Source of the DNA: a virus | Lineage: Duplodnaviria; Heunggongvirae; Uroviricota; Caudoviricetes | Virus record (IMG/VR): IMGVR_UViG_3300009709_000002 | Coordinates: 32,001 to 96,000 of that record | DNA: 64,000 bases | Reading direction: 5' to 3' (one strand) | Part shown: positions 1 through 64,000 of the stretch, in pieces | Numbering within the stretch: position 1 is the first letter of the stretch | Layout: each line of letters begins with the position of its first letter | Notes under the pieces: generated by a model | Databases searched by the model: none | Told to the model about the DNA's origin: nothing | Seen by the model: the letters and a program-made list of their open reading frames with translations, nothing else | Program-made: the position numbers and the translations under genes

Positions 1-203
1 CTCCCATGCTGATTTCATCAAAGTGATGGCTGATCGCGATGAGTTCCGTCGTTACGCTGTGATTATGAGCTGGTTCGGTTGGAGAAAGAAGATAAGGCAT
101 CAGTGATCCCTTAAAAGCTAGACTTTGTGGGTCATCGCCAGTGAGATCACCGAACGCTTCATTCGAGATTACAACTCGCCCAAGCCTTATCTTTCCGTAG
201 TTC

Positions 204-455
204 TTAAACGGATTGTGGTGGTACAGTGGTATGTTGAACTGCATTGTTTTTTGAATTGAAGTATCGTCTTACCAAGTATCCACGAGCAAGTGAGATCACC
301 ATGAACCACAGGCAGATTTCAAGATTGTCTTGGAACTGAACTTTGATGTTGAAGAACGGAAAGATTACCAGCTGGCTGATCAGCCCCGTGAGGAAGCTAA
401 TCGATACGCCAACTACCGCTTCAACAAAGCTTTGGAGCTTTGTTTGAATGCTCAT
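204..455 (-). CDS. Small phage membrane protein (two hydrophobic helices)
   Basis: 83 aa; QTKLQSFVEAVV...ISLARGYLVRRYFN resembles a widespread phage membrane protein family. Confidence 0.6.
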   Translation of the reverse strand: MSIQTKLQSFVEAVVGVSISFLTGLISQLVIFPFFNIKVQFQDNLEICLWFMVISLARGYLVRRYFNSKNNAVQHTTVPPQSV

Positions 456-540
456 GCGATTTTGATGACCCTGTAATATTCGTAAGCTCTTTCACGAGCA
501 GTTTCGTGCGCCTTAACCAAGGCTTCAAGCATATCAATCA

Positions 541-1197
541 TTACGCTGCTACCTTTCCTACCCACTTGGCTAGGATACCTTCGGTGTCAGGAGCTTTCCA
601 ACCTGCCGGCTTGATAACGTCGAATGTAGATCCACGCTTCGAATCAGAAGCCTTCGTGGCACGTTCTTTCGACATGTTGGCACGCTGAACGTCAGCCCAA
701 AATTCATCCCAACAATCTTGAGTCAGACCCATCTCAGCTGCGCCGAAGACAGCATTTTGATAGATTGCGACGAGTGAATCTTTTACACCCGCGGTGTTGT
801 TTGCAGCGTGAGCGCTCTTATAAGCATCGATAGCGCGATGGAACTTTTCCGACAGTTCGGTGTGGAGATCCTTTGACAGGAAAACAGGACCATTGTAGTT
901 TTCAGTGCGGCCAACAGTGAAAGTATTGTCAACCGGATTTTCAACAGCGAAGTCAAATTCTGCAGGTTGAATACCATGTAGCAGTGCAGCACCACACGTA
1001 ATGTAAACCAAGTCGATAAGCGAATCAATGGCAGTACCGAGATCGCCTTGGTCAAATGAGTCTTCGTATTCCTTGAGCTCTTCATAGAAGAAACCAACAC
1101 GGAACTTAAGGAGATCTGGAGCGAGGAAGGTAAATGCAGGCGGTGTTACGAGACCAAATTTGTCGTGAAAATCACGAACGTCTTTCGAATACGACAT
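541..1197 (-). CDS. MazG-like (DR2231/PRA-PH type) nucleoside triphosphate pyrophosphatase with internal duplication
   Basis: VRDFHDKF, EELKEY, DSLIDLVY, VQRANMSK, KPAGWKAPD motifs. Confidence 0.8.
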   Translation of the reverse strand: MSYSKDVRDFHDKFGLVTPPAFTFLAPDLLKFRVGFFYEELKEYEDSFDQGDLGTAIDSLIDLVYITCGAALLHGIQPAEFDFAVENPVDNTFTVGRTENYNGPVFLSKDLHTELSEKFHRAIDAYKSAHAANNTAGVKDSLVAIYQNAVFGAAEMGLTQDCWDEFWADVQRANMSKERATKASDSKRGSTFDVIKPAGWKAPDTEGILAKWVGKVAA

Positions 1198-1234
1198 ACT
1201 TTGTTATCATCTCCGGATGAGTGTTTATGATGAG

Positions 1235-1267
1235 ATTATATTTCAACTATTACAGGGTGTATATTTT
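1235..1267 (-). promoter_or_regulatory. Putative middle-type promoter AAAATATM-N19-TAnnnT
   Basis: AAAATATA-19 nt-TATAAT; identical spacing in five intergenic copies. Confidence 0.65.
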
Positions 1268-1277
1268 AGCTTGCTAC

Positions 1278-1300
1278 AAAGGAGGCCGAAGCCTCCTTTT
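1278..1300. terminator. Rho-independent terminator
   Basis: AAAGGAGGC-CGAA-GCCTCCTTTT. Confidence 0.75.
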
Positions 1301-1319
1301 CACTCAATTAAATGAGCAA

Positions 1320-1910
1320 TTAGAACTTGATATTGCCGTGCTGGTACACGCCAAAGTACTGGTGCTCAACTGCGATATCAACAGAATCATCGACATCGAG
1401 AATCTTTTCGAACAGGTTGCGAGCATCTGCACCGAATTCAGTTGCGTCCTTGCTGTGGTTCAGCGTCGCACGACGGTGATTGTAAATCACAGCGGTGCTG
1501 ATCCAAGCTTCGAAGTACAGAACAGGAGTTCCGTCAGCTGCAGTGATGTGCTCGAAGTTGCCATCTTCATCGATGTGAACTTGACTGACGATCGCCAGGC
1601 GACCACCGCGCGATCCGCTTACGTCCGAGTAGCCTGCCCACTTGTCGATGGCATCACAGATATCCTTCGCTTCATAGTTCGTGAGGTTCTTTTCACGATC
1701 GATGACCTGGATGATGACGCGATAAAAGTCAGCGTTACCAGTGCTGTTTGCCAGGTCCTTCACACGTTCATTGATGAACGAGCGATCGTTGACGAGGTTC
1801 GAAGCCAGGAACTTCGAAGTACGCGGGTCAAGCTCGATGAATGCCTTAGCGATCGAGAGACCAGAAGCGTGACGGTTTGCTACATTGCCTGGAGTGATGA
1901 TTTCGTACAT
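1320..1910 (-). CDS. Hypothetical protein (start likely MYEII)
   Basis: Open frame with AAGGA RBS before the ATG at 1910; followed by a terminator. Confidence 0.65.
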   Translation of the reverse strand: MYEIITPGNVANRHASGLSIAKAFIELDPRTSKFLASNLVNDRSFINERVKDLANSTGNADFYRVIIQVIDREKNLTNYEAKDICDAIDKWAGYSDVSGSRGGRLAIVSQVHIDEDGNFEHITAADGTPVLYFEAWISTAVIYNHRRATLNHSKDATEFGADARNLFEKILDVDDSVDIAVEHQYFGVYQHGNIKF

Positions 1911-1962
1911 TTTGATTTCCTTATGAAAAGTGATGGCATAAATATGCCATGGAGGACTTATA

Positions 1963-2655
1963 ATGGTTAATGACAATATTCACTACGTTTACGTCTATCT
2001 AGATCCAAGACGACCGTCGCAATGGAACGTTCTCAATAAGTTTACTTTTGACTATGAACCATTTTATGTAGGTAAGGGCAAAGGATCAAGAATGCTAGTT
2101 CATTTGCGAGACACTTCTGCTACAAGAAAAGTAAACAAAATCAAAGCGATCAAACAATTAAATCTTGAACCAATCATAGTTAAGGTCATAGAACATCTAT
2201 CAGATGATGAATCAAAAGCTATTGAAAAATCTATGATCGCCGATCTTGGCACAATTGAGATTGTGCACAATGTAAAACGTGGGCCACTTACCAACTTAAC
2301 AGAAGGCGGTGAAGGTGGTAAACCAAGTGAAGCTGGAATTCAAAGAATAAGAGAATCTAAACTTGGAAAGTCTCGTACAAATTACAATCCAACAGCAGAA
2401 ACTAGACTTAAACTTGGTGCTGCCCACAAAAACAAACCAAAATCAGATGCTCAAAAGAAGAAAATATCTAATGCTCATCAAAAATTGTGGGATTTAGAGT
2501 TTAATGACGGACGACTACCAATAACAATTAAATCTCTCAAAGCATATTGCATTGAAAACGATCTAATTTACTCCTCTATGAAGGGAACGTTAAAAGGCGG
2601 ATTTCATAGAGGAGTAAGAGCTATCAGAAATTATTCTGAAAATTCAACCAAATAA
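1963..2655 (+). mobile_element. Free-standing GIY-YIG-like homing endonuclease gene with NUMOD3-type repeats
   Basis: YVYVYLDPR...FYVGKGKGSR..H, LTNLTEGGEG, ETRLKLGAAHK and QKKKISNAH repeats; AT-rich; antisense to neighbours; GGAGG RBS. Confidence 0.8.
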
Positions 2656-3947
2656 CGAAGATTTGCTTGCGATGTGCGATACACAATAATTTCATCATTT
2701 AGCACACCAGACTTTCCAGCTTCAGCGAAGCATGAATCGAATCCAGCCTTCTGCCCATTTCCAGTTGAACGAGGATAGTATGGTTTGCCTAGAGCTACAT
2801 CTGCGAGAAACATATAACACACCGTGTCACGTTTGTTAGAGTCCCAATAACCAAAGCTGTAATTGAGTGATTTTGTAGAAGCTGTTGCAAAATATAATCC
2901 GTTGCCAAACAATGCTCCAGCAATTTGCATTGTAGACAATGTTTTAGGAAGCACCAATCCACGTTTCATAATGCTAAGCACATTGAACATACGTGTTCCA
3001 TGCCAAAGCATTTGAATATTACCGACATTCTTTCCGTCTGCTTCAAAAGCAGACGCCATATGTGGAATATCTACTTCATATACTCGCACTGGTTTCAATT
3101 TTGAAGCAACATGCATATCCTTTCGAGTATCATAATACTTCTTAAAGATAGATGCTTCTAGAGCTTTATCTTCTACAACCTTGAGCTTCACTTCAAAAGT
3201 CGATTGAGCTGGCTTACCATCATTCTTCTTAGGCGCCTTAGCAGCATCTACGAGACGTTGGTTGGCGAGATCAACCGATGTTTCAAGCTGATCGAGCAGT
3301 GACGATTGCTTAGCAATGTCTTTGTCGTCAGAGATGAAATAGCGGTGCCATCCACGATTTGAGGGTGTGCGCTGTGGAACGAGGCGAAGATAATCGCCAA
3401 GAGCTTTGACGTAGTCAGGATTGTCGAAGTCACGTTTGATCACGAACTTCGTCATGTCTGCTAGGTGATCTCGAGCTGCATCAACCGCTTCACCGGTGAT
3501 CACACCCATCGCAGTGGAGATGATACCAGTTGAGAGATCGATGTCCATCGCTCCGCCGGTCGATGCGATCAGTTCATGTCGGTTAGCTTCAGCCAGCTTC
3601 TTAACGAGAGTAGACACAACCGGACAGCCTGCGCCGATTTCGGCTTCAGCGATCTTCTTGAGTTGTTCTTTCGAAAGGCTTGAACCAGAGGCAACAGGCG
3701 TTTGCTTTGCAGCAACGATCTGAATTTCTGTGTAGGGAGCGGTTTTGTCGTTCAGCTTCTCACGAATCTTCGTGTTGAGCTTCTTACGATCGAGAGTTTG
3801 TGGCTTCGTGGTGGTTGATGTAACATCGATGCGACCATAAGTGAAGGTCATCGTGTTGTCATCATAGACGGAGTATTCCCAGAACTTGTTGTTGTTTTCA
3901 AGCGGGTTTACTGCGACATACTTCTTATGTTCAATTACGGTTGCCAT
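2631..3947 (-). CDS. Poly(ADP-ribose) polymerase-like protein (WGR + helical + catalytic H-Y-E domain)
   Basis: NNNKFWE..YGRI (WGR-like); LWHGT, GALFGNGLYFA, KSLNYS, MFLADVALG, LNDEIIVY..Q..LRYLVEF. Confidence 0.9.
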   Translation of the reverse strand: MATVIEHKKYVAVNPLENNNKFWEYSVYDDNTMTFTYGRIDVTSTTTKPQTLDRKKLNTKIREKLNDKTAPYTEIQIVAAKQTPVASGSSLSKEQLKKIAEAEIGAGCPVVSTLVKKLAEANRHELIASTGGAMDIDLSTGIISTAMGVITGEAVDAARDHLADMTKFVIKRDFDNPDYVKALGDYLRLVPQRTPSNRGWHRYFISDDKDIAKQSSLLDQLETSVDLANQRLVDAAKAPKKNDGKPAQSTFEVKLKVVEDKALEASIFKKYYDTRKDMHVASKLKPVRVYEVDIPHMASAFEADGKNVGNIQMLWHGTRMFNVLSIMKRGLVLPKTLSTMQIAGALFGNGLYFATASTKSLNYSFGYWDSNKRDTVCYMFLADVALGKPYYPRSTGNGQKAGFDSCFAEAGKSGVLNDEIIVYRTSQANLRYLVEFSE

Positions 3948-4040
3948 TATGAGAGTTCCAACTAACTTATTAACGAGAGACTACTTAACGATTATGAATG
4001 CATGGAAGAACTGTGTTTTGTTCTTCCATGACTTTATTTA

Positions 4041-4277
4041 TCAAAAGTGATCTGCGACGGCCTGTACACAGGCTCTTTGCTCTATGTCATCGTTATGTAC
4101 CTGAACGATGTGTTCTGCTAAGGTCTGTCCAACGTTAAAAGCTATGGCACCTTGTTGGAGCATGTACTTCCCGGTAAAATCTACCCTCACCTTGAATTCT
4201 TTCTCAGTGAAGATTGATCCATCTTTTGCAACCCATTTTGCATTCTGAAATTTATGCATTTGTCTTTCGTGGTGCAT
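4041..4277 (-). CDS. Hypothetical protein
   Basis: 78 aa ORF whose start overlaps the rnl1 stop. Confidence 0.55.
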   Translation of the reverse strand: MHHERQMHKFQNAKWVAKDGSIFTEKEFKVRVDFTGKYMLQQGAIAFNVGQTLAEHIVQVHNDDIEQRACVQAVADHF

Positions 4278-5419
4278 CAGTCTTCCTCGGCTACTGAGTC
4301 AAGCAGGTTGATATTTTCAAGTGAATAACTGCTAAGCAGATTCTGTTCAAAATACTTCAAGACATCTTGATAAGAATCATAGCTATGATCGGTGTACATT
4401 CGCATAGCGATCTTGAAGTGCGGATGTTCTCTGTATTTGTTTACTGCTTCGATACGAGAAAGATCTTTCACGCTCATAAAGAGCCGATTCATTTCATCAG
4501 CAATCAATCGCAGATCAGTCATAACTTCCCATTCTACCGCGACGATCGGTGCGATATCAAGACCATCACCGACTAGCTTTGCCTTCAAGTCATCGATACT
4601 TTCATCGATCACCATGCGTGCAATGTCTCGAACACGAAGGAACGTCATGGCGTGGTGTCGATCCATGTACCACTTGGTCTTCACCTTTACCATCTCACCG
4701 TTTTCAAACTGAGCTATCCAACCTTCAAGACCTTCTTCAACTTCAGCACGAGCCAATAGCTCATCGATCGTGCAAAGCTTTATTTCATCTACAAGATCAA
4801 TTCCATAAGCCATCGACAGCTGAGCCAACTCAGTTGGATTGCTGTACACGCCTGTCGTGTTGTCACGAACATGCAGCAGCTTCAACTGATCTTCAGGATA
4901 TGACACTACGATTCGAGCTTTTGGTGAGGTCCACTCGAAAATAGCCGTCTTCCCTTCTTTCGCGATGCGTCTTGCAAAACCACGCCAAAGGCAGTTAACA
5001 TCCTTGTTGAGCCAATCGGTCGCAGCTTTCGCTACGTCAGATTCAAAACTCTTCTTCGACTTCAATGCAACTTCGCCATTTAGCCAAACCGTGTGGATCA
5101 TCGAGCCATCGCGCTTATCCATCAAGCGCATGATCTTTCGACCTTTCAAAACGTGAGCAAGCGTATGTTCCTTCTCATTCACATTGTGAAACTTGTGCAG
5201 CGGACGGCCGATAACATTTCCCTCGGCGTCGAAAGTGATACCGCGAGCTTCACGAGCAAACTCGTCGCTGAAAGTATCTGGTCCAGAGATAATGTAGCTG
5301 CAAATGACAGAGCCATTTGGTTGGTTCATAAAGCGAATTTCTTCTTTATGTGCCAACTTTGGTTCAAGGTCTGAGCGATGGTGTATCACTGGAAAAGGTT
5401 GTGCCTTAAGAAATGTCAT
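4277..5419 (-). CDS. rnlA: T4 Rnl1-family RNA ligase
   Basis: EARGITF, KFHNVNE, KRDGS (motif I), FEWTSP..RIV, EGWI, KVKTKWY. Confidence 0.9.
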   Translation of the reverse strand: MTFLKAQPFPVIHHRSDLEPKLAHKEEIRFMNQPNGSVICSYIISGPDTFSDEFAREARGITFDAEGNVIGRPLHKFHNVNEKEHTLAHVLKGRKIMRLMDKRDGSMIHTVWLNGEVALKSKKSFESDVAKAATDWLNKDVNCLWRGFARRIAKEGKTAIFEWTSPKARIVVSYPEDQLKLLHVRDNTTGVYSNPTELAQLSMAYGIDLVDEIKLCTIDELLARAEVEEGLEGWIAQFENGEMVKVKTKWYMDRHHAMTFLRVRDIARMVIDESIDDLKAKLVGDGLDIAPIVAVEWEVMTDLRLIADEMNRLFMSVKDLSRIEAVNKYREHPHFKIAMRMYTDHSYDSYQDVLKYFEQNLLSSYSLENINLLDSVAEED

Positions 5420-5446
5420 TCTATATCACACTTTGTTGTTGGTATA

Positions 5447-6229
5447 TTATTTTGCTTTTAACGCGTCCAAGAACGATTCAGAGACAATGTTCTTCAATTG
5501 CTGCGCCTTGATTCCCTGTAGGTTAGGAGTCAAGTTACGGTGCGTGAGTTTCTCTACATCTGCAATCGGGTGCACGTATTCAATCGGTTTGTGACCTTTG
5601 ACAGCGTTGGTATTGGTGACAATGAAGGCAATTCCTTCATTTCTCTTCAAGTCGATGTCGACCTTAAAAGTAGCGATCGGAACTGCTACGTGATCTTCAC
5701 CAATAGTCGAAGGTGCACCAGGACAAAAGATCGGGCCTGTGATGACGTAGATATCGCCACGTTCGATCGCTTCGTGTCGAGTGAAGTCTTCAATCTCACG
5801 CCAAACTACTCGGTTATTAGCTGGAGCTTGCGGAACCATGTTCGACAGTAAGAAACTTTCCTGCATTTCGATCGTGTCATCATGGAAATCACCTGCTGGC
5901 GACATGTGACCTTTGTCAAAGCCGCTATGCACAAAATCGGCTGGAGTTGCTCGCTCATTTACAGGAAGCGAGGTGTCAACTTCAAAGGGCTTGCGTGGTT
6001 CAGCGCCAGTGAGGTTAGCTCCAAGCAAATGCTCGGCCGAGTAGAGTGGATCCTTCAAAGCTGGATCATAGTCTACCGTGTAGGCTCGACGGCATAGTTG
6101 GATCGTGTCTGACCCGGCTACTTTGGTTGGATAACCATACGGCAACAGTTGGTCGCATGGGCTAGTAGCGTAGGCCGCTCCAGAAAAGAGGCAAAGCAAT
6201 ACCAGCGCTTTAGAGAGAAATTTGGTCAT
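5447..6229 (-). CDS. Exported DNA/RNA non-specific endonuclease (NucA/EndA family)
   Basis: N-terminal signal peptide; DKGHMSP, SF.LSNMVPQ, N..VWREIE, YVITGP. Confidence 0.9.
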   Translation of the reverse strand: MTKFLSKALVLLCLFSGAAYATSPCDQLLPYGYPTKVAGSDTIQLCRRAYTVDYDPALKDPLYSAEHLLGANLTGAEPRKPFEVDTSLPVNERATPADFVHSGFDKGHMSPAGDFHDDTIEMQESFLLSNMVPQAPANNRVVWREIEDFTRHEAIERGDIYVITGPIFCPGAPSTIGEDHVAVPIATFKVDIDLKRNEGIAFIVTNTNAVKGHKPIEYVHPIADVEKLTHRNLTPNLQGIKAQQLKNIVSESFLDALKAK

Positions 6230-6233
6230 GTTG

Positions 6234-6824
6234 TTAGTTAGAGAAGATTTGATCGATCTGCTTGAACAGATTTTCTAGGCCTTTGGATTTGTCATTCGTG
6301 ATCTGGATATCAACCCATTGATCGAATGTAATCCCGGCCTCTGACGCGTGGTTGTAACGAGCATCTCGTTCCAAGCCTGGAACTTCAATATAGAGCAAAA
6401 CAGCGTCATCGTAGCTGCGAATCCACTCAGCCTCGTTCTCAAATCGAACGTCAGTGATGATTAGACCACGGCTAGTCGTGACGTACTTCTTAAGCTCTTG
6501 CTCTGCTCGCTTGATCCACACATCATCGCGAAGCATTCCTCGGCCATATTCCGTGCCGAGCAGCTGCATAGCTTTACGTGGAGTGAAGTTCCAAAATGGA
6601 TCGACATGCTCTTTGAGCACTCGGTCTTCCATCTGCTCCATTGTGAAACCGAACATAGCGATACACGCTTCTTTCAAAGGGCGTGCAAAAGCGTATCGGC
6701 CGAAGCGGTCTGGAAACTTTGCTTGAATGTAGGTGGCTACTGTGTCTTTGCCACCGTTGAGAGGACCGTGAATGCCGATCAGGTTGAGACCGTCGACAAA
6801 AGGTTTATTATCGTTTGAACGCAT
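6234..6824 (-). CDS. Deoxynucleoside monophosphate kinase (T4 gp1/T5 dnk-like)
   Basis: GIHGPLNGGKDT, FARPLKE, TPRKAMQLLGTE, ITDVRFENE, HASE. Confidence 0.85.
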   Translation of the reverse strand: MRSNDNKPFVDGLNLIGIHGPLNGGKDTVATYIQAKFPDRFGRYAFARPLKEACIAMFGFTMEQMEDRVLKEHVDPFWNFTPRKAMQLLGTEYGRGMLRDDVWIKRAEQELKKYVTTSRGLIITDVRFENEAEWIRSYDDAVLLYIEVPGLERDARYNHASEAGITFDQWVDIQITNDKSKGLENLFKQIDQIFSN

Positions 6825-6896
6825 GCACTACTCAATTAGCTGCGTTAGGTGAGCAGTGAAGCTCGTCTCCGCTTAGCGGGTATCCTATTGTTTGTA

Positions 6897-6929
6897 ATTC
6901 TAATCCAAGTGTGCGAGCTTGGATATTTT
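6897..6929 (-). promoter_or_regulatory. Putative middle-type promoter inside a 14-bp inverted repeat (6830-6843/6931-6944)
   Basis: AAAATATC-19 nt-TAGAAT. Confidence 0.6.
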
Positions 6930-6952
6930 AGCAGCTAATTGAGTGAGAAAAC

Positions 6953-7249
6953 TTAGAAGGTCTTGAGGAAGTTGGAAAACATGAGGAGATCGGCGATAGC
7001 ACCAGTCAGGCAGAGAATGCCGATGGCGACCCAGCCAAAGAAGCGGAGCATTAGCTCATTGACGGTTTTCTCGTCACGGCCCATAAGTGCGTAGGCATCT
7101 GAGCGTGTGAACATCACGATGGTGAGGAGAATGAGAATCAGAACAACTTCGATCGCAGCGGAGATTTGAAATGGAAGAGTGCTCATTTTTATTTGTGTGA
7201 GTGGTCCTGAGAGGCCCTCGTCTAGAAAGATGGTATGGTTACCTTTCAA
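6953..7249 (-). CDS. Membrane protein, two TM helices (start may be the internal MSTLP)
   Basis: Two hydrophobic segments. Confidence 0.55.
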   Translation of the reverse strand: MKGNHTIFLDEGLSGPLTQIKMSTLPFQISAAIEVVLILILLTIVMFTRSDAYALMGRDEKTVNELMLRFFGWVAIGILCLTGAIADLLMFSNFLKTF

Positions 7250-7279
7250 ACTAAACGAGGGTCATGCTTGATCGCTAGC

Positions 7280-7648
7280 TTACTCGCCTTTCTGGAAGTA
7301 GGTAAGCCCGCGGATTTCATCTCCATCCTTCTCAAATTTGCCGAAGTACCACATCTCCGGCCGAGTGAGAAAAACATGCTGCACCATCAGGCCAAAACAC
7401 AGCGCCGATTGGTATTGATCGAACTCGCAAGCGATCTCATAGATAGCCTGGAAGGGAGTGCCTGTCCAGTCATTCCCCGGCATCCAGCTTGACGTGTGGA
7501 TGCGATTCGGCTTCTCATCGATCATGCGGTTGATCTCCGCTTCGATCTTTTCGACGTGATCAGGGCCGAGACGTGTGCACCAACGGACGAAGTCTTTCTC
7601 GAAACGAAGCGAGTGAACTTCTTTCATGCTAGGGAATGCTGTCAACAT
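7280..7648 (-). CDS. Hypothetical protein (start likely MLTAF)
   Basis: AGGAG RBS before the ATG at 7648. Confidence 0.6.
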   Translation of the reverse strand: MLTAFPSMKEVHSLRFEKDFVRWCTRLGPDHVEKIEAEINRMIDEKPNRIHTSSWMPGNDWTGTPFQAIYEIACEFDQYQSALCFGLMVQHVFLTRPEMWYFGKFEKDGDEIRGLTYFQKGE

Positions 7649-7659
7649 GCTACTTCTCC

Positions 7660-7779
7660 TTAACGACGATGCAACACCCAAACAAGGATGAGGAAGATGA
7701 AGGCCAGTATAGCAACTTCACCGACAAACCGGCCGACGGTGAAACCTACTGCTACGAAAAATGATTCGATGAGAAGCAT
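7660..7779 (-). CDS. 39-aa membrane peptide (not in ORF track)
   Basis: MLLIESFFVAVGFTVGRFVGEVAILAFIFLILVWVLHRR fills the gap between two genes. Confidence 0.45.
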   Translation of the reverse strand: MLLIESFFVAVGFTVGRFVGEVAILAFIFLILVWVLHRR

Positions 7780-7790
7780 GGTATGCTCGC

Positions 7791-9167
7791 TTAGAACTTG
7801 AGTTCTTTCAGGTCCTTGACGTAGAGGTCTTGGGCCGTGGTGTCTTGGTAGTACTTGAGGGTCTTCCCAGTTTCTTCAATGTTGCCTTGAAGCTTTTCGA
7901 TCTGGTCCTTTGTCAGGTTGTAGATGCGAATGTTGAGAAGCTCCTCGATGCGCTTGAATCCTTCCGAGGCGAGCAGCGCTTCCAGCTCAGCCTTCGTCTT
8001 CTTAGCCACCTTCGACGAGTTCTCGATGTAGTAGCGAATGAAGCGGATTTTTTCGTTGAGAACCTCGAGGTCATTCTCCAGGTCCTTCATCATGGCCAAA
8101 CGGCGATCTTCATACTTCGACAGACGGAAACCGATGAAATGATCGCAGAGCTCTTCAGCTGTCCCGAACTTCTTGATCTTGTTGTTCTCTGTCCAAACCG
8201 TGAAGTTTTCCGACTCACGAGCGATCAGCTTGAACTTCCGCATGATGTCGTTGTCTTCGAGCAGACCAAGATCGCGAGGCACGTCGATCGTCCAGTCCCA
8301 GCCGGTGTCGTCGGAATTGTTCGCGTAGTCCTTGATGACGTTGGCGTCCTCGAGCTCGTTCAGGAATTCCTTGTACTCATCTTGGTACAGGCCGATCGGC
8401 AGCTCGGTAATGCGAATCTTCGTGGAGCTGATTCGTTCGAAGACACCCTTGAACGTGACCTGGCCGGTGGCTGCGCGAGATACTTCGCCCTTAAAGCCAT
8501 TGTACCACGGCACCAGCTTGATGTTGTTTTTCTTGCCTTGCAGCTTGTTGAGGATGTAGGTCTTCAGATCATCCGGCTTGTAACACAGGATTTTCGTTGC
8601 GAAGCCTGTTCCCATCCCAGACGAGCCATTGATGAGGACGTTCGGCAGGATCGGCAGGTAGTACTTCGGCTCGATCTCATCACCATCCGAGATAAGATGC
8701 TCGAGGATGATGTCGTCTTCCTTCGGGAAAATCTTGCGGAAGAGAGGAGACAGTGCCGTGAAAATGTAACGATCGGCGCCAGCGGCCGGAGAGAGGCGCG
8801 ATCCGAACTGACCGATCGGCTTCAGATAGTTGATGTTGTTCGACCCGGTGTAGTTTTGTGCGAGGCCTACGATGGTCCCGGACAGTGAACCTTCACCGTG
8901 GTGATAGTCCGAAACTTCTGCAATGTGGTTTGCGAGCTGGCCGACCTTGATGCCGTTATCCGGATCGATCCCACCCTTCTTCAACGTACCGAAAATGACT
9001 TTCCGTTGCGAGGGTTTGAAACCGTCAACGATCGACGGGATGGCACGGTCACAGGCGTAGATCGAATAATCGCGGACGGGACCGGCGAAGAGGTCACGAA
9101 CACGGATACTGGTCTTTGCCTGGATCTTTTCGGGAGTGTTGTTTGCCATTCGTTTAGATGTTGCCAT
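7791..9167 (-). CDS. Type II DNA topoisomerase, gp52/GyrA-like subunit
   Basis: RAIPSIVDGFKPSQRK, YHHGE, GQFGSR, AGADRY (catalytic Tyr). Confidence 0.95.
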   Translation of the reverse strand: MATSKRMANNTPEKIQAKTSIRVRDLFAGPVRDYSIYACDRAIPSIVDGFKPSQRKVIFGTLKKGGIDPDNGIKVGQLANHIAEVSDYHHGEGSLSGTIVGLAQNYTGSNNINYLKPIGQFGSRLSPAAGADRYIFTALSPLFRKIFPKEDDIILEHLISDGDEIEPKYYLPILPNVLINGSSGMGTGFATKILCYKPDDLKTYILNKLQGKKNNIKLVPWYNGFKGEVSRAATGQVTFKGVFERISSTKIRITELPIGLYQDEYKEFLNELEDANVIKDYANNSDDTGWDWTIDVPRDLGLLEDNDIMRKFKLIARESENFTVWTENNKIKKFGTAEELCDHFIGFRLSKYEDRRLAMMKDLENDLEVLNEKIRFIRYYIENSSKVAKKTKAELEALLASEGFKRIEELLNIRIYNLTKDQIEKLQGNIEETGKTLKYYQDTTAQDLYVKDLKELKF

Positions 9168-9191
9168 ATGGTTGTCAGTAAGAATATTATA

Positions 9192-9497
9192 TCACATCTC
9201 AAGCAATTTGTTAACGGCTTTTTGCTGCGAATTGATTGTGTCGAGCTCAATTCTGAGTGCTTTTGACAAAGAAATGAGCTGTCTATTTGAAGAGATTCGG
9301 AGGGCTCCCAGCTTGAGAGCTCGTTCACGACGCTTTGCGTTCATGTCATAGTGCGGCAGCCGCTTATCTTGGAACCACTCTCGTTTCATACCGAGAAGGT
9401 CAGCGAATGCATGGAGCTCATCGATAGAGTCCGCGACCATGTGGCACCAATATTGTCCGCGCCAAGCCCACTTTGCTTCGTCAACATAAACTGCCAT
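9192..9497 (-). CDS. DUF4031-like protein
   Basis: MAVYVD..WRGQYWCHMVADS..ELHAFA..LG..REWFQ..PHYD; AGGAG RBS; promoter at 9516-9544. Confidence 0.8.
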   Translation of the reverse strand: MAVYVDEAKWAWRGQYWCHMVADSIDELHAFADLLGMKREWFQDKRLPHYDMNAKRRERALKLGALRISSNRQLISLSKALRIELDTINSQQKAVNKLLEM

Positions 9498-10186
9498 GAT
9501 TTTCTCCTTTTGTAGATTGTAAACCATCTGGATGATCAGGTAAACATTTTGCCAGTTTTAAGCAAAGCAGACCCATATCTCTCCATACCTGAATCTAGTT
9601 AAAAGATAGATTAAAATATCAAGGGAGAGATTCATGCCGTAGATGCTCCTGCTCTTTCTACATGCATGCAGACTTCGAAGTTCATCGCAAGCCTAGAGGT
9701 ACGACGTTTAGCAGAGACATCCCTGTCATAAGCTTGCGCCGCGATTTATCGTCCCACTGTCACTTCTGACTGTGTAGTAGATTGAATATGGATTAGATTC
9801 GAGAACGTTTATCTGGCCTGCCTCTACAGGACCAATCCCTGGGTCGAAGGGGACGGCGAGTTTTGAATTGCCACCGGACAATCGTTGCTTTTCTTTCTGG
9901 CCTGCACAACGAGACAGCACTGCTTGAGGTGAGAAGTACCTTCTTCTACTGAGAAATGGATTGTATTTCAGGCCAGTGAAAAATGGAATTTAAACCGTTC
10001 GGTCGGATGGGTCGTGTTGGAAGAGAAAAGGAGCCAAGAAAAGACTCCGTGAGGAGGTATAAGCGGTGAGTTGTGAGAGTGCACATGGCTAGTCCTGCTC
10101 AAACTCAGCCAGAAATGGTGACCTTTTGAGCCGCTTCCGGCGGTGAAAAAGAAAGCCGGGCTATGCCGGCTTTAGACAGATGGAGC

Positions 10187-10363
10187 TTAAACCTCAATGA
10201 TGCCGACGATCTTGTACTTATTGACGCCGTAGATTTTGTCGAGCTCAGGCTTCGCTATCTCCGAAACCTTCACCACGTTAACCGCTTTCCAGCGGTGCAC
10301 TTTTGTGCCAGCTTGATTTTCTGCAATGATGCGAAGTTCATACTCACGTTCTTGCTCTGCCAT
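10187..10363 (-). CDS. 58-aa hypothetical protein (not in ORF track)
   Basis: MAEQEREYELRIIAEN...KIVGIIEV with GGAG RBS, followed by a terminator-like hairpin near 10150. Confidence 0.55.
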   Translation of the reverse strand: MAEQEREYELRIIAENQAGTKVHRWKAVNVVKVSEIAKPELDKIYGVNKYKIVGIIEV

Positions 10364-10413
10364 GATGCGTCTCCAGTAAATGCAAAGGTGGGAGGCTTCG
10401 GCCTCCCACCGTC

Positions 10414-12369
10414 TTATACTTCGAGGTCGAGCCAGACTTTCCGCTTATTAGCGGCGCCGTCTCCTTTGCCGAACACCAGGTCAATATCATCACGGTCATC
10501 CTGGTCGATGATATCGATGCGGATGATGTGATCATTGATGTTCGTCAGGTACTCACGGAACTCATCGTTTTGCGAGGTTGCGAGACCTTTGTAATACTTC
10601 ATCTTGTACTTGGTGGTCGGATTCTTGGCGAGCCAACCGTCGAACTCATGCTGCTCATAGAAGGCGATTGGCTTTTTGCTACCGTTTGCCCAGACCTTCA
10701 CCAGCGGAGTAATGAAGCGGTGCATAACACCAAGCTCGAACAGCTCCGGCCAGAACTTATGAATATTGCTGATCAGGAGGCCTGTGATGTGGCCTGCACC
10801 GTCATGGTCGGCATCAGTCATGATACCGATTTTCGCATAGCGAAGCTGTTTGATCGAGGTCACCGGCACGCCGATCTTCAGCCCCATCGCTGCCATGAAG
10901 TTCATGAACTCTTGGCCCTGAGCATTTCGCTCTTCCTCGCCGTTCTTCTTTTCCTTCTTGCCGAAGATCTTCACCAGGTCGACCGAGTTGACGTTCAGCG
11001 GTTTACCGCGAAGTGCCAGGAAGCCCATGGTATTTCGATCACAGACAGATTGTCCGGCCTTAGCAGCCGAATCACCTTCGGTCAGGAACAGAATGCACTC
11101 TTCAGGCTTTTTGCCGGCCCAGTTTGCATCTTGCAGCTTGGTAATCTTCTTGACAGACGTGGACTTCAGGTCCTTGTTGGCCTCACGAAGCTTGGCCATC
11201 TCTTCGGCCTTCTTCTTGGCTTCGACCCAGTCGAGAACTCGTTGGATGATCTCGGACTTCAGAACTCGTTGGATGAACTTGTCGCTAGCCGTGTACACCG
11301 AGCGCCATTGCTTCTTATCCGTCATCAAGCGTTCCTTCGTTTGCGAGTCATAACGAGGACGGTCCATCGTTACGTTCACGAAGATGCGCATGTGGTTAAA
11401 GATGTCGGTCGGACGAACATCAACCTTGTGTTTGGTCTTGAAGTGGTCGCGAATTTTATTGGCGATCTCATAGACGACGTCGGCGGTGTGAGTACCACCT
11501 TGCATCGTCTCTGTCGAATTCACGAACGAGATTTGCTGATAGCCTTCATCGCTGTGCGTAACACCGACTTGCCAGTCCGGGCACTCGTCATACTCATACA
11601 CCGGATCATACATCGCGATGTAGTCTTTGAACGAGTTGATCTTGATGCGTTCGCCGTTCAGGAAAACCTTGAGGTGCGGATTACAACCGGCGACGTCATA
11701 CACGCGCTTGACGAGCTTGTCATAGTTGCCATCATCCAGCGTCATCTTAAGGTGCGCGTAGTCCGGCAGCCAGGTGATCTTGGTGAATCCCTTAGTGCCG
11801 CTGGCCGGCAAGATGGTCGGTTCGGAAGCCGTCATCATGTTGTTGGTCCACGTTTGCTTGAACTTGTTCTTGCCGTCGCAAGTTTCGACGGTGAACCTCG
11901 TGGAGAAAATGTTGGTGAGCGACGAACCTTCACCATTTTGACCGGCTCCAGTGTTATCATCCTCGTCTTCATCATCGAAGTTCGAGCCGGAGCGAAGGTA
12001 GCCGAAGATCATCGTCGGCACATATTCGTTTTCCTGCGTGTGCAACACTACCGGGATACCACCGTTATCTTCAACGGAAAGTTCTCCTGATTCCTGGTTG
12101 ATCACCACCTTGATGGTATCCAGGTGCTTACCTTCAGGCCGCTTGGAAAAGTCGACGGAGTTGGTGATAATCTCGTCGAACATCTTCTGGAAACCAGGAA
12201 CCCACGTGAGTTCTACTTGTTCAAACTTACCTTCAACCGGAACGAACGTTTTGCCGGTGAACGGTACGATCGAACCGATGTAGCGACCAGGACGAATCAA
12301 GCAGTGCTCGACGTCGGTCAGCTTTCGATACTTTTGTTCGATCGATTTGTCTTGTTTGGGATTTGTCAT
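10414..12369 (-). CDS. Type II DNA topoisomerase ATPase/TOPRIM subunit (gp39+gp60 as one polypeptide)
   Basis: EIITNSVD, DNGGIP, GQNGEG, EGDSA, LRGKPLN, MTDADHDG, YYKGL. Confidence 0.95.
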   Translation of the reverse strand: MTNPKQDKSIEQKYRKLTDVEHCLIRPGRYIGSIVPFTGKTFVPVEGKFEQVELTWVPGFQKMFDEIITNSVDFSKRPEGKHLDTIKVVINQESGELSVEDNGGIPVVLHTQENEYVPTMIFGYLRSGSNFDDEDEDDNTGAGQNGEGSSLTNIFSTRFTVETCDGKNKFKQTWTNNMMTASEPTILPASGTKGFTKITWLPDYAHLKMTLDDGNYDKLVKRVYDVAGCNPHLKVFLNGERIKINSFKDYIAMYDPVYEYDECPDWQVGVTHSDEGYQQISFVNSTETMQGGTHTADVVYEIANKIRDHFKTKHKVDVRPTDIFNHMRIFVNVTMDRPRYDSQTKERLMTDKKQWRSVYTASDKFIQRVLKSEIIQRVLDWVEAKKKAEEMAKLREANKDLKSTSVKKITKLQDANWAGKKPEECILFLTEGDSAAKAGQSVCDRNTMGFLALRGKPLNVNSVDLVKIFGKKEKKNGEEERNAQGQEFMNFMAAMGLKIGVPVTSIKQLRYAKIGIMTDADHDGAGHITGLLISNIHKFWPELFELGVMHRFITPLVKVWANGSKKPIAFYEQHEFDGWLAKNPTTKYKMKYYKGLATSQNDEFREYLTNINDHIIRIDIIDQDDRDDIDLVFGKGDGAANKRKVWLDLEV

Positions 12370-12403
12370 AATTTCTCGGTTGGCTTTATCAACTTACATG
12401 ATA

Positions 12404-12432
12404 ATTTTAACATCATCCGGGAAAAATGTAAA
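12404..12432 (-). promoter_or_regulatory. T4-early-like sigma70 promoter (representative copy)
   Basis: GTTTACA-17 nt-TAAAAT; similar copies at 9516, 13828, 16132, 21934, 23976, 57827, 59560, 63894. Confidence 0.75.
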
Positions 12433-12465
12433 CATCAATTTACGGCCATTTTTGAGCATTTTTCG

Positions 12466-13230
12466 TCAAAATGGAATGTCCGTGAATGTTTCTACATGGT
12501 TTGCGATGGCTAGATCGGCTTTTTCCAGACCTTGATACGTCTCGGCCAGACTTGCAGCTCTTTGAAGTTCTTCCGGAGTAGCAATGACTTCATCCGGAGC
12601 ATCCAGCCTGCCCTCATGCTTGAACTCATTGAAGAAATTATTGTTGAGCTCTGTGTTCAGCAGGATGTAATCTGAGCCTGGTGTTGCTCTGCCAGACGCA
12701 TAGAAAAGTCCCTTGAACTTAGAGATCTCCAGCTTATCCATCAGCGTGCTTGGATTGAGCAGATACCACGGCATAAAGAAATTAGCCTTGGCACTCCACT
12801 TTGAGATGATGATCGCATCAAGGTCATCGAGGTGCTCGAGCATGTGCTGGATCTTTTCCAGCTTGCTCCATGAGACTGTCGTGTTGAGCATCTGAAGACA
12901 CTTAAACTCTAGCTTGAATCTTCCGTCAAGCACAGCATCATAGTGGTAGAGACCATTATTTGCTGGGTCATGCATCTCACAGATTCGTACTTCCGCATTG
13001 ATGAGCTTTTGAAGAGCATACTCACTCACCTCACCATAGCGCTGTCGTTCCATACACACAGCAAAGCTATCACCTCGACCACCAGGGCGGCTGTGATTGA
13101 TAGCTGCTAGAATCTTGGTGCGACGATTGATCTCATCCCACTCAGCTTGTGAAAACGTGCTGGTGTCGAGTGTTTTGTTCTTTAGGAGGTCATGAAGAAG
13201 ACTTACCTCTGGACGTTCAGAGAATTTCAT
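12466..13230 (-). CDS. Endonuclease IV (DenB)-like PD-(D/E)XK nuclease
   Basis: ERQRYGEVSEYAL, YDAVL..KLEFK, DAIII, SKFKGLFY fall in the same order as T4 DenB motifs recalled from memory. Confidence 0.55.
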   Translation of the reverse strand: MKFSERPEVSLLHDLLKNKTLDTSTFSQAEWDEINRRTKILAAINHSRPGGRGDSFAVCMERQRYGEVSEYALQKLINAEVRICEMHDPANNGLYHYDAVLDGRFKLEFKCLQMLNTTVSWSKLEKIQHMLEHLDDLDAIIISKWSAKANFFMPWYLLNPSTLMDKLEISKFKGLFYASGRATPGSDYILLNTELNNNFFNEFKHEGRLDAPDEVIATPEELQRAASLAETYQGLEKADLAIANHVETFTDIPF

Positions 13231-13275
13231 ATGAAGAAAAGAAAGACCGACGAATGCCGGCCGTGAGGGTGCTGC

Positions 13276-13785
13276 TTACGTTGCGAACTTGCAAGACTTG
13301 ACGGCGTGAATCAGGTCAAAGTAATGATCGCCGACATTGTGGATCGTTTCCTTCAGCTTGGAGTAGCCGCCTTCAGTAGGAATTGCTTCACGGAGAATAT
13401 AGCGAATCATACCACGCTCATCATCCGACCTACGGCAGTCATAAATCCATGGTGGAAGAATGATGCCGATCGCTGTCAGTGCACCGTCGAGCGCTTCTTG
13501 CTCTTCATGAAACTCTGCAAACGGGAATTCATCGCTATGCTTAGCGAACACTTCGAGCATCGAACGCAGGTTTGAGGCGTAGCCACCATCAAGCAAGATC
13601 CATGTTTTGTGGTTGTCAATAAAATCCCAGACGGTATCGCACAGGTGCTTGTTGATCAAATGCTGGTCGCCTAACGCTAGTTTCGGACGACCATACTTGC
13701 GCATGATTTCACCAAGGGCGTGGCCACATTGAATGCCGGTGTGGATACCGCCCATGTACATGTTTTTGATGCCGTAGAATCGCAT
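13276..13785 (-). CDS. Peptidyl-tRNA hydrolase type 2 (Pth2)-like protein
   Basis: MGGIHTGIQCGHA, KTWILLDGG, F.E...LDGALTAIGI. Confidence 0.6.
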   Translation of the reverse strand: MRFYGIKNMYMGGIHTGIQCGHALGEIMRKYGRPKLALGDQHLINKHLCDTVWDFIDNHKTWILLDGGYASNLRSMLEVFAKHSDEFPFAEFHEEQEALDGALTAIGIILPPWIYDCRRSDDERGMIRYILREAIPTEGGYSKLKETIHNVGDHYFDLIHAVKSCKFAT

Positions 13786-13856
13786 TGGAATCCTTTAAGA
13801 TCATGGTATAAGTAACAAGATTAAATCATCTTATCACATAATCAAGTCAATGTAAA

Positions 13857-14633
13857 CTAAGGCTTGAACAAAACTCGTGTTAATCCAGAGGAGATTCGTT
13901 CTATCTCTAGCTTTGTGCGATCCAAGACAGTAAATGCTATCGGTAGATTGGTAGCTTGGTCGAAAAAGAGGTAAGGTTTACTTCCTATTGAGGTTTTGAA
14001 AAGCTCATTGAAGTAAGTATCTTCCGCTTTAGCTACTTGCTCTGGCGCGAGCTGCCTAATGTGGTCAAGAAGATTCTTAGAGACGTGCATCGGATTGTCT
14101 GGCATCTTTAAGAGCTTCTGCTTAGAAAGCTTAATGAGCAGCTTAGTAATCACTTGAACGAAGTTGAAAGATGGCAAAATCTCATCAGTTCCTAGCATGA
14201 AAGATGAATAGCTGTCACCAACTCTTCGAGCTGATTTGACCTCCGCAAAAGGTTCTCCATCTACTAGAATGTCAGTTGAACTGCTTGCTCCACCAAGCTC
14301 TATGTAATCATAGATGAAGTAGACGAGTACCTCGCCTCTTCCAATGCGCTCTCCGAAGAACTTAGATGATCCATGTTCTTCAAAGACTTTGCTGGCGAAC
14401 GCAGGATTATTCGCGATGAAGTTAGTTACTGTAGGGAGAACATTGTCCAAGGAGATGAAGGGACAAGTCCACATTAGCGGTGAAAGGTCGTTCGGCGAGT
14501 ACTTATCTAGGAGGTATTGGCGTGCCTCGCCCTTAGTATATTTCTTCGGCAAGTTAATGATCGCATAAAGATGACGAGCTTTTGGCTCGGTCTCCGATGC
14601 CCTGGGTAGACTTAAGAGTGCCGTTTCCGACAC
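13857..14633 (-). CDS. Hypothetical late protein, possible PD-(D/E)XK fold
   Basis: IGRGE..., TDILVDGEPFAEVKS; CATAAATA motif at 14637-14644. Confidence 0.5.
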   Translation of the reverse strand: MSETALLSLPRASETEPKARHLYAIINLPKKYTKGEARQYLLDKYSPNDLSPLMWTCPFISLDNVLPTVTNFIANNPAFASKVFEEHGSSKFFGERIGRGEVLVYFIYDYIELGGASSSTDILVDGEPFAEVKSARRVGDSYSSFMLGTDEILPSFNFVQVITKLLIKLSKQKLLKMPDNPMHVSKNLLDHIRQLAPEQVAKAEDTYFNELFKTSIGSKPYLFFDQATNLPIAFTVLDRTKLEIERISSGLTRVLFKP

Positions 14634-14647
14634 TCTTATTTATGCAA

Positions 14648-15169
14648 TCATTGCACCAGCTCGATGATGTACTTGAAGCCTTCCGCTTTCGACGGTGGCA
14701 TGTAAGAATCCGTCATGCTCTTGATCACATGCTGTGGAATGAACTTTCCAGTAGCAGCTGCTCGGGAAGCAAGACGCTCTTGCAACACCTTGTCAGGTAC
14801 GTCAAACTTGATGGCCACGTTGGTATGGCCAATTGAAGATTTTGACACCAAGCTCTTACGAGACTTCGATGACATGTTCGTGCGATCGATGAAGATGTTC
14901 TTCTGTTCAGCAACCGCTTGATCAATTTCTTCTTGGAAGCGCTTGTTGAATTCCTTCATCGGACACTTATCCCAAGCTTGCGAGTAGGTCATGCCGTTTG
15001 CGGCAGCCCACTCATCAATCATGTTATCTGTGCTGATGACAGTAATGTCGATAGATTCTTTAGCGAGCTTCGTGAAGGTCGACTTACCAGATGCTGGAAG
15101 ACCAACTAAAAGAGCAAAGAATGGACGTAACGTCTGGAGACGTTGAATGACTTGTTGTGCTTGTGGCAT
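14648..15169 (-). CDS. P-loop kinase, polynucleotide kinase (PseT kinase domain/AAA_33)-like
   Basis: LVGLPASGKST, ISTD, IDRTN..KSRK. Confidence 0.75.
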   Translation of the reverse strand: MPQAQQVIQRLQTLRPFFALLVGLPASGKSTFTKLAKESIDITVISTDNMIDEWAAANGMTYSQAWDKCPMKEFNKRFQEEIDQAVAEQKNIFIDRTNMSSKSRKSLVSKSSIGHTNVAIKFDVPDKVLQERLASRAAATGKFIPQHVIKSMTDSYMPPSKAEGFKYIIELVQ

Positions 15170-15198
15170 GAGAATGCTCCAATGAGAACCATTGGAGC

Positions 15199-15231
15199 AT
15201 AATATACCACATCACAAAAGAGTGATATTTT
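15199..15231 (-). promoter_or_regulatory. Putative middle-type promoter
   Basis: AAAATATC-19 nt-TATTAT. Confidence 0.6.
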
Positions 15232-15267
15232 AGCTTTTCAACTAAAATCTAAGAGAAACAACACTTG

Positions 15268-15624
15268 CTAGAGCAGCTTGGAAATCCGCTCTAGCCCGCG
15301 ATGATTTACTGCAGATTGCACATACTTCCTGCGGAAGGGATTATTGCGTTGAGGGCGAATAATCTTAACCGACGTAGTGCCATCTGGCAACGTGATGTTA
15401 TGCTGATACTCATCACGCCGTTTTAGCGCTATCGCCGCGTTGCGATAGATGCGCTTCAGCTCTGCTAATTTTGGAAGGAGCGTTTCTCTGCCGTCACGAT
15501 TGATCAGAAATTCGATTCGATCGGCGTCAGCGATAAAGGAAGCTGGGTCCTTGGTGACTTCAGCTAACAGATGAGTTAGCTTTCGTCCAACTATATGCGG
15601 ATTCACTCTGCCTGGCATCGACAT
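15268..15624 (-). CDS. Hypothetical basic protein
   Basis: 118 aa in a tight operon, AGGAG RBS. Confidence 0.55.
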   Translation of the reverse strand: MSMPGRVNPHIVGRKLTHLLAEVTKDPASFIADADRIEFLINRDGRETLLPKLAELKRIYRNAAIALKRRDEYQHNITLPDGTTSVKIIRPQRNNPFRRKYVQSAVNHRGLERISKLL

Positions 15625-15626
15625 AA

Positions 15627-15899
15627 TTACTCCTTTACTTGGATGAGGGTGACGTCATGGTCATAGTACAGCGTGCAACGACGTTCCTTGTTCTTGGGAG
15701 AGATAACGATACTCTTGATAACTGGCGGTAGTGGATCACCTGACGCAACCCGCACGAAATTGATCTCTACCTTCTTCTCACCATCAAACCAACGCTTAAT
15801 CTCACTGTTCGAAGCTGGTCCAAGTGTTCTACCATCTGTGCTCATGAACCTGCAAACTTGGTGCAGGTCTAAGATATGTTGCAGACAGGTCTTCATCAC
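15627..15899 (-). CDS. Hypothetical protein
   Basis: 90 aa in a tight operon. Confidence 0.55.
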   Translation of the reverse strand: MMKTCLQHILDLHQVCRFMSTDGRTLGPASNSEIKRWFDGEKKVEINFVRVASGDPLPPVIKSIVISPKNKERRCTLYYDHDVTLIQVKE

Positions 15900-16109
15900 T
15901 TAAACGATAACAATTTCAACTGCGACAGGATCAATTGCGCTGGTGGACAAACGAATTTCTGCAGGAAGATCTCGCTCTTCAAAGAAGCAGCCGTGTGAAG
16001 TTTCTTCACGAACAAGCGTAGTTACAGCTAGGTTACCACGCTCTTCACGGATTTTCTTTGCTTGCTCCAAGAGATTGATCAAACCATCCAGGTCTACTAC
16101 GTTTTCCAT
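15900..16109 (-). CDS. Hypothetical protein (start likely MENVV)
   Basis: The upstream ATG overlaps a -10 box at 16132-16137. Confidence 0.5.
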   Translation of the reverse strand: MENVVDLDGLINLLEQAKKIREERGNLAVTTLVREETSHGCFFEERDLPAEIRLSTSAIDPVAVEIVIV

Positions 16110-16195
16110 AAGACCACCGTCTATTAGAGACATTATAATCTAAACCTAGCAAGCTGTAAACCTGCTAGGTTATCCAAGTGTTTGAATATGAATAG

Positions 16196-16228
16196 ATTAT
16201 ATCACTGCGTCACGGCGTTGGATATTTT
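16196..16228 (-). promoter_or_regulatory. Putative middle-type promoter
   Basis: AAAATATC-19 nt-TATAAT. Confidence 0.6.
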
Positions 16229-16232
16229 AAGT

Positions 16233-16766
16233 CTACAAGCCGTTTCTTTTCTTGTAAGCTCTGATGACTGGAGTATGCACCCACTTCTTGACGATCTTTT
16301 CCCAGCCTTCTTTCCCAACTACGCCATCCACCAGCGATGAAGAGATAATTGACATGTCTGGTCGCGGTGTCACAAAGACTGTTGTAACATTCTTCTGAAT
16401 TTCGCGATTGACGTCGGCCAAGCTCTTCTCATACTCGAAGTCGATCGTATTACGAATGCCACGGAAGAGAATGTGCGCGCCAAGCTGATGTGCTTGATTT
16501 ACAAGCAACAGCGAGTCATCAAGGCTGCGAACTTGGATAGAGCATTCAATCTCATCCTTGTGCCCATATCTGTGCTCAGCGATGCAATCAAGTATGACTC
16601 CGATCCTCGTGCCAACGTCAAAACGAGACTTTTTCGATGAGTTTGATGCCACCATGATGTAGAGCAAGTCTACAATCTTAGCTGCCTGCACCACCACGTC
16701 TACGTGTCCACGAGTCATCAGATCAAATGAGCCTGCTAGCAACCCAACAGTTCGCTTTCTCAGCAT
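16233..16766 (-). CDS. coaD: Phosphopantetheine adenylyltransferase
   Basis: GSFDLMTRGH, N..KKSRF, RGIRNTIDFEYE, ISSSLV; the ATG at 16766 overlaps the end of coaE. Confidence 0.88.
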   Translation of the reverse strand: MLRKRTVGLLAGSFDLMTRGHVDVVVQAAKIVDLLYIMVASNSSKKSRFDVGTRIGVILDCIAEHRYGHKDEIECSIQVRSLDDSLLLVNQAHQLGAHILFRGIRNTIDFEYEKSLADVNREIQKNVTTVFVTPRPDMSIISSSLVDGVVGKEGWEKIVKKWVHTPVIRAYKKRNGL

Positions 16767-17353
16767 TTCCTCAGTTCCTTCAGAATCGGGTCCGTCGTCA
16801 CGTAATCGAAGATTGTTTCTTGTAGCCATTCTGGTTTCTCATAGTTGTTGTAAATGACGAGATCAGCTTTGTCGATCTTCTCATCTTCATGCATCTGAGC
16901 GTGAACGACAGAGTCAAACTTACTTCTAGCCATACCATCTCGAGCAGCAACACGCTTGAAACGTACGTCAAGATCTGCTGTAATGAGTATTGTCAAATCA
17001 AATCGACTTTCCCAATTGTTTTCAAACAACAGTGGAAATTCCACGAAGACTGCGGGAATATCGTCTTCATCGATGAGGATCTTCTCAAGCTGACTAACAA
17101 CTGCCACCGAGAATAAATCTTCAAGCTTGTTACGAATCTGCTTGCTTTCAAAAGCCCAATTGCTTAAAATCGCTCTATCACAGTCGCCAAACTCTCTGAC
17201 CAGCTCGTCCTGAAATTTCTGGTCATGGTACAACTTTCTGACGATCTCGTCGACGCTGAAGAACATCACATTGTCATTCAGCTGCTTCTTCAACATTTCT
17301 ACGGCCATCGATTTTCCTGAACCGATACCGCCTGTGATCGCTATCTTCTTCAT
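16760..17353 (-). CDS. coaE: Dephospho-CoA kinase
   Basis: IAITGGIGSGKS, DRAIL, EFPLLFE, R..RV..RD, AQM....K...AD.VI.N. Confidence 0.88.
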   Translation of the reverse strand: MKKIAITGGIGSGKSMAVEMLKKQLNDNVMFFSVDEIVRKLYHDQKFQDELVREFGDCDRAILSNWAFESKQIRNKLEDLFSVAVVSQLEKILIDEDDIPAVFVEFPLLFENNWESRFDLTILITADLDVRFKRVAARDGMARSKFDSVVHAQMHEDEKIDKADLVIYNNYEKPEWLQETIFDYVTTDPILKELRKC

Positions 17354-17397
17354 TGAAACTCCAAAATGCAAAAGGAGGGTTTCCCCTCCCCAAAACT

Positions 17398-18867
17398 TTA
17401 CAGCCCCAGCTCTTCTGGGATACTTTCACCGAGTGGTACGATTCCATTGAAGCGACGAATCTGCTCCAACGTCAGCGTGTTCGGTACCTTGCCATGATCA
17501 TAGATGGTCCACATCATGTCTTCGAACTCTACATCGAATTCTCCAACTTGCAACGTGCTCCATTCACCTGTGAGACGGCTGCGAACGGTGGTCAGGCGAC
17601 CAGCCTTCGACTTCTTGCCTGGATCAGTGATTGGATCCTTGAAGATCTTGACCCACTCACCGCTGTCAAGCAGGATAGCACTGGACTTCTGTGCAAAGCT
17701 CAGATCATCTCGCTTTGCATTTTGCAGCAGATCGCCGCCGGAGCCGTAGACGATCGTCGATGCAGCGAACTTCTTATCTTCAAGAAGATTCAAGATCTTT
17801 GCGATCATCTCGTAGTTGATGCCGTCACCTTGGATGATACCAACGTGGTTGAGCACCTTGTAGCCCTTCGTGTTGATCGTCGTGCCGAAGTGCTTCTCGA
17901 GCAGATCGAGTAACCAGCTGATGATTTCAACAGGATCACCAGAGTCAGGGCGGAAGACGACCTTCGCACCAGAATCGATGATTCGTTGCTTGAACTTCGT
18001 GCAAAGCAGCTCTGCCTCACGGAAGACGTTGTAGCCGTCGATCACCAGAGACAGAATAGCGCCAGGCTTTGCGTACGCATCGAGAATTGCTTCGATGTAA
18101 GCTTCTTGGTGCTCAGGCCCGTAAGCTGTCTGAATGCTGTGTTCAGTTGCAGGAACGCTGAAGGCAGCCATGCGTTCGAAGTAATAGAAGTTTGCAGCAC
18201 GAACACCAGAGATCGTATCCGACCCACGGAAGAATACACAGTGAGCAGCACCGCCGATCTGACCTTGCTCTTCGCAAGTTACACCGCGACCAGCAAAATC
18301 ATGCAGAGAGAATGACATGATCACATTGAAGAAGGCATCATCGCACGAACGGCGAACTGCTTTAGCGATGATGTCATACTTCTCACGGTCATTGCTGGCG
18401 ATCGTTGTCGGATACCAGACGCCGCGTTGCATCGTCGTTTCGATGTATGAGGCGAGCCAGAACAGGCGCTTATCGGTGCATTCCACCGTCACGATCGCGT
18501 TGCTCGAAGGCATCATCATACCTTCCTTGACACCACGAATCACTACCGGCAGATAGCCATCATACTTCTCGACGATGTAGTCCCAATCCTGGCGATTGAA
18601 CGGAACCATGTGGTTGATAGCAAATTCTTCTGCTTCATCCACATCTGCTTTGGTGATTGGATCGAGCAAGCACTTGCGAACCCACATCTGCATGCCAAAT
18701 GGCACGACGAGCTTACCTTTGCGCCGAGGCTCGATGTAGGCGAACATACCTTGAATTTTCTCTGGGTACACAAGCCAATGCGACAGCTTGTACGAATCCA
18801 CATCGAGTATTAAATTGTAACCAAGGCGGTTCAGTGAAGCTTTTTGAGTTTGAATTTTCTTAAGCAT
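17398..18867 (-). CDS. nadV: Nicotinamide phosphoribosyltransferase (NAMPT)
   Basis: DSYKLSH, VWYPTT, LHDFAGRG, SVPATEHS, RPDSGDP, IQGDG, GSGG, KDPITDPGKKSK. Confidence 0.95.
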   Translation of the reverse strand: MLKKIQTQKASLNRLGYNLILDVDSYKLSHWLVYPEKIQGMFAYIEPRRKGKLVVPFGMQMWVRKCLLDPITKADVDEAEEFAINHMVPFNRQDWDYIVEKYDGYLPVVIRGVKEGMMMPSSNAIVTVECTDKRLFWLASYIETTMQRGVWYPTTIASNDREKYDIIAKAVRRSCDDAFFNVIMSFSLHDFAGRGVTCEEQGQIGGAAHCVFFRGSDTISGVRAANFYYFERMAAFSVPATEHSIQTAYGPEHQEAYIEAILDAYAKPGAILSLVIDGYNVFREAELLCTKFKQRIIDSGAKVVFRPDSGDPVEIISWLLDLLEKHFGTTINTKGYKVLNHVGIIQGDGINYEMIAKILNLLEDKKFAASTIVYGSGGDLLQNAKRDDLSFAQKSSAILLDSGEWVKIFKDPITDPGKKSKAGRLTTVRSRLTGEWSTLQVGEFDVEFEDMMWTIYDHGKVPNTLTLEQIRRFNGIVPLGESIPEELGL

Positions 18868-18959
18868 GAAAGTCTCTTTCATAAAGACGAAGCCGTCTAT
18901 CGGCAACGTTTACTACAAGAGCCGCCTATGTAGATTATAACATAGGCGGCCAGATTTTG

Positions 18960-20180
18960 TTACAGCGATCCACCACCAACCATCGTAGCGATGATATCGA
19001 AGTGGTCCTCGAACAGCTGATCACGCATGTTGGCGATCTTGGACAGCGGAATCCACTCGGCCTTCTCAGCGTCATCCGACCCCTTTACTTCCGGCAGTTC
19101 ACCAGTTTCAGGAAGTTGGAACATGTAAGCTACGGTGATCGTACGACCACGCAGTGAACGTTCTGGCAAGTCAAAGATTTCCTTCTTGACGAAGGAGCCT
19201 TTCAGCGCAGCCGGTGATACTTTGAGTCGAGTTTCTTCTTTGGTCTCACGAAGAGCAGCAGCGAACAGACGTTCATTTTGCTCTAAGAAACCGCCAGGCA
19301 GAGCATACAGCCCCTTGCCAGGTTGACCACGACGCTTCACCATCAGGATCTGGCCTGATTGAATGATGACCGAATCAACGGTGACGAAGATCGGAGCATA
19401 TGGTGCAGCTTCCCAAGCTTTCTTGTAACCTTCAATGAAGCGGAACTCAGCTTGCAACGTTGCGTACGTGTTAAGCAGCTTGAAGCTAACAAGGAAATCC
19501 CAAGTCGACGCTGGCAGGAATGACTTCAACAGAAGCTCATACATGACATCATCGATAGGTTTGCCATTGAAGAACCCACCGAAGTAGATTTCACGAACCA
19601 TAGTTGCGCTGAGCGCTTTGCTGATTCGATCATCATGAACGACGAGGTCTTTGACAAGCTTTGGAAAGTACTTCAGGTAGTACGTTGAATCATCACGATC
19701 AGAGCCTGTGAGGAAGCTCTTGATTTCGATTCCAGACAGCCACGGATCGAGGCAAGGTTGCGTTGCGCTTTCCAGGCACTTGACTTCTTGACTTACGTCA
19801 TACACATGCTGATCAATCCCCTTGATCCAAAGATTGTCATTGTACGGTACGTCGATGCCTTGACGGAAAAACAATTTGCGACTTACTTGCGGGCCAAAAG
19901 TATCAACGGCCCACTCTTGAATCATCTGTGTTCGCTCGTTATATGTGAACGGATTCTTGGTGGTGCGTGGTTGATTTGACGAGCCGACGATGATCAGGGC
20001 ATAGTCATACTTCTCGATCATTCGAGAGATAACGTTTGCGTGACCAAGGTGGAAGGGAGAGAAACGACCAATGTAAATGCCAAGAGAAACTTGACGATCA
20101 CCAGGTTTTTGAGTTGTGAGAGAGCCGATACTACCGGCCGAGGATACATCTGCTGCTGCAGTTTTGAAATTCTGGGACAT
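18960..20180 (-). CDS. nadM: Bifunctional NMN adenylyltransferase / Nudix ADP-ribose pyrophosphatase
   Basis: IGRFSPFHLGH, KNPF, SATMVR; Nudix box PGGF..NE....AALRETKEET; RSLRGRTIT, DDA, FEDH. Confidence 0.93.
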   Translation of the reverse strand: MSQNFKTAAADVSSAGSIGSLTTQKPGDRQVSLGIYIGRFSPFHLGHANVISRMIEKYDYALIIVGSSNQPRTTKNPFTYNERTQMIQEWAVDTFGPQVSRKLFFRQGIDVPYNDNLWIKGIDQHVYDVSQEVKCLESATQPCLDPWLSGIEIKSFLTGSDRDDSTYYLKYFPKLVKDLVVHDDRISKALSATMVREIYFGGFFNGKPIDDVMYELLLKSFLPASTWDFLVSFKLLNTYATLQAEFRFIEGYKKAWEAAPYAPIFVTVDSVIIQSGQILMVKRRGQPGKGLYALPGGFLEQNERLFAAALRETKEETRLKVSPAALKGSFVKKEIFDLPERSLRGRTITVAYMFQLPETGELPEVKGSDDAEKAEWIPLSKIANMRDQLFEDHFDIIATMVGGGSL

Positions 20181-20232
20181 AAGAAGACTCTTCTTAAAGA
20201 ACCGGTAACCGTCTATCGGTTACCGTATGTGA

Positions 20233-20265
20233 ATCATATACCGGCTATTTATCGGTGTATATTTT
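20233..20265 (-). promoter_or_regulatory. Putative middle-type promoter of the nadM operon
   Basis: AAAATATA-19 nt-TATGAT. Confidence 0.6.
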
Positions 20266-20277
20266 TCGTTGCTATTT

Positions 20278-21180
20278 TCAAATAGCTTGTGGCATCTCGA
20301 GAAGCAAGCTCTTGGCACCGCCACCAGCTTTCAAGAACTCAGTGAGTCTAACCCGAACAATATTGAGCTCACCAGGCCAAATTTTGTTGAGATATTCTTC
20401 AACATTGACCGAGATGTTGTTCAGCAGGATAGTGTTATCGATGCCAACTGCATTGCAGGCGAGTCGATAAGCGTCTTCCTTAGTTACCCACACCAGAGCT
20501 GTGGAATTTGCAGCTGCAAATTGTTCGATTCTTGAAGCATCTTCTACTGAAAATGCATCCTTGTATGCCATGATGAGCTTACGTCGGAGAGCTAGATCTG
20601 GATGATCGAACTCATGGTAGAAGAAGCACATGTCCAGGTTGAAGAAGTCTGGATTTACGAGACGCAAAGCCAGAATTTTTCGTGCCGAGGCGTCAAGCAC
20701 CTTGTAAACTTCATGTAACCCAGCTTCATTCGTACGCTGCCCATAGCCGATGATCGTGGTCTTACCAGCTTGAATGATATCAGCGTCACCTTCAAAAGCA
20801 ATGTCATTGCGGCGAGGAAGCTCTAACATCGGATAGTCTGGTGCAAGCCGGCGAACAGTCTTCAGGTAGTTTTCTTCTTCTACACCACGCTCTGCTTGAT
20901 GCTTGAAACGAGAGATAATGAAGATTTTCTCATCAGAATCATTCTCGATCGGAAAAAAAGTACCGGCATTTGCTGCAAAAACCATGTCAGGTTGTGACTG
21001 AACTGGTGTCATCAGCTTAGTGGTTGCGCCAGCTTTGTGCAGCTCTTCTCGAAACTGTTGCCACTGCTTGAATGCCAGACCGGTATCGACCAAGCCGATG
21101 TTGTCTGTCATCCAAGGATTGATGTTGTATGTGACGCCAAAGTATTTGGCAGGACACATTAGGAAAATCTTATTCGACAA
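20278..21180 (-). CDS. Amidinotransferase/DDAH-family protein with substituted catalytic residues
   Basis: MCP..F.V.Y.INPWM, PDMVFAAN, FEGDAD, FNLDMCF, EFLKAGGGAKSL. Confidence 0.8.
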   Translation of the reverse strand: MSNKIFLMCPAKYFGVTYNINPWMTDNIGLVDTGLAFKQWQQFREELHKAGATTKLMTPVQSQPDMVFAANAGTFFPIENDSDEKIFIISRFKHQAERGVEEENYLKTVRRLAPDYPMLELPRRNDIAFEGDADIIQAGKTTIIGYGQRTNEAGLHEVYKVLDASARKILALRLVNPDFFNLDMCFFYHEFDHPDLALRRKLIMAYKDAFSVEDASRIEQFAAANSTALVWVTKEDAYRLACNAVGIDNTILLNNISVNVEEYLNKIWPGELNIVRVRLTEFLKAGGGAKSLLLEMPQAI

Positions 21181-21442
21181 GTTTGTACTCTTCAGTGATG
21201 ATGAACAGGACGGCGCTGTTCGCTAGCAGCTCTTTCGACAAGAAGCTTTCAGCCTTGCCGTCCGATGCTGTTGGTTCTGGCGTATGCAGCACGATCCAAT
21301 CCTTGCTACGAAGCGATACTTGCGTACGATCACGAAGAGATACAGCTTCTTCATATGACGGAATAGGGGCTGAATTCAAGTTGCCTGTGAGTTGGCCAAC
21401 AGGTGTCGCAACAATAGCTTTGAGATGGTAAATTTTAGACAT
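21170..21442 (-). CDS. Hypothetical protein
   Basis: 90 aa in a tight operon. Confidence 0.5.
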   Translation of the reverse strand: MSKIYHLKAIVATPVGQLTGNLNSAPIPSYEEAVSLRDRTQVSLRSKDWIVLHTPEPTASDGKAESFLSKELLANSAVLFIITEEYKLVE

Positions 21443-21446
21443 GTAT

Positions 21447-21902
21447 TTATTTGCCTGCTAGAGGCACCACAGAGATGGAGTTCTTTGGTGAACCATCAAC
21501 GAGCTTGTCGGTGTATGACAGGTAGACAACGACATTGCGCTGTTGGTCAAAGAAGCGGGTGATATGCATCTTCTTGAAGAGCGGAGAACGAGATTGAACA
21601 AATACGTCTTCGCCGTTGACGAAAGACTGAGTAACGCGGGCTTGACCGTTTCCAACTGCACGACATGCGATAGAAGCTTCAGATGGATCTTCAGCTAGAC
21701 CTACTGCTCCGCTGAGTCCGCCGGCTTGAGCATTGCTGAGATAGCAGGTGACGTTAGCGACCTTCGGGTCATCGAACGCTTCAACTACGATCTTGTCGGA
21801 TCCGAAGACGTGAAATGCCGAATTGACAGACCCGATGACTTGCTGGCCAAATGATGCTGCACTGAAAAAGCCTAGCGCTGCAACCAGGAGAAACTTCTTC
21901 AT
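21447..21902 (-). CDS. creA: CreA family periplasmic protein
   Basis: Signal peptide; IVVEAFDDPKV..VTCYLS, GLAEDPSEASIACR, DGSPKNSISVVP. Confidence 0.9.
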   Translation of the reverse strand: MKKFLLVAALGFFSAASFGQQVIGSVNSAFHVFGSDKIVVEAFDDPKVANVTCYLSNAQAGGLSGAVGLAEDPSEASIACRAVGNGQARVTQSFVNGEDVFVQSRSPLFKKMHITRFFDQQRNVVVYLSYTDKLVDGSPKNSISVVPLAGK

Positions 21903-22001
21903 TTTGAATCCTTTGTTGGTTTATGGTGAGGCCATTATAATTCGCCAACGCAGGTGTGTAAAATTAAAGGTGCTTAAAAGCACCTTTAATGAGCAATGAT
22001 C

Positions 22002-22307
22002 TTACAGCTTGTTTATTCGATCGTAGACATCATCTAATCTTTTGTCTACCTGCTCAGTATATTCTTTCATAAGATTCAGCTTCTCTTGGTGCATGGTCGC
22101 AAGTTCCTCAATTGATTTCGACGCATACACACGTGGCAAATCTTCTTTAGTGTCTTCTTTGCCGGTCATGATGTTCAGCTTTTTCTGAACGATGCTCGCA
22201 AGCAAAATGTAAATGATAGTTGGTGTGCTTGATGACAATACAACTGACACGAAAAGCACAGCAAAGAGGCCGATGACAAGCATCGAAAACTTTCCTTTTT
22301 GAGCCAT
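22002..22307 (-). CDS. Membrane protein with C-terminal coiled coil
   Basis: Hydrophobic N-terminus; GAGG RBS; late motif at 22413-22420. Confidence 0.55.
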   Translation of the reverse strand: MAQKGKFSMLVIGLFAVLFVSVVLSSSTPTIIYILLASIVQKKLNIMTGKEDTKEDLPRVYASKSIEELATMHQEKLNLMKEYTEQVDKRLDDVYDRINKL

Positions 22308-22415
22308 AATACACCTCATCAGAGATGAGTAGACAACAAAAGTCCACTCACAAAACGATCTTTATTATACTTCTAGGTTTTCGTTTTGCGGTGGACTTTA
22401 GTCTGTAGAGACTAT

Positions 22416-23033
22416 TTATGCAACGGGATACATTTTATTACATTCATTCAACCAAAATATCGCGAACTCCAACAAACTACCGTGCGATGAATCTGGCTTG
22501 ATGTGGCTGTCCTTGCTTGGGCAATCAAATCGACCATAGTTGATGAACGCGCAGTGAACGCTGACGTCGAGACCTTCAAAATTATCAACAAGATCATCGA
22601 CGAGCGCGGCGGGCTTCAGCTGGTCAATCACTGGAAGTTTCGGATTACTTTCGCCTTTCACTCGCTTTACAGCGTGAACTTCATTGATCGGCAGAGAATG
22701 TAACTGGCAGTTACGATGACGAGCTAACCCGAAGCGGTGATCCATCGAGCTGACGATTGTGAGATTGAACCCGGCGTCTACAAGCAGACCGCAGGCTTCA
22801 ACTACGCCATCAAAGAGCGGCATGGTCGCCCAAACTTCTTCAGTGAAATTCTTGAAGAACCACTCCTTCTGCTCTTCATTCTTCCACTCGATACCGTACG
22901 CAGTGGTTGCATGATACGCGTCTGGGCGAACCATCTCCAGCTTCTCGCCGAACGCGGCTTCCCAAACGATTGGGAACGCTTTGCGATAGTCAAAAATTAC
23001 TCCGTCGCCGTCCAAGGCGATAGTGTTACTCAT
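22416..23033 (-). CDS. HAD-superfamily 5'(3')-deoxyribonucleotidase-like phosphatase
   Basis: IALDGDGV, IVSS, K...LVDD. Confidence 0.75.
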   Translation of the reverse strand: MSNTIALDGDGVIFDYRKAFPIVWEAAFGEKLEMVRPDAYHATTAYGIEWKNEEQKEWFFKNFTEEVWATMPLFDGVVEACGLLVDAGFNLTIVSSMDHRFGLARHRNCQLHSLPINEVHAVKRVKGESNPKLPVIDQLKPAALVDDLVDNFEGLDVSVHCAFINYGRFDCPSKDSHIKPDSSHGSLLEFAIFWLNECNKMYPVA

Positions 23034-23046
23034 GGTAGATTCCTCT

Positions 23047-23397
23047 TTAGATTACTGTGCTGTGATTGAAAGGCTTTGACAGGCGAAGCACATTGCCGTC
23101 ACGATAGGTGACTTTATGTTCGCCATGAAGGTTTCTGATCTGGCTCAATGCTTCGGTAAGATTGCTAGTCTTCGTCATCTTGTAGGATGAGAATCCTTCG
23201 AGCAGCACGCAGAGATCTTCATCGCTGATCGAGTACGCTCTATCAGGAACTTCAGGGTAGATCTGCATGACGATCGGTTCGCGAGTTACTTCAACCTTCA
23301 GCCGCTTAGCTGCATCTTCTACCGACACATAAGCGGCGCCGATATTAACGCTCATGATGTGCACGAGGTCCCGTCCATCCATGTGAATTTTGGTCAT
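23047..23397 (-). CDS. Hypothetical protein
   Basis: 116 aa; ATGA overlap with the upstream gene. Confidence 0.55.
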   Translation of the reverse strand: MTKIHMDGRDLVHIMSVNIGAAYVSVEDAAKRLKVEVTREPIVMQIYPEVPDRAYSISDEDLCVLLEGFSSYKMTKTSNLTEALSQIRNLHGEHKVTYRDGNVLRLSKPFNHSTVI

Positions 23398-23879
23398 TTC
23401 ATCACCTTCAAGAATTGTTCTTCTTTAACATCATGGTGAAGCATCGGAAATTGGTTCGTCCAATCATCAAGCACTCCGTAGGTTCCTTTCTTCATCACGT
23501 AACCCATGACAAAGTCTGTTTGCATCGGAATGCCGAAGTAGCTAAACGCTTCAGGATCAAGCACCGTAGGGTCAACAACCGTGCAGTCAGCAGTGATGCA
23601 CCAGGCATGATTGATCGGGATAATGTCGCGGTAGAAATAACCTTCGACGTAGGTGAGCTCAGGGTTTGCCACCGCGAGCAGAATTGCATTCTTGAAGCAT
23701 TCTTTCGGAGTGCGAAATGGAGTGATAAAGCGTTCATCGTACGGCGCTGCTTTGCACTCCATTCCAAGCTTCAGCGTAAATTCTTCTACGCTGTTGTACT
23801 TGAGCTCTGCTCTCATATTTTGATGAGCGAGCAAGCTGGAAATAGCGCCGAGATGTTCTTTGATTGCTTCGATACTCAT
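23394..23879 (-). CDS. Hypothetical protein with transglutaminase-like Cys-His-Asp pattern
   Basis: ECFKNA, YVEGY, HAW, VDPT. Confidence 0.6.
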   Translation of the reverse strand: MSIEAIKEHLGAISSLLAHQNMRAELKYNSVEEFTLKLGMECKAAPYDERFITPFRTPKECFKNAILLAVANPELTYVEGYFYRDIIPINHAWCITADCTVVDPTVLDPEAFSYFGIPMQTDFVMGYVMKKGTYGVLDDWTNQFPMLHHDVKEEQFLKVMK

Positions 23880-24035
23880 GACAGTGCAACCTCACGGAAG
23901 ATAAAATCACCGACCATCTTGCAGTTACATTTGAAGGTGGACATCTCTACCTCTAAGTGTTCATCCATTAGAGATATTATACATCAAAAGCTCACAAAAG
24001 TAAACACTTTTGTGAGCTCCGTGGGTTAAACTGGC

Positions 24036-24599
24036 TTATTTTGAATAAGCGTTGAGCACTTCTTGAAGGATGTCTTCTTTAGGACGATAACCACCATCCT
24101 TGGCAGCGACGTCGATCAAGATTTTGTTTGTGAACATCGACTTGTCGAAGGCTGCGATAAAGTCAGCCTGTTCTTCTTCTTTCTTAGAAAAGTCGAATGA
24201 CATTCCATCGTCTTGAATGAAGCCGAAGTTAGACGTGGTGAGAAGTACCAGCAGAGATTGCTCACGATAATGTGACGTAGTCTTTGCAAAAAGCTCCTCG
24301 AGGTGGAACACGTAGCTGCCATCATAACCTCTATATCGCGGTGCATACACAACTTCACCGAGATGTGCACGGTTGAGAATTACTCGATCATTTCCATTGA
24401 GAATGTTGAACATCGTATGAAATGACATTTCTTGGTAGTGACGGAGAGGATCCGTGAACCCAGCGTACACATCCAACTTCAGCGGTTTCTGATAGTGGAG
24501 CGTCAAGAAATATCCCAACTTTTGCTGGATTCCATCGATGAGAGAATCCTTACCAAGTCGATCAACACCCTCAATAACGATGTGCTTAATCTGTCCCAT
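24036..24599 (-). CDS. Thymidylate-kinase-like nucleotide kinase
   Basis: IVIEGVDRLGKD, LNRAHLGEVVYAP.YRGY. Confidence 0.75.
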   Translation of the reverse strand: MGQIKHIVIEGVDRLGKDSLIDGIQQKLGYFLTLHYQKPLKLDVYAGFTDPLRHYQEMSFHTMFNILNGNDRVILNRAHLGEVVYAPRYRGYDGSYVFHLEELFAKTTSHYREQSLLVLLTTSNFGFIQDDGMSFDFSKKEEEQADFIAAFDKSMFTNKILIDVAAKDGGYRPKEDILQEVLNAYSK

Positions 24600-24762
24600 T
24601 GATTACCTTCGTGACTTCAGTGATAGAAACGGTGTCACCACCTACAAACACTCGGCCTGCGCTGGTGGTGACAACTGATTTGAACAGCGTCGACAGCAGC
24701 TTAAGCTGAGCGGCCGTAACATCTTCATTCAACTCGATAAAAGATACTTTACGATCGCTCAT
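24586..24762 (-). CDS. 58-aa hypothetical protein (not in ORF track)
   Basis: MSDRKVSFIELNED...KVINGTD fills the operon gap. Confidence 0.5.
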   Translation of the reverse strand: MSDRKVSFIELNEDVTAAQLKLLSTLFKSVVTTSAGRVFVGGDTVSITEVTKVINGTD

Positions 24763-24767
24763 GGTGC

Positions 24768-25097
24768 TTAGCTCAATGCAATTTTGGTGGGAGTCTTGAC
24801 GACCTTAATGCCGCCAGTTTGTTCGAGGTAGCTCGATTCAATTTCTGAACGCGGCATGAACAAAGCTAGGCCATGAAGGTTCATGTTAATCTCTACTTCT
24901 ACGTCTGCGTTCGAGACGATCCACGGCATGAGAGCTGGTGCGAATTGGCCGCTACCAACTTGCTGTACTACGACCTGACGAATTTGCTTCAGGGTGATAG
25001 TGGAGACACCTTGATCGAGGCTGTCATCGAGTTTTTCGACGTGACGGCCGATGATTTCATCGCCATTGGCGAGCTTGATACAGAGAACTTGCGACAT
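24768..25097 (-). CDS. Conserved T4-like phage small (Sm-like) protein
   Basis: IKLANGDEIIG, LMPW, Y...TGGI. Confidence 0.6.
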   Translation of the reverse strand: MSQVLCIKLANGDEIIGRHVEKLDDSLDQGVSTITLKQIRQVVVQQVGSGQFAPALMPWIVSNADVEVEINMNLHGLALFMPRSEIESSYLEQTGGIKVVKTPTKIALS

Positions 25098-25100
25098 TGT

Positions 25101-26036
25101 TTATACCGGTGAGAGGAGCCATGACGAGAAGTCATAGTTATTGCTGATTTTCTTTGAACCTTGCATGATCATGTGGGCGAATCGTTCCGAGAAGAAACTG
25201 CCACCAAAGTTCGTTGCTTCATGCGAGTGGATTGCGTGCGGATGAGCTGCAAAGCGAATGTCATTGATCAGGTGCTTTACTTCATCTTCATTCTTGATCT
25301 GAGGACATTCAACATCGATGTACTTGTCATTACCGCTGGCGATAGCTTCAAGAACTTCGAAGTGACGTTCATACACGTGGAATGAATCGGCGACGTGGTG
25401 ATAGTTGCCAAGCTCCAGCTCAGGATAAGTATCCTTCAGTGAAGCGTAAACCATCTCTTGCACGAAGGAGAAGGTCGGTGCATCATTACCCATACCGAAT
25501 ACACCGTCTTGGCTGCGCATGTGAACCGATAGGTTGAGGCGGTCATTGCGAATCCGGAAGTTCATGGAATAAGTGCACGGTACATCCTTGGTGTTGCTAA
25601 GCAGGTGACGACCTTGCAAGATGGCGATCGATGCACGACGAGTATCCTTGTCGCTCTTCAGCGCCTCAACTGCACGATCAAACTGCGAGCCTGCGATCGT
25701 ACCACCAAGTCCATTCTTACCGAAGATGTACTGACCATAGTTGGAATTGATCGTTCCATCACTATTGATCAATGATTCCCACATCTTGGCGTGCTTGGTG
25801 ATCGATGTGTCATGCGCATCGGCATGAAGATACCACAGAAACTCTTCCTTGATGTAAGGGAGCTTCAGCTTACGACTTTCAAAGTTTTGAAATCGCACAT
25901 ACGGCGGAAGCTCATATGTGTAATTTTCAATTTCAATGACTTTTTGACCACGAGGACTGCAGAACTTACCTTTTGCTTTTACATCGCGAAAGATTTGCTC
26001 AAACGCTTCCTTTGATAGTTGTGCAACAGTTGACAT
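25101..26036 (-). CDS. Thymidylate-synthase-fold enzyme, dCMP hydroxymethylase (T4 gp42)-like
   Basis: INSNYG, DTRRA, DVPCT, MRSQDGVFGMGND (Asp as in gp42), SFHVYERHF. Confidence 0.75.
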   Translation of the reverse strand: MSTVAQLSKEAFEQIFRDVKAKGKFCSPRGQKVIEIENYTYELPPYVRFQNFESRKLKLPYIKEEFLWYLHADAHDTSITKHAKMWESLINSDGTINSNYGQYIFGKNGLGGTIAGSQFDRAVEALKSDKDTRRASIAILQGRHLLSNTKDVPCTYSMNFRIRNDRLNLSVHMRSQDGVFGMGNDAPTFSFVQEMVYASLKDTYPELELGNYHHVADSFHVYERHFEVLEAIASGNDKYIDVECPQIKNEDEVKHLINDIRFAAHPHAIHSHEATNFGGSFFSERFAHMIMQGSKKISNNYDFSSWLLSPV

Positions 26037-26059
26037 TAAGGGAATGCTCCTAAGAACTT

Positions 26060-27133
26060 TTATTCTAATCCAGCTTTATAGAATGTGACATTATTTTTCA
26101 ACCTTTCATCATTTGGCTCAAATTCGAGAGCTTTAAGCCCAGCATCCAAAGCCACCTGCTTCAGGCCAAGATTATGCGCTGCTAGAGCTTTAAGGTCCCA
26201 CGGTTCTGATCCCCAAGCAAATGGTTCACAGATGTATGACGCAGGCCGAATCGTGATGTCGGTTGCCTTGGTAGCTGCAAAATACACACCAACCCAATCT
26301 TTCTGGTGGTAGTAATATCTAGCCAGCTCAACCCAACCTTCACGATCAAATTGTGCCTCTGCTGTAGCTCGTAATGCCCAAGCTACCGCTTCGATGTGAT
26401 CCCCTTTCGTGTTGTAGCACCGAGCAATAAAGCGCATACTCGCGGCCCTTTCCGAGGTCCAGGTAGAGCTTTTGAGCGATAGGTGTCTCTTAAGCTCTTC
26501 GATAGCTTTATCAGGTTGCCCGTAGAACATGTATTCGCGGCCAAGGTAGTGCGAATTGCGGTCATTTTCAGGATCCTCTTTGACAGAAAGTTCAAGCAGC
26601 GGAAGATAAGAACCACGTGACTTCGTGTGGTCTGGAAAGTGCTTCAACGTAAATTTGTCACAGAAGCTTTGAACTTCAGGACGGCCATAGATCGCCAACA
26701 CTTCATGAACAGGATTCACCCAACGATAACCGAAGCGTGAGTGAATCTTGTCATACCAGAATGAAACACCTGGGGTGTCATCTGGATTAACGCTCCACCA
26801 GTACTGGTAGCGAAGCCGAGTTGTGTTAGCTGTCCAAGCCTTCTCAACTTCCGCACGCCACCCTGGTGTAAGCACTTCATCCAAGTCAATACAGACACAA
26901 ATCTCTGTATCAGACGGAACGAAATTTAGAGATGCATTTCGGGCGTCATCAAAACGCCAAGGATCGACCTTGATCTCATGGACGGTAGCTCCTAGTGATC
27001 TAAGCTTGGCTACCGTGCCATCTGTAGAGCCGGTGTCGGCAACGATAACTTCGTCTGCTTCCTTGGCTGAGTTGTAGAAGCGTTCACAGAACGCTTCTTC
27101 ATTTTTGCTGATTGTGTAAAGTACAACTTTCAT
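26060..27133 (-). CDS. GT2 glycosyltransferase with TPR repeats
   Basis: ISKNEE, DTGSTDGT, WRFDDARN, IDLDE, W..PVHE; C-terminal TPRs. Confidence 0.88.
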   Translation of the reverse strand: MKVVLYTISKNEEAFCERFYNSAKEADEVIVADTGSTDGTVAKLRSLGATVHEIKVDPWRFDDARNASLNFVPSDTEICVCIDLDEVLTPGWRAEVEKAWTANTTRLRYQYWWSVNPDDTPGVSFWYDKIHSRFGYRWVNPVHEVLAIYGRPEVQSFCDKFTLKHFPDHTKSRGSYLPLLELSVKEDPENDRNSHYLGREYMFYGQPDKAIEELKRHLSLKSSTWTSERAASMRFIARCYNTKGDHIEAVAWALRATAEAQFDREGWVELARYYYHQKDWVGVYFAATKATDITIRPASYICEPFAWGSEPWDLKALAAHNLGLKQVALDAGLKALEFEPNDERLKNNVTFYKAGLE

Positions 27134-28710
27134 AGTTCATTTTCAGATGCGAGGGCTTGGTGCACTCGTTTGTCAAAGTCTTCACCCCAGCAAGCTGGGT
27201 CATATTCATAGCCATACGTTCTATCCTTGATGTGAGAAGCTTCAATCAGGTAGAAATTTGATCTGCTGTGCTGCCCTTGACGAGCAAGGTAATCTGCGAT
27301 GCGAACTTTGTATTCACGGACATGCGGCGCATAGAATGAAGCAGAAGCAAAATGCTCAAGTGCTTTGTCATGCTTTTGTAGAGCTTCATAGATGTAACCG
27401 AGCTGCAAGTTCAAGTATGACTTGTCACTGTCAGGCAGGGCTAGAGCTTTTTGAATCGCTTCTGCTGCCAGCTCTGGTTGTTGGCACTGTTGATATTCAC
27501 CAGCCAGGAATGACCATGACTTCCAAATGTCTGGACGCTCTTTCACCGATTGCTCGAGCAGGGTTTTGTATGAGCTACGAGCTTTATTTAAGTCCGGCTT
27601 CTGGAACATTCGGATCTTGTCATTGAAGTGAACTTGCTCTTCACCATGAGTTTCAAGCTTTTCATGAACTGGAAGAACCCAGCGATATCCAGCACGAGCG
27701 TGAATGCGTTCATGCCAGTGATCTGAGAAGCTCTTTTCATCTTCCGTCCAGAACGTCGAGAAGCGGTGATTCAGCCTGGTAGTGTTTGGAAGACGATGGA
27801 AATACTTTCTAGTTTCCGTGATGAAGTTTTCAGAGAGATACTCATCAACATCGAGCGAGATGCAAACGTCGATTTCAGGCCAAACCAAAGCCAAAGACGT
27901 GTTGCGAGCATCGTCAAATCGCCACGGATCTACGAAGATCTTCTTGGCGACGATATGATCATGATTTTCAACCCAGTTAGAAATTTCTTCCCAGGTACCA
28001 TCAGTAGAGCCAGTGTCACAGATGACAACTTGGTCAGCTTCTACTGCACTACCGAGAAAGCGATTGATGAAGTTGCGTTCATTCTTGCAGATGCCGTAGA
28101 CTGCAACCTTCTTTTCGAGAGCTTTTTCAACATAGGCACGGTGATTCAATGACATGACGAACACACCGATCTCATTGTCTTGAATCCAGGTGACAACATT
28201 CGGCCCAAGGAAGTCAAGAGCTTCTTGGATCGTCCAATTATCCGTGACGTGAACTTCATACGGATTGCCTTCAAACTCACCCTGAGGATAGTAGCCGATG
28301 GGAATGCTCACGAACAAAACGCCTGTCGCTTGCAATGCTCTGTCTATGACGCGAGCTGCTTTATCCTTCTCCATATGCTCGACGATGTCACCGAGAAATG
28401 TGAAGTTAGTGTATTGACTACGTTCGTTGATGAAGTAAGCTTCTGCATCACATACGAATAATTCATCATACTTCTCACGAAGCTTGAATTGTTCAACGTA
28501 CGGTTCCCAGATTTCTACTCCTATGAACTTTCCGTGAATGAGCTTGTTCTTGTAACGATTGAGGTAAGTACCAGAGCCTGCACCGATATCTAACACGGAA
28601 ACTGGACCTGGCGCTACAAAATCATCTTGGAACAATTTGGGTGCGAAGCGCTTCAGCTTGGCGATCGAACGATCAATGAACGCTTTTCCTGAATCTGAGC
28701 TATATGGCAT
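27130..28710 (-). CDS. Class I SAM methyltransferase - GT2 glycosyltransferase - TPR fusion
   Basis: VLDIGAGSG, GDIVEH; ICKNE, DTGSTDGT, WRFDDARN, LDVDE, PVHE; TPRs. Confidence 0.85.
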   Translation of the reverse strand: MPYSSDSGKAFIDRSIAKLKRFAPKLFQDDFVAPGPVSVLDIGAGSGTYLNRYKNKLIHGKFIGVEIWEPYVEQFKLREKYDELFVCDAEAYFINERSQYTNFTFLGDIVEHMEKDKAARVIDRALQATGVLFVSIPIGYYPQGEFEGNPYEVHVTDNWTIQEALDFLGPNVVTWIQDNEIGVFVMSLNHRAYVEKALEKKVAVYGICKNERNFINRFLGSAVEADQVVICDTGSTDGTWEEISNWVENHDHIVAKKIFVDPWRFDDARNTSLALVWPEIDVCISLDVDEYLSENFITETRKYFHRLPNTTRLNHRFSTFWTEDEKSFSDHWHERIHARAGYRWVLPVHEKLETHGEEQVHFNDKIRMFQKPDLNKARSSYKTLLEQSVKERPDIWKSWSFLAGEYQQCQQPELAAEAIQKALALPDSDKSYLNLQLGYIYEALQKHDKALEHFASASFYAPHVREYKVRIADYLARQGQHSRSNFYLIEASHIKDRTYGYEYDPACWGEDFDKRVHQALASENEL

Positions 28711-28818
28711 AAGAATCCCTTACCAAATTTGTGCAATAAATACATGCTAGTGATGAATGATTATATCACCCAACATTTCAATTGAAAATTTTTCATTGAC
28801 ATTCAAAGGATTTAATTT

Positions 28819-29739
28819 ATGGCAAACACCACAATCGTCTATCCTACAGGTCCAACAGGACCGACTGGTGGCGTCGGCCCAACTGGCCCAACTGGGGTCG
28901 GCCTTCGTGGCGTTACAGGCCCACAAGGTGTAAATGGACAAACTGGTCCTACTGGCGTAACCGGGCCAACTGGCTTTGGAGCTACAGGTCCAACGGGCGC
29001 GGTGGGTGCAGTAGGCGCTACTGGTCAAGATGGTCCTACAGGTCCGACTGGCATTCAAGGTCCAACAGGTCCACTTGGTAATGTAGGCATGCAAGGTCCA
29101 ACAGGTCCACAGGGATTGATTGGCGGACCTGGTCCAACTGGACCTACAGGTCCTCGCGGTATCGCAGGTGGTGGTGTTGCTGGTGCAACAGGAGCAACTG
29201 GACCAACAGGTCTTCGTGGTTACGTTGGCCCGACTGGTGCAACAGGCCCAACAGGTGCAGCTTCACAAGTAACAGGACCGACGGGTGCTACAGGCGCTAC
29301 CGGTCCAAGCGTAACTGGTCCAAGCGTAACTGGTCCAACAGGTGCTCCAGGTTCAAATGGTCAGCAAGGTCCAACCGGCCCTGATGGTTTCCAAGGACCT
29401 ACTGGTCCAGCTGGTACTCAAGGTATTGCTGGTTCTACCGGGCCAGGTGGTGCTACGGGCCCTACAGGCTGGACTGGTCCCATCGGCGTAACAGGTCCTA
29501 CTGGTCCTTCTGGCGGTCCTACTGGTCCTCAAGGATCTGCTGGTCCTACAGGTGCATCAGGCGGCCCTACAGGTCCTACTGGCCCAGTTGGCACACCATC
29601 GATCACGATTCTCGGTGCAGATCCAACAACCGCCAACTTAGCAACAAATCAATATGGCGTGTTTCTTAACACGGTAGCTAACACCGTAAAGCTTTGGGCA
29701 AATGCAAACGGTACGATGTATTCGGTTCAACTATCATAA
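28819..29739 (+). CDS. Short collagen-like (GPT repeat) virion protein
   Basis: About 250 aa of Gly-X-Y (GPT/GAT); late motif at 28735-28742. Confidence 0.85.
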
Positions 29740-30371
29740 TGTCAATTTACTTAACTCCAGCTCAGGTAACTCAGGTTGCAACGACGGTTAATCAATCAAA
29801 CGTCGCTGCAATCACGTCAGCACTAAATGCGGCGATGGATCAGTTTTCCATCAATACCACAAATACACGTGTGAGATATTTTCTGTCTCAGCTTGCATTT
29901 GAGTCGATGGATTTCAATGTCACAGTTGAAAATTTGAACTATTCAGCGGTGCGTTTGGTGCAAGTTTGGCCATCACGCTTCACAGCTGCTTCAGCTCCCG
30001 CTTATGCCAATAATCCAGTCGCTCTTGGTAATTATGTGTATGCTAATCGCTATGGTAATGGTGACCCCACGACTGGAGATGGGTATAATTTCCGCGGTCG
30101 TGGTTACATCCAGCTCACCTTCCGCGGTAACTACACGAATGCATCAAACGCCATCTACGGTGATACCCGCCTCATCAGCAACCCAGATCAAGTAGCAAAT
30201 GATCCAAATGCTTCAGCGTTGACTAGCGGCTGGTTTTGGCAGGTTAACAACCTGAACACGCTGACAGACCAGTTGAACTTCACCGCTGTAACGACAGCAA
30301 TCAATGGTAGCTCAGTTTCTGTTCCACAGCGTCGTTTGTATCTCGCTCGTGCGAATGTAGCTATTGTTTAA
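29739..30371 (+). CDS. GH19 lysozyme/chitinase-like lysin
   Basis: FLSQL.FES, ENLNYS, YANRYGNG, FRGRGYIQLT..NY, WFW, ING; TAATG coupling. Confidence 0.9.
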   Translation: MSIYLTPAQVTQVATTVNQSNVAAITSALNAAMDQFSINTTNTRVRYFLSQLAFESMDFNVTVENLNYSAVRLVQVWPSRFTAASAPAYANNPVALGNYVYANRYGNGDPTTGDGYNFRGRGYIQLTFRGNYTNASNAIYGDTRLISNPDQVANDPNASALTSGWFWQVNNLNTLTDQLNFTAVTTAINGSSVSVPQRRLYLARANVAIV

Positions 30372-30388
30372 AAGCTAATTCGTGATTG

Positions 30389-30424
30389 AAAAAGGCTAGG
30401 AGGTTTACTCTCTCCTAGCCTTTT
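30389..30424 (+). terminator. Rho-independent terminator
   Basis: AAAAGGCTAGGAG...CTCCTAGCCTTTT. Confidence 0.8.
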
Positions 30425-30429
30425 GTGTC

Positions 30430-30437
30430 TATAAATA
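30430..30437 (+). promoter_or_regulatory. T4-type late promoter TATAAATA (representative copy)
   Basis: NATAAATA also at 28735, 33891, 38247, 41023, 44020, 1937 (+) and 14637, 22413, 53677, 55726 (-). Confidence 0.75.
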
Positions 30438-30468
30438 TCCGCATTATAATCTTTTTGACGAGACGTCC

Positions 30469-33400
30469 ATGAAGCTTACGTTCAGACAAGGTCTGGTTAG
30501 TGTACCAGCAAACTCATACAACTTCCTACAATATAATTCCTCAAATGGGGCTGTTAACCTGTCGCTGCCAGCTGAAACTACTCTTCAAATGGCCGCTGCT
30601 TATGGCACGGATGATTATCTGCTGCAACAGTCTGCCTCGGTGGTTAACGCTTTCGGACCGCTGACTTGGAATTCATCTTGGGGAACGCGTCCTACAAACC
30701 CAACTTACTACCTGTACTACACGGTTAATAAGTCAACCGGTGCTACAACGACAGGTTTTACGTTTGCAAGCCCAATCGTTTCGATTATTGCACCAACATC
30801 ACCGATCATCGGTCAGTTTTGGTTCTGCCTCAGCAATACGACAATGTACATCTGGGATGGCACATACTGGGAATCAATCATTGCTGTCTTTGTTGGTAGT
30901 GTAATCGGTTCGACGGTTACTCAACAATCCGTAGGATCACAAGTTGGTTTGACATATCCAGGCACGCTATCAAATCAAGTCGACGCTGGTTTTATCATGT
31001 TTGGCGCGGATTTGAATGCTATCCAGAATCCGTCTGGTACAGGCTTCTTAACTTCTGCTTCGCCAATTTACCTCAACGTTGGCGCTTTTACATCGCCAGT
31101 TAAGCTTGAAGCTCTGTCTACCCAAGCTATCGCAAATGAGCCAATTCCAGCTTTCTCATGCGTAACAATGATCAGCGCCAACGTAGTTGGTTTGGCTGAT
31201 GAAGATGATGCTTCACGCCGTGCGATCGGTATCGTCATGGAAGATTTGAATCCAGGCGACACAGCTAATATCATCACTTCTGGCGTAGTATTCAACGCAA
31301 ATTGGAACTGGGACTTCAGCCTAGGTAAAGATCTCTACTGTGGTCCAGATGGTGTTCTTCTTCAAGATGCTCCAGGAAGCTTGGCTGATGGTGGTCAGAA
31401 AATCGGTAGCTTAATCAGCTCAAATTCTATCGTCATTGCAATCGACATCATCGGTAACATCATCGCTTCGGTTGACTTCCAAGGGCCAACTGGACCAGTT
31501 GGCGCTCGTGGAGCGATTGGTCCAACTGGCGCTCAAGGTCAAACCGGGCCGTCAGGTCTAAATGGTTCAACTGGTCCAACTGGCCCTATGGGTCAACTTG
31601 GTCTTTCTGGTTCAACTGGTCCAACTGGCCCGATCGGTTTAGCTGGTCCTACTGGTCTGAGTATCCAAGGTCCTACCGGATCTGCTGGTCCTACCGGATC
31701 TCAAGGCGCAGTTGGTCCTACGGGTGCTACTGGTGTTGGTGCTACAGGCCCTACCGGATCGCAGGGTGTTACAGGCCCTACAGGAGCGACAGGCGTAGCT
31801 GGCACAAGTATCGTTGGGCCAACTGGTGCAACTGGCTCTGTCGGACCTACAGGATCTAGCGGTCCTACAGGTGCGGTTGGTGCAACTGGCCCATCTGTTA
31901 CAGGCCCAACAGGTCTCAGCATCACTGGTCCTACAGGTGCAGTTGGTGCAACAGGTTTGAGCATCACAGGTCCTCAAGGTTTCCAAGGTTCAACAGGTCC
32001 GACAGGAGCAACTGGTGCCGCTGGTACTCCGGGTGGTCCTACTGGTCCTACTGGTGCATCTGGTCCAACTGGTGCCGCTGGTACTCCAGGCGGTCCTACA
32101 GGTCCTACGGGAGCAACTGGAACTAACGGTATCAATGGTTCAAATGGACCCACTGGTCCAACTGGCGCTAATGGCGCTGATTCAACTGTAGCTGGTCCTA
32201 CTGGCCCTACTGGCCCTAGCGTAACTGGTCCGACTGGTGCTGGTGCTACAGGCCCAACAGGAACCGCTGGTCCAACTGGTTCTACTGGTGCGACAGGCGT
32301 AGGTGCTACAGGCCCGACTGGTGCTCAGGGTGTAGCAGGTCCAACGGGCCCTGCAGGTTCTGGTGGCAGCGGTTCTGGCACTACGGGTCCAACTGGTCCT
32401 GCCGGTACTAACGGAGCAACTGGTCCGACAGGCGCTGCATCTACAACCGCTGGACCTACTGGCCCGACAGGTCCAAGCGTAACTGGCCCGACTGGATCTG
32501 GCGCCACTGGTCCGACTGGTGCTGCTGGTGCGACGGGTCCTACTGGAGCTGCAGGAACTTTTGCAAATCAAAGTCCAGCAGTATTCTTCGCAGGTCCAAT
32601 TACTGGAGCACCAGCGGCAGCTCCAGCTTTCCGTGCAATTAGCGGAACGGATCTTCCATCAAGCTTAGCTCTGACTGGATCTCCAACAGCTACGTCACCA
32701 GCTATCGGTGATAATAGCGGAAATCTTGCAACAACCGCTTGGGTTCAATACCTGAACAACATGCTTCAGCTTAACGTAGCTGGTAACTCCAACGTTACGC
32801 TGTCAGCAGTTCAGTATGGTTATGGTTCTATCAACCTTAGCGGAGCATTGACCGGAAATATTGCTCTTATTTTCCCATCAGGTATTGCTGGAAAGTGGGT
32901 GGTTGGAAATAATACATCAGGAGCTTTCACTGTTACGTTGAAAACAGCCGCTTCAGGCACTAATACAATCGTACTTCCACAGAATTACTGGACAACGATT
33001 GTGTCAGATGGAACTAGCTTGTATCGTTCATACACGTACCTGAATGCAGCAGATATTTCTGGCGCTCTTGGTTACGTAGCTGTGAATAAAGGTGGCGATA
33101 CTATCACCGGTAGTTTGACGGTGAATGGTACTATGACAACATCAACCGGTGTTGTAACAGGCCAGATCACCGTTGGTAACGCTTCAGCAAACTACTACAC
33201 GATGAGCGGTGCTACTACAGGCAATTCACCATCGATTACAGCTACTGGATCAGATACTAACGTCAACCTGATCTTGAACAGCAAAGGTACTACTAGCCAA
33301 ACGATTATTTCATCAGCTGGCGGTCTGTCGGTTAACCAGACTTCGTATTTCGCTGGTGCTGTGACGATGAACAGCTCACTGGCTGTAACTGGAGCTGGTT

Positions 33401-33831
33401 CTGTTGGTGGTAACTTCCTTGTTGGTACAACGTCTAACAATGGTAGAGCTGCTCTGCAGGTAAATGGTGGCTTCACGGTGTCTGGTCGTCGTATTGGCTA
33501 CCAGCTTGCTCACCAAGTTTCTGCTGGTACCACAGGATCATTCACGATCACAGCGACAGGTTTCCCAACGTATGGCTTGTCTGACTGGGATTCGATGGAA
33601 GCGCTGTATTACTTCACTGTGTTCTCAACTGGATCTGGTCACCAAATTCAGGCGATCGCGCTGTATACCCAGAACTATGACGGTACTCCAATTCTGATTG
33701 GAACTATCGGTTCAAAGGTGAACGGCGGCACTGTAACATTTGGCTCAAGCGGTAACTCTCCAACAGCGGCAATTACTAACACGTCTGGTTCAACACCGAT
33801 CTACTCAGCACAGATCGTATACGCGAACTAA
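30469..33831 (+). CDS. Collagen-like fibre 1 (shared FRQG head domain, collagen stalk, tail-fibre tip)
   Basis: N-terminal ~330 aa paralogous to ORFs at 33928, 38287, 44056; GPT repeats; DNS..LATTAWV fibre motif. Confidence 0.85.
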
Positions 33832-33927
33832 CTGTAATTGATGTAATCTTTGGGCTATCAAATGATAGCCCAAAGTTGTATATGATGCACGATAAATAAT
33901 TGATCTTAATCTGGAAGACCACCTATT

Positions 33928-36900
33928 ATGCAGCTAAATTTTCGCCAAGGTATTATTCGAGCTCCAATCAACAGCTCATCAAACCAACCGGCATATTTGA
34001 GCTACAATGCCTCCACTAACCTGGTTGACATTATCATCCCGAATAACAGTTCGGGTGTGTCTGTTACTGTAGCTTATCAAAATTCTGATTATCTCGTTGA
34101 TCAGCTCACCTCACTATCAGGCGCATGGGGAGCTTTTGTCTGGAATCCGACATGGACGATTCCAGGACAAACTCCACCAACGAATCCAACATACTACATG
34201 TATTGGAGCATCTCCCTAGCAACCGGCCAGGTTTCGAGAGGCATTACTCCATATGCTCCAATCACAGCGATTAATGCTCCAAACCCAAATGCTATCGGTG
34301 CTTCACAGCATTGGTTCAACACGGTAACTAACGTGATGAGCATGTGGGATGGTAATTTCTGGCGTCCAGTGATTCACGTTTTCGCTGGCTCGATCAACTC
34401 AGCCTCAAACATTATCACCCACCAACCAGTTGGAATCTCTCAAGTTGGATTGAACTATCCAGGTGGATTGCTTGCTCCAGTTAATGCTGGCTATATCGTC
34501 TTCGGTCAAGATACAAAAGGCGTAAAGTTTAGTGACGGCACATTCTTGACAACCGCTAGCCAGATGGTTTCAAATAAGGCTGGCGTTTACACCTCGCCAT
34601 TCACGCTTGAAGCATTATCTACCCAAGCTATCGCATCAGCTCCAATTCCAGCTTTTTCGTGTGTGGCTTTTACTGGTTTGAATCAGATTGGTACAGCTTC
34701 ACCAACTGACATTACTCAGCGTCCAGTTGGTATTGTAACTTCATTAGTTCCAACAGGATCTTCTGGTAGCATTGTTTCAAGCGGAACTGTTTTCAACTCA
34801 AATTGGAATTGGGATGTAACACAAGGCACTGAGCTATATTGCGGTCCAGGTGGATCGATCATTCAAGGAACTGCTATCAATGCAGTTAATGGTCAATTCA
34901 AGATCGGTTCAATTCTCAGCTCTAACTCGATCATCGTATCACTTAGCTATTCTCCTAAGGGTGCTACTGGCCCAGCCGGTGTGGCTGGTACTGCAGGTCC
35001 TACAGGTTCTGCTGGTGTTGCTGGTTCACCTGGCCCAACTGGTGCAACAGGTTCTATGGGTCCAACTGGACCAGCAAATGGTCCAACTGGCGCTACAGGT
35101 ATTGCTGGCCCAACCGGCGCTATTGGTGCTACTGGCCCGACAGGCGCAAGCATTACTGGCCCGACAGGCGCACAATCAACGGTTGCAGGACCTACGGGCG
35201 CGACTGGATCAACTGGCCCAAGCGTAACTGGTCCTCAAGGTGTTCAAGGTGCAACCGGACCGACAGGCTCTGCCGGCGCTAACGGTGCCACGGGACCTAC
35301 AGGCGCAAACGGTTCAAATGGCGCAACTGGTCCAACCGGGCAAGCTGGACCAACCGGTTCTGCCGGTGCGAATGGTGTCACAGGTCCTACTGGACAAGTA
35401 GGACCTACAGGCGCGAATGGTTCAAATGGAGCTACAGGACCAACAGGTTCTGCTGGATCAAACGGTGCTACTGGTCCTACTGGATCTCAGGGTGCAATTG
35501 GTTCAACAGGTCCTACTGGATCTCAGGGCACAATTGGTTCGACAGGACCAACGGGTGCTACAGGTGTACAAGGTGTTGCAGGTTCTACTGGTCCTACGGG
35601 ACAAGCTGGTGCAGCTGGTTCTACTGGTCCAACAGGATCAAATGGCGTAGCTGGTCCAACTGGCGTAGCTGGTGAAAACGGAGCGACAGGACCAACTGGC
35701 GCAACCGGAGCAGCTTCGACTATCGCTGGTCCAACAGGCCCAACTGGTCTTAGCGGTTCTACTGGTCCTACAGGTGCTCAAGGTGTTGCTGGTACAGGCC
35801 TTACAAACAAAGGCGCCTGGGTGTCAGGCACGACTTATGATCCAGGCGACTACGTGTTTGCTACTGGTTCAACATCGTCTGCGCAGTCTATGTGGATTCA
35901 AAATTCTGCATCCCCATACTTGTCAACCATTCAACCAAATGAAGACACATCACATTGGATTGAATTCCAAGCTCCGGCCGGCGCAACTGGTCCGACTGGC
36001 AATGTTGGTCCTACAGGTCCAACTGGAGTAGCTGGTGAAAATGGGGCGACTGGACCTACTGGTGCTCAAGGTGCTGCCTCTACAGTTACAGGACCTACAG
36101 GAGCACAAGGCGTAGTTGGTGCAACTGGACCTACAGGCGTTGCTGGTTCAAATGGCGCCACTGGTCCAACAGGTTCACAGGGTGTAGTTGGTTCAACCGG
36201 GCCAACTGGTGCTACAGGCGCACAAGGCGCAGCGTCAACTGTGGCTGGACCGACAGGGCCAACTGGTCTTCAAGGTGCAGCATCGACTGTTACTGGACCC
36301 ACTGGTGCAGCTGGTTCAAATGGAGCCACGGGACCGACGGGCGCGGCTGGAGCTAATTCTACTGTAACTGGCCCAACAGGTCCTACTGGTGCAGCTGGAG
36401 CTGCATCAACCGTCACGGGTCCTACTGGTTGGACAGGCCCTCAGGGCGCAGCGTCAACTGTAACTGGTCCTACCGGCTGGACAGGACCACAAGGCGCAGC
36501 GTCAACTGTAACTGGTCCTACGGGCGTAGCTGGATCAAATGGAGCTACGGGGCCAACTGGAGCTCAGGGTGCAGCATCGACTGTTACTGGACCAACCGGA
36601 CCAACCGGACTTCAAGGTGCCGCATCTACGGTAACTGGTCCTACTGGTGCAGCTGGTTCAAATGGAGCCACTGGGCCAACTGGAGCTCAAGGAGCTGCAT
36701 CAACGGTAACTGGTCCGACAGGTCCAAGCGTAACTGGTCCGACAGGAGCTGCAAGCACGGTAACAGGCCCTACAGGTTGGACAGGTCCGCAAGGTGCAGC
36801 GTCAACTGTTACTGGACCTACAGGTCAAACTGGTCCTACAGGAGCTCAAGGTGCAGCAAGCACTGTAACTGGTCCTACTGGCCCAAGTGTAACTGGCCCA

Positions 36901-38193
36901 ACAGGTGCGGCATCAACCGTGACGGGTCCAACAGGTTGGACAGGACCTCAGGGTGCTGCTTCAACCATCACTGGACCTACCGGTGCAAATGGTTCAAACG
37001 GAGCCACTGGCCCGACAGGAGCAGCCTCAACAGTAGCTGGGCCAACTGGTCCTACAGGTGCAGCTGGAGCTGCATCAACCGTCACTGGTCCTACAGGTCC
37101 TAGTGTAACTGGACCAACTGGAGCCGCTGGAGCTGCATCAACCGTCACTGGTCCTACAGGTCCTAGTGTAACTGGACCAACTGGAGCCGCTGGCGCTGCA
37201 TCAACCGTTACAGGTCCTACGGGATGGACAGGACCAGCTGGTCCAACTGGCCCTGCTGGATCTGGAAGTGGCTCAGGCACTACAGGTCCTACTGGCCCAA
37301 CTGGAGCCGCTGGTGCTGCATCAACAGTGACAGGCCCGACAGGAGCAGCTGGTGTAACTGGCCCGACAGGTCCTGCTGGTTCTGGCGGTGGTGGTTCAGT
37401 AACTACTTCAGGCGTTCAAGCTGCTAGCACAACGTCGGTGTACTACAATATCACCGGTAACTCAACTGTTGCAACATCCGATGCTCAGAATTGTGCTGTA
37501 TTCTACATCACTGGATATTTGAATTCAACCTGCACGTTAAGCTTCCCATCTGGAGTACTTGGACGTTACATGATTATGGCTTATCAACTTGGTTCAGGCT
37601 CACCAAGCTATAAGCTGACTATCAACACCACAACAACTACTTCTGGCGCTGCAACAGTTTCGATCACTGCTGGTAAGAATATGCAAATCTTCAGTGATGG
37701 TACCAACGTGTACCTCATGGATAATGACTTCCCAGCAGGTGGCGGTGGTGGTTCAACAACTCGTGTTGGTTTGGCAAGCAGCCAAGGCACAACTGCTACT
37801 ACGATGACAACGATTCCAAGCTTCGGTTTGCCTCTCGTTGCCAACCAGTATCACAAGTTCCAATTCTGGCTCGCAGTTAACTTTAACGTTGCAACAACCG
37901 GTATTGTGATTGGTCTTACAACTAGTGCATCTTTCCAAACATTCAACTGTTTCGTTGAAATGCAAGATGGTGCAGACGGTACAACTAATAACTTCAGAGG
38001 ACAGATCAATAGCTTATCGCAGACCGTGACAGTTCCATCATCACAAGCTGCTAACTCGAATCAATTTGTAAGAGTTGAAGGTATCATGTACGCTACGTCA
38101 TCTGGCACTCTTTCGCTTCAGTTCGCAACGTCTGTGCTGTATTCTTACGTTGCAGTTCAAGTTGGTTCGATGGCAATTATCGAAACTCCATAA
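33928..38193 (+). CDS. Collagen-like fibre 2 with internal CBM5/12-like module
   Basis: FRQG head; about 750 aa of GPT/AASTVT repeats; W.SGTTY..GDYV module near 35810. Confidence 0.85.
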
Positions 38194-38211
38194 GTCTTAA
38201 AGTCGTACTTG

Positions 38212-38242
38212 AAAAGCGAGAAGTCTAGACTTCTCGCTTTTT
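38212..38242 (+). terminator. Rho-independent terminator
   Basis: AAAAGCGAGAAGTC-TA-GACTTCTCGCTTTTT. Confidence 0.8.
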
Positions 38243-38286
38243 GTGCAATAAATAGACGAATACAATGCATTCATTAAGGTCAGCGC

Positions 38287-40986
38287 ATGAATTTAACTTT
38301 CCGTCAAGGTATTGTCAAATCACTAACCAACAATAATCAAGCTGCGGCTTTTTTAACGTCTTCTGGTTCTACTGTCAATATTTTGACAGAGGGTATTCCT
38401 GTTCTCATTACAGCTGCATACCAAACCGCTGACTACTTGGTGCAGATTCCGACAGACGTTCCAAATGCTTGGGGTCCATTCCAGTGGAATCCAATGTGGG
38501 GTCTTCAGCCAACCCAGACGAACTACTACATGTATTGGGACATCAATGTCGCTAATGGGTTGGTGACTCGTTCATATACGCCTCGTCAACCGTTCTATGG
38601 CCAGATTGCTCCATCACAGCCGCTAGACGATCAACATTGGTTCGACACCAATAACAACATCATGTACGTCTGGAACGGCATGACGTGGGTACAGAAGATT
38701 AGAGTGTTTGCTGGTTGTGTTTCAACCCAAAGTGGCCTGATCACCTACTCATTTGGTAGTCAAGTTGGTATCAGCTCTGGCACTCCAATCTACAATGCTG
38801 GTTACATCCTTTACGGGCCAGACCAGAAAGCCGTCAAAACATCTAGCGGATTGCTGGTCTCATCAACAACCGACATCAGCACCTACATCGGTAATTTCAG
38901 CTCGCCTGTTCAGCTAGAGCTTTTGGCGACTGATTCAATCGCGATGGAGCCGATTCCAGCGTACTACGCCGTAACGATCACCGGAAATGCTCAAATCAAT
39001 CTTGCTCAACCAAATGACAACAGCTCCAGAGCTGTTGGTCTAGCAGCTACAGATTGTATTGTTGGTCAAACAACAAAGATTATCACCCACGGCGCTGTTT
39101 ACAATGACCAGTGGAATTGGGACATCACTCTTGGCAAGGATCTTTACCTTGGTGAAAATGGCTCACTGTACCAAAGTCTTACGACGCCAAGTTCTACCGG
39201 AACTCAACGTGTAGCAACGATTCTCGCAACAAATGCGGTGATCGTTGACATTGATACTTACAGTGGAAATGGAACATCTTCGGAAGCCACATCGGCTCTG
39301 TATCGTATTGTGACAACCGCTGCTGCGACTTATGATCTTACACCAACAGACTTGACAGGAACAACCTGGTTGCGAATGACCAGCGCTTCGGCTAATAGCG
39401 TGGTGCTGACAGATGCGGTGAATAATGCTGTGCCTGTAGGTTCATTCATCAAGATTAGACAGGCTGGCGCTGGTACTACCACAATTATCCCAGCTGGCTC
39501 TGACATCTCAATTCTTCCTCCAACGATGTTGACGTCGAGCGCGCAATACACGACGTTTACTTTGGTTAAGGTAGATGCTCAGACTTGGGACATTGAAAAT
39601 GATCTAAGCACAAATTCACCAACTCCAACTCTAAGCGTGCTGTCTGTGGATGACATCACGGTTATTCCTATCACCACCATCGTAACAACTCCGTCAGTTA
39701 TTTCAATCAATGACATTACAGTTGTCCCGGTGGTAATTAGCGGCGGTCTACCAGTAGTAGCGATTAACGATGTCACGGTTGTTCCAGCTATCGTTTCTGG
39801 CGGAGGCACCGCATCAGGCTACTACTCAACTTCAGGCAATCAGATCATTGACAGCGTGGGTAACAACGTTCGTCTGAAGAGCGTCAACTGGTTCGGTGGT
39901 GAAGGGACTAACTACATTCCTAACGGCTTGTGGCAAGTAAGCTATCAATCATTGCTCGATGATATAGCTTCTATGGGCTTTAACACGATCCGTATGCCGA
40001 TCTCTGGTGATACGTTCACGACTGGTCAAGTAGCTGGTGGTATCAACACTGCGGTCAACGCAAGCTTTACGACAGATGGAACCACACCTAAGACGGTTGT
40101 AGAGATCTTTGACATCATTGTTAATTATGCTGGTGAACTTGGTCTTAAGATCATCTTTGATCACCACCAACAAACCGCTGCTGGTCAGAAAGATGGTCAG
40201 CCTTTCGGTGGATCTGGATCAGCATACACGGAACAAGATTGGATCAACACCTGGACGTACATCGCTACGCATTATGGCACGAATCCAACAGTCATCGGTG
40301 CTGACTTGCACAATGAACCTTACAACCTGACTTGGGCTGAATGGTCTTCACAGGCTGCTACTTGCGCTGCTGCAATTCAAGCAATTGCTCCAGATTGGCT
40401 GATCATTGTTGAAGGTGTTGGAACCTCGGCGACTGGTGCATCATATTGGTGGGGTGGTCAGTTGGCAGACGTAGCAAATGCTCCGCTCACACTTACTGTT
40501 CCACATAAGCTGGTTTACTCGCCTCATGAATATGGTCAATCGGTTGGTACACAATCTTGGCTCGCTACAGATTCAACTCCGGTGACAAACTATCCAAATA
40601 ACTTGTATAATGTTTGGAATGCGGCATGGGGCTTCATTTTTGAAAATAACATTGGCCCGATCTGGGTTGGTGAATTCGGCGGTAAGTTTGGTGTTGATGG
40701 ATCTGGTGCAGAAGATCCAACTTACGCTCCGAATTCAAGTGAAGAAATTCTGTGGGTCAATAACTTGATGAAGTATATGAACGGGGACTTCACCGGTTCT
40801 GGTACAAGCCAACTTTCTGGTTCAGAGCAGGGTATCTCATTCTCGTACTGGTGCTATAACCCGAACAGCGGCGATACTGGTGGCTTGGTCGAAGATGATT
40901 GGGTAACACATCAGACTGTCAAGCTTAATCTGCTTCAAAATGGTGGCTTGATTACGCCAGTCACTATCACTCCACCGTCATCCTAA
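38287..40986 (+). CDS. FRQG-head virion protein with C-terminal GH5 endoglucanase (cellulase)
   Basis: VNWFG.E, GFNTIRMP, DHH, DLHNEP (acid/base), WWGG.L, YSPHEYG, VGEFGG (nucleophile), YW.YNPNSGDTGG. Confidence 0.9.
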   Translation: MNLTFRQGIVKSLTNNNQAAAFLTSSGSTVNILTEGIPVLITAAYQTADYLVQIPTDVPNAWGPFQWNPMWGLQPTQTNYYMYWDINVANGLVTRSYTPRQPFYGQIAPSQPLDDQHWFDTNNNIMYVWNGMTWVQKIRVFAGCVSTQSGLITYSFGSQVGISSGTPIYNAGYILYGPDQKAVKTSSGLLVSSTTDISTYIGNFSSPVQLELLATDSIAMEPIPAYYAVTITGNAQINLAQPNDNSSRAVGLAATDCIVGQTTKIITHGAVYNDQWNWDITLGKDLYLGENGSLYQSLTTPSSTGTQRVATILATNAVIVDIDTYSGNGTSSEATSALYRIVTTAAATYDLTPTDLTGTTWLRMTSASANSVVLTDAVNNAVPVGSFIKIRQAGAGTTTIIPAGSDISILPPTMLTSSAQYTTFTLVKVDAQTWDIENDLSTNSPTPTLSVLSVDDITVIPITTIVTTPSVISINDITVVPVVISGGLPVVAINDVTVVPAIVSGGGTASGYYSTSGNQIIDSVGNNVRLKSVNWFGGEGTNYIPNGLWQVSYQSLLDDIASMGFNTIRMPISGDTFTTGQVAGGINTAVNASFTTDGTTPKTVVEIFDIIVNYAGELGLKIIFDHHQQTAAGQKDGQPFGGSGSAYTEQDWINTWTYIATHYGTNPTVIGADLHNEPYNLTWAEWSSQAATCAAAIQAIAPDWLIIVEGVGTSATGASYWWGGQLADVANAPLTLTVPHKLVYSPHEYGQSVGTQSWLATDSTPVTNYPNNLYNVWNAAWGFIFENNIGPIWVGEFGGKFGVDGSGAEDPTYAPNSSEEILWVNNLMKYMNGDFTGSGTSQLSGSEQGISFSYWCYNPNSGDTGGLVEDDWVTHQTVKLNLLQNGGLITPVTITPPSS

Positions 40987-41067
40987 TGCATAGGATCAAT
41001 TTATTTTGCTCCTATGTCAGCTAATAAATAGTACCATAGATTTTAGGCACCCTAATAAAGGAACTTT

Positions 41068-43959
41068 ATGTCAACAACAGCAATCTTTACGGTTACGCTT
41101 GCGCCAGCTTCTGCCAGTGTAGTGACTGTTAATTATGCTACCCAAGACGGTACAGCGAAGGCAGGTACGAATTACACTGCAACGTCTGGCACGCTTACAT
41201 TCCAGCCTGGTGATACTACGAAGACCGTTTCGGTTGTTGTGGCAGACATCGGCACCAATCAGCCAACAGAAGCATTCACTTTGGTGCTTACCACGCCATC
41301 TGGTGCTACTCTTGGTAAAGCGTCAGGTACGTGTACTATCACAGGTAGTGAAGGAACAGGCACGATCACGGTCTGGGGTCCACTTATTGATAATGGCCTG
41401 ATCACCAACGCATATCAGTTCCAAGCTGGTCGTGGTGATTACTTCCACGCAAACTCTGGTACGACGGAAGGTCAGTTCATCATGATCAATGCCGCTTACC
41501 TTGCTTACAACACTTTGTCTCCATTGACAAGTGATGCAACATCGCAAAATTCGGCAACTTTCTATCATAACCTTGCAGCACAGATGCTTGACGCAATGGG
41601 TAATGGAACAACGTCAACACCAATTCTGCGTCAACCGATTCCAACCAATCCAGATACGATCTGCTTGCTGCACTGGCTGTTCGCTGCTAAGGGGCCAGTT
41701 CCACTGCAAGCATATAACTTGACGTACTTGGCTACGCTGACGAATGGTAAGTTGACAATTCCAGTGAGTGATACAACATCGCACGCTGCGGACACGTTCA
41801 ACGTTTGGCAGATTTATCCAGCTACATCGACTCTGTTGTACGCATCCCCTTACTCTCCAGTAATTGGTGGTGGCGGTATCACGATCACATCTAGCATGTG
41901 GACGTTTGACTCAAACAATAACGTCATTATTACACCTCCTGCTGGTACGGCCGCTGGTTCGTACAATATCGTGTACGGCTATGGTAATGCTGCAACGCTT
42001 CCACAAGGCGATGCATATGAAGCTTATCCAGTTTGGACAGCAATTCCTGATGGTTACGCAGCTTGCGCGCCAGATACATTCCGCTGGTTTGACCAAGCTA
42101 TCAACAATGCTATTGCTCTTGATACTCGCTCAGGTAACTCCACCAAGTGGACTCAGCTTCGTGATGCAATGCGCATGACTTCTGTCAATGGTCAAAACCT
42201 GACCGATCTTCGTCAAGTTTTTGAACCACTACCAGGCATTGGCGTATTTGATCCAAGCGCTCGCTCGGGTATGTTCTGCTACTCGAATAGAACTGGTGCT
42301 CTTCCACCGTCAGACCCAACGCTTAACCAAGCATGGACTGGTTACAACTTCTTCTCACTTGACACTACGAGCCCGAACGGCGCAGGTCTTGGCGACATTA
42401 TTTGTACTGTTCCGACGACTGGTACAACAGGTGAGCAAGTTCAGCTTGGTCGTGGTATTTCTGACTCATGGCGTGGTCAAATTCTAGCTTCTGACGGTGT
42501 GTCGATCATCCAAGAACCAGACCAGTACTTGTACGTTCAATGCAGCTGCTCAGTTGTTCCGACTGGTTCAGAAGTGTTTGAAGTTTTCGTATCAAGCACA
42601 TCTGATTATGAAAATGCAACTCGTTGGTACTGCAATATCGGTGCTTACGCTAACTTCGTTGCAACACCAACAGCATCAGGCAACGTCATCACTTTCCTGG
42701 TGCCGCAGTCTGACCTGAAGAACAAAAACGGTTCTAACACGCCAATTCCACTTGGCACGACGATTCTGAACTTCGGCTTTAACAGCGAAATTGAAGAACC
42801 ACACTCGTTCCGTATCCGTGCGATGCGTATCGTTTCAGGCCCTTCACAATCTTGGGTTCAGGCTAACCTGGCTGAAGCTGCTGGTGGTTATGGTACTCTG
42901 CCATACTTCCCAGGTGCAATGCCGTTCGCAGTTAATGCTGACCTGGTCAATCAACAGTTCGTCGGCTATAATGGCAACCCGTTCCATGGTTACCAAGGCC
43001 CAGACTACTGGTTGGATCGTGTTAATGAGGCTGTGACAGTTCACGGTACGCTGACGTCACAAGATCTTCCTTGCGCTCAGATTACTGCCCATGGCGCATC
43101 GCTTGGTGGTGGTATGATCTATCCGATATCGTTGACTAACCAGAACGGGGTAGCAAAACCAACTCACCTGCTGCTGATGGAACAACAAGTTCGCTTCTTG
43201 GCTGATGCTCAGACAGCTTACAACACTCACGGCGGTCAGCTTGGTCCGTTCGCTCACACATTCGTTCTGAATACTCCAGCTCGTTTCAACATCGGATCAC
43301 CTCCGATCAATACTTGGGTTTACACGAACGACGATCCGAACACTCAGTGGATTGGTTACCAGTGCCGTCCGGTTGAAGCTCTTTGTAACGCCGCTTACCA
43401 GACATACTCAACGACTCAGTCGACGAACCAGGCGCAAGACGTTTACAACATGTGCTTGAGCATCGCTACGACGTGGCTCACATGGTTGAACAACTACTGG
43501 CCAAACCTGAACGGTATCGAGTATACTGACCCAGTGCTCGGCCAGCTGCTGCTCAAGGGTATGCCAACGAATTATCCGGATCCAACCATCAGTGCTCCGA
43601 CAACGACATATGATGAACCACACGGGCCAGCGCTGATTATTCGTGCATGTATGTGGTTGAAGTTGATCAACGTCAACTCCGCAACAAACACGCTGTGCGA
43701 TGCACTGATGACTCGCTGCTGGGAATACATGGAAACGCAATACCAGCTGACTGGTGATATGCAATACACTTGGTCACCGATTCCTTCGCAACACAACTGG
43801 TATGGTTTCTGGCACGGTGAAATCATCACGACGATTGCTCGTTTGGCAACAATCGGTTCATCGATTCTGCCAGCTGGTATTCCACTCGCTACGCTTCAGC
43901 TTCGTCTTAACCAGACTGAATCGTGGCTGCTCAATACTGGTGTTGTGACAAGCGGCTAA
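41068..43959 (+). CDS. Calx-beta domain (lacking first strand) plus putative GH8-like glycoside hydrolase
   Basis: FTVTL..AS..VTVNYAT.DGTA.AG..YTATSGTLTF.PG.T.KT; GTTEGQ resembles the GH8 TSEGQ catalytic motif. Confidence 0.6.
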   Translation: MSTTAIFTVTLAPASASVVTVNYATQDGTAKAGTNYTATSGTLTFQPGDTTKTVSVVVADIGTNQPTEAFTLVLTTPSGATLGKASGTCTITGSEGTGTITVWGPLIDNGLITNAYQFQAGRGDYFHANSGTTEGQFIMINAAYLAYNTLSPLTSDATSQNSATFYHNLAAQMLDAMGNGTTSTPILRQPIPTNPDTICLLHWLFAAKGPVPLQAYNLTYLATLTNGKLTIPVSDTTSHAADTFNVWQIYPATSTLLYASPYSPVIGGGGITITSSMWTFDSNNNVIITPPAGTAAGSYNIVYGYGNAATLPQGDAYEAYPVWTAIPDGYAACAPDTFRWFDQAINNAIALDTRSGNSTKWTQLRDAMRMTSVNGQNLTDLRQVFEPLPGIGVFDPSARSGMFCYSNRTGALPPSDPTLNQAWTGYNFFSLDTTSPNGAGLGDIICTVPTTGTTGEQVQLGRGISDSWRGQILASDGVSIIQEPDQYLYVQCSCSVVPTGSEVFEVFVSSTSDYENATRWYCNIGAYANFVATPTASGNVITFLVPQSDLKNKNGSNTPIPLGTTILNFGFNSEIEEPHSFRIRAMRIVSGPSQSWVQANLAEAAGGYGTLPYFPGAMPFAVNADLVNQQFVGYNGNPFHGYQGPDYWLDRVNEAVTVHGTLTSQDLPCAQITAHGASLGGGMIYPISLTNQNGVAKPTHLLLMEQQVRFLADAQTAYNTHGGQLGPFAHTFVLNTPARFNIGSPPINTWVYTNDDPNTQWIGYQCRPVEALCNAAYQTYSTTQSTNQAQDVYNMCLSIATTWLTWLNNYWPNLNGIEYTDPVLGQLLLKGMPTNYPDPTISAPTTTYDEPHGPALIIRACMWLKLINVNSATNTLCDALMTRCWEYMETQYQLTGDMQYTWSPIPSQHNWYGFWHGEIITTIARLATIGSSILPAGIPLATLQLRLNQTESWLLNTGVVTSG

Positions 43960-43980
43960 GATCTTCTCTTAGTACATCTC

Positions 43981-44004
43981 AAAGGCTACCATATGGTAGC
44001 CTTT
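43981..44004 (+). terminator. Rho-independent terminator
   Basis: AAAGGCTACC-ATAT-GGTAGCCTTT. Confidence 0.7.
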
Positions 44005-44055
44005 GTTTTTAGCTTGTGAAATAAATATGACATCCTAACCATCAATGAGAAACTA

Positions 44056-47000
44056 ATGAAGCTCAATTTTCGACAGGGCGTGATCAGTTGTTTAACTGTC
44101 GGGCCATACAATACACCAGCCTATTTAGCCTACAATCAAAATGCAGGAACAGTTGACATTGTTGGTTCTGGATCTGCCGCTACGCAAGCTGTCGTACAGA
44201 TTACAGCTGCGTATCAAAATCATGACTATCTATACAATCAGTCATCGCCGCTAACACAAGCCTGGGGGCCATTTAGCTGGAATTCAGCTTGGGGAATTCA
44301 GCCATCTACTCCTACATACTACTTGTATTGGGACATTAACCTTGCTACTGGCTTGGTGACTCGTTCGTATACGCCATGGCAACCAATCTATAGAAGCGGT
44401 CCTCCGGTTGGAGTTCAAGCGGTTGACCAACATTGGTTTGATTTAAGCACAGATACTATGAATGTCTGGACCAGCGGAAGTTGGGCTCCAGTGATTCGTG
44501 TGTTCTCTGGCAGCATCTCTCCGATGAGCCAGGTACTCAATACATATCCGCTTGGCTCTCAGGTAGGATTGACATATCCTGATACGCTTAACTATCAACC
44601 AGAAGCTGGTTACATTCTTTACGGCATTGATCAAAATGCTATCAAGACTACAGCAGGGCAATTCCTCACTAGCGTATCACCACTTCTCACAAATCAAGGC
44701 GGAGTTTACACTTCACCGGTTCAGCTAGAAGCTCTATCTACGCAAGCAGTTGCGACTGAAGCTATCGCTGCATTTTCATGCGTAGCGATTACTGGCAATA
44801 ATCAAATAGGTCTTGCATCTAACACGGACGTTACACGCCGCGCGGTTGGTTTAGTCACAGCAGACTTGGCGATTGGTCAAGCAAGCAATATCATCTCTTA
44901 TGGTGCTGTCTACAATCCATTGTGGTCTTGGGATGTTCTGCTCGGCACTGACATTTATTGCGATGCAAACGGTCAGCTTTATCAGGGTCTTCCACTAACA
45001 GTTGTTCAAGGTGGTCAGAAGATCGGTTCTGTGCTTGGTCAAAATGCGATCATCATCGACATTGATATTTTTGGTCAATCTGCTCAGGCTGGGCCAACAG
45101 GTCCAGCTGGTGTTGCAGGTCCAACTGGCCCAATTGGTATCATTGGACCAACTGGACCAGCAGATGGTCCGACCGGCGCTACTGGACCAACTGGAGCTAC
45201 TGGTGTAGGTGCCACAGGACCATCTGGCGCTACCGGAGCTACGGGTGTTGCAGGTCCTACTGGTCCTACTGGTTTCATCGGTGGTGTAGGTCCTACTGGT
45301 CCTACTGGATTGGGTCCTACTGGTCCAACAGGATCTATGGGTCAACCTGGTGTAACTGGAGCTGCAGGTACTAATGGAGCCACCGGCCCGACTGGAGCTG
45401 CCGGCACTAATGGCACTAATGGTTCAACCGGTCCCACAGGAGCAACAGGACCGAGTGGAGCTGGTCCTACAGGTCCAACTGGATCTGGTTCAACAGGACC
45501 AACAGGTGCTATGGGTCAACCAGGAGCAACTGGCGCAGCAGGTTCGAATGGTGCTACAGGTCCAACGGGTGCAGCTGGCACTAACGGAACAAACGGAGCT
45601 ACAGGTCCAACAGGTGTAACAGGGCCAAGCGGTGCAGGGCCAACAGGCCCGACAGGATCTGGTGCTACTGGACCAACTGGACCAATGGGACAAATTGGCG
45701 TGACGGGTGCAGCTGGTACTAATGGAGCAACCGGCCCAACCGGCGCTTCTGGTGCGAATGGAACAAACGGATCTGATGGTGCAACAGGCCCAACCGGCGC
45801 TACTGGTCCCGGTGGTTCTGGACCAACTGGCCCAACAGGATCTGGCGGAACTGGTCCAACTGGTCCTATGGGTCAAATTGGTGGAACTGGTCCAACTGGT
45901 GCTACAGGTCCAACTGGCGCGAATGGTGCTGATTCAACCGTAGCTGGCCCAACTGGCCCAACCGGAGTTGGTGCTACTGGTCCTACTGGATCAGCTGGTA
46001 GTGCAGGTTCTAATGGAGCCACTGGTCCAACCGGAGCGGCCGGAACAGCTGGTCCAACTGGTTCTGCTGGAGCTAATGGCGCAACAGGACCGACTGGAGC
46101 AGCTGGTTCTGCTGGCGCAACAGGTCCAACAGGAGCCACTGGAGCTCAGGGCGCCGCATCAACAGTGACTGGTCCAACTGGTGCAAATGGATCTAATGGA
46201 GCAACAGGACCAACTGGTGCAGCTTCAACTGTGACCGGTCCAACAGGTCCTTCTATCACTGGCCCAACTGGTGCCGCTTCGACAGTCACTGGTCCTACAG
46301 GTCCAACAGGAGCACAAGGTGCAGCTTCTACGGTTACAGGACCAACTGGTCCGATTGTAACAGGACCAACAGGACCAACAGGAGCGGCTTCCACAGTCAC
46401 AGGCCCAACAGGATGGACTGGTCCGCAAGGCGCTGCATCTACGGTAACTGGACCGAATGGAGCCACTGGTCCCACTGGTGCTCAAGGTGCTGCATCTACT
46501 GTGACTGGCCCTACTGGCCCAAGCGTCACTGGCCCTACAGGCGCTGCATCTACTATAACTGGACCGACCGGCTGGACTGGTCCTCAAGGTGCCGCTTCAA
46601 CCGTAACAGGACCTACAGGAGCAACTGGTCCAACAGGAGCACAAGGTGCAGCTTCTACTGTTACGGGACCAACTGGTCCAAGTGTAACTGGACCAACAGG
46701 AGCAGCTTCCACCGTCACTGGTCCAACAGGTTGGACCGGTCCTCAAGGTGCAGCAAGCACAGTAACAGGACCAACTGGTGATAAAGGACCAACAGGACCA
46801 ACTGGTGCAGCAAGCACAGTAACAGGTCCGACTGGTCCAAGTGTAACTGGGCCCACAGGAGCAGCCTCGACTGTCACCGGACCGACTGGCTGGACTGGAC
46901 CACAAGGAGCTGCTTCGACTGTCACTGGACCTACTGGTCCTAGCGTTACAGGCCCTACAGGCCCAGCTGGTTCTTATGGAGCGCAATCTGCTAGCACGGT

Positions 47001-50000
47001 TTTGGCCGGACCTACAACAGGATCAGCTGTTCCAACGTTTAGACAGCTTAGTAATCTAGATATCACTGGTTTTGGAACCATGTCGACGCAAAATGCGTCT
47101 GCTGTAGCTATCACAGGTGGTTCAATTAATGGCACTCCTGTAGGCATAGGTACTGCGGCTGCTGGCGCGTTCACGACACTAACTGCTACTACTCCAGCTC
47201 AGTTTGATAATAGCACTAATGCTGCAACTACGGCGTTTGTTCAGCGCGCGCTTGGTAACTTCCAACAAAGCGCGCAAATTACTGCGACGACTACACTAAC
47301 TGCAGCAAATGCCGGTATCGCATATCAAATCACTGGTGGTTATACGATCACGCTTCCAGTCTTTGCTACGGTGAGCACAGGCGCGGCATTTTCATTCTCG
47401 TCAAATGTGGTAGGTCCGGCGACGATTCAAAGAAATAGCACTAGCGATCCAACGATAACCTGGGGTGAAACGTCATCAGCTTCAATTTCACTTGGATCTG
47501 GCGACACAATTGTCATAGTTGCGGTGGGAGGCATTTGGCTTGCTTTTGGTGGTTCTGTGGCAATCGCTAATTCATATGCAATTATCAATCGTTACGCTCA
47601 GCTGGCATCACCTAACTTAACAGGCACTCCAACAGTGCCAACAGCTGCACAATTCACCAGCACAACGCAAGCTGCATCAACTGCATTTGTGATGGCGTCT
47701 GGACTTCACTTCCAGAATGCGGCTGGTATAGGTTTAAGCTCATCCATTACTCTTACGCTCAGCCAGCTTAATCATTGGGGACAATTTCAAGCGGCCGGTG
47801 TGACAGTAACTATGCCAGCACTTGCAACCGTATTGATAGGATCAACATTTACTTTCTTTGGTGGATCAACTGGCGGTACGATCAAGGGCAACGCTTCAGA
47901 AACTATTCAAACTGCTTCTAGCGTTATATCTAATACTTTCTCGGTAGCTATTGGCGAGTGTATTACTATCGTGGCAAACGGTTCTGGTGGAAGCTGGTAC
48001 GTTTCTAGTGATGGTTTATCAGCTGCACAAATCGCTGCACTCTATGCGCCGCTAGCTTCAGCTCCTCTAACTGGAACACCGACAGCTCCAACCGCTGCGA
48101 TTGGAACTAACACGACGCAATTAGCAACGACAGCTTTTGTTCAAAAAAGCGTTGGTAGTTTTGCAGGGTTTACAGCGTATAACGCAAATACAACACTAAC
48201 GAATGCCGTAGCTAATTTTGCTATTCAAAGCTATGGATCATCGCCGACGTTTACACTACCAGTTGGTTCAACAATGGTGTCCGGAAATACCATCACTTTC
48301 TATAATGATGGTTCTGGCGTTTTGACTATTACAACCCAGGGTAGTGACATCATTTGGGGTGGATCTAATGAACAGCCTGTAGCGCTTCAGCCTGGTGATA
48401 ATCTTGAAGTTATGTCACGTGGTGGAACTGAATGGGACATTGTTGGTGGTACTGGATCGCTGCAGTATGTGAAAGCACCACGAATGACGCAGCCGGTCAT
48501 CACTGGCCAAACGAATATCACTGGAACTGGCTCAGGCACGATCAATCTTTCAATTTCAGATACCACCAACGCTAATGGCGCAGGTATTTTTCTTGCTGGA
48601 AATGGATCAACAACACCAAACAAGAGCATTCGATCGCAAGGCGGTCAACTTCAAGTAGTTAATAGTGGATATACTGCAACTATTCTGTCATTGGATGATT
48701 CTGGTGACTTGAATGTTTCTGGTAAAGCCAACGCCAATAATAATCCAAATTTGTTGTACAATGGATCGGGAGAATTTGGTGCAACAGGCTGGGTTCTCGG
48801 AACACTAGGCACGTTTGCCGCAACGGTTGACACGTCTGGCGGCTATGGCAGCTACTTTGGAAACACAACTTCGCTGACTACTGCAACATTTAGCGTCAAC
48901 GGTCCACAAGTCACGGTTGGCCCTAGTGTAACGCTAACGATGACAATTGACGTCGCTAACCAAGCTACCGCTGGTACGGTGTCGATATCTCTAGCAGCGT
49001 TTAATAGCAGCGGTACATTCATTAGCAATGTTGCTACCCAAGCTGTTGCGAACGGAACTGGTTCTACAAGATACACGATGTCAGGAACTACGCCTGCCGC
49101 TACTGCGTATGTAGTTCCATATCCTCTCAATATGACTGGAGTGACAGCGGCTGCATATGGAATAACATTCAGAAGAATCAAAATTGAAGCTGGTTTGATT
49201 CCTTCAATGTATTCAACTGAAGCTGACTTAGCTATCACTACAACAGCGCCGGCAAGCACGGTGTATACTCCTGGCGCTGGCGCAACAAGCATCACCACGG
49301 CGGGTTACACGGTTGGATATGTTCAGGTCTACAAGAATAATTTGAAGTTGATTTCTGGCACTGATTTTACCGCCACAAATGGTCAAACGATTACATTGGC
49401 GGTGGCTGCAACTGCTCAAGATCGTTATGAGGTGCTAGTTTCGGTTGCTTACTCAACGTCAACGGTATTCAATCCAACAAGCACCGTAACAACCGTAGCG
49501 TCAGGTAGTTCTACCATAACAGTTGGTTACATTCCTGGATGGGTTTGGGTCTTCCAGAACAATGACAAGTTGATTCCTGGCCAGGATTACACCGCAGCGA
49601 ACGGTTCAACCATCACGTTGACAAGTCCTTCAACGAGCTCATCAGACACGTATGAAGTTGTAACGTTCCAGCCGTTTGCAGTGAATGGTATGCTTCCACT
49701 TACGGGCGGAACTCTTACTGGAGCCTTGAATAGCTCAGCATCAATCACCAGCTCTGCGGCTATAACAACAACCGCTGGTAATCTCGTGTCTTATGGATAT
49801 GGTGGAACTAACACCACAGGTAGGCTTACTCTAAATCAGGCAGGAACAGCTTATCTGTATTTTGATGGAACAAATTACAATTTGCCAGCCGGTAATTTGA
49901 TAGTCAATGGAACGCAGGTTGCTATTCTTGGTTTGAATACATTCACCGCCGACCAAACAATCTATCAAAATAGCACATTATCTTCACGATTGCTTCTTAA

Positions 50001-50643
50001 AGCTGGTACTTATACTCCATTCTTGAGAAGCAATAGCACGACAGCTGCTATTGAAACTGTGAACAGCGCTAATACAGCAGTTACATTGACGATTGGTGAT
50101 ACTGGTGTTATTGCTGCGCTTCAGCAATTTAAAGTCTCATCAACTGCAAACATTATCAGATTCCAGGCTACTGGTTATGGCAATGGTCAAGGTTTTGGCA
50201 TGAACTTTACAGCAGGTGTGACAGCTGCAACAAACGCTGCTAACCCTGTTGTATTTTACAACTACAATAGTTCATTAGTTGGTTCGATTACACACACCGA
50301 TTCTGCGACATCATTTAACACTACATCTGATTATCGTCTTAAAGAAAATGTAATCTCTTTGGATAGAGCTTTGGATAGACTTGCTAAAGCTAATCCAATT
50401 CGATTCAACTTTATCAATGACTCAACAAAGAGAGAAATTGACGGCTTTCTTGCGCATGAAATTGCTGACGTGGTTCCAGAAGCAGTTCACGGTGAAAAAG
50501 ACGCGGTTGATGGTGATGAAATTGTAGCACAGCAAGTTGATCATTCCAAACTTGTCCCTCTACTTACAGCATCTATTTTGGAACTCAAACAACAACTTGA
50601 TTTTGCACTTCAAGAAATTGCAAAATTGAAAGAAGGAAAGTAA
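44056..50643 (+). CDS. Long fibre: FRQG head, collagen stalk, fibre repeats, C-terminal peptidase S74 intramolecular chaperone
   Basis: GPT repeats; repeated TAA...T..ATTAFV modules; TSDYRLK..GFLAHE..PEAV.GEKDA. Confidence 0.88.
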
Positions 50644-51834
50644 ATGACAACTACAAATTCTCAACTTTCGGCGCGGCTCGTCGACATATTTGGGCCGCTA
50701 ACATCAGCGGTTCCAACTGCTATCTCCGGCAATTTGATGGTATCACCGGCAGGTAACATACTCATCGGATCTACAACCGATGACACGTCAAATAAGCTTC
50801 AAGTTACAGGCCAGTTTAAGTCAACGAGCACAGCGACGATTGGCACAGGACTAGCTAATTACGTGTCGATAGCTGGAGCAGCTACAACAAACTATCCAAC
50901 AATTACCACCGCAGGAACTGATGCTAACCCTTCATTGTATCTTAGTGCCAAAGGTACTACTGGTCAGGTTGTTATAGGTGCAACCGGTGGGCTAAGCGTT
51001 AGCGCCACGGCGTATGTTGCTGGCGCAGCAACCTTGAATACAACTCTTACAGTCAACGGAGTTGCCACTTTCAACGGGTCTGGCGTAATAGCAACTGCAA
51101 TGAATAGTTTAGGCCAGTTTGTAGCAACAACCGGGTCTTATGGCGCTGGCATGCGAAATGATGGAACAAATTTCTATTTGCTACAAACTGCATCAGGCTC
51201 TCCAACTGGCAGCTTTAATTCTTATAGACCATTTTCATGGACCCTGGCTACCGGAGCTGTTCAAATTGATGGTACTGCTGCAGGAACATTAATTAGTACA
51301 ACCACGAGATATTCTTCATCCGACACCGTGAACATTGGTGGATCACTGTGCACACAAAATGGATATAGATGCCGGTCTGGTAATGCGGGATCAATTGGTA
51401 ACATTTTCAATTTTTATTGGACTTCTTCATCAACCGTTCAAGTTTGGATCGACGCAACAAACGTCGGAACCATGACATTAACGTCCGATGCGCGAATCAA
51501 GCATTCTATTAAGACTAATGAAGATGATCTTCTAGACAAGGTGCTTGGCTTACGAGTAGTAGATTATCGTATCGCCGATGTTGACATCTTTAAAGATGAT
51601 GGTAAGACAAAGCTCGGGTATATCGCTGGTGAAGTTCAATCAATTTTTCCGCAAGCTGTTCATGGTGAAAAAGATGCTCTGACGGCAGAAGGTGGGATTC
51701 AGCCGCAAACTCTCGATCCAATTCCACTTATAGCGGCTCACACCGGAGCCGTGCAAAGATTACATGAGAAGTTTGAAGCGATGGCAAATAGAATTGCTGA
51801 GCTAGAAGTACAGCTTAACAAGATGAAGGTATAA
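50644..51834 (+). CDS. Tail fibre/RBP with S74 chaperone domain
   Basis: [24 protein letters not shown]; N-terminus shared with the next ORF. Confidence 0.85.
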   Translation: MTTTNSQLSARLVDIFGPLTSAVPTAISGNLMVSPAGNILIGSTTDDTSNKLQVTGQFKSTSTATIGTGLANYVSIAGAATTNYPTITTAGTDANPSLYLSAKGTTGQVVIGATGGLSVSATAYVAGAATLNTTLTVNGVATFNGSGVIATAMNSLGQFVATTGSYGAGMRNDGTNFYLLQTASGSPTGSFNSYRPFSWTLATGAVQIDGTAAGTLISTTTRYSSSDTVNIGGSLCTQNGYRCRSGNAGSIGNIFNFYWTSSSTVQVWIDATNVGTMTLTSDARIKHSIKTNEDDLLDKVLGLRVVDYRIADVDIFKDDGKTKLGYIAGEVQSIFPQAVHGEKDALTAEGGIQPQTLDPIPLIAAHTGAVQRLHEKFEAMANRIAELEVQLNKMKV

Positions 51835-51835
51835 G

Positions 51836-52711
51836 ATGGCAGCAAATACAAGTGAGTTAATGACGCGATTGATTGATTTGTTCGGTCCAGTCGCTTCAGC
51901 AGACCCAACAAAGCTCTATAGCAATTTGATGGTGTCACCTGCTGGTAACATTTTGATCGGATCTGTCACAGACAATGGAACAAATAAGCTTCAAGTAACT
52001 GGATCAATCAAAACAACAGTTGGTGTTACGTTTCCAGACGGCACCACAGCTGCCACCGCTAATACACCGGGAGCTCTTGCGAATATTCAAGTGTTCACAG
52101 CTAGTGGAACGTATACTCCAACTACTGGTGTAACTAAAGTCATTGTAGAAATACAAGCTGCTGGCGGTGGCGGTGGCGGATGCGTTGCATCTAACGGCAC
52201 AAACTGTGGAGTTTCACAGTGCGGCGGCGCTGGCGGCTATATCCTTACTAAGATTACTAGCGGTTTTTCTGGAGCATCAGTTGTTGTTGGGGCAGCTGGA
52301 ACAGCTGGTACTACGGCTGGTGCAGCAGGTGGCACTGGTGGAAGTTCATCATTCGCAGGTGTAACTGCTGTTGGCGGTGGTGGTGGAGCTGGCTCGCTAG
52401 TTAATCAAACCGGTCCACAAAATACTCAAGCAGCTGGCGGCGGATCGGCTAGCGGAGGGACGATTTTGAACATTTCGGGTCAATATGGCACAGACTCAAA
52501 TTATTCAATCGGTACTAACTTAGCTATTTGGGGAAATGGTGGGAGCTGCAGGATGGGATCTGGTGCCAAAGCAGTGCTTAATTCTACAGGTGTAAATGCT
52601 ACTGGCTATGGTGGAGGCGGCGGTGGTATTATTCAAACAACGTCTGGGACAACGGCAAGAGCTGGCGGCGCTGGATCTCCTGGCATCGTTATCGTGTGGG
52701 AATACTACTAA
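51836..52711 (+). CDS. Glycine-rich fibre tip/adhesin
   Basis: QVFTASGTYTP..V.VE..A.GGGGG...G..GIVIVWEY. Confidence 0.8.
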   Translation: MAANTSELMTRLIDLFGPVASADPTKLYSNLMVSPAGNILIGSVTDNGTNKLQVTGSIKTTVGVTFPDGTTAATANTPGALANIQVFTASGTYTPTTGVTKVIVEIQAAGGGGGGCVASNGTNCGVSQCGGAGGYILTKITSGFSGASVVVGAAGTAGTTAGAAGGTGGSSSFAGVTAVGGGGGAGSLVNQTGPQNTQAAGGGSASGGTILNISGQYGTDSNYSIGTNLAIWGNGGSCRMGSGAKAVLNSTGVNATGYGGGGGGIIQTTSGTTARAGGAGSPGIVIVWEYY

Positions 52712-52721
52712 GCTACTAAGC

Positions 52722-52747
52722 AAAAAGCCGGGAATTCCCGGCTTTTT
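52722..52747. terminator. Bidirectional terminator between convergent genes
   Basis: AAAAAGCCGGGAATTCCCGGCTTTTT. Confidence 0.8.
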
Positions 52748-53659
52748 TCATTCTTCTTCTTTCTGAAGTTTCTTCGGCATCTTCAATTTCTTATTCTTGA
52801 TACCATCTCTCGCCATGTCGAGAATCGCGTCTTTGTGCTCTTTATGAGGAAATTCATCGTCATGAATAGCGTCATGAACTTGATCAAATGTCATCAGATC
52901 CTTCGCTTTATACTTCTTTCCAAAGAGAATCCCAGCGATCTTGTCTGGATTGTTGGTGACGAGATTCTTATCTCCAACTGTGCGCCAGTTCTTAGTAGGT
53001 TTCCCGCTTAGACCAATCTTGGTTTGTTTTCCACGAAGTAGACCCTTACCAAGATCAAAGAAGTGACGTTCAACATTCATCTTGTCATCATCTTCCTGAA
53101 CGCCAGCAAACTTCGACACGGCGTAAAGCAGCTCGTTTCTGTGAGCTCCCTTCAATCCTTTATTCATGTCTTCTGGTGCGGCGTGGTAAGACCAGCTAGC
53201 ATACTTCAAGCTGTCTACCGGCATCAAATCCACCTGCGCAAACGTATCACCGATCTTGTAGGCGAAGCTGTAAACGTCTAACCCTGGCATCGAGCGGTAG
53301 AGCTTGTCCATGCCATGCTTTCCTTCATGCTTTTTAGCCATGCGGTGGGCTGCGTGATCAATAAGCTTTCGTGCACCGTCATTGTCAATCTGGTTTGACT
53401 GTGCTACTGCTGGAAGTCGAATGCCGATGTCGATGTCACCAGAAGTCTCACCCTTCGGTTTCTTTCCTGCAGAGCCAAGCACAGCGAGATCCTCAGGTTG
53501 GATATTCAACTCAAAAGCAATCTTATTCAAGAGAGTAGGAAGCACCTCTTTTATCTTATCTTGATCAATCGGCATGGCAATTTTCACCGCATTACCACCC
53601 TCTACAAGGATTGATTCTTGCAAAAATGTCTTAAAAGAGCTCAATTTCATGGTCCTCAT
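52748..53659 (-). CDS. Late protein with Pol-beta-type nucleotidyltransferase motif and capsid-targeting-like N-terminus
   Basis: LGS.GKK...SGDID, QVDLM; MKLSSFKTFLQESILVEGG; late motif at 53677. Confidence 0.6.
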   Translation of the reverse strand: MRTMKLSSFKTFLQESILVEGGNAVKIAMPIDQDKIKEVLPTLLNKIAFELNIQPEDLAVLGSAGKKPKGETSGDIDIGIRLPAVAQSNQIDNDGARKLIDHAAHRMAKKHEGKHGMDKLYRSMPGLDVYSFAYKIGDTFAQVDLMPVDSLKYASWSYHAAPEDMNKGLKGAHRNELLYAVSKFAGVQEDDDKMNVERHFFDLGKGLLRGKQTKIGLSGKPTKNWRTVGDKNLVTNNPDKIAGILFGKKYKAKDLMTFDQVHDAIHDDEFPHKEHKDAILDMARDGIKNKKLKMPKKLQKEEE

Positions 53660-53749
53660 TCTCTATATGATATGTCTATTTATGCTACCAAGCTTCAAAA
53701 ACGACAAAGCCCGGAAATTTCCGGGCTTTGGTGAAACTGACGAGCTTTT

Positions 53750-54151
53750 TTAGTTCATCAGCAGAGAGTGAGTCTGCTTGTAGGTCAAATTGAATTGCTT
53801 CGCCAATTTTTCAAGCATCGCGGTGAGCGTGAGGGACGCTTCACGTTGCAGGGTGCGGAATGACAGCTCTAAGTCACGCTGTTCTTTGAAGGAGATCGAA
53901 CGGCCTTCGGGCTCATTTTCACTTTGCACATGCTTGATTACACCTTCTACCTGCTTCACCTTACGAGGACGGCCGCGGGTTTTCTTTTCTACTACTGGTG
54001 CTTCTTCTGTCTCCTCGCTGTCAACCGGAGGTTTGTAATTCGTCATCTGAGTGATCAGGCCGACGAGGGTGTTGGGGACGATTGCTTCGGTGGAGAGAGT
54101 TTGCATGAAAGAGGCGTCATCATGCACTTGGATGTTCGATTGCGTTTCCAC
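53750..54151 (-). CDS. Hypothetical protein with AT-hook
   Basis: KKTRGRPRK. Confidence 0.55.
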   Translation of the reverse strand: METQSNIQVHDDASFMQTLSTEAIVPNTLVGLITQMTNYKPPVDSEETEEAPVVEKKTRGRPRKVKQVEGVIKHVQSENEPEGRSISFKEQRDLELSFRTLQREASLTLTAMLEKLAKQFNLTYKQTHSLLMN

Positions 54152-54277
54152 GTTCTTGTCCTTCGGGTTGCTAAAGTTCGGTAGATCTCAAGAGCAAAGC
54201 AACCCGAGAATTTCTGTTTGTTATCGGTTGGATAACGAAATTGATAGTATCACAAGATTTAACACTTGTGAAATATT

Positions 54278-54466
54278 TTACAACTTAAGTTTCTTGCGGA
54301 GGTCGGCCAGTTCAATCTCAGCTTTGATAGCGCTGAAAAGAGCTGTGAAAGTGATGATGTGCATCGGGTTCAGAGACGGAACCAAAGCACAGATTACGAT
54401 CGCCATGACAACTAGTAACGCCGAGCTCAAGAATGCTCTTGTGGTGGAGTCCAAGATAAAATCCAT
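54278..54466 (-). CDS. Small membrane protein
   Basis: 62 aa, hydrophobic. Confidence 0.45.
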   Translation of the reverse strand: MDFILDSTTRAFLSSALLVVMAIVICALVPSLNPMHIITFTALFSAIKAEIELADLRKKLKL

Positions 54467-54467
54467 G

Positions 54468-54716
54468 TTAGGCTACGAAATTGGGAGCTTCAGGATAGAC
54501 TTCCCAGTAGAGGTGAATCCAACCGGGCGCGATGTAGTGGCTTTTGCCACTCGAATCGAGCAGCCGATGACCACCACTTTTACTGACATGCAGGTGAGTC
54601 GGTTCTTTGATCGTAACTTCTACGGTCTGAACTGTGCTAACCTTTGATTGAAAGACGTACGTTCGGTACTTCTCACTGCTGATGTCAACAAACTCAAGTT
54701 TGCTTTCATTCTTCAT
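54468..54716 (-). CDS. Conserved phage hypothetical protein
   Basis: DISSE.YR.Y.F, SGGHR..D..G..HYI..GW; AGGAG RBS. Confidence 0.65.
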   Translation of the reverse strand: MKNESKLEFVDISSEKYRTYVFQSKVSTVQTVEVTIKEPTHLHVSKSGGHRLLDSSGKSHYIAPGWIHLYWEVYPEAPNFVA

Positions 54717-54728
54717 TATAGTACTCCT

Positions 54729-55083
54729 TGGTGGACCTGCGCGGAGTCGAACCGCGGTCTTTGAGTCATTTCCAGATACCGTCTACACTCATAGTTCCGT
54801 TGGTCATTTAGTCGATCAACAAAGCCCAAGCTGGCAAAGCGTGTTGATCCAAGCTCGCTAAATCTTAATTCACGGCCGCAAACGAGTCACATGAATCTAG
54901 TCAGTCAATCGGATGACCCGGCAATAAAGTAGGACTGACACTCTCTACTCGCCGAGCTTACGCTGCTAGAGCGTAAGAGCTGTCGTTAGACGCTGCGGTT
55001 ACTTCTGTTGCTCTGTTTAACGTCAGTTGCATGACGGAGTGCGGATAAACGAATTCTACCCAAATCTACACCATTTCAGGCCC
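54729..55083 (-). ncRNA. ssrA: tmRNA, tag peptide AASNDSSYALAA* (54958-54996)
   Basis: Acceptor stem GGGCCTG/CAGGTCC-ACCA with G3:U; T-arm CGCGG-TTCGACT-CCGCG; 355 nt; tag ends YALAA. Confidence 0.95.
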
Positions 55084-55086
55084 AGA

Positions 55087-55719
55087 TTATGCTACCTTGT
55101 CAGCGATCCAAGAGCCGATCTCTTCCGATAAGAGAACTTCCGAATGCGCCATATTGCGATACTCAGGAAAGAAGTTTGGATCTTTCTTGAAGTGCATCTC
55201 TGATTCAACTGAGACAACACCATCATTTTCAACCCAGCCCCAATTCAACGATTCTGTAAAGGTCACGATAGCATGAACTTTACAGGGAAGCTTCTGAGCT
55301 TTAAACTCCGTCATGTACCGATTGTACGAGCCAACATTCCGAATAAACCTAGAGTGTGGTTTGAAAATCGACATGAGAGATGCTGCTTCACTACCACCAA
55401 ATGGTGTGGCCATTGTGATGATTTCAATATCTAGCTCACCCGAAAACTTCTTCAGATCTCTAGCAGCTGAAACGCAGACGACACCTCCAAATGAGTGTCC
55501 AACCATCCAAATCTTATCATACTTGTGAGCGTTGCTTTTTAGCGCACTCACTAGGTCACCAACGATGTCCTCAGCTAAGTCTTCTACTACATCATACTCG
55601 AACATTGCAATTTCATGATCGGATGATGGCGGTAAACCTAGCTCAATGATTTGTCGTAGGTAGTTCCAGCTTTTATTGGAGCAAAAAGCGCCGTGTACAA
55701 ATACGATTAGAGTCTTCAT
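55087..55719 (-). CDS. Alpha/beta hydrolase (lipase/esterase-like)
   Basis: FVHG, GHSFGG, TPFGGS, NDGVV, HSEVL; late motif at 55726. Confidence 0.85.
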   Translation of the reverse strand: MKTLIVFVHGAFCSNKSWNYLRQIIELGLPPSSDHEIAMFEYDVVEDLAEDIVGDLVSALKSNAHKYDKIWMVGHSFGGVVCVSAARDLKKFSGELDIEIITMATPFGGSEAASLMSIFKPHSRFIRNVGSYNRYMTEFKAQKLPCKVHAIVTFTESLNWGWVENDGVVSVESEMHFKKDPNFFPEYRNMAHSEVLLSEEIGSWIADKVA

Positions 55720-55804
55720 AAGATCTATTTATTGCAGTTAGACCTTATGAAGTTTGTTATCGGTCAGTAAGGAGATTATATTCCTAAGACCGTGTAGAGT
55801 ACAT

Positions 55805-56119
55805 TTATTTTAATCTTTTTGATGCCTCTACAGCTTGCTCGTAAGAGCTACCAACTTTGGCATAGAGATCAGATGGATGCATTCCTTCGACCCACTCTTG
55901 ACCATCGCTGATGTGGAATTTTTCAGCATCTATGTGGTGTTGCTCACATAACGTGATGCCATTTTCCTTCACATAACCACCATTTGGCATCAAATTCCTG
56001 TCAGTTATGTGATGAGCGTCAAGATTGATCTTCACGGTGCAGAAGACGCATTTGTAATTGTCACGTTTGAACACCACAGCCGCGAAGTTCTCACGAATTT
56101 TCTTTTTCTTGACGCTCAT
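55805..56119 (-). CDS. HNH endonuclease
   Basis: VFKRDNYKCVFC, AHHI, NGITLC..HH. Confidence 0.8.
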   Translation of the reverse strand: MSVKKKKIRENFAAVVFKRDNYKCVFCTVKINLDAHHITDRNLMPNGGYVKENGITLCEQHHIDAEKFHISDGQEWVEGMHPSDLYAKVGSSYEQAVEASKRLK

Positions 56120-56125
56120 ACGCTC

Positions 56126-56521
56126 TTACAAGTAGTCGCGAACGTAAGCGACGACCTTCGTGAACGAAGGCGACTTGACGCTGTCGTTGAGATTGATGAT
56201 CTCTTGCGCTTGTTCTTCAGTGATGCCAGCCCACTTGAGAATGCGCTCCGGCAGCGCTTGCGTTTCGCCACAGATCGAGTACAGCTTGCTGATCGGAACT
56301 CCTTCCTGGCCTTCTTTAAGCGTCGGAATGTCGTCATACGGGACCTCGACGAAACGACCGTGCGCGCGGTTCTTGTATTCCTCGTACATCTCAGCGAGCA
56401 CGCCGAGAGCACAGTGGCACAGCACACCACGTGGCGTTTCATACTTCAGCGAACCAAGACCCTTGCGGAAAGCGCCATTCTGGAGGTTTTCGAGAAAGGC
56501 TTCTTTGATGTTTTGTTTCAT
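56126..56521 (-). CDS. Conserved phage hypothetical protein
   Basis: HCALGVL, LND...SF..V; GAGG RBS. Confidence 0.6.
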   Translation of the reverse strand: MKQNIKEAFLENLQNGAFRKGLGSLKYETPRGVLCHCALGVLAEMYEEYKNRAHGRFVEVPYDDIPTLKEGQEGVPISKLYSICGETQALPERILKWAGITEEQAQEIINLNDSVKSPSFTKVVAYVRDYL

Positions 56522-56523
56522 GA

Positions 56524-57375
56524 TTACCTCTGAATTGTTGGAACCCACCAGGTGGTTCGCCCGGTAGATTTATCACATTGAACGTCATTTCCGTAGACGT
56601 CTTTGCGACGGCCATAAACTGCTGATCCTGCGACCAGCTCTTTTCGATGCTCTACTGGAACTTCTAACCCATGACGCATGAAGATCATGTACGTGTAAGG
56701 TGTCGCGCTACCAGTCTCATACGCGAACTTGAGACACTCTTTAATCGCCTTGTACAGCAAGACGAGCTCTGCTTCAGAGCAGTCAATCGGTCGCCGATGT
56801 GGTGAGATACGAGCAGCGTAGAGGGACTCTGACTTATAGATATTGCCTACTCCGCACAGCTTGCCTTGATTCATCAGCAGCTCAAAGAACGGAGTTTGCG
56901 AATTCTTTGACATGAGGTCGAGCCATTGTTCGACGGTCGGTGGATCTGTGAGCATGTCATAGCCGAGAGCCTTGATCTTGCGAGCAGCTGCTTCATTCGA
57001 AACAACCTTCAGCGTGCCAAAGTTCCGCATATCAACGTAGCTACAGTCAACATCATCGCCACCAGCGCGAAGTATCACTCTTTCATGCTTCTTGTACTTG
57101 GCGTACTTTTCCTGCATGAGAGTCGAGGCGAGCGTCCAGCCTCCAGACATCCCAAGCGTTGACAAGATCGTCTTACCATTGTCTAGCTTGATGGTAATAA
57201 GTTTCCCTTTACCATCAACTTTCAGGACCTTACAAGGCAACTGGAGCTCAGCTAGACCGACGATAGGCTTCTTGGTGTAACGGCCTGTTAAAACATCAAC
57301 ACGAGAAAGTACTCTTCCCTCGATCTTCGATTGAAGAAAGACTCTTTCTCGTTTAACCTCTGGGCCTTCTGGCAA
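56524..57375 (-). CDS. Fpg/Nei DNA glycosylase/AP lyase (zincless-finger type)
   Basis: TTG start, PEGPEV, GK, LGMSG, D.RNFG, GVGNIYKSE.L, GRTTWW. Confidence 0.9.
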   Translation of the reverse strand: MPEGPEVKRERVFLQSKIEGRVLSRVDVLTGRYTKKPIVGLAELQLPCKVLKVDGKGKLITIKLDNGKTILSTLGMSGGWTLASTLMQEKYAKYKKHERVILRAGGDDVDCSYVDMRNFGTLKVVSNEAAARKIKALGYDMLTDPPTVEQWLDLMSKNSQTPFFELLMNQGKLCGVGNIYKSESLYAARISPHRRPIDCSEAELVLLYKAIKECLKFAYETGSATPYTYMIFMRHGLEVPVEHRKELVAGSAVYGRRKDVYGNDVQCDKSTGRTTWWVPTIQR

Positions 57376-57383
57376 GTTGCACC

Positions 57384-57794
57384 TCAGTTGAGATATTCTT
57401 TCAGTTGGAGTTCGCAGCCGATGCCATACTTGTTGAAAACTTCCAGAGCGGCACGATGGGCTGCGATGTGGAGGCCATGTTCTTGGCGGCCTTGCAGCTT
57501 GTAATTCACGTTGACGACGCCCTCACGATCAGCTTGCCCGATCTTATTGAAAGCACGGAAATTCAAAGACCGACGATCCCTGAACTTCAAGTAAGCATTT
57601 CCGCATAGATCGAGCAAATAGCCGATAGGCTCTCCGATCATCTCGCCAGTGAGCAAATCAGCTTGACCGACTTGGTACTCAGGACCTTTCGATCGTGCAA
57701 CATCCAGCCAAATCTGAGCACCCTTCTGCGCGGCCTCATTTGCTTCTTTCATGATAGCCGTAACTTCGTCATAGGTAAGAGCCATTTTATGCAA
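57384..57794 (-). CDS. Hypothetical phage protein
   Basis: 136 aa downstream of the early promoter at 57827. Confidence 0.6.
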   Translation of the reverse strand: MHKMALTYDEVTAIMKEANEAAQKGAQIWLDVARSKGPEYQVGQADLLTGEMIGEPIGYLLDLCGNAYLKFRDRRSLNFRAFNKIGQADREGVVNVNYKLQGRQEHGLHIAAHRAALEVFNKYGIGCELQLKEYLN

Positions 57795-57902
57795 CCTCTC
57801 ATGAGGAGTTAATTGACGATAAAGTCATTATATCAAATAGTGGCTAAGAAGTAAACAACAAAGGTGGCTTGTGGCCACCTTTGATTTCACTACTGGCTTT
57901 TG

Positions 57903-58925
57903 TTAAGCCGTGATAGTTTCCAGAAGCTCATGGATTTTTGCCTTGAGCATAGATGTGCTACCGGTGATCGGTTCGAATCTGTCACCGTAAAACTGGCGTC
58001 CACTTTTCGTCGACTGTTTATGCCCGGTCTTGATCATGTAGTACGCCTTCACGACGTTTTCGACCGGCTTCACGCTGAGAGTGTTCTCATAGATGCGCAG
58101 GTCAAGCATGTCGCCGAATTCGGAGAGGATTTCCTGCTTCTGGTTCGGAAACAACCCGTAAATGACGACCTTCGGCTTGCAGTTTCCTGCTTGCGGAATG
58201 TCATCAACCGATGCGCTTGGCCTGCCGGTGTGCTGCGGTGTTTCATCATCGAGCACCGTCGCCGAAACCGTGGAGCCTTCAGGCGCTTCGACGTTCAAGT
58301 GAATTTGAGGCCGGAACGTTACGAGCGCTTCGGTCAACTTATGCACGTTGAACTGCAGATCGGCCATCGTCGAAACCAGCGCTTGTTGCGTATTGACGAG
58401 AGCTTGAAGGATGAGCTGATCTTGCTGCATGGAACGCTGAGTATTCTGCTCGAGTAGAGCCAGTGTTCGATTCAGCAAAGTCACAAGTTCACCGGATTGC
58501 GGTGTACCTTCAACCTGCTGCGGCGGAGGATTAAACGGATTGGCTGGAGCTTCAGGCTTATTCTTCTTCGCGAAGAATTCGGACTTGGGAGGTTCGGCGG
58601 GAGGGGTAGCTTGAGGTACGATTTTAAGCGGCTTAACGTTCCGCTGAGCTTCGGCATGTCTTTTGTTCAACCATTCAATCATCGCCGCTGTTTCTTTGGG
58701 ATGCTTGAATGAACTTATAGGCCTATGCCTGTTCGTCGAAGGAAGAACGATCGATTGACCGTCGAAGGCGAGTTGTGCCAGGCCGTGACCGTCGATGATC
58801 GGGAATTTCTTCCCTTCATGCCTTAGCACCTCATACACATGCTCGCGAACTGCTTCTCGCTCTTCATCTTGCCAAAAGATTGTCCTGCGGATTTGCTGCG
58901 TTGCGGTCTGCATGGATATCTCCAT
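57903..58925 (-). CDS. Hypothetical protein with Pro/Gln-rich linker and coiled coil
   Basis: 340 aa flanked by promoter and terminator. Confidence 0.65.
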   Translation of the reverse strand: MEISMQTATQQIRRTIFWQDEEREAVREHVYEVLRHEGKKFPIIDGHGLAQLAFDGQSIVLPSTNRHRPISSFKHPKETAAMIEWLNKRHAEAQRNVKPLKIVPQATPPAEPPKSEFFAKKNKPEAPANPFNPPPQQVEGTPQSGELVTLLNRTLALLEQNTQRSMQQDQLILQALVNTQQALVSTMADLQFNVHKLTEALVTFRPQIHLNVEAPEGSTVSATVLDDETPQHTGRPSASVDDIPQAGNCKPKVVIYGLFPNQKQEILSEFGDMLDLRIYENTLSVKPVENVVKAYYMIKTGHKQSTKSGRQFYGDRFEPITGSTSMLKAKIHELLETITA

Positions 58926-59019
58926 GTGGTTGGTAATGATATTATTTTAACATAAAGATGAAGCAAAGTATACACAAAATGCTCCTTCTAGGAGCATTTT
59001 GTCTTAAATCTGGCTGGAG

Positions 59020-59523
59020 TTAGCGGACAGTGACTTCGCGAGCTGGTCCACCCGGTGCACGGCCAGTTGCCTTGTCGACCGGCGGTTTTTCAACCTTGGT
59101 CGTGATGCCTTCGTTGACTAGCTCGATACGAACGAGCGGAATGTAGCTGGCCGACGTATTTTCATTGAAGAGCTTGGCCGGATCATGCTTCGGCAAGACA
59201 CCGTAGGCGACGCAGCCGTTCATGTACTCGATGCGCTCGGTGACGATACCGGTGAACCCAGTAGCTTTGTCGCGGGCGAGGGAGCCGAGCGGAATCGGGT
59301 TTGTTTCGGCGATCGGCGTGATGCGGTCGGATACACCGTCGTCGATCACGTTGACGAAGTGGTTGTCGACGAACATCGCCTTGGGGTATTCGCTCTTATC
59401 TTCACCGCACGACGGCTGGATAGCGATCTGGACGTTGCCGTTCAGCTGTTCCACACGCTGGATTGCGATGCCGCGATAGCCGCAGGTTGCATCTTCTACA
59501 GTTTGTCCGAGCTTGATTTCCAT
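59020..59523 (-). CDS. Hypothetical protein with tandem duplicated SH3-like domain
   Basis: LG...D...G..GI...R.E..NG.V....P occurs twice. Confidence 0.7.
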   Translation of the reverse strand: MEIKLGQTVEDATCGYRGIAIQRVEQLNGNVQIAIQPSCGEDKSEYPKAMFVDNHFVNVIDDGVSDRITPIAETNPIPLGSLARDKATGFTGIVTERIEYMNGCVAYGVLPKHDPAKLFNENTSASYIPLVRIELVNEGITTKVEKPPVDKATGRAPGGPAREVTVR

Positions 59524-59620
59524 TTTGCTTGCCTTTTCCTACGTGGTTAAAGTAAAGTCATTTTAACACATAAGACTGGCATTGTAAATACAAAAGGCTT
59601 CTTTTTGAAGCCTTTTGTTT

Positions 59621-59703
59621 TGGTGCCCGCGATCGGACTCGAACCGACAAGCTTGCGCGGCGGATTTTAAGTCCGCTGTGTTTACCAATTTCACCACGCG
59701 GGC
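59621..59703 (-). tRNA. tRNA-Leu(UAA)
   Basis: GCCCGCG/CGCGGGC-ACCA; GCGGA-CTTAAAA-TCCGC; variable arm; TTCGAGT. Confidence 0.92.
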
Positions 59704-59710
59704 AGACGAC

Positions 59711-60103
59711 TTAAGCTGGAACTTCCTGAGTAGCTAACGCTGCTCGACCAGCTTCAGTGATCTTACCCAAATCAGTGATCCACTCGCGGTTGAGTAAGTA
59801 ATGCATGACATTTTCATATGCCAGACACGCTTCCCACTCACCGGTGTCGGTAAACTTTGTGCAAACTTTGAGCACGTTCACTTCATCATCGCGATGAACT
59901 TTCGAGTCAGAGAAACCATTAGCATCACGTGGCATCACACGCTTGTACTGCATGCTCACGAACGTAGATGTTCGGCTAGCGTTGATTCCGTAGCAGGTGA
60001 AGCCACCTTCATCCATTTCTCGCTGAAAGTTATCAGCTTCAGCGCGGTCATACGTAGTGAGCGCTTTGTACTCCATGGGTGCTAGACGGAGCTCACTCAT
60101 CAT
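59711..60103 (-). CDS. Hypothetical protein
   Basis: 130 aa coupled to the upstream gene. Confidence 0.55.
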   Translation of the reverse strand: MMSELRLAPMEYKALTTYDRAEADNFQREMDEGGFTCYGINASRTSTFVSMQYKRVMPRDANGFSDSKVHRDDEVNVLKVCTKFTDTGEWEACLAYENVMHYLLNREWITDLGKITEAGRAALATQEVPA

Positions 60104-60537
60104 TGCAACCGATCAAAGACAGCGGCTGCGAGCTTGCCATCATAGTTGCCTGCGTGGTTTTCCTTCAGGAACTTCATCACGCTGCCCTTCGGTTCAGCCT
60201 TGATCGCGCAGCCGAACTTTTCGATGAGGATGGCTTCCAGCTCAGCTTCCGACAGTTGCTTCGGCAAGTAGCTGTTGAGGATAACTTCTTCAGCACGAAG
60301 ACGTTCCAGCTCAGGCTCATACTTCGACACGCCCTGCGTGAAGCGGTTGTCATCGAGGAATTTCTTGATGAGGCTGACAGCGTGCAGGTCGCTCTTCGGT
60401 TCATGCTTCAGACCTGGACGGCTTGCGTCAAGATCGATCTGGCCAACAAGCGTGCCGAGCAAGTCTTTCGCGACTTGGTTGCGGTCTTTCATCGCTTGAA
60501 TGCGAGCAGCTTTCAGCGTTTCATATAGCTTTGTCAT
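60100..60537 (-). CDS. GatB/YqeY-domain protein
   Basis: LKAARIQAMKDRN, E..IL.SYLPKQLSE.EL, G.VMK.L....G..DGK. Confidence 0.85.
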   Translation of the reverse strand: MTKLYETLKAARIQAMKDRNQVAKDLLGTLVGQIDLDASRPGLKHEPKSDLHAVSLIKKFLDDNRFTQGVSKYEPELERLRAEEVILNSYLPKQLSEAELEAILIEKFGCAIKAEPKGSVMKFLKENHAGNYDGKLAAAVFDRLQ

Positions 60538-60555
60538 ATCAACCTCTCTTTTATT

Positions 60556-60713
60556 TGGGTGGGCACCCCGCGGGATTCGAACCCGGGTCAGCTACAAGCT
60601 ATCGCAGATTCAATCTTGAGGGAGAGTCTAGAATCGCACTCAAAACAACCTGGTCTTTCCTGTATTGCAACGGCTTATCGGCCGCCGGCTTTTCCAATTA
60701 CCATAGGTACCCA
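60556..60713 (-). ncRNA. 158-nt tRNA-like RNA with greatly extended variable arm
   Basis: Acceptor (T)GGGTACC/GGTGCCC(A)-CCCA, D-loop AATTGG, GCGGC-CGATAA-GCCGT arm, T-loop TTCGAAT, 77-nt hairpin insertion. Confidence 0.7.
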
Positions 60714-60718
60714 TTAAA

Positions 60719-61021
60719 TTACTGCTTGTAAGGATAGTTGCAGCCCTTACGCAGCTTAAGACCTCTCGTGACTTTGCTATCCCACCGCGAAAACTTCGAT
60801 CGACGATAGAAATGTCGATGAATCTCAGCCGAGTAGTCACCTTGAGCATAGTGCAGCGCCATCTGAGGCGAGCTATACCACGTCGGTGAGCACATTCGCT
60901 TGATGCGACCATCTAACGATTGTACGAAATACTCGTAAGCTTCACGAGCGCCATAGCTTACCAGGTAGTGGTCAGGCATGACCTGCACTACCAACTTCCC
61001 ATACCGTCTTAGAAGTCTCAT
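60719..61021 (-). CDS. Hypothetical basic protein
   Basis: ATGA coupling. Confidence 0.5.
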   Translation of the reverse strand: MRLLRRYGKLVVQVMPDHYLVSYGAREAYEYFVQSLDGRIKRMCSPTWYSSPQMALHYAQGDYSAEIHRHFYRRSKFSRWDSKVTRGLKLRKGCNYPYKQ

Positions 61022-61329
61022 TTTGTGATCTTGAGGAGCTCTTTCAGCTTCGCAACGACATCAGCCGGAGTAGCAGTATGGAAAAATGAGGCCAGCTCAT
61101 TACCTTTCTTGTCGGTGAACGTCAGCCACTCAGGTGTTTTACCCTTGTAGTGGACGTAGCACTTAACGACTGCTTCGCAAGTCATCGTGTGAATTACTGA
61201 TCGTCCAACATCAACGATCGCCTTGCCCTTTAGCTCGGTGAACGCTAGCTTGGCATGCTCGATAAACAGAGAAGCACTCCAACCCTTTGCGTCCAAGAAT
61301 TCATCCACGCTCTTGCTAAGCTTTGCCAT
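61018..61329 (-). CDS. Hypothetical protein
   Basis: GAGG RBS, tight operon. Confidence 0.55.
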   Translation of the reverse strand: MAKLSKSVDEFLDAKGWSASLFIEHAKLAFTELKGKAIVDVGRSVIHTMTCEAVVKCYVHYKGKTPEWLTFTDKKGNELASFFHTATPADVVAKLKELLKITK

Positions 61330-61330
61330 A

Positions 61331-61516
61331 CTACCCCTCGTAGAACTCTATTTTTACGACCGGAACCACGACATCACTGATGTGTTCCCACTCAACAGAA
61401 ACAAACTTCAGTTTCTCGAATGCAGCGTCCGGTAACTTATTCACGATATCAGCTAAAACCGCCAGCTTGTCGGTAGATTTTGATTCTGACCGATTGCAAA
61501 TTTCGACTAAACTCAT
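61331..61516 (-). CDS. Hypothetical protein
   Basis: Downstream of a promoter near 61535. Confidence 0.5.
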   Translation of the reverse strand: MSLVEICNRSESKSTDKLAVLADIVNKLPDAAFEKLKFVSVEWEHISDVVVPVVKIEFYEG

Positions 61517-61562
61517 GGTACATCCAGAAAAGATATTATAAACTACCAGTGCGGCTTTGTAA

Positions 61563-61745
61563 CTACTTTTCTTTCAACTTTCGAATGCCGAAAGTGCGAA
61601 TGTCAGCCGGTTTCAGGCGGCCATACTTCTCTAATATGATGAACTTACCAGTGCGTTCGAGGAACTTGTCCTCGATTATCTCACCAGTTCGTAGAACGAT
61701 CCGCACCGTCGTACCTCTTCGGCAGGACGTGTGCGGTTGTCTCAT
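61563..61745 (-). CDS. Small hypothetical protein
   Basis: 60 aa, ATGA coupling. Confidence 0.5.
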   Translation of the reverse strand: MRQPHTSCRRGTTVRIVLRTGEIIEDKFLERTGKFIILEKYGRLKPADIRTFGIRKLKEK

Positions 61746-62107
61746 GATGTAAAGTAAGCGCCGTTGAACAGCTCGTCGACCGTTTCAGCACCGAGATTCA
61801 ACATGGCGTTGACTCGATACTCTCGGTCGGGGTTGGCATTGAGGTGGATGTTTAAATCCGTGACGAATTCGTCGGTGAGCATGGTGTTCGGGATTTGCAC
61901 GTTATTGAACGTGTCCCATGAACGAATCTCCGCGGTGATGATTGCATTCTCGACGGAGATGATACGAACATCTGCTAGTGCCAACGACATGAGGTTATCC
62001 TTATGAGTAAGTACTGGCGGAAAACGGAGGTCTCGATCCCCAAGCCGATTTCTCGACTCCCACTGATTTCGAATCAGGTCCAGGCGCCCGCCTAGTTCGT
62101 TTTCCAA
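61742..62107 (-). CDS. Hypothetical protein
   Basis: 121 aa. Confidence 0.5.
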   Translation of the reverse strand: MENELGGRLDLIRNQWESRNRLGDRDLRFPPVLTHKDNLMSLALADVRIISVENAIITAEIRSWDTFNNVQIPNTMLTDEFVTDLNIHLNANPDREYRVNAMLNLGAETVDELFNGAYFTS

Positions 62108-62112
62108 TTGAA

Positions 62113-62349
62113 TTAGCTGTGCTTCTTGTGAGTAGCTCTAGCTAATTCTATGAATTTTTCTTTGTCTTTTGCAAGACCTTTGAAACGATGATACAGCTCA
62201 AATGCTTCTTTGCCGACGATCCACTTGGAATGGGAACCACGTTCGCCTGGTTCCCTGATCCAGATGTAGAAATCCGTCGTTCTTCCAATCACAGCGTAAT
62301 GCGTCGTCGATTTGTAAGTTCCAACTTCCAGGTCAAATTTCATTTTCAA
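62113..62349 (-). CDS. Hypothetical protein
   Basis: GGAGG RBS. Confidence 0.5.
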   Translation of the reverse strand: MKMKFDLEVGTYKSTTHYAVIGRTTDFYIWIREPGERGSHSKWIVGKEAFELYHRFKGLAKDKEKFIELARATHKKHS

Positions 62350-62611
62350 CCTCCGTCATTTCTGCTCGACGCTTAGTTTCAGCGTTCTCATGAAAACGAA
62401 CACGAGTACGAACATACTTCTTAGCTCCAGCTTTGTTCTTTCTGGTGCGCTTCTTAGCGCTCACAGCAGACGTGTCTGGCACATGAGCTACTGCTGAAAT
62501 GATCTTGTCAGCGAGCTCAGAGTGTTCAAATCCACCACCAACAACGTACTTTCGTTGAAAGCTATTTGCAGCTCGTGTATCTTTGAAGCCACGTTGATGA
62601 TTCGTTTTCAT
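62333..62611 (-). CDS. Basic hypothetical protein (start MKTNH)
   Basis: GGAG RBS; the upstream part of the tracked ORF is a tRNA gene. Confidence 0.5.
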   Translation of the reverse strand: MKTNHQRGFKDTRAANSFQRKYVVGGGFEHSELADKIISAVAHVPDTSAVSAKKRTRKNKAGAKKYVRTRVRFHENAETKRRAEMTEVENEI

Positions 62612-62623
62612 GATCACTCCAAT

Positions 62624-62714
62624 TGGCGGAAAAGTACGGAATCGAACCGTTGCCAACTTACGCCAGCAGAACTCCTTTCCAGGGAGACCCCATCACCATC
62701 AGGGAAACTTTTCC
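62624..62714 (-). tRNA. Non-canonical 8/4 tRNA-Ser(GGA), allo-tRNA/tRNA-Sec-like scaffold
   Basis: 8-bp acceptor GGAAAAGT/ACTTTTCC-GCCA; 4-bp T stem ACGG/CCGT; CT-GGA-AA loop; long variable arm. Confidence 0.8.
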
Positions 62715-62722
62715 GTTTCTAG

Positions 62723-63034
62723 TCAAGCAAAAGCTGGACCAGGGAATCTCAATGTGTAGTACGGTTCAAGGTACTCACATGAATCTTCAGCTTCTGGGTA
62801 AAAACAATTCTTTTCCCAGTCACGTAATGCTTTGCGCCTCGGCCAATAGAAGTCCGTAATGATGCTCAGAACTTTACTATAAGCTTGTTCTTTGGTGCAG
62901 AAGGTGAAATATGCTTTCATATCACCTTCACGCAGAGCTGCAGCGATACCAGCTTTGCAAATTTTGATGACGTACTTCAGCTCATCAGCCGAGATGTTGT
63001 CGATGAGAACTTGAGTGTCGAGTAAAACTCCCAT
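62723..63034 (-). CDS. Hypothetical protein
   Basis: GGAGG RBS. Confidence 0.55.
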   Translation of the reverse strand: MGVLLDTQVLIDNISADELKYVIKICKAGIAAALREGDMKAYFTFCTKEQAYSKVLSIITDFYWPRRKALRDWEKNCFYPEAEDSCEYLEPYYTLRFPGPAFA

Positions 63035-63045
63035 CGTAACCTCCG

Positions 63046-63258
63046 TTAAACTACTTCTTCCAAATGAGCGACTGGAATCGTGAAGCTCGGATAGTCACCA
63101 TTTACATCATGCGTCACCGAGATGTGTTGAATTCCGGTGAAACGAGTATCATCACTAGCCAGACCATAATCATGCTTCATCAATTCATACACGATCTGGC
63201 CTTCAGTTACTTCGCCGCTTGAATTTTCAGCATTCAACACTTTGTACTTTTTGACCAT
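63046..63258 (-). CDS. Hypothetical protein (start MVKKY)
   Basis: HDYGLASDDT..TG..H.SVT...GDYP.FTIP pattern recognisable from phage proteins. Confidence 0.55.
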   Translation of the reverse strand: MVKKYKVLNAENSSGEVTEGQIVYELMKHDYGLASDDTRFTGIQHISVTHDVNGDYPSFTIPVAHLEEVV

Positions 63259-63529
63259 GTTTTTCTTTTGGTATGTGTTTGTAGGTTCTCGGATCATACA
63301 GCTCATCGGTAAAATGCACGCCGATCTTATAATCCCAGAATTCAATCTTGTACTCACGACCCTCAAGCAGCTTACGAGTCATGTGCTTGTAGCTTCCATA
63401 AACAACACCATCAGTGCCTAAAGTACTCGTCCACATGAACAAATACTTCCAAAGCGTAGCTTCTGATTTCACCAAGGCGGCTTCAAGAGCTGCTTCTGGA
63501 TCTTTCTGAAATTCTTCTAGTGTCGTCAT
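63227..63529 (-). CDS. Hypothetical protein
   Basis: 100 aa. Confidence 0.5.
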   Translation of the reverse strand: MTTLEEFQKDPEAALEAALVKSEATLWKYLFMWTSTLGTDGVVYGSYKHMTRKLLEGREYKIEFWDYKIGVHFTDELYDPRTYKHIPKEKHGQKVQSVEC

Positions 63530-63537
63530 AGTAAACT

Positions 63538-63725
63538 TGGCAGCCCCGGCTTGGAATTGAACCCGCGACCCTCAGATTAGAAATCTGCCGCTCTAACGAA
63601 CGTATGTTGCGCTACCATCTCTGGTCATCAGCCTATGCATAAGCTTCAGAGTTTCAATGCAGTCTTCACACGTTGCGCTGTTTCATCTATGATCACTTGA
63701 CAAAACACCACTGAGCTACGGAGCC
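63538..63725 (-). tRNA. tRNA-Arg(UCU)-like gene with 111-nt structured insertion in the D-loop
   Basis: GGCTCCG-TA-GCTC-AGTGG[63597-63707]TTA-GAGC; TT-TCT-AA loop; TTCAATT; CGGGGCT-GCCA. Confidence 0.8.
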
Positions 63726-63737
63726 ATTGTAAAAATT

Positions 63738-63825
63738 TGGCGGAGGCTGTGAGATTCGAACTCACGGAGCTGTTACACTCGCCGGGTTTCAAAGCCGGTA
63801 CCTTAAACCACTCGGTCAAACCTCC
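63738..63825 (-). tRNA. tRNA-Ser(UGA)
   Basis: GGAGGTT/AGCCTCC-GCCA; TT-TGA-AA loop; variable arm; TTCGAAT. Confidence 0.9.
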
Positions 63826-64000
63826 AGATACTACCAGGTGATCTTCAACCCATAATGAATCATAGGCTCCTCATCACCAGTCGAACCAAGACCATTATAA
63901 ACCGTAGGTCTCGGCTTGTAAATTTCTACTTTGTAAGAAAGCGGTGCAGCTTCTAACCGCTCTTTCACCAGCAGCCAAAACGTTGGCGGCTTGAACCTAG

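What the first reader, a model, noticed from the sequence alone, without database searches (positions are those of the whole stretch)
39620..41360. Candidate virion 'mini-cellulosome' assembled by donor-strand complementation of a split Calx-beta domain
Seen: ORF 41068 starts at STTAIFTVTL and contains a Calx-beta domain except its first beta-strand (usual pattern P.lSI.D.TV.EG). The upstream GH5 fibre carries three tandem copies of that strand-like segment in its linker: LSVLSVDDITV, PSVISINDITV and PVVAINDVTV (~39630-39790, 19-20 aa period), with no Calx-beta body after them. Inference: the virion-anchored GH5 protein donates strands to dock up to three copies of the 963-aa protein, whose GTTEGQ motif resembles GH8 TSEGQ. 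That would give a multi-enzyme glucanase appendage, mechanistically like pilus donor-strand exchange. I know of no description of this in phages.
Basis: partly seen in the sequence, partly recalled or inferred. Interest (0 to 1): 0.85.

Follow-up and report, generated by a model that had tools for sequence, protein, structure and literature searches.

The report
Split Calx-beta docking of phage cellulases
A giant phage carries a cellulase-tipped fibre bearing three short peptides that look exactly like the one strand missing from the first domain of the neighbouring enzyme. The same peptide-plus-incomplete-domain pairing recurs in many unrelated phages, so it is probably a plug-and-socket way of hanging enzymes on the tail, although binding itself is not yet shown.

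Summary
ORF 41068-43959 (963 aa) begins at strand B of a Calx-beta domain, and no upstream frame can supply strand A. The GH5 fibre gene (38287-40986) carries three 20-aa-spaced peptides. Scored with a strand-A matrix built from unrelated Calx-beta repeats, they rank 1, 3 and 4 among about 149,000 positions of the 360-kb phage genome.

- 87 of the 120 best homologues of the 963-aa protein start with the same strand-A-less domain. None has strand A.
- Orphan strand-A peptides lie within 6 kb of such acceptor genes in 4 of 6 lineages chosen through the acceptor. All six lineages chosen through a GH5 donor motif have an acceptor within two genes.
- These lineages include P2-like, N4-like (among them the cellulose-dependent Erwinia phage S6), Vequintavirinae and Bcep22-like phages.
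- A 113-129-aa protein family combines the acceptor with one or two C-terminal donor strands.

Structure prediction of the complex gave no verdict, so docking remains an inference (about 0.5). One jumbo contig has three acceptors and no detectable donor.

The GH5 plus Calx-beta enzyme gene pair is already known from phage S6. The docking mechanism was not found in the literature searched. This scan earlier flagged incomplete Calx-beta connectors and domains split between neighbouring tail genes on other DNA (e1-327595, e1-5360414).

The parts
38287..40986 (+). GH5 endoglucanase fibre gene (899 aa): N-terminal fibre-attachment domain, small beta domain, donor linker, GH5 head
   Evidence: ORF and translation. 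Pfam Cellulase 1.7e-40. PHROG hydrolase and tail protein. The catalytic NEP and GEFG motifs are visible in the translation.
38287..39300 (+). N-terminal attachment domain (starts M-x-L-x-F-R-Q-G), shared with four paralogous fibre genes of the genome
   Evidence: The same N-terminus occurs on ORFs 30469, 33928 and 44056 of the window and on one more outside it. The paralogues hit tail-fibre PHROGs. The domain end is approximate.
39631..39663 (+). Orphan strand-A-like peptide 1 (residues 449-459)
   Evidence: PSSM 12.1 bits, rank 4 of about 149,000 genome positions.
39691..39723 (+). Orphan strand-A-like peptide 2 (residues 469-479)
   Evidence: PSSM 12.8 bits, rank 3.
39751..39780 (+). Orphan strand-A-like peptide 3 (residues 489-498)
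   Evidence: PSSM 15.7 bits, rank 1.
39877..40869 (+). GH5 catalytic domain (residues 531-861)
   Evidence: Pfam PF00150, 139.7 bits.
41068..43959 (+). 963-aa tail enzyme gene with an N-terminal adaptor; Shine-Dalgarno-like AAGGAA lies 5 nt upstream of the ATG
   Evidence: PHROG 2871 tail protein, 2.2e-111. AF2 model pLDDT 90.
41074..41346 (+). Strand-A-less Calx-beta domain (residues 3-93, strands B-G), followed by a low-confidence tether (residues 94-100)
   Evidence: Pfam profile positions 22-100 of 119. Own HMM positions 30-126 of 135. AF2 gives six strands with pLDDT 77-97, then pLDDT below 50 at residues 94-100. Foldseek TM 0.72-0.75 to solved Calx-beta domains.
41368..43956 (+). Catalytic body: (alpha/alpha)6-type barrel with beta insertions, and the G-T-T-E-G-Q motif at residues 131-136
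   Evidence: Foldseek finds GH48 structures (5vma, 7kw6, 4fus) at probability 1.0, but with low TM (0.21-0.25 by query, 0.29-0.33 by target) and rmsd about 17 A. The motif is nearly invariant in the family. There is no Pfam hit.

Best explanation
Genes 38287-40986 and 41068-43959 form a two-enzyme tail cassette.

The first protein is a virion fibre. It has the attachment domain shared by the phage's other fibres, a 70-aa linker and a GH5 endoglucanase head. The second is a GH48-like (alpha/alpha)6 enzyme. It has no fibre-attachment domain. Its only N-terminal module is a Calx-beta sandwich that lacks its first strand, joined to the body by a flexible tether.

The most likely mechanism is as follows. 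The incomplete sandwich is the socket. One of the three strand-A-like peptides in the GH5 linker is the plug. The peptide completes the sandwich in trans by beta-strand complementation. The second enzyme then hangs on the GH5 fibre, giving an endo-plus-processive glucanase appendage aimed at host cellulose or a related beta-glucan.

Shown: the domain architecture, the exact strand deficit, the strand-A character of the peptides, and their recurrence together in other phages.

Inferred: that the peptides actually bind the domain, the stoichiometry, the substrate, and the virion location.
For: (1) The exact deficit is conserved. 87 of the 120 best homologues begin at HMM position 30-35 within residues 3-6, and none has strand A. 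The other 32 carry a different N-terminal module or none. Some sit at the distal-tail-protein position right after the tape measure in siphoviruses. The N-terminus is therefore the exchangeable attachment module.

(2) The same strand-A-less adaptor heads unrelated cargo:
- true GH48 enzymes (PF02011, 3e-209);
- sialidase or EPS-depolymerase spikes of Parlo and PEp14;
- collagen-like fibres.

(3) The GH5 peptides are the best strand-A matches in the whole genome.

(4) Orphan strand-A peptides, often in tandem with a 15-20-aa period and Pro/Gly/acidic spacers, occur upstream of the GH5 domain in many phage GH5 homologues. There are 35 hits of 11 bits or more in 91,501 positions, against 1 in 147,131 background positions. 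Other Calx strands are enriched 8-fold or less.

(5) Context.
- In six further loci chosen for a GH5 donor motif (L009-L012, L019, L020), an acceptor gene lies within two genes downstream.
- In six lineages chosen through the acceptor, four have a hit of 11.5 bits or more within 6 kb, where about 0.05 is expected per locus.
- In Bcep22-like phages the candidate donor is instead the extreme C-terminus of the small tail-fibre protein. Its strand-A score varies (12.5 bits in Parlo, 8.8 in LASTA, below 9 in PEp14 and below 8.5 in SopranoGao); what is shared is a C-terminal I/V-S/T-D-A core.
- In L019 there are two donors and two acceptors.

(6) Hena1_01620 and four relatives (113-129 aa) are an acceptor domain followed by one or two C-terminal donor strands. 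The donor is their most conserved segment.

(7) In the AF2 model the Calx module is a separate, confident domain on a low-confidence tether.

(8) Phage S6, which has this gene pair, needs bacterial cellulose as its first receptor (PMC9544554).
Against: No physical or structural evidence of binding exists.

A 237-kb jumbo contig has three consecutive acceptor proteins next to a GH5 gene but no strand-A match of 10.5 bits or more in the 33 kb read. Acceptors can therefore exist without a recognisable nearby donor.

GH5 and acceptor genes are syntenic even where the GH5 protein has no donor (Parlo, PEp14, LASTA). Adjacency alone therefore does not prove that the peptides are the contact.

The strand-A matrix also picks up first strands of ordinary Ig-like (ASH/DUF1573) domains. 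The single S6 motif may be one of these.

In this window the spacers between the peptides are themselves hydrophobic and beta-prone. The linker might therefore fold on itself or zip the fibre trimer.

Three donors face only one acceptor gene in this genome.
Confidence: 0.5

Rival explanations
1. The strand-A-less Calx-beta module is an attachment domain, but it binds some other tail or baseplate component through a conventional surface. The three peptides in the GH5 linker are then a structural element of the fibre itself (a trimer-zipping or beta-rich spacer), or surviving duplicates of the first strand of a Calx-beta domain that once preceded GH5.
For: Some GH5 homologues do carry a complete Calx-beta domain in front of GH5, one of them preceded by two extra strand copies (P0318, P0346). 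That gives an evolutionary source for leftover strands. The window's spacers are hydrophobic. The jumbo contig L008 has acceptors without donors. A fourth strand-A-like site of the genome lies in a structural protein beside the baseplate wedge gene.
Against: Leftover strands would decay. Instead they score as well as genuine strands (up to 17.6 bits). They are duplicated in tandem in independent lineages, sit at extreme C-termini after Pro-rich tethers in others, and are the most conserved part of the mini-proteins. A purely structural role would not explain why the matching deficit is always in a neighbouring gene.
Confidence: 0.3
2. The 963-aa protein is not virion-bound. It is a soluble enzyme released at lysis or acting in the cell, and its Calx-beta module serves as a carbohydrate- or calcium-binding module.
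For: No virion proteomics is available. Calx-beta domains in bacterial surface proteins are common, and some bind calcium (own knowledge).
Against: The gene sits inside the fibre cluster. PHROG 2871 is a tail protein family. Homologous bodies are fused at the distal-tail-protein position behind the tape measure. The same adaptor heads collagen fibres and tailspike depolymerases. A binding module would not need to lose precisely its first strand in 87 of 87 cases.
Confidence: 0.1
3. The resemblance is a coincidence: a Val/Ile/Thr-rich repeat that happens to look like a beta strand.
For: Short beta-strand motifs are low in information. The three copies are repeats of one another, so they count as one event.
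Against: The genome-wide rank is 1, 3 and 4 with a matrix derived from unrelated proteins. The pairing recurs in independent phage lineages.
Confidence: 0.03

Closest known systems
Erwinia phage vB_EamP-S6 gp095 (GH5 cellulase) and gp094 (Calx-beta + GH48), with bacterial cellulose as first receptor (PMC9544554)
   Same: Adjacent tail genes encode a GH5 enzyme followed by an enzyme whose N-terminus is a Calx-beta domain. In S6 too the domain starts at strand B.
   Different: The S6 partner is a true GH48, whereas the window's body has no GH48 sequence signal. S6 has one uncertain donor motif inside a region of Ig-like domains, whereas the window has three clear orphan copies. The paper notes the Calx-beta domain but neither its missing strand nor a docking role.
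Anchor-branch receptor-binding-protein systems (G7C gp66/gp63.1; K1-5/SP6 adaptor with 7- or 11-residue N-terminal peptides; Klebsiella phages; PMC6872550)
   Same: [quoted passage not shown] Short conserved peptides mediate the attachment.
   Different: In those systems the peptide is on the branch and the folded T4gp10-like domain is on the anchor. Here the branch carries an incomplete folded domain and the anchor carries the peptide(s). No T4gp10-like domain was detected.
Donor-strand complementation and exchange in chaperone-usher pili (own knowledge)
   Same: An Ig-like sandwich lacks one strand and would be completed by a strand from another polypeptide. The mini-proteins with an acceptor plus a terminal donor resemble pilins in logic.
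   Different: Pilins lack the C-terminal G strand and donate an N-terminal extension. Here the N-terminal A strand is missing, and donors are internal linker repeats or C-terminal tails. There is no chaperone or usher and no homology.
Cellulosome cohesin-dockerin assembly (own knowledge)
   Same: The idea is the same: several glucanases gathered on one scaffold through repeated docking sites.
   Different: No cohesin or dockerin modules are present. The docking elements here would be about 10-residue strands, not folded calcium-binding modules.
Tail modules of Pavtokvirus, Lastavirus and Parlovirus (PEp14, LASTA, SopranoGao, Parlo)
   Same: They hold full-length homologues of the 963-aa protein (41-44% identity) with the same strand-A-less start, next to a GH5 gene.
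   Different: Their GH5 proteins lack donor peptides. A strand-A-like tail ends the small tail-fibre protein instead, and a second acceptor-headed spike is present.

Membership tests
Calx-beta domain (PF03160) | Profile match above the curated cut-off | tested here: met
   60.6 bits against a cut-off of 27. The structural match to solved Calx-beta domains has TM 0.72-0.75.
Calx-beta domain (PF03160) | Complete seven-strand sandwich including strand A | tested here: not met
   Profile positions 1-21 are absent and no upstream coding sequence exists. The AF2 model has six strands.
Glycoside hydrolase family 5 | Pfam PF00150 match and the two catalytic glutamates (NEP acid/base, GEFG-type nucleophile) | tested here: met
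   139.7 bits. Both motifs can be read in the translation.
Glycoside hydrolase family 48 | Sequence membership (PF02011) | tested here: not met
   No Pfam hit for residues 100-963 at E up to 10. The profile comparison with a true phage GH48 aligns only the Calx module. Similarity is at fold level only.
Glycoside hydrolase family 8 | Sequence membership (Pfam GH8 profile match); the T-S-E-G-Q-type catalytic-acid motif was recalled from memory, not tested | tested here: not met
   No Pfam family, GH8 included, matched residues 100-963 at E up to 10. A nearly invariant G-T-S-E-G-Q exists in the family, but the GH8 motif itself was not checked against a GH8 sequence, and a role for the glutamate is untested.
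Chaperone-usher donor-strand complementation | Missing C-terminal G strand, N-terminal donor extension, periplasmic chaperone and usher | tested here: not met
   The missing strand is the N-terminal one. Donors are internal or C-terminal. This is an analogy of mechanism only.
Cellulosome (cohesin-dockerin) | Cohesin and dockerin modules | tested here: not met
   No such Pfam families in either protein.
Anchor-branch RBP system with T4gp10-like docking domain | T4gp10-like domain on the anchored protein | tested here: inconclusive
   Pfam and PHROG found none in residues 1-440 of the GH5 fibre. No HHpred-type search was possible.
Proposed split Calx-beta docking pair | Physical completion of the sandwich by the orphan strand | not testable with these tools
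   The one complex job returned no verdict. It needs binding assays or a structure.

The most novel reading that the evidence does not exclude
A portable split-domain connector may be at work. The parts are a strand-A-less Calx-beta socket and a plug of about 10 residues, the strand-A peptide. At least six unrelated phage lineages (jumbo, P2-like, N4-like, Vequintavirinae, Bcep22-like and SU10-adaptor podoviruses) would use it to hang glucanases, depolymerases and collagen fibres on their tails. Tandem plugs would set valency. Small socket-plus-plug proteins could extend or cap the chain as pilins do.
Probability: 0.4. Interest if true: 0.85.

Novelty: new variant of a known kind. Interest (0 to 1): 0.72.

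Why it matters
If it is real, this is a simple, sequence-readable rule for how secondary enzymes and fibres are mounted on phage tails. One would look for an N-terminal Calx-beta domain that starts at strand B, and for matching orphan strands in neighbouring tail proteins.

Three things would follow. It would explain how enzymes without an anchor domain, including the GH48 of the cellulose-dependent phage S6 and the EPS depolymerase of PEp14, reach the virion. It would allow the architecture and valency of receptor-binding complexes to be predicted from genomes. It would also offer a small peptide tag and socket for modular engineering of phage host range in laboratory strains. Finally, it would extend donor-strand complementation, so far a hallmark of pilus assembly, to virus assembly.

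Tried and rejected
- Complex prediction. Residues 1-100 of the 963-aa protein, with an 86-row alignment, were folded against residues 440-512 of the GH5 fibre. ipSAE was 0.22, under the mark of 0.32, and the controls were not run. This is no verdict and is not used as evidence either way.
- AF2 of the 117-aa socket-plus-plug protein (P0405). The C-terminal segment is drawn as a strand next to the last strand, but at pLDDT about 50. This is uninformative.
- Exhaustive representative search with residues 1-100. It was swamped by giant multi-repeat bacterial proteins. It served only as a source for the strand-A matrix.
- No close relatives were found by megablast against phages or by a pattern scan of viral contigs.
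- TRF found no DNA-level tandem repeat.
- A mis-called start, a frameshift or gene fission was considered and rejected. The frame opens three codons upstream. The other frames of the spacer hold nothing strand-like. In GH5 proteins the donors lie N-terminal to the GH5 domain, not at the gene junction.
- A Pfam search of the body and a PDB sequence search returned only Calx-beta matches.
- Literature searches found nothing on this mechanism. The terms were donor strand or strand complementation with tail fibres or tailspikes, and Calx-beta in phage tails.
- The N-terminal V-T-V-x-x-I-D-D-I/L-P motif of the small proteins upstream of the homologue in Parlo, PEp14 and SopranoGao was noted as a possible second donor. 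It does not score with the matrix and was not pursued.
Full report
WHAT IS THERE

The window is positions 32001-96000 of a 360,227-bp phage genome with direct terminal repeats. Positions 30469-52711 are a + strand block of fibre genes. Four of them (30469, 33928, 38287, 44056), and a fifth elsewhere in the genome, start with the same attachment domain, M-x-L-x-F-R-Q-G. Several continue into long collagen-like repeats that hit tail-fibre PHROGs.

The gene at 38287-40986 has this order of parts:
- the attachment domain;
- a small beta domain;
- a 70-residue linker;
- a GH5 catalytic domain (Pfam 1.7e-40, residues 531-861), with both catalytic motifs readable.

The next gene, 41068-43959, is the only one of the block without the attachment domain.

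CHECKING THE OBSERVATION

The 963-aa product matches Pfam Calx-beta over residues 3-80, which correspond to profile positions 22-100 of 119. The reading frame opens only three codons before the ATG, which has a Shine-Dalgarno-like AAGGAA upstream. Nothing strand-like is encoded in any frame of the 81-bp spacer. This is the only Calx-beta match in the genome.

To test the claimed resemblance of the linker peptides independently of the window, I proceeded as follows.
- I took the 150 best representatives found with residues 1-100. All are large bacterial proteins with tandem Calx-beta repeats.
- I located 2,648 full repeats in them.
- I built an HMM from 500 of these repeats, including the 24 residues upstream of each. 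The consensus upstream of the point where the phage protein starts is P-T-L-S-I-S-D-A-S-V-T-E-G.

A log-odds matrix of the ten strand-A columns was slid over all open frames of 100 aa or more in the genome, about 149,000 positions. The three linker peptides rank 1, 3 and 4 (15.7, 12.8 and 12.1 bits). The three copies are repeats of each other and count as one event.

THE DEFICIT IS A CONSERVED ARCHITECTURE

Among the 120 best homologues of the 963-aa protein, 87 begin with the Calx-beta domain at HMM position 30-35 within their first six residues. None has strand A. The other 32 have a different N-terminal module or none. In two siphovirus contexts the gene (1,245 and 1,488 aa) sits directly behind the tape-measure gene, at the distal-tail-protein position. 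The N-terminus is thus an exchangeable virion-attachment module.

The same strand-A-less start heads other cargo:
- the sialidase-like spike of Parlo and the EPS depolymerase of PEp14;
- true GH48 enzymes;
- two collagen-like fibres of a 237-kb contig.

DONORS ELSEWHERE

The 120 best homologues of the GH5 region hold many strand-A matches upstream of GH5 that are not followed by a Calx-beta body. They often come in tandem with a 15-20-residue period and acidic or proline-rich spacers.

As a control, I applied matrices for every other part of the domain to the same proteins. The strand-A window gives 35 hits of 11 bits or more in 91,501 positions, against 1 in 147,131 background positions. Other windows are enriched 8-fold or less. 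These counts are not phylogenetically independent. Some hits are first strands of ASH/DUF1573 domains.

Gene contexts are summarised below.

Loci chosen because the GH5 protein has the motif:

| Locus | Phage type | Donor(s) | Acceptor(s) |
|---|---|---|---|
| L009 | P2-like prophage of Azotobacter | in GH5 | within two genes downstream |
| L010 | N4-like | in GH5 | within two genes downstream |
| L011 | podovirus with SU10-type adaptor | in GH5 | within two genes downstream |
| L012 | not classified | in GH5 | within two genes downstream |
| L019 | not classified here | one in GH5, one at the extreme C-terminus of a 427-aa protein | two |
| L020 | N4-like | in GH5 | within two genes downstream |

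Loci chosen through the acceptor:

| Phage | Donor(s) | Other features |
|---|---|---|
| S6 | one motif in GH5 | possibly part of an Ig-like domain |
| Hena1 | two motifs in GH5 | see the mini-protein below |
| Parlo, PEp14, SopranoGao, LASTA | none in GH5 | the 121-122-aa tail-fibre protein ends in a tail with an I/V-S/T-D-A core after a Pro/Gly-rich tether; it scores 12.5 bits in Parlo, 8.8 in LASTA, under 9 in PEp14 and under 8.5 in SopranoGao |

Within 6 kb of the acceptor, four of six acceptor-chosen lineages have a match of 11.5 bits or more. About 0.05 is expected per locus.

The exception is the 237-kb contig. It has three consecutive acceptors beside a GH5 gene, and no match in the 33 kb I could read.

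SOCKET-PLUS-PLUG MINI-PROTEINS

Next to the Hena1 GH48 gene lies a 117-aa protein. It is a strand-A-less Calx-beta domain followed, after six residues, by a C-terminal strand-A peptide. Four relatives share this layout, and one of them carries two tandem C-terminal strands. The peptide is their most conserved segment. The logic resembles that of pilins. Such a protein could self-complement, polymerise head to tail, or bridge a donor on GH5 to another acceptor.

STRUCTURE PREDICTIONS

AF2 on the 963-aa protein (58-row alignment) gives pLDDT 90 and pTM 0.85. It shows a six-stranded N-terminal sandwich at residues 3-93, a tether with pLDDT below 50 at residues 94-100, and a large helical barrel with beta insertions.

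Foldseek matches the sandwich to solved Calx-beta domains (TM 0.72-0.75). It matches the body to GH48 structures and other (alpha/alpha)6 enzymes at probability about 1, but with low TM over the whole chain. By sequence the body is neither GH48 nor any Pfam family, and no solved relative exists. A G-T-S-E-G-Q motif is nearly invariant in the family.

The single complex prediction returned no verdict. The mini-protein model is too uncertain at its C-terminus to read.

WHAT IS KNOWN

A commentary on phage S6 (PMC9544554) describes gp095 (GH5, an experimentally verified cellulase) and gp094 (N-terminal Calx-beta plus GH48). It reports that bacterial cellulose is the first receptor of this phage. 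The gene pair and its probable target are therefore known. The missing strand and a docking role are not mentioned there.

Anchor-branch models of multi-enzyme receptor-binding complexes use short N-terminal peptides on the branch and a T4gp10-like domain on the anchor (PMC6872550). The polarity proposed here is the reverse.

Searches for strand complementation in phage tails found nothing. The library does not cover all journals.

Earlier notes of this scan on other genomes reached similar ideas: an incomplete Calx-beta domain as a tail connector in relatives of phi92 and rV5, and domains split between neighbouring tail genes in a temperate podovirus. I treat these as leads, not as support.

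MECHANISM AND CONFIDENCE

The best-supported reading has four parts.
- The GH5 fibre is anchored through its shared N-terminal domain.
- Its linker exposes three plugs.
- The 963-aa enzyme docks by completing its sandwich with one plug.
- The two enzymes act together on a host beta-glucan such as cellulose.

Architecture, strand identity and recurrence are shown. Binding, valency, substrate and virion location are inferred. I put the docking reading at about 0.5.

The main rival, at about 0.3, keeps the Calx module as an attachment domain but places its partner elsewhere. It treats the peptides as a fibre-internal structural repeat or as retained duplicates from an ancestral Calx-GH5 fusion. 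Three facts favour it: the hydrophobic spacers in this window, the donor-less jumbo contig, and the general GH5-acceptor synteny.

Against the stoichiometric claim, the genome has three plugs per chain (nine per trimeric fibre, if it is a trimer) but one acceptor gene.

Noticed in passing
outside the window: G000:C1:227084 (L018:11432-14284, 950-aa ORF): The second-best strand-A match of the genome (about 13.5-15 bits) lies in a virion structural protein. That gene is encoded two genes downstream of a baseplate wedge gene (phrog_10646). It could be an alternative or additional docking site for the 963-aa protein, or merely the first strand of an Ig-like domain.
   Followed up: partly
L017:8460-8813 (Erwinia phage Hena1_01620) and proteins P0405-P0409: A small protein family (113-129 aa) made of a strand-A-less Calx-beta domain plus one or two C-terminal strand-A peptides. 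The peptide is identical across members that are 70-87% identical overall.
   Followed up: partly
L001:11914-12282, L002:11893-12258, L013 and L014:11883-12248: The 121-122-aa 'tail fiber protein' of Parlo, PEp14, SopranoGao and LASTA ends, after a Pro/Gly-rich tether, in a strand-A-like tail with a conserved I/V-S/T-D-A core. Its matrix score ranges from 12.5 bits (Parlo) to below 8.5 (SopranoGao). Each of these phages encodes two acceptor-headed proteins.
   Followed up: partly
L007:517-12901 / L008:10001-22385 (237-kb metagenomic contig): Three consecutive genes (1593, 1502 and 966 aa) all start with the strand-A-less Calx-beta domain, and two continue into collagen-like fibres. They follow a GH5 gene that has a Big_2 domain instead of donor peptides. 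No donor was found in the 33 kb read.
   Followed up: partly
L015:10001-14467 and the place found: In siphoviruses the homologous enzyme body lacks the Calx module and sits directly behind the tape-measure gene, at the distal-tail-protein position, with no GH5 gene nearby.
   Followed up: no
L001:8688-8948, L002:8641-8937, L013:8676-8939: Small 86-98-aa, probably helical proteins lie just upstream of the homologue in Bcep22-like phages. They share an N-terminal V-T-V-x-x-I-D-D-I/L-P motif, which may be a second kind of plug.
   Followed up: no
window 30469-50643 and genome position 11881 (- strand): Five paralogous fibre genes share one N-terminal attachment domain of about 340 aa but have different distal parts (collagen-like repeats, GH5, S74-type ends). 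This implies many alternative fibres on one docking site.
   Followed up: no
window 39631-39800 compared with L004:3100-3260: In a relative that is 96-97% identical overall, the 70-aa donor linker differs at about 10 positions. Changes inside the three peptides keep or improve the strand-A consensus (third peptide 15.7 to 16.9 bits).
   Followed up: partly

Follow-up and report, generated by a model that had tools for sequence, protein, structure and literature searches.

The window, the whole stretch of 64,000 nucleotides analysed here, carries the gene of a tRNA-shaped RNA with a giant variable arm. We lean towards reading it as a non-decoding RNA gene which arose from a class II tRNA and whose arm tip would act on a partner in trans. 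The RNA gene is 152-160 bases long in this phage and in its relatives, one of them the cultured Xanthomonas phage XacN1. The window forms part of an IMG/VR phage genome of 360,227 bp with direct terminal repeats, which also encodes a T4-type topoisomerase II and other core genes. By topoisomerase the nearest relatives are an uncultured 345-kb phage (G001, 52% identity) and the Ralstonia phage RsoM2USA (47%); Xanthomonas jumbo phages such as XacN1 have 43% identity to the window's phage. ARAGORN finds 50 tRNA genes (51 with the intron option) and one tmRNA in the genome, and the surroundings of the RNA gene are tRNA genes and small ORFs. Positions are given in Table 1.

Table 1. The RNA gene, its parts and related loci (window positions unless another record is named).
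Feature	Position	Strand	Details
Whole tRNA-shaped RNA gene	60556..60713	(-)	158 nt, including U-1 and the 3' A-CCCA
Position -1	60713		U; kept in the clade's six versions, C in XacN1
Acceptor 5' strand	60706..60712	(-)	GGGUACC; pairs with 60561-60567
D arm	60687..60702	(-)	3-bp stem GGU/GCC, 10-nt loop AAUUGGAAAA with elbow GG
Anticodon-like arm	60669..60686	(-)	near-invariant 6-bp stem GGCGGC/GCCGUU, 6-nt loop CGAUAA, no U33
Giant variable arm	60591..60668	(-)	78 nt
Apical-loop motif	60622..60635	(-)	GAUUCUAGACUCUC, 14 nt; invariant in the clade's six versions
T arm	60568..60587	(-)	6-bp stem CCCGGG/CCCG[C]GG, loop UUCGAAU; one bulged C here
Acceptor 3' strand and end	60556..60567	(-)	GGUGCCC, discriminator A (60560), then CCCA
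yqeY gene	60100..60537	(-)	145 aa; start codon 18 nt after the RNA, ribosome-binding site GAGAGG between
Sigma-70-like promoter match nearest upstream	61535..61563	(-)	GTTACA-17-TATAAT; consensus match only
Arg element	63538-63725		interrupted tRNA-Arg(UCU) gene
tmRNA	54729-55083		true phage tmRNA
Window	32001-96000 of the IMG/VR genome
tRNA(CUA) of the window's phage	G000:277432-277506
XacN1 element	AP018399.1 45295-45446		152 nt
XacN1 element, other terminal repeat	AP018399.1 364090-364241

The features which a sequence-only reading of this DNA had listed are all found on the minus strand, where UGGGUACC...GGUGCCCA is followed by CCCA. They include the D loop with its GG (AAUUGGAAAA), an anticodon-like hairpin whose loop has only 6 nt (GGCGGC-CGAUAA-GCCGUU), the T loop UUCGAAU and, between the anticodon-like and T arms, a long hairpin. 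The acceptor stem pairs as had been proposed, but its limits have been redrawn from six homologues to seven pairs (GGGUACC/GGUGCCC) with a discriminator A, the leading U falling at position -1. Acceptor and D stem are separated by a linker of 2-3 nt, the anticodon-like stem follows directly on the D arm and the variable arm directly on the anticodon-like stem, and a 3-nt linker leads from the variable arm to the T stem.

Comparison with the relatives shows that what is kept of a tRNA is the elbow and the ends, namely the acceptor stem, A73-CC(C)A, the GG of the D loop and the T loop UUCGAAU. The D-loop GG, the T loop and the discriminator with CCA are conserved in the six versions of the clade and in XacN1, whose D loop is identical in sequence. 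The relatives end in A-CCA (L033, L035/L036, XacN1) or in A-CCCA. The U at position -1, the nucleotide preferred there by bacterial RNase P, is kept in the six clade versions despite differing upstream flanks. Three lineages have G at position 8 and the others U, and the D stem is invariant or changed on one side only. T stems of relatives read CCUAGG/CCUAGG or UAGAGG/CCUUUG. All homologues combine an acceptor stem of 7 bp with a T stem of 6 bp, and the extra pairs covary; because the T stem has six pairs the acceptor/T stack comes to 13 bp. A discrete RNA, its ends, its aminoacylation and any partner are predictions.

The variable arm, 72-83 nt long among the homologues and 78-83 nt in the consensus cloverleaf, starts from a base helix that an AA bulge interrupts. 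A purine-rich internal loop and a middle helix come next, and at the far end a distal helix of 8 bp carries an apical loop of 18 nt. For its base the sequence-only reading had drawn UGCAA/UUGUA; the pairs are instead G46-C123 and C47-G122, then the AA bulge and UACAGG/CUUGUA, a pairing which covaries. Four of the six versions keep CAGGUU/AAUCUG paired, and in L021 and L033 its two outer pairs are broken; the proposed helix GUUUUGAG/CUCAAGAU has strong covariation support. The internal loop (AAAGA opposite GAUAG) is conserved. It is not a canonical K-turn, since reading by eye finds three extra nucleotides on the non-bulged strand. No convincing sigma-70 or T4-type promoter was found inside the arm, and an origin of the arm as a repeat or mobile element is ruled out, the arm being unique in the genome.

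The distal helix has been wholly re-written between lineages (UUGAG/CUCAA here and GUGCAC/GUGUAC in L032). Because the 14 nt of the apical-loop motif are invariant while this flanking helix is completely re-written, the arm tip is, on the evidence of the alignment, the conserved module of the RNA. The motif GAUUCUAGACUCUC contains the palindrome UCUAGA, and GAnUCUAGAnUC is palindromic at 10 of 12 positions; the tetranucleotide CTAG is under-represented about two-fold in the phage genome. There is no second copy of the motif in that genome, nor a complement at two or fewer mismatches beyond chance, for which reason an antisense target of the apical loop within the genome was rejected. An apical 7-nt anticodon-like loop UUCUAGA (amber CUA) was likewise discarded, its closing pairs being absent in every homologue.

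Relatives were reached through the proteins of the neighbouring genes, which led to related contigs. The first three sequences served to build a covariance model (R1), which matched eight loci with six distinct versions at 67-191 bits; the window's element scores 185 bits with R1 and 180 bits with the model built from all matches (R2). Five further distinct versions of the predicted RNA thus stand beside the window's own, all in uncultured relatives. BLAST of the local region against GenBank phages gave no match and pattern scans of viral, metagenome and genome collections gave zero further members, one pattern match (L022) being false, an ordinary tRNA. The RNA family is small.

Pairs were counted in the covariance-model alignment of the six distinct sequences, in which fitting to the model favours the structure; in it 96.8% of the consensus-structure cells hold standard pairs, versus 35-46% in controls with the partners slid by 1-3 columns, and 19 pairs are changed on both sides, versus 2-5 in the slid controls. 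None of 500 shuffles reached the observed pairing values. From three sequences aligned plainly with MAFFT, RNAalifold arrived at the cloverleaf seen in the model alignment. The compensatory pairs are distributed over the acceptor stem (3), the base of the arm (3), its middle and distal parts (10) and the T stem (3), so that the variable arm as a whole (helices 5 and 6) has 13 pairs changed on both sides yet still paired; the D stem and the anticodon-like stem show no covariation. The rod, on whose conservation in some homologue the sequence-only reading depended, is both conserved and covarying. Folding energy is unremarkable (z -1.7 for the whole element, z -1.0 for the arm), and it is by conservation and covariation, not by thermodynamics, that the element exceeds chance. 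In L021 the RNA has an identity of 0.75, versus 0.55 and 0.45 at the third codon positions of the flanking genes, and in L032 the values are 0.56 versus 0.43 and 0.37. To judge by these comparisons, purifying selection acts on the structure as a whole in several lineages of phages.

In XacN1 the model R2 found a 152-nt element (48 bits, E 4.6e-10), which occurs in both terminal repeats. It is unannotated and lies between tRNA-Cys and ORF101, inside a tRNA array. It agrees with the clade in architecture, in D loop and in having a T stem of 6 bp, and both contain GAUAGCU and, in the loop at the tip of the corresponding hairpin, AUUCUAGA; the distal hairpin of its arm is GACUGC/GUAGUC with the loop AUUCUAGAAC. 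Ordinary tRNAs score 20-39 bits with R2. The XacN1 element is probably homologous to the window's RNA, a judgement taken from the score of the tRNA frame and from shared motifs read by eye, the XacN1 arm lying outside the model alignment. BLAST of this element against GenBank phages found itself alone. Scans with the model gave only ordinary tRNAs in G001, RsoM2USA, Stenotrophomonas phage CM1, the Xanthomonas phages X1, Xoo-sp13 and XbC2 and Erwinia phage Kaldavass. A 144-nt candidate in RsoM2USA, with 10.9 bits in the first model, was lost with R2 and is not a member.

The nearest upstream promoter match (Table 1) is separated from the RNA by no terminator-like site, which points to transcription as part of an operon, from whose transcript the RNA would have to be cut. 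Under the explanation which we prefer, the RNA would be co-transcribed with its neighbours inside the operon, host RNase P would cut after the conserved U-1, and 3' trimming and CCA repair would follow. The tRNA frame may make the RNA stable, define its ends and open it to elbow-binding or acceptor-binding proteins. The working part would be the arm tip, AUUCUAGA with its palindrome UCUAGA, and the partner could be a protein, a second copy of the RNA (by loop-loop pairing) or a different RNA, for instance one with a CUA anticodon.

A narrower proposal, which we hold to be quite improbable, makes the arm tip a specifier that would capture the anticodon of the phage's own amber-suppressor tRNA(CUA), or join two copies in a UCUAGA kissing dimer. 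The specifier loop of a T-box displays a codon followed by a purine. The motif AUUCUAGA displays UAG followed by A and also contains CUA, and therefore capture of an anticodon or self-pairing would be possible. The genome of the window's phage encodes a tRNA(CUA), and XacN1 has two suppressor tRNA(CUA) genes in each terminal repeat (PMC5852040). If true, this would make the RNA a tRNA-shaped regulator of stop-codon read-through or of suppressor availability, and YqeY could hold the mimic by its elbow.

Against the preferred explanation, a non-decoding RNA acting in trans by its arm tip, four others have been weighed, which are by weight a leader acting in cis, a decoy, a spliced decoder and a decaying pseudogene, the last two being disfavoured by the tests. 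The thrS operator, which mimics tRNA-Thr, is the model for the first of these. The RNA would act as a leader of yqeY, in which YqeY or a tRNA-processing enzyme would bind the mimic in the 5' untranslated region and so control translation or the 5' end of the yqeY message. The gene next to the RNA does lie less than 20 nt away, at 18 nt, and does encode a YqeY, as the sequence-only reading had it; the product matches Pfam PF09424 (E 2.3e-9, 38 bits against a cut-off of 27). The distance from the end of the RNA to the yqeY start is 15-20 nt in all six distinct versions and eight loci, though the RNA is preceded by a 100-aa ORF, by a 108-aa ORF or by no ORF, depending on the locus, and fused YqeY-like domains have been linked to tRNA binding (PMC2811023, PMC1865053). 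Both points favour a leader.

The synteny is by descent within the clade and it stops there. A close relative whose YqeY is 66% identical (L020/L040) has a 79-aa ORF in the slot of the RNA, and the RNA is absent within 18.4 kb. No tRNA-like element is found upstream of yqeY in G001, RsoM2USA and three IMG/VR contigs (L002-L004). XacN1 has both the RNA and yqeY, but about 197 kb apart, and there the RNA precedes an unrelated 89-aa ORF. The adjacency that the sequence-only reading had singled out thus holds throughout the clade and fails in L020/L040, in the distant relatives and in XacN1. A conserved pairing between the RNA and ribosome-binding sites was not found; pairing of the loop with that of yqeY was rejected, GAGAG occurring there in the window's copy alone. 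A leader would also leave the encoded A73-CCA and the conserved arm loop unexplained. With these points against it, the cis-acting leader is an unlikely account.

It had also been said that YqeY is known to bind the tRNA elbow, which overstates the literature (PMC2811023, PMC1865053). Recognition of the D loop is a proposal made for GatB and GatE, which have a YqeY-like tail; in Deinococcus GlnRS the fused YqeY domain enhances tRNA binding only in cis, and the stand-alone YqeY has no known function (PMC2811023, PMC1865053). Since the adjacency may reflect no more than shared descent and the tRNA binding of the literature is confined to fusions, YqeY stays a candidate as partner of the tRNA frame, an unlikely one, neither required by the preferred explanation nor inferred from the data.

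To the decoy we give much the same low weight as to the leader. The mimic would here act as a sponge, of no use to translation itself, that occupies a tRNA-cleaving defence nuclease of the host, a synthetase or another tRNA-binding factor. This would suit a frame and elbow that are intact while the anticodon loop is disabled, and the frame resembles Tyr and Lys tRNAs, which are the targets of known anticodon nucleases (PrrC, RloC). RloC has been described as an anticodon nuclease (PMC2610378). A decoy is compatible with our best explanation, of which it is one version. A decoy for an anticodon nuclease should however mimic the loop, and no part of the RNA is less conserved than that loop; the arm loop, which is conserved, has no known tRNA counterpart.

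A decoding tRNA, from which an intron-like insertion would be removed after transcription, is very improbable. Other tRNA genes of the same phage do have insertions, and Lak phages have 'enigmatic' tRNA introns, for which such removal has been proposed (PMC6784885). The sequence-only reading had taken the RNA for a non-decoding mimic of tRNA, and the tests agree. The anticodon-like loop reads CGAUAA in the window, CGGAAAA in L021, CGGAUAA in L033, CAGAAG in L032 and AGUAA in XacN1; because it is 5-7 nt long, never has U33 and has no conserved triplet among the homologues, XacN1 included, the RNA does not decode. ARAGORN does not call the element with or without the intron option, as had been expected, and likewise Rfam gives no match at gathering score or at E<=10, whether 5.5 kb or only 191 nt were searched, bar a 15-nt T-loop match; its tRNA model RF00005 is silent at E<=10 in both. 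When one segment of 30-109 nt was removed in silico, ARAGORN accepted none of the 5,560 deletion variants at its default threshold; with a tRNA regained by none of these single deletions, the arm is no intron. The would-be anticodon loop which differs between orthologues, the 6-bp T stem and an insert whose tip is the best conserved part all speak against a spliced decoder as well.

The Arg element of the window, with an expanded D loop, behaves otherwise. Deletion of 63597-63707 leaves a clean tRNA-Arg(UCU) by ARAGORN, and the element is an interrupted decoder, for which loss of the insertion after transcription is plausible. As it passes the deletion test which the RNA gene fails, the two oversized tRNAs of the window differ in kind, and no motif is common to both; the family in which the sequence-only reading had united them falls away.

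That the gene is a decaying tRNA pseudogene with a chance hairpin is the least probable of the readings, for although every arm is non-canonical and the folding z-scores are weak, it is opposed by compensatory changes in four helices, by the invariant 14-nt loop, by conservation above that of synonymous sites across lineages with proteins just 54-68% identical, and by the same design kept in XacN1.

As to ancestry, descent from a class II tRNA (of the Tyr, Ser or Leu type) is the best explanation of the shared features, with no single progenitor that could be named. Like class II tRNAs (Tyr, Ser, Leu; RF00005), the phage RNA has a 3-bp D stem, a long loop with GG, A73, the T loop and a variable arm which starts right after the anticodon stem. 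It differs from them in the length of this arm (72-83 nt versus about 13-21 nt), in its 6-bp T stem, in a U8 that is not conserved and a loop without U33, and in being RF00005-negative. The best ordinary match of the family model is the tRNA-Tyr(GUA) of a relative (38 bits), and tRNA-Lys(CUU) genes score 24-33 bits with R1 and 37.7 bits with R2.

Annotation of the tRNA genes of large phages, of which each has dozens, depends on tRNA finders. RNAs of this kind are skipped by such programs, and the copy in the published genome of XacN1 went unannotated. Oversized tRNA-like RNAs have been known since the T4 RNAC of the 1970s, but none is known to have a function. The present RNA offers helpful traits, a clean four-arm design expanded in the variable arm alone and a candidate active site, an invariant loop of 14 nt with a palindrome in it; with a cultured member, this design and a defined loop, its function could therefore be tested by ordinary genetics and biochemistry. 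It also shows that a foreign RNA module can be carried and presented by a natural tRNA frame elsewhere than in the anticodon arm.

T4 RNAC (species 1 RNA, rnaC; 139 nt, NC_000866 70908-71046, in the tRNA cluster), whose role is unknown (PMC3014915, PMC9697503), is, together with RNAD, likewise an oversized, non-decoding phage RNA encoded among tRNA genes; RNAC is known to be stable. Its long extra hairpins are framed by acceptor-like ends, and its T arm is canonical (CCGGGUUCGAAUCCCGG). In its predicted fold there is no recognisable D arm or anticodon-like arm, whereas the phage RNA keeps four arms, and it lacks the loop motif UCUAGA which the phage RNA has. Since the family model gives only 15.5 bits on T4 rnaC, carried by the T arm and the ends, RNAC is an analogue and not a demonstrable homologue. 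By its predicted structure the phage RNA is of the T4 RNAC type, distinguished by the four arms kept, the expansion of the variable arm and the 7/6 stack. The palindromic motif in the tip loop and the member in a cultured phage are further distinguishing marks.

tmRNA and the bacterial Y RNA YrlA, two further tRNA mimics without a decoding role, resemble the phage RNA in joining a tRNA-like acceptor/T-arm module to a large non-tRNA module. In YrlA the ends of the RNA form the Ro-binding stem and not an acceptor stem, which is the opposite topology. From tmRNA the phage RNA differs in having no G3-U70, pseudoknots, tag frame or Rfam match. With the tmRNA model (RF00023) the 15-nt T loop alone matches, at 8.5 bits, and the acceptor stem has G-C or A-U as its third pair. 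The idea of a mini-tmRNA encoding a short tag was rejected, the open frames having 8-14 codons and ending differently per lineage, with wobble positions perfectly conserved and G3-U70 absent.

The tRNAs of Lak megaphages, which carry 'enigmatic', highly conserved introns (Devoto et al. 2019, PMC6784885), are also oversized tRNA-shaped genes of very large phages which bacterial tRNA finders cannot classify. They have been interpreted as decoding tRNAs whose insertion lies within or close to the anticodon loop, whereas in the phage RNA the additional sequence forms the variable arm and what is left cannot decode. tRNA-Sec and allo-tRNAs, the latter as defined in PMC5389517, have acceptor/T arrangements of 8/5, 9/4, 8/4 or 9/3 together with an anticodon that functions, which in tRNA-Sec is UCA. 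The 7/6 arrangement and the lack of an anticodon set the phage RNA apart from these and from tRNA-Sec, with which it has the acceptor/T total of 13 bp in common, differently split.

The element which the sequence-only reading had described as a D-loop-expanded Arg RNA and grouped with the tRNA-shaped RNA at window 60556-60713 differs in kind from the latter. Deletion of nucleotides 63597-63707 leaves a 77-nt tRNA-Arg(UCU) accepted by ARAGORN, and the element is therefore an interrupted decoder, with a 111-nt insert inside the D loop. In L021, a contig of an uncultured relative, the syntenic place carries a tRNA-Ser(UGA) followed by an ORF after 22 nt, so that a counterpart of the Arg element is absent there.

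Features in the window, elsewhere in the phage genome (G000:C1) and in other large phages
Feature	Position	Strand	Remark
100-aa ORF immediately preceding the RNA under study	window 60719-61021	-	
Phage-encoded tmRNA	window 54729-55083	-	Rfam 95 bits
Arg element	window 63538-63725	-	ARAGORN after deletion of insert
152-nt RNA, XacN1	AP018399.1 45295-45446 (= L045:1501-1652)		second copy 364090-364241
tRNA, anticodon CUA	G000:C1:277432-277506	-	outside window; ARAGORN label 'Pyl'
Uncalled tRNA-like T arms	G000:C1 98431-98509, 99018-99097, 101326-103, 334821-906, 8000-8070, 353163-230		approximate positions
tRNA-Thr-like gene, 125 nt	G000:C1:9724-9848	-	outside window; ARAGORN call with intron option only
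Orphan T arm, RsoM2USA	MG752970.1 331859-332002 (= L030:860-1003)	-	
118-nt family-model match, XbC2	OP292654.1 297939-298056	+	23.9 bits, tRNA level

The 152-nt RNA of XacN1 is a member or an analogue of the family of the RNA under study. It lies inside a tRNA array, with tRNA-Cys on one side and ORF101 on the other, and is unannotated in the published genome. The match in the Xanthomonas phage XbC2 may be another oversized tRNA-like gene. The orphan T arm of RsoM2USA is strong (GCGGGUUCGACUCCCGC, then CCACUCC-A-CCCA) and shares sequence with the 3' end of a CDS annotated as hypothetical. Its surroundings yielded no 5' acceptor strand that would match, and under the better family model it does not belong to the family.

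The slot from a conserved 103-aa ORF to yqeY varies in content among relatives. The 100-aa ORF had no homologue besides itself in a collection of 5.8 billion proteins, and is readable, though uncalled, in the near-identical contig L019. The phage tmRNA, whose tag is AASNDSSYALAA, is 5.5 kb from the RNA under study.

Outside the window, ARAGORN passes over about twelve T arms of this genome whose 3' ends resemble those of tRNAs. Several of these arms are parts of near-normal tRNA-like genes of 68-90 nt, and two of the uncalled genes, with anticodon loops of Leu type (UAA, CAA), are paralogues whose D region, GGCUAAUGYAAAUYGGYACAGC, is unusual. The tRNA-Thr-like gene, in which the junctions predicted by ARAGORN are not clean, has about 49 extra nucleotides past the anticodon region. 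The CUA tRNA is an amber suppressor; in XacN1 each terminal repeat carries two CUA suppressor tRNAs (PMC5852040).

Follow-up and report, generated by a model that had tools for sequence, protein, structure and literature searches.

A tRNA gene with 111 extra nucleotides in its D-loop raises the question of what becomes of its transcript: whether the insert is removed as an intron, is a lesion in a dead gene, belongs to the leader of the mRNA that follows, or stays in place as part of a working RNA. We addressed this question for a tRNA-Arg(UCU) gene of a virus recorded in IMG/VR. The window, meaning the whole 64,000-nt stretch of DNA that was analyzed, corresponds to bases 32001–96000 of a 360,227-bp record that has direct terminal repeats and is rated 100% complete. 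The closest cultured relative is Ralstonia phage RsoM2USA, which is only 50% identical in topoisomerase II subunit A, and we therefore consider the source to be an uncultured jumbo bacteriophage. In RsoM2USA, we found only a tRNA-Thr that shares its T arm with the interrupted tRNA-Arg. ARAGORN called 51 tRNA genes and a tmRNA in the phage genome, and 45 of these 51 tRNAs have an encoded CCA, as does the interrupted gene. Other genes in the window include topoisomerase II subunits, an NAD-salvage set, a PARP-like protein, Fpg, and an Rnl1 ligase. Two minus-strand regions (2631–6229 and 17398–20180) hold the PARP-like protein, Rnl1 adjoining an Endonuclease_NS protein (a non-specific DNA/RNA endonuclease), and an NAD-salvage pair made up of NAMPT and an NMNAT-Nudix fusion.

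The interrupted gene is on the minus strand, among tRNA genes and small ORFs that form an array in the same orientation. See Table 1 for the coordinates of all features at the locus. The sigma-70-like match listed there could drive a joint transcript of tRNA-Ser(UGA) and the interrupted tRNA-Arg. A plus-strand promoter-like match inside the insert (63665–63693) comes from a search that returned 3 sites, compared with 1.5 ± 1.3 expected. An overlapping 57-aa ORF (63646–63819) was set aside because it reads through tRNA-Ser.

Table 1. Features of the interrupted tRNA-Arg locus, in window positions
Feature	Position	Strand	Details
Interrupted tRNA-Arg gene	63538–63725	-	188 nt, from G1 at 63725 to the CCA end at 63538
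5' tRNA part	63708–63725	-	Acceptor 5' strand GGCUCCG, U8 A9, D-stem GCUC, D-loop AGUGG through G18 G19; invariant in three assemblies
Insert, 111 nt, between G19 and position 20	63597–63707	-	Single-copy, ORF-free, no Rfam family
Hairpin 1 (insert nt 1–29)	63679–63707	-	9-bp stem UGUUUUGUC/GAUGAAACA, 11-nt loop AAGUGAUCAUA; pair probabilities 0.8–1.0
Hairpin 2 (insert nt 34–109)	63599–63674	-	Irregular rod AACGUGUG/CAUACGUU, CUGC/GUAG, CUCUG/CAGAG, AGCUUA/UAGGCU, cap UGCA
Internal loop of hairpin 2	63619–63651	-	CUGA on the 5' side, (C)UGAUGA on the 3' side; K-turn-like in part only, by inspection
3' tRNA part	63538–63596	-	UUA, D-stem GAGC, anticodon arm, variable loop GGGUC, T arm GCGGG-UUCAAUU-CCAAGC, acceptor 3' strand, G73-CCA
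ORF100	63227–63529	-	ORFan; start 9 nt past the CCA of the interrupted tRNA
tRNA-Ser(UGA)	63738–63825	-	12 nt upstream of the interrupted tRNA-Arg, same strand
Sigma-70-like promoter match	63894–63922	-	TTTACA-17-TATAAT, 11/12; consensus match only, ~70 nt upstream of tRNA-Ser(UGA)

Several other RNA genes of this phage are oversized or remodeled. Directly upstream of the YqeY gene, an oversized tRNA-like RNA is encoded on the minus strand at 60556–60713. It is conserved in two relatives, L020 (where the YqeY protein is 91% identical) and L019 (68%), with compensatory change in the acceptor stem (GGGUACC/GGGUGCCC versus GGGGGUC/GGGCACCC) and a long extra arm whose core is nearly invariant. The remaining examples are given in genome coordinates, and all are on the minus strand. 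The tRNA at 9727–9848 (43.8 bits with Rfam) has its anticodon loop interrupted by ~50 nt, and ARAGORN reads it as Thr(tgt) with an intron; the anticodon varies with the splice register and is UUA in one register. A tRNA-like gene at 334882–334968, just under the Rfam threshold at 27.3 bits, has ~15 extra nt in the region of the anticodon arm and adjoins the canonical tRNA-Arg(tct) of the phage. Just past the window end, a 139-nt tRNA-like RNA (97067–97205) combines a long branched arm with a loop of 5 nt where the anticodon would be. Two further tRNA-like genes (98485–98564 and ~99073–99155) have D-loops enlarged to ~16 nt (GGCUAAUG.AAAUUUGGCACAGCU); of the two, only the first is called by Rfam and neither by ARAGORN. 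Additionally, ARAGORN calls a tRNA with the anticodon CUA at 277432–277506 (labeled Pyl; 56 bits with Rfam), which would be of the amber-suppressor type. The tmRNA (95 bits) is inside the window at 54729–55083, also on the minus strand, and encodes the tag peptide AASNDSSYALAA.

We examined the tRNA body with the insert deleted. A sequence-only reading of the window had proposed that a 77-nt cloverleaf remains once 63597–63707 is removed, and ARAGORN indeed calls this 77-mer as tRNA-Arg(tct). It has a 7-bp acceptor stem with two G.U pairs, a GCUC/GAGC D stem, an 8-nt D-loop (AGUGG before the junction and UUA after it), the anticodon UCU within the loop UUUCUAA, and an encoded GCCA at the 3' end. 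The 77-mer is colinear over the deletion junction with uninterrupted phage tRNAs, at 75–83% identity over 90–100% of its length. The aligned homologs include the annotated tRNA-Arg(tct) of Streptomyces phage BRock and that of Caulobacter phage CcrBL9. The gene is a genuine tRNA frame that is interrupted between G19 and position 20, with a splice register that can shift by ±1 nt, since both junctions are flanked by G and U. The intact 188-nt gene receives no tRNA call from ARAGORN, at the Rfam gathering threshold, or at an Rfam E value of ≤10.

The 77-mer also has defects. There is a G27.A43 mismatch, and the T stem (GCGGG/CCAAGC) has one extra base that is common to all carriers. A20 is the main arginine identity base in bacteria. 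Every true tRNA-Arg homolog that we aligned has GGA in the D-loop, and thereby A20, whereas the gene described here reads GG-insert-UUA. A20 is absent from the gene whether it is spliced or not, and the insert occupies exactly that site. The missing A20 and the bulged T stem had both been pointed out from the sequence, and the 77-mer structure and the homolog alignment agree with that description. The canonical tRNA-Arg(tct), with A20, is present elsewhere in the phage genome.

The insert itself is predicted to fold into two hairpins. RNAfold predicts the same five helices that the sequence-only reading had drawn by eye. Pair probabilities are highest, at ~1.0, in hairpin 1 and in the outer stem of hairpin 2, followed by AGCUUA/UAGGCU (0.9), CUGC/GUAG (0.75), and CUCUG/CAGAG (0.5). 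G:U pairs favor the tRNA strand, as had been suggested, with −25.6 kcal/mol compared with −16.1 kcal/mol for the antisense strand (9.5 kcal/mol better). Hairpin 1 is invariant in the three sequences available, and its loop AAGUGAUCAUA holds the palindrome UGAUCA. Dinucleotide shuffles gave no sign of extra stability for either the insert (z = −0.18) or the whole RNA (z = +0.26). Since the fold energy is at the level of the shuffles, the helices alone are no evidence of function. The tRNA frame on either side of the insert does exceed chance.

The internal loop of hairpin 2 had been likened to a K-turn, and the likeness holds in part. A C helix, a 3-nt bulge, and tandem G.A/A.G pairs are possible: by inspection, and in insert numbering, a helix at A63-U78, a bulge of G79 A80 U81, and the pairs G82.A62 and A83.G61 fit the motif. 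However, the next pairs would be C.U and C.C, and a rival 5-bp Watson-Crick helix competes for G61. A protein of the L7Ae family (PF01248) had no match in the phage genome. The stretch GCUGAUGA is common to this insert and to the anticodon-loop insert at genome positions 9727–9848. We attribute this recurrence to chance, since the CTGATGA heptamer is three-fold over-represented across the phage genome and 49 of 300 shuffles score as well. No similarity was found between the insert and the other two oversized tRNA-like genes. The direct repeat AGCGCAAC and the loop palindromes UGAUCA and AUGCAU were also considered and set aside, as each is within chance by a rough count (p about 0.09).

We then compared the insert with known classes of introns, ribozymes, and mobile elements. 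Group I introns are far longer than 111 nt. The claim that the insert is not one of them held, as a 401-nt Rfam search at E ≤ 10 matched the insert, which is in a D-loop, to no group I intron (Intron_gpI, RF00028), no self-cleaving ribozyme family (hammerhead, twister, pistol, hatchet, HDV, and others), and no other family. tmRNA and YrlA likewise had no significant Rfam match on the insert. A hammerhead reading of CUGAUGA was rejected: Rfam gave no match, and the 3-bp CCA/UGG stem behind the motif does not lead into GAAA. A scripted search for a bulge-helix-bulge motif at the three possible registers scored 8/10 at best, which 34% of random genome windows also reach; with Watson-Crick pairs only, the score was 6/10, reached by 63% of random genome windows. 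Neither EndA (PF01974) nor RtcB was found in the complete phage genome. Both blastn and a covariance model find a single copy of the insert in 360 kb, and it has no inverted ends or terminal repeats of the kind seen in MITEs; the junction repeat amounts to the 1-nt ambiguity only. ARAGORN calls no tRNA inside the insert, and it contains no plausible ORF.

These results bear on the possibility that the insert is an intron. An endonuclease that we do not recognize could cut it out, with Rnl1 and a kinase rejoining the ends, or a small unrecognized ribozyme could remove it, and the product would be a 77-nt tRNA-Arg(UCU) that decodes AGA. Precise deletion does give back a cloverleaf, the insert is conserved, and the same genome has a tRNA whose ~50-nt anticodon-loop insert would make it non-decoding if unspliced. 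Small unexplained introns are reported from the tRNAs of Lak megaphages (PMC6784885), and D-loop introns are known from archaea and from the red alga Cyanidioschyzon merolae (PMC4090602, PMC3728597). Enzymes encoded by the phage also count in favor. Of the two RNA-repair enzymes ascribed to the window in the sequence-only reading, the Rnl1-type RNA ligase is present at 4277–5419 (minus strand) and gives context to any cut-and-rejoin idea, but the “Pnk-like” kinase is an AAA_33 kinase only (~14693–15112), with which no PNK3P phosphatase domain was found.

Against an intron, there is the lack of any group I or ribozyme match at E ≤ 10, a length too short for group I, a bulge-helix-bulge score at chance level, and the absence of EndA, RtcB, and the PNK3P phosphatase from the phage. 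The spliced product would be without A20, would have a bulged T stem and the G27.A43 mismatch, and would be redundant to the canonical tRNA-Arg(tct). No carrier has an insert-free allele. Furthermore, an insert in the D-loop, unlike one in the anticodon loop, need not leave for the tRNA body to fold. On balance, we consider splicing to a decoding tRNA-Arg unlikely, and a D-loop intron that is taken out through Rnl1 and the kinase or by a small unrecognized ribozyme decidedly unlikely.

To obtain homologs, we searched a large protein collection for proteins encoded next to the gene and fetched the contigs of the matches. The interrupted gene and its insert are present in two Logan contigs from other runs, L024 (SRR34148718) and L023 (SRR23815405), and a third contig, L030 (SRR5829574), is identical to the window over the interrupted gene. 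The analysis of constraint thus uses three distinct carrier sequences (the window, L024, and L023), which are 98–99% identical. No homolog of the insert was detected in INPHARED by blastn, in IMG/VR, JGI metagenomes, or GTDB genomes by DNA patterns, or in IMG/VR by scans for the neighboring proteins. R1, a covariance model of the insert, found nothing beyond the three carriers when run on the phage's own genome, RsoM2USA, LR756502, CcrBL9, a 330-kb IMG/VR relative, and the loci of the relatives. So far, the interrupted gene occurs in one narrow, uncultured lineage.

Relatives without the gene show how it is placed. Three syntenic relatives (L018, L019, and L022; 66–75% protein identity) keep the order Ser(tga) ... 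Ser(gga) ... YqeY ... Leu(taa) and do not have it. The closest comparison is L028, a contig of 21.7 kb assembled from the run that also gave the carrier L023. It matches the window at 93.8% identity as far as 63730, just past tRNA-Ser(UGA) and five bases short of G1. There the homology stops; L028 diverges and is without the whole block of the interrupted tRNA-Arg, ORF100, ORF70, and ORF103. Opposite this variable spot (62576–63730, minus strand), L028 has only ~185 nt (3449–3633), and more distant relatives have unrelated small ORFs. Therefore, the interrupted tRNA is the first gene of an accessory cassette between two tRNA-Ser genes. Even very close strains differ in whether they have this cassette. 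In every carrier the gene includes the insert, and non-carriers are without the entire gene.

The insert changes slowly compared with neutral sites nearby. Among the three carriers, 3 of 111 insert sites and 1 of 77 sites in the tRNA exons are variable. The corresponding counts in ORF100 and ORF103 are 12 of 73 four-fold-degenerate sites, while third codon positions vary at 22 of 190 and first and second codon positions at 4 of 380. The insert is about six times more conserved than the four-fold sites of the flanking ORFs and is on par with the exons (Fisher test, p = 0.0012 against four-fold sites and p = 0.0044 against third positions). In the comparison with L024, pS is 0.133 for ORF100 and 0.155 for ORF103, and the 188-nt gene has a single change. 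The flanking differences nearest to the gene are at 63735 and 63530, where the low-divergence block stops ≤10 nt from each end.

The changes that did occur leave the helices paired. Within the insert, 63672 (C/U), 63656 (U/C), and 63633 (G/A) are variable. A C-G pair becomes U.G at 63672 in L023, a U.G pair becomes U-A at 63633 in L024, and the third substitution is in an internal loop. The sole exon substitution, G to U at 63564, is also in L023 and brings back a T-stem pair. No double-sided compensatory change was observed in the insert helices among the three carriers, and the pattern is thus a sign of constraint and not proof of structure. L024 carries most of the weight in the selection signal, because in L023 the stretch of low divergence reaches into ORF100. 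Recent recombination over such a tract could produce the same pattern.

A dead tRNA gene has to be weighed against these data. On this account, a spare tRNA-Arg was hit by an illegitimate insertion of 111 bp and by an indel in its T stem and has since been carried passively in an accessory block, and it looks conserved because the carriers share a recent ancestor or because of a recombination tract. The insert, the extra T-stem base, the missing A20, and the G27.A43 mismatch would all be lesions in a redundant copy that is missing from the nearest relatives, and the chance-level fold of the insert and the continuation of the L023 low-divergence tract into ORF100 fit as well. However, flanking neutral sites differ by 13–15% from L024 and the 188 nt differ at one site, with the block of low divergence stopping no more than 10 nt past either end of the gene. 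A neutral insert should have collected about 15 changes, and each of the three helix substitutions (two in the insert, one in the T stem) either preserves pairing or restores it. A decayed tRNA hit by an insertion is what the sequence-only reading had named as the outcome that would overturn it, and the 3/111 against 12/73 variable sites and the paired stem changes disfavor that outcome. Because the insert changes slowly relative to four-fold sites and pairing is kept, a decaying pseudogene is unlikely; as a full account of the locus, we regard the dead gene as improbable. The interrupted gene is probably functional and under selection, by the pattern of substitutions.

We also considered the gene downstream. 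ORF100 has no Pfam match and no Atlas lead, and its AlphaFold model has a pLDDT of 57. It is under purifying selection (pN 0.013 and pS 0.133 against L024) and is present only in assemblies that have the interrupted tRNA. In L023 (281–769), the ORF reads as 162 aa; it departs from the window version after about residue 88 and enters the next gene, pointing to a frameshift or a mosaic junction. The tRNA-shaped element might be a cis-acting leader that controls the processing, stability, or translation of the ORF100 mRNA and not a free tRNA mimic. The start of ORF100 directly behind the CCA, with no terminator between the two, would fit such a leader, as would the purifying selection on both and the finding of ORF100 only together with the interrupted tRNA. 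Against it, the co-occurrence comes from one narrow lineage and may be plain linkage, and ORF100 is without a recognizable family or a confident fold. Furthermore, phage tRNA arrays commonly yield co-transcripts of tRNA and mRNA that involve no regulatory coupling. A leader of this kind appears very improbable to us.

The reading that we prefer is an unspliced, non-decoding, tRNA-shaped RNA, to which we assign a probability of roughly 0.45. The lack of A20, the extra T-stem base, the canonical tRNA-Arg(tct) elsewhere in the genome, and the failure to find a removal route favor such a non-decoder. The oversized tRNA-like RNA at 60556–60713 counts as a precedent from the same clade. The interrupted tRNA frame, the slow change of the insert, and the paired helix substitutions also speak for this reading, as does the setting of the gene, which shares its strand with the nearby tRNA-Ser(UGA), ends in an encoded CCA, has the promoter-like match upstream, and folds better as the sense strand. 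Several points weigh against it: the three sequences are 98–99% identical and have no double-sided covariation, the fold energy is no better than that of shuffles, and the gene is dispensable, being absent from the 93.8%-identical L028 and from relatives at 66–75% protein identity. The conservation of the insert would fit an intron that requires structure equally well. The sequence-only reading had offered an intron or an unspliced RNA as its two options; the decayed gene that it set against both is disfavored, but three near-identical sequences do not choose between the two.

Under the preferred unspliced reading, the product would be an RNA of ~188 nt derived from tRNA-Arg(UCU) and expressed from an accessory gene that is kept by selection. 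The gene may be co-transcribed with the upstream tRNA-Ser(UGA), and tRNA-processing enzymes would excise the RNA, with RNase P cutting at G1 and trimming to the encoded CCA. The insert lies in the length-variable part of the D-loop. Since its two helical elements begin and end at the same junction, the elbow between G18/G19 and the T-loop and the rest of the cloverleaf can presumably still form. The RNA would then act unspliced, as a non-decoding tRNA-shaped molecule whose extra domain may offer a binding surface. We speculate that its most likely role is in the contest between phage and host over tRNAs, for example by engaging a tRNA-binding enzyme or nuclease through the intact anticodon arm, outside translation.

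The interrupted gene escapes tRNA finders and Rfam yet behaves as a gene under selection. It belongs to a phage that invests heavily in tRNAs, with 51 tRNA genes, a tmRNA, Rnl1, and several remodeled or oversized tRNA-like genes. Should the RNA function with its insert in place, a D-loop would have room for a large working domain, a new architecture for the mimics of tRNA with which phages may counter host defenses aimed at tRNAs. If it is spliced, there would be an undescribed route of tRNA splicing in bacteria or their viruses, and a true D-loop intron would be the first tRNA intron of a bacterial virus that is outside the anticodon loop and not group I.

The architecture is not described in the literature that we searched, and a large D-loop insertion is not among the types listed in a review of non-canonical tRNAs (PMC7609411). 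Introns of the D-loop or D-arm are known only from archaea, among them Crenarchaeota, and from the red alga C. merolae, where they depend on a bulge-helix-bulge and on EndA (PMC4090602, PMC3728597). Like those ectopic introns, the insert described here is short, ORF-free, and outside the anticodon loop, and its precise removal restores a cloverleaf. Unlike them, it has a bulge-helix-bulge score at chance, and its carrier is a bacteriophage with a tmRNA gene and without EndA or RtcB. The eukaryotic settings of tRNAscan look for anticodon-loop introns. With these settings, Devoto et al. (2019) reported “enigmatic” small introns in Lak megaphage tRNAs, one of which may itself encode a tRNA, and aligned alleles with and without the insert (PMC6784885). 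The Lak inserts are likewise small, located in tRNA genes of very large phages, conserved in sequence, and outside any known intron class. However, the insert described here is in the D-loop, is not tRNA-shaped by ARAGORN, and has no insert-free allele. Group I introns in the anticodon loops of bacterial, plastid, and phage tRNAs also interrupt a tRNA gene in a bacterial-type system, but here the site is the D-loop, the length is 111 nt, and there is neither a homing-endonuclease ORF nor an Rfam match.

Among unspliced RNAs, phage T4 makes RNA C and RNA D, small stable RNAs from its tRNA region whose role is unknown (PMC3014915). As in T4, an RNA that is not of tRNA size is encoded within a phage tRNA array and is presumably matured by the tRNA-processing machinery; unlike RNA C and RNA D, it has a complete cloverleaf with an anticodon arm and an extra domain in the D-loop. 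A tRNA-type core that bears an added structured element is also the plan of class II tRNAs with their long variable arms, of tmRNA, and of the bacterial Y RNA YrlA. In these RNAs, the added element is at the variable arm or replaces the anticodon arm, whereas in the phage gene it is in the D-loop.
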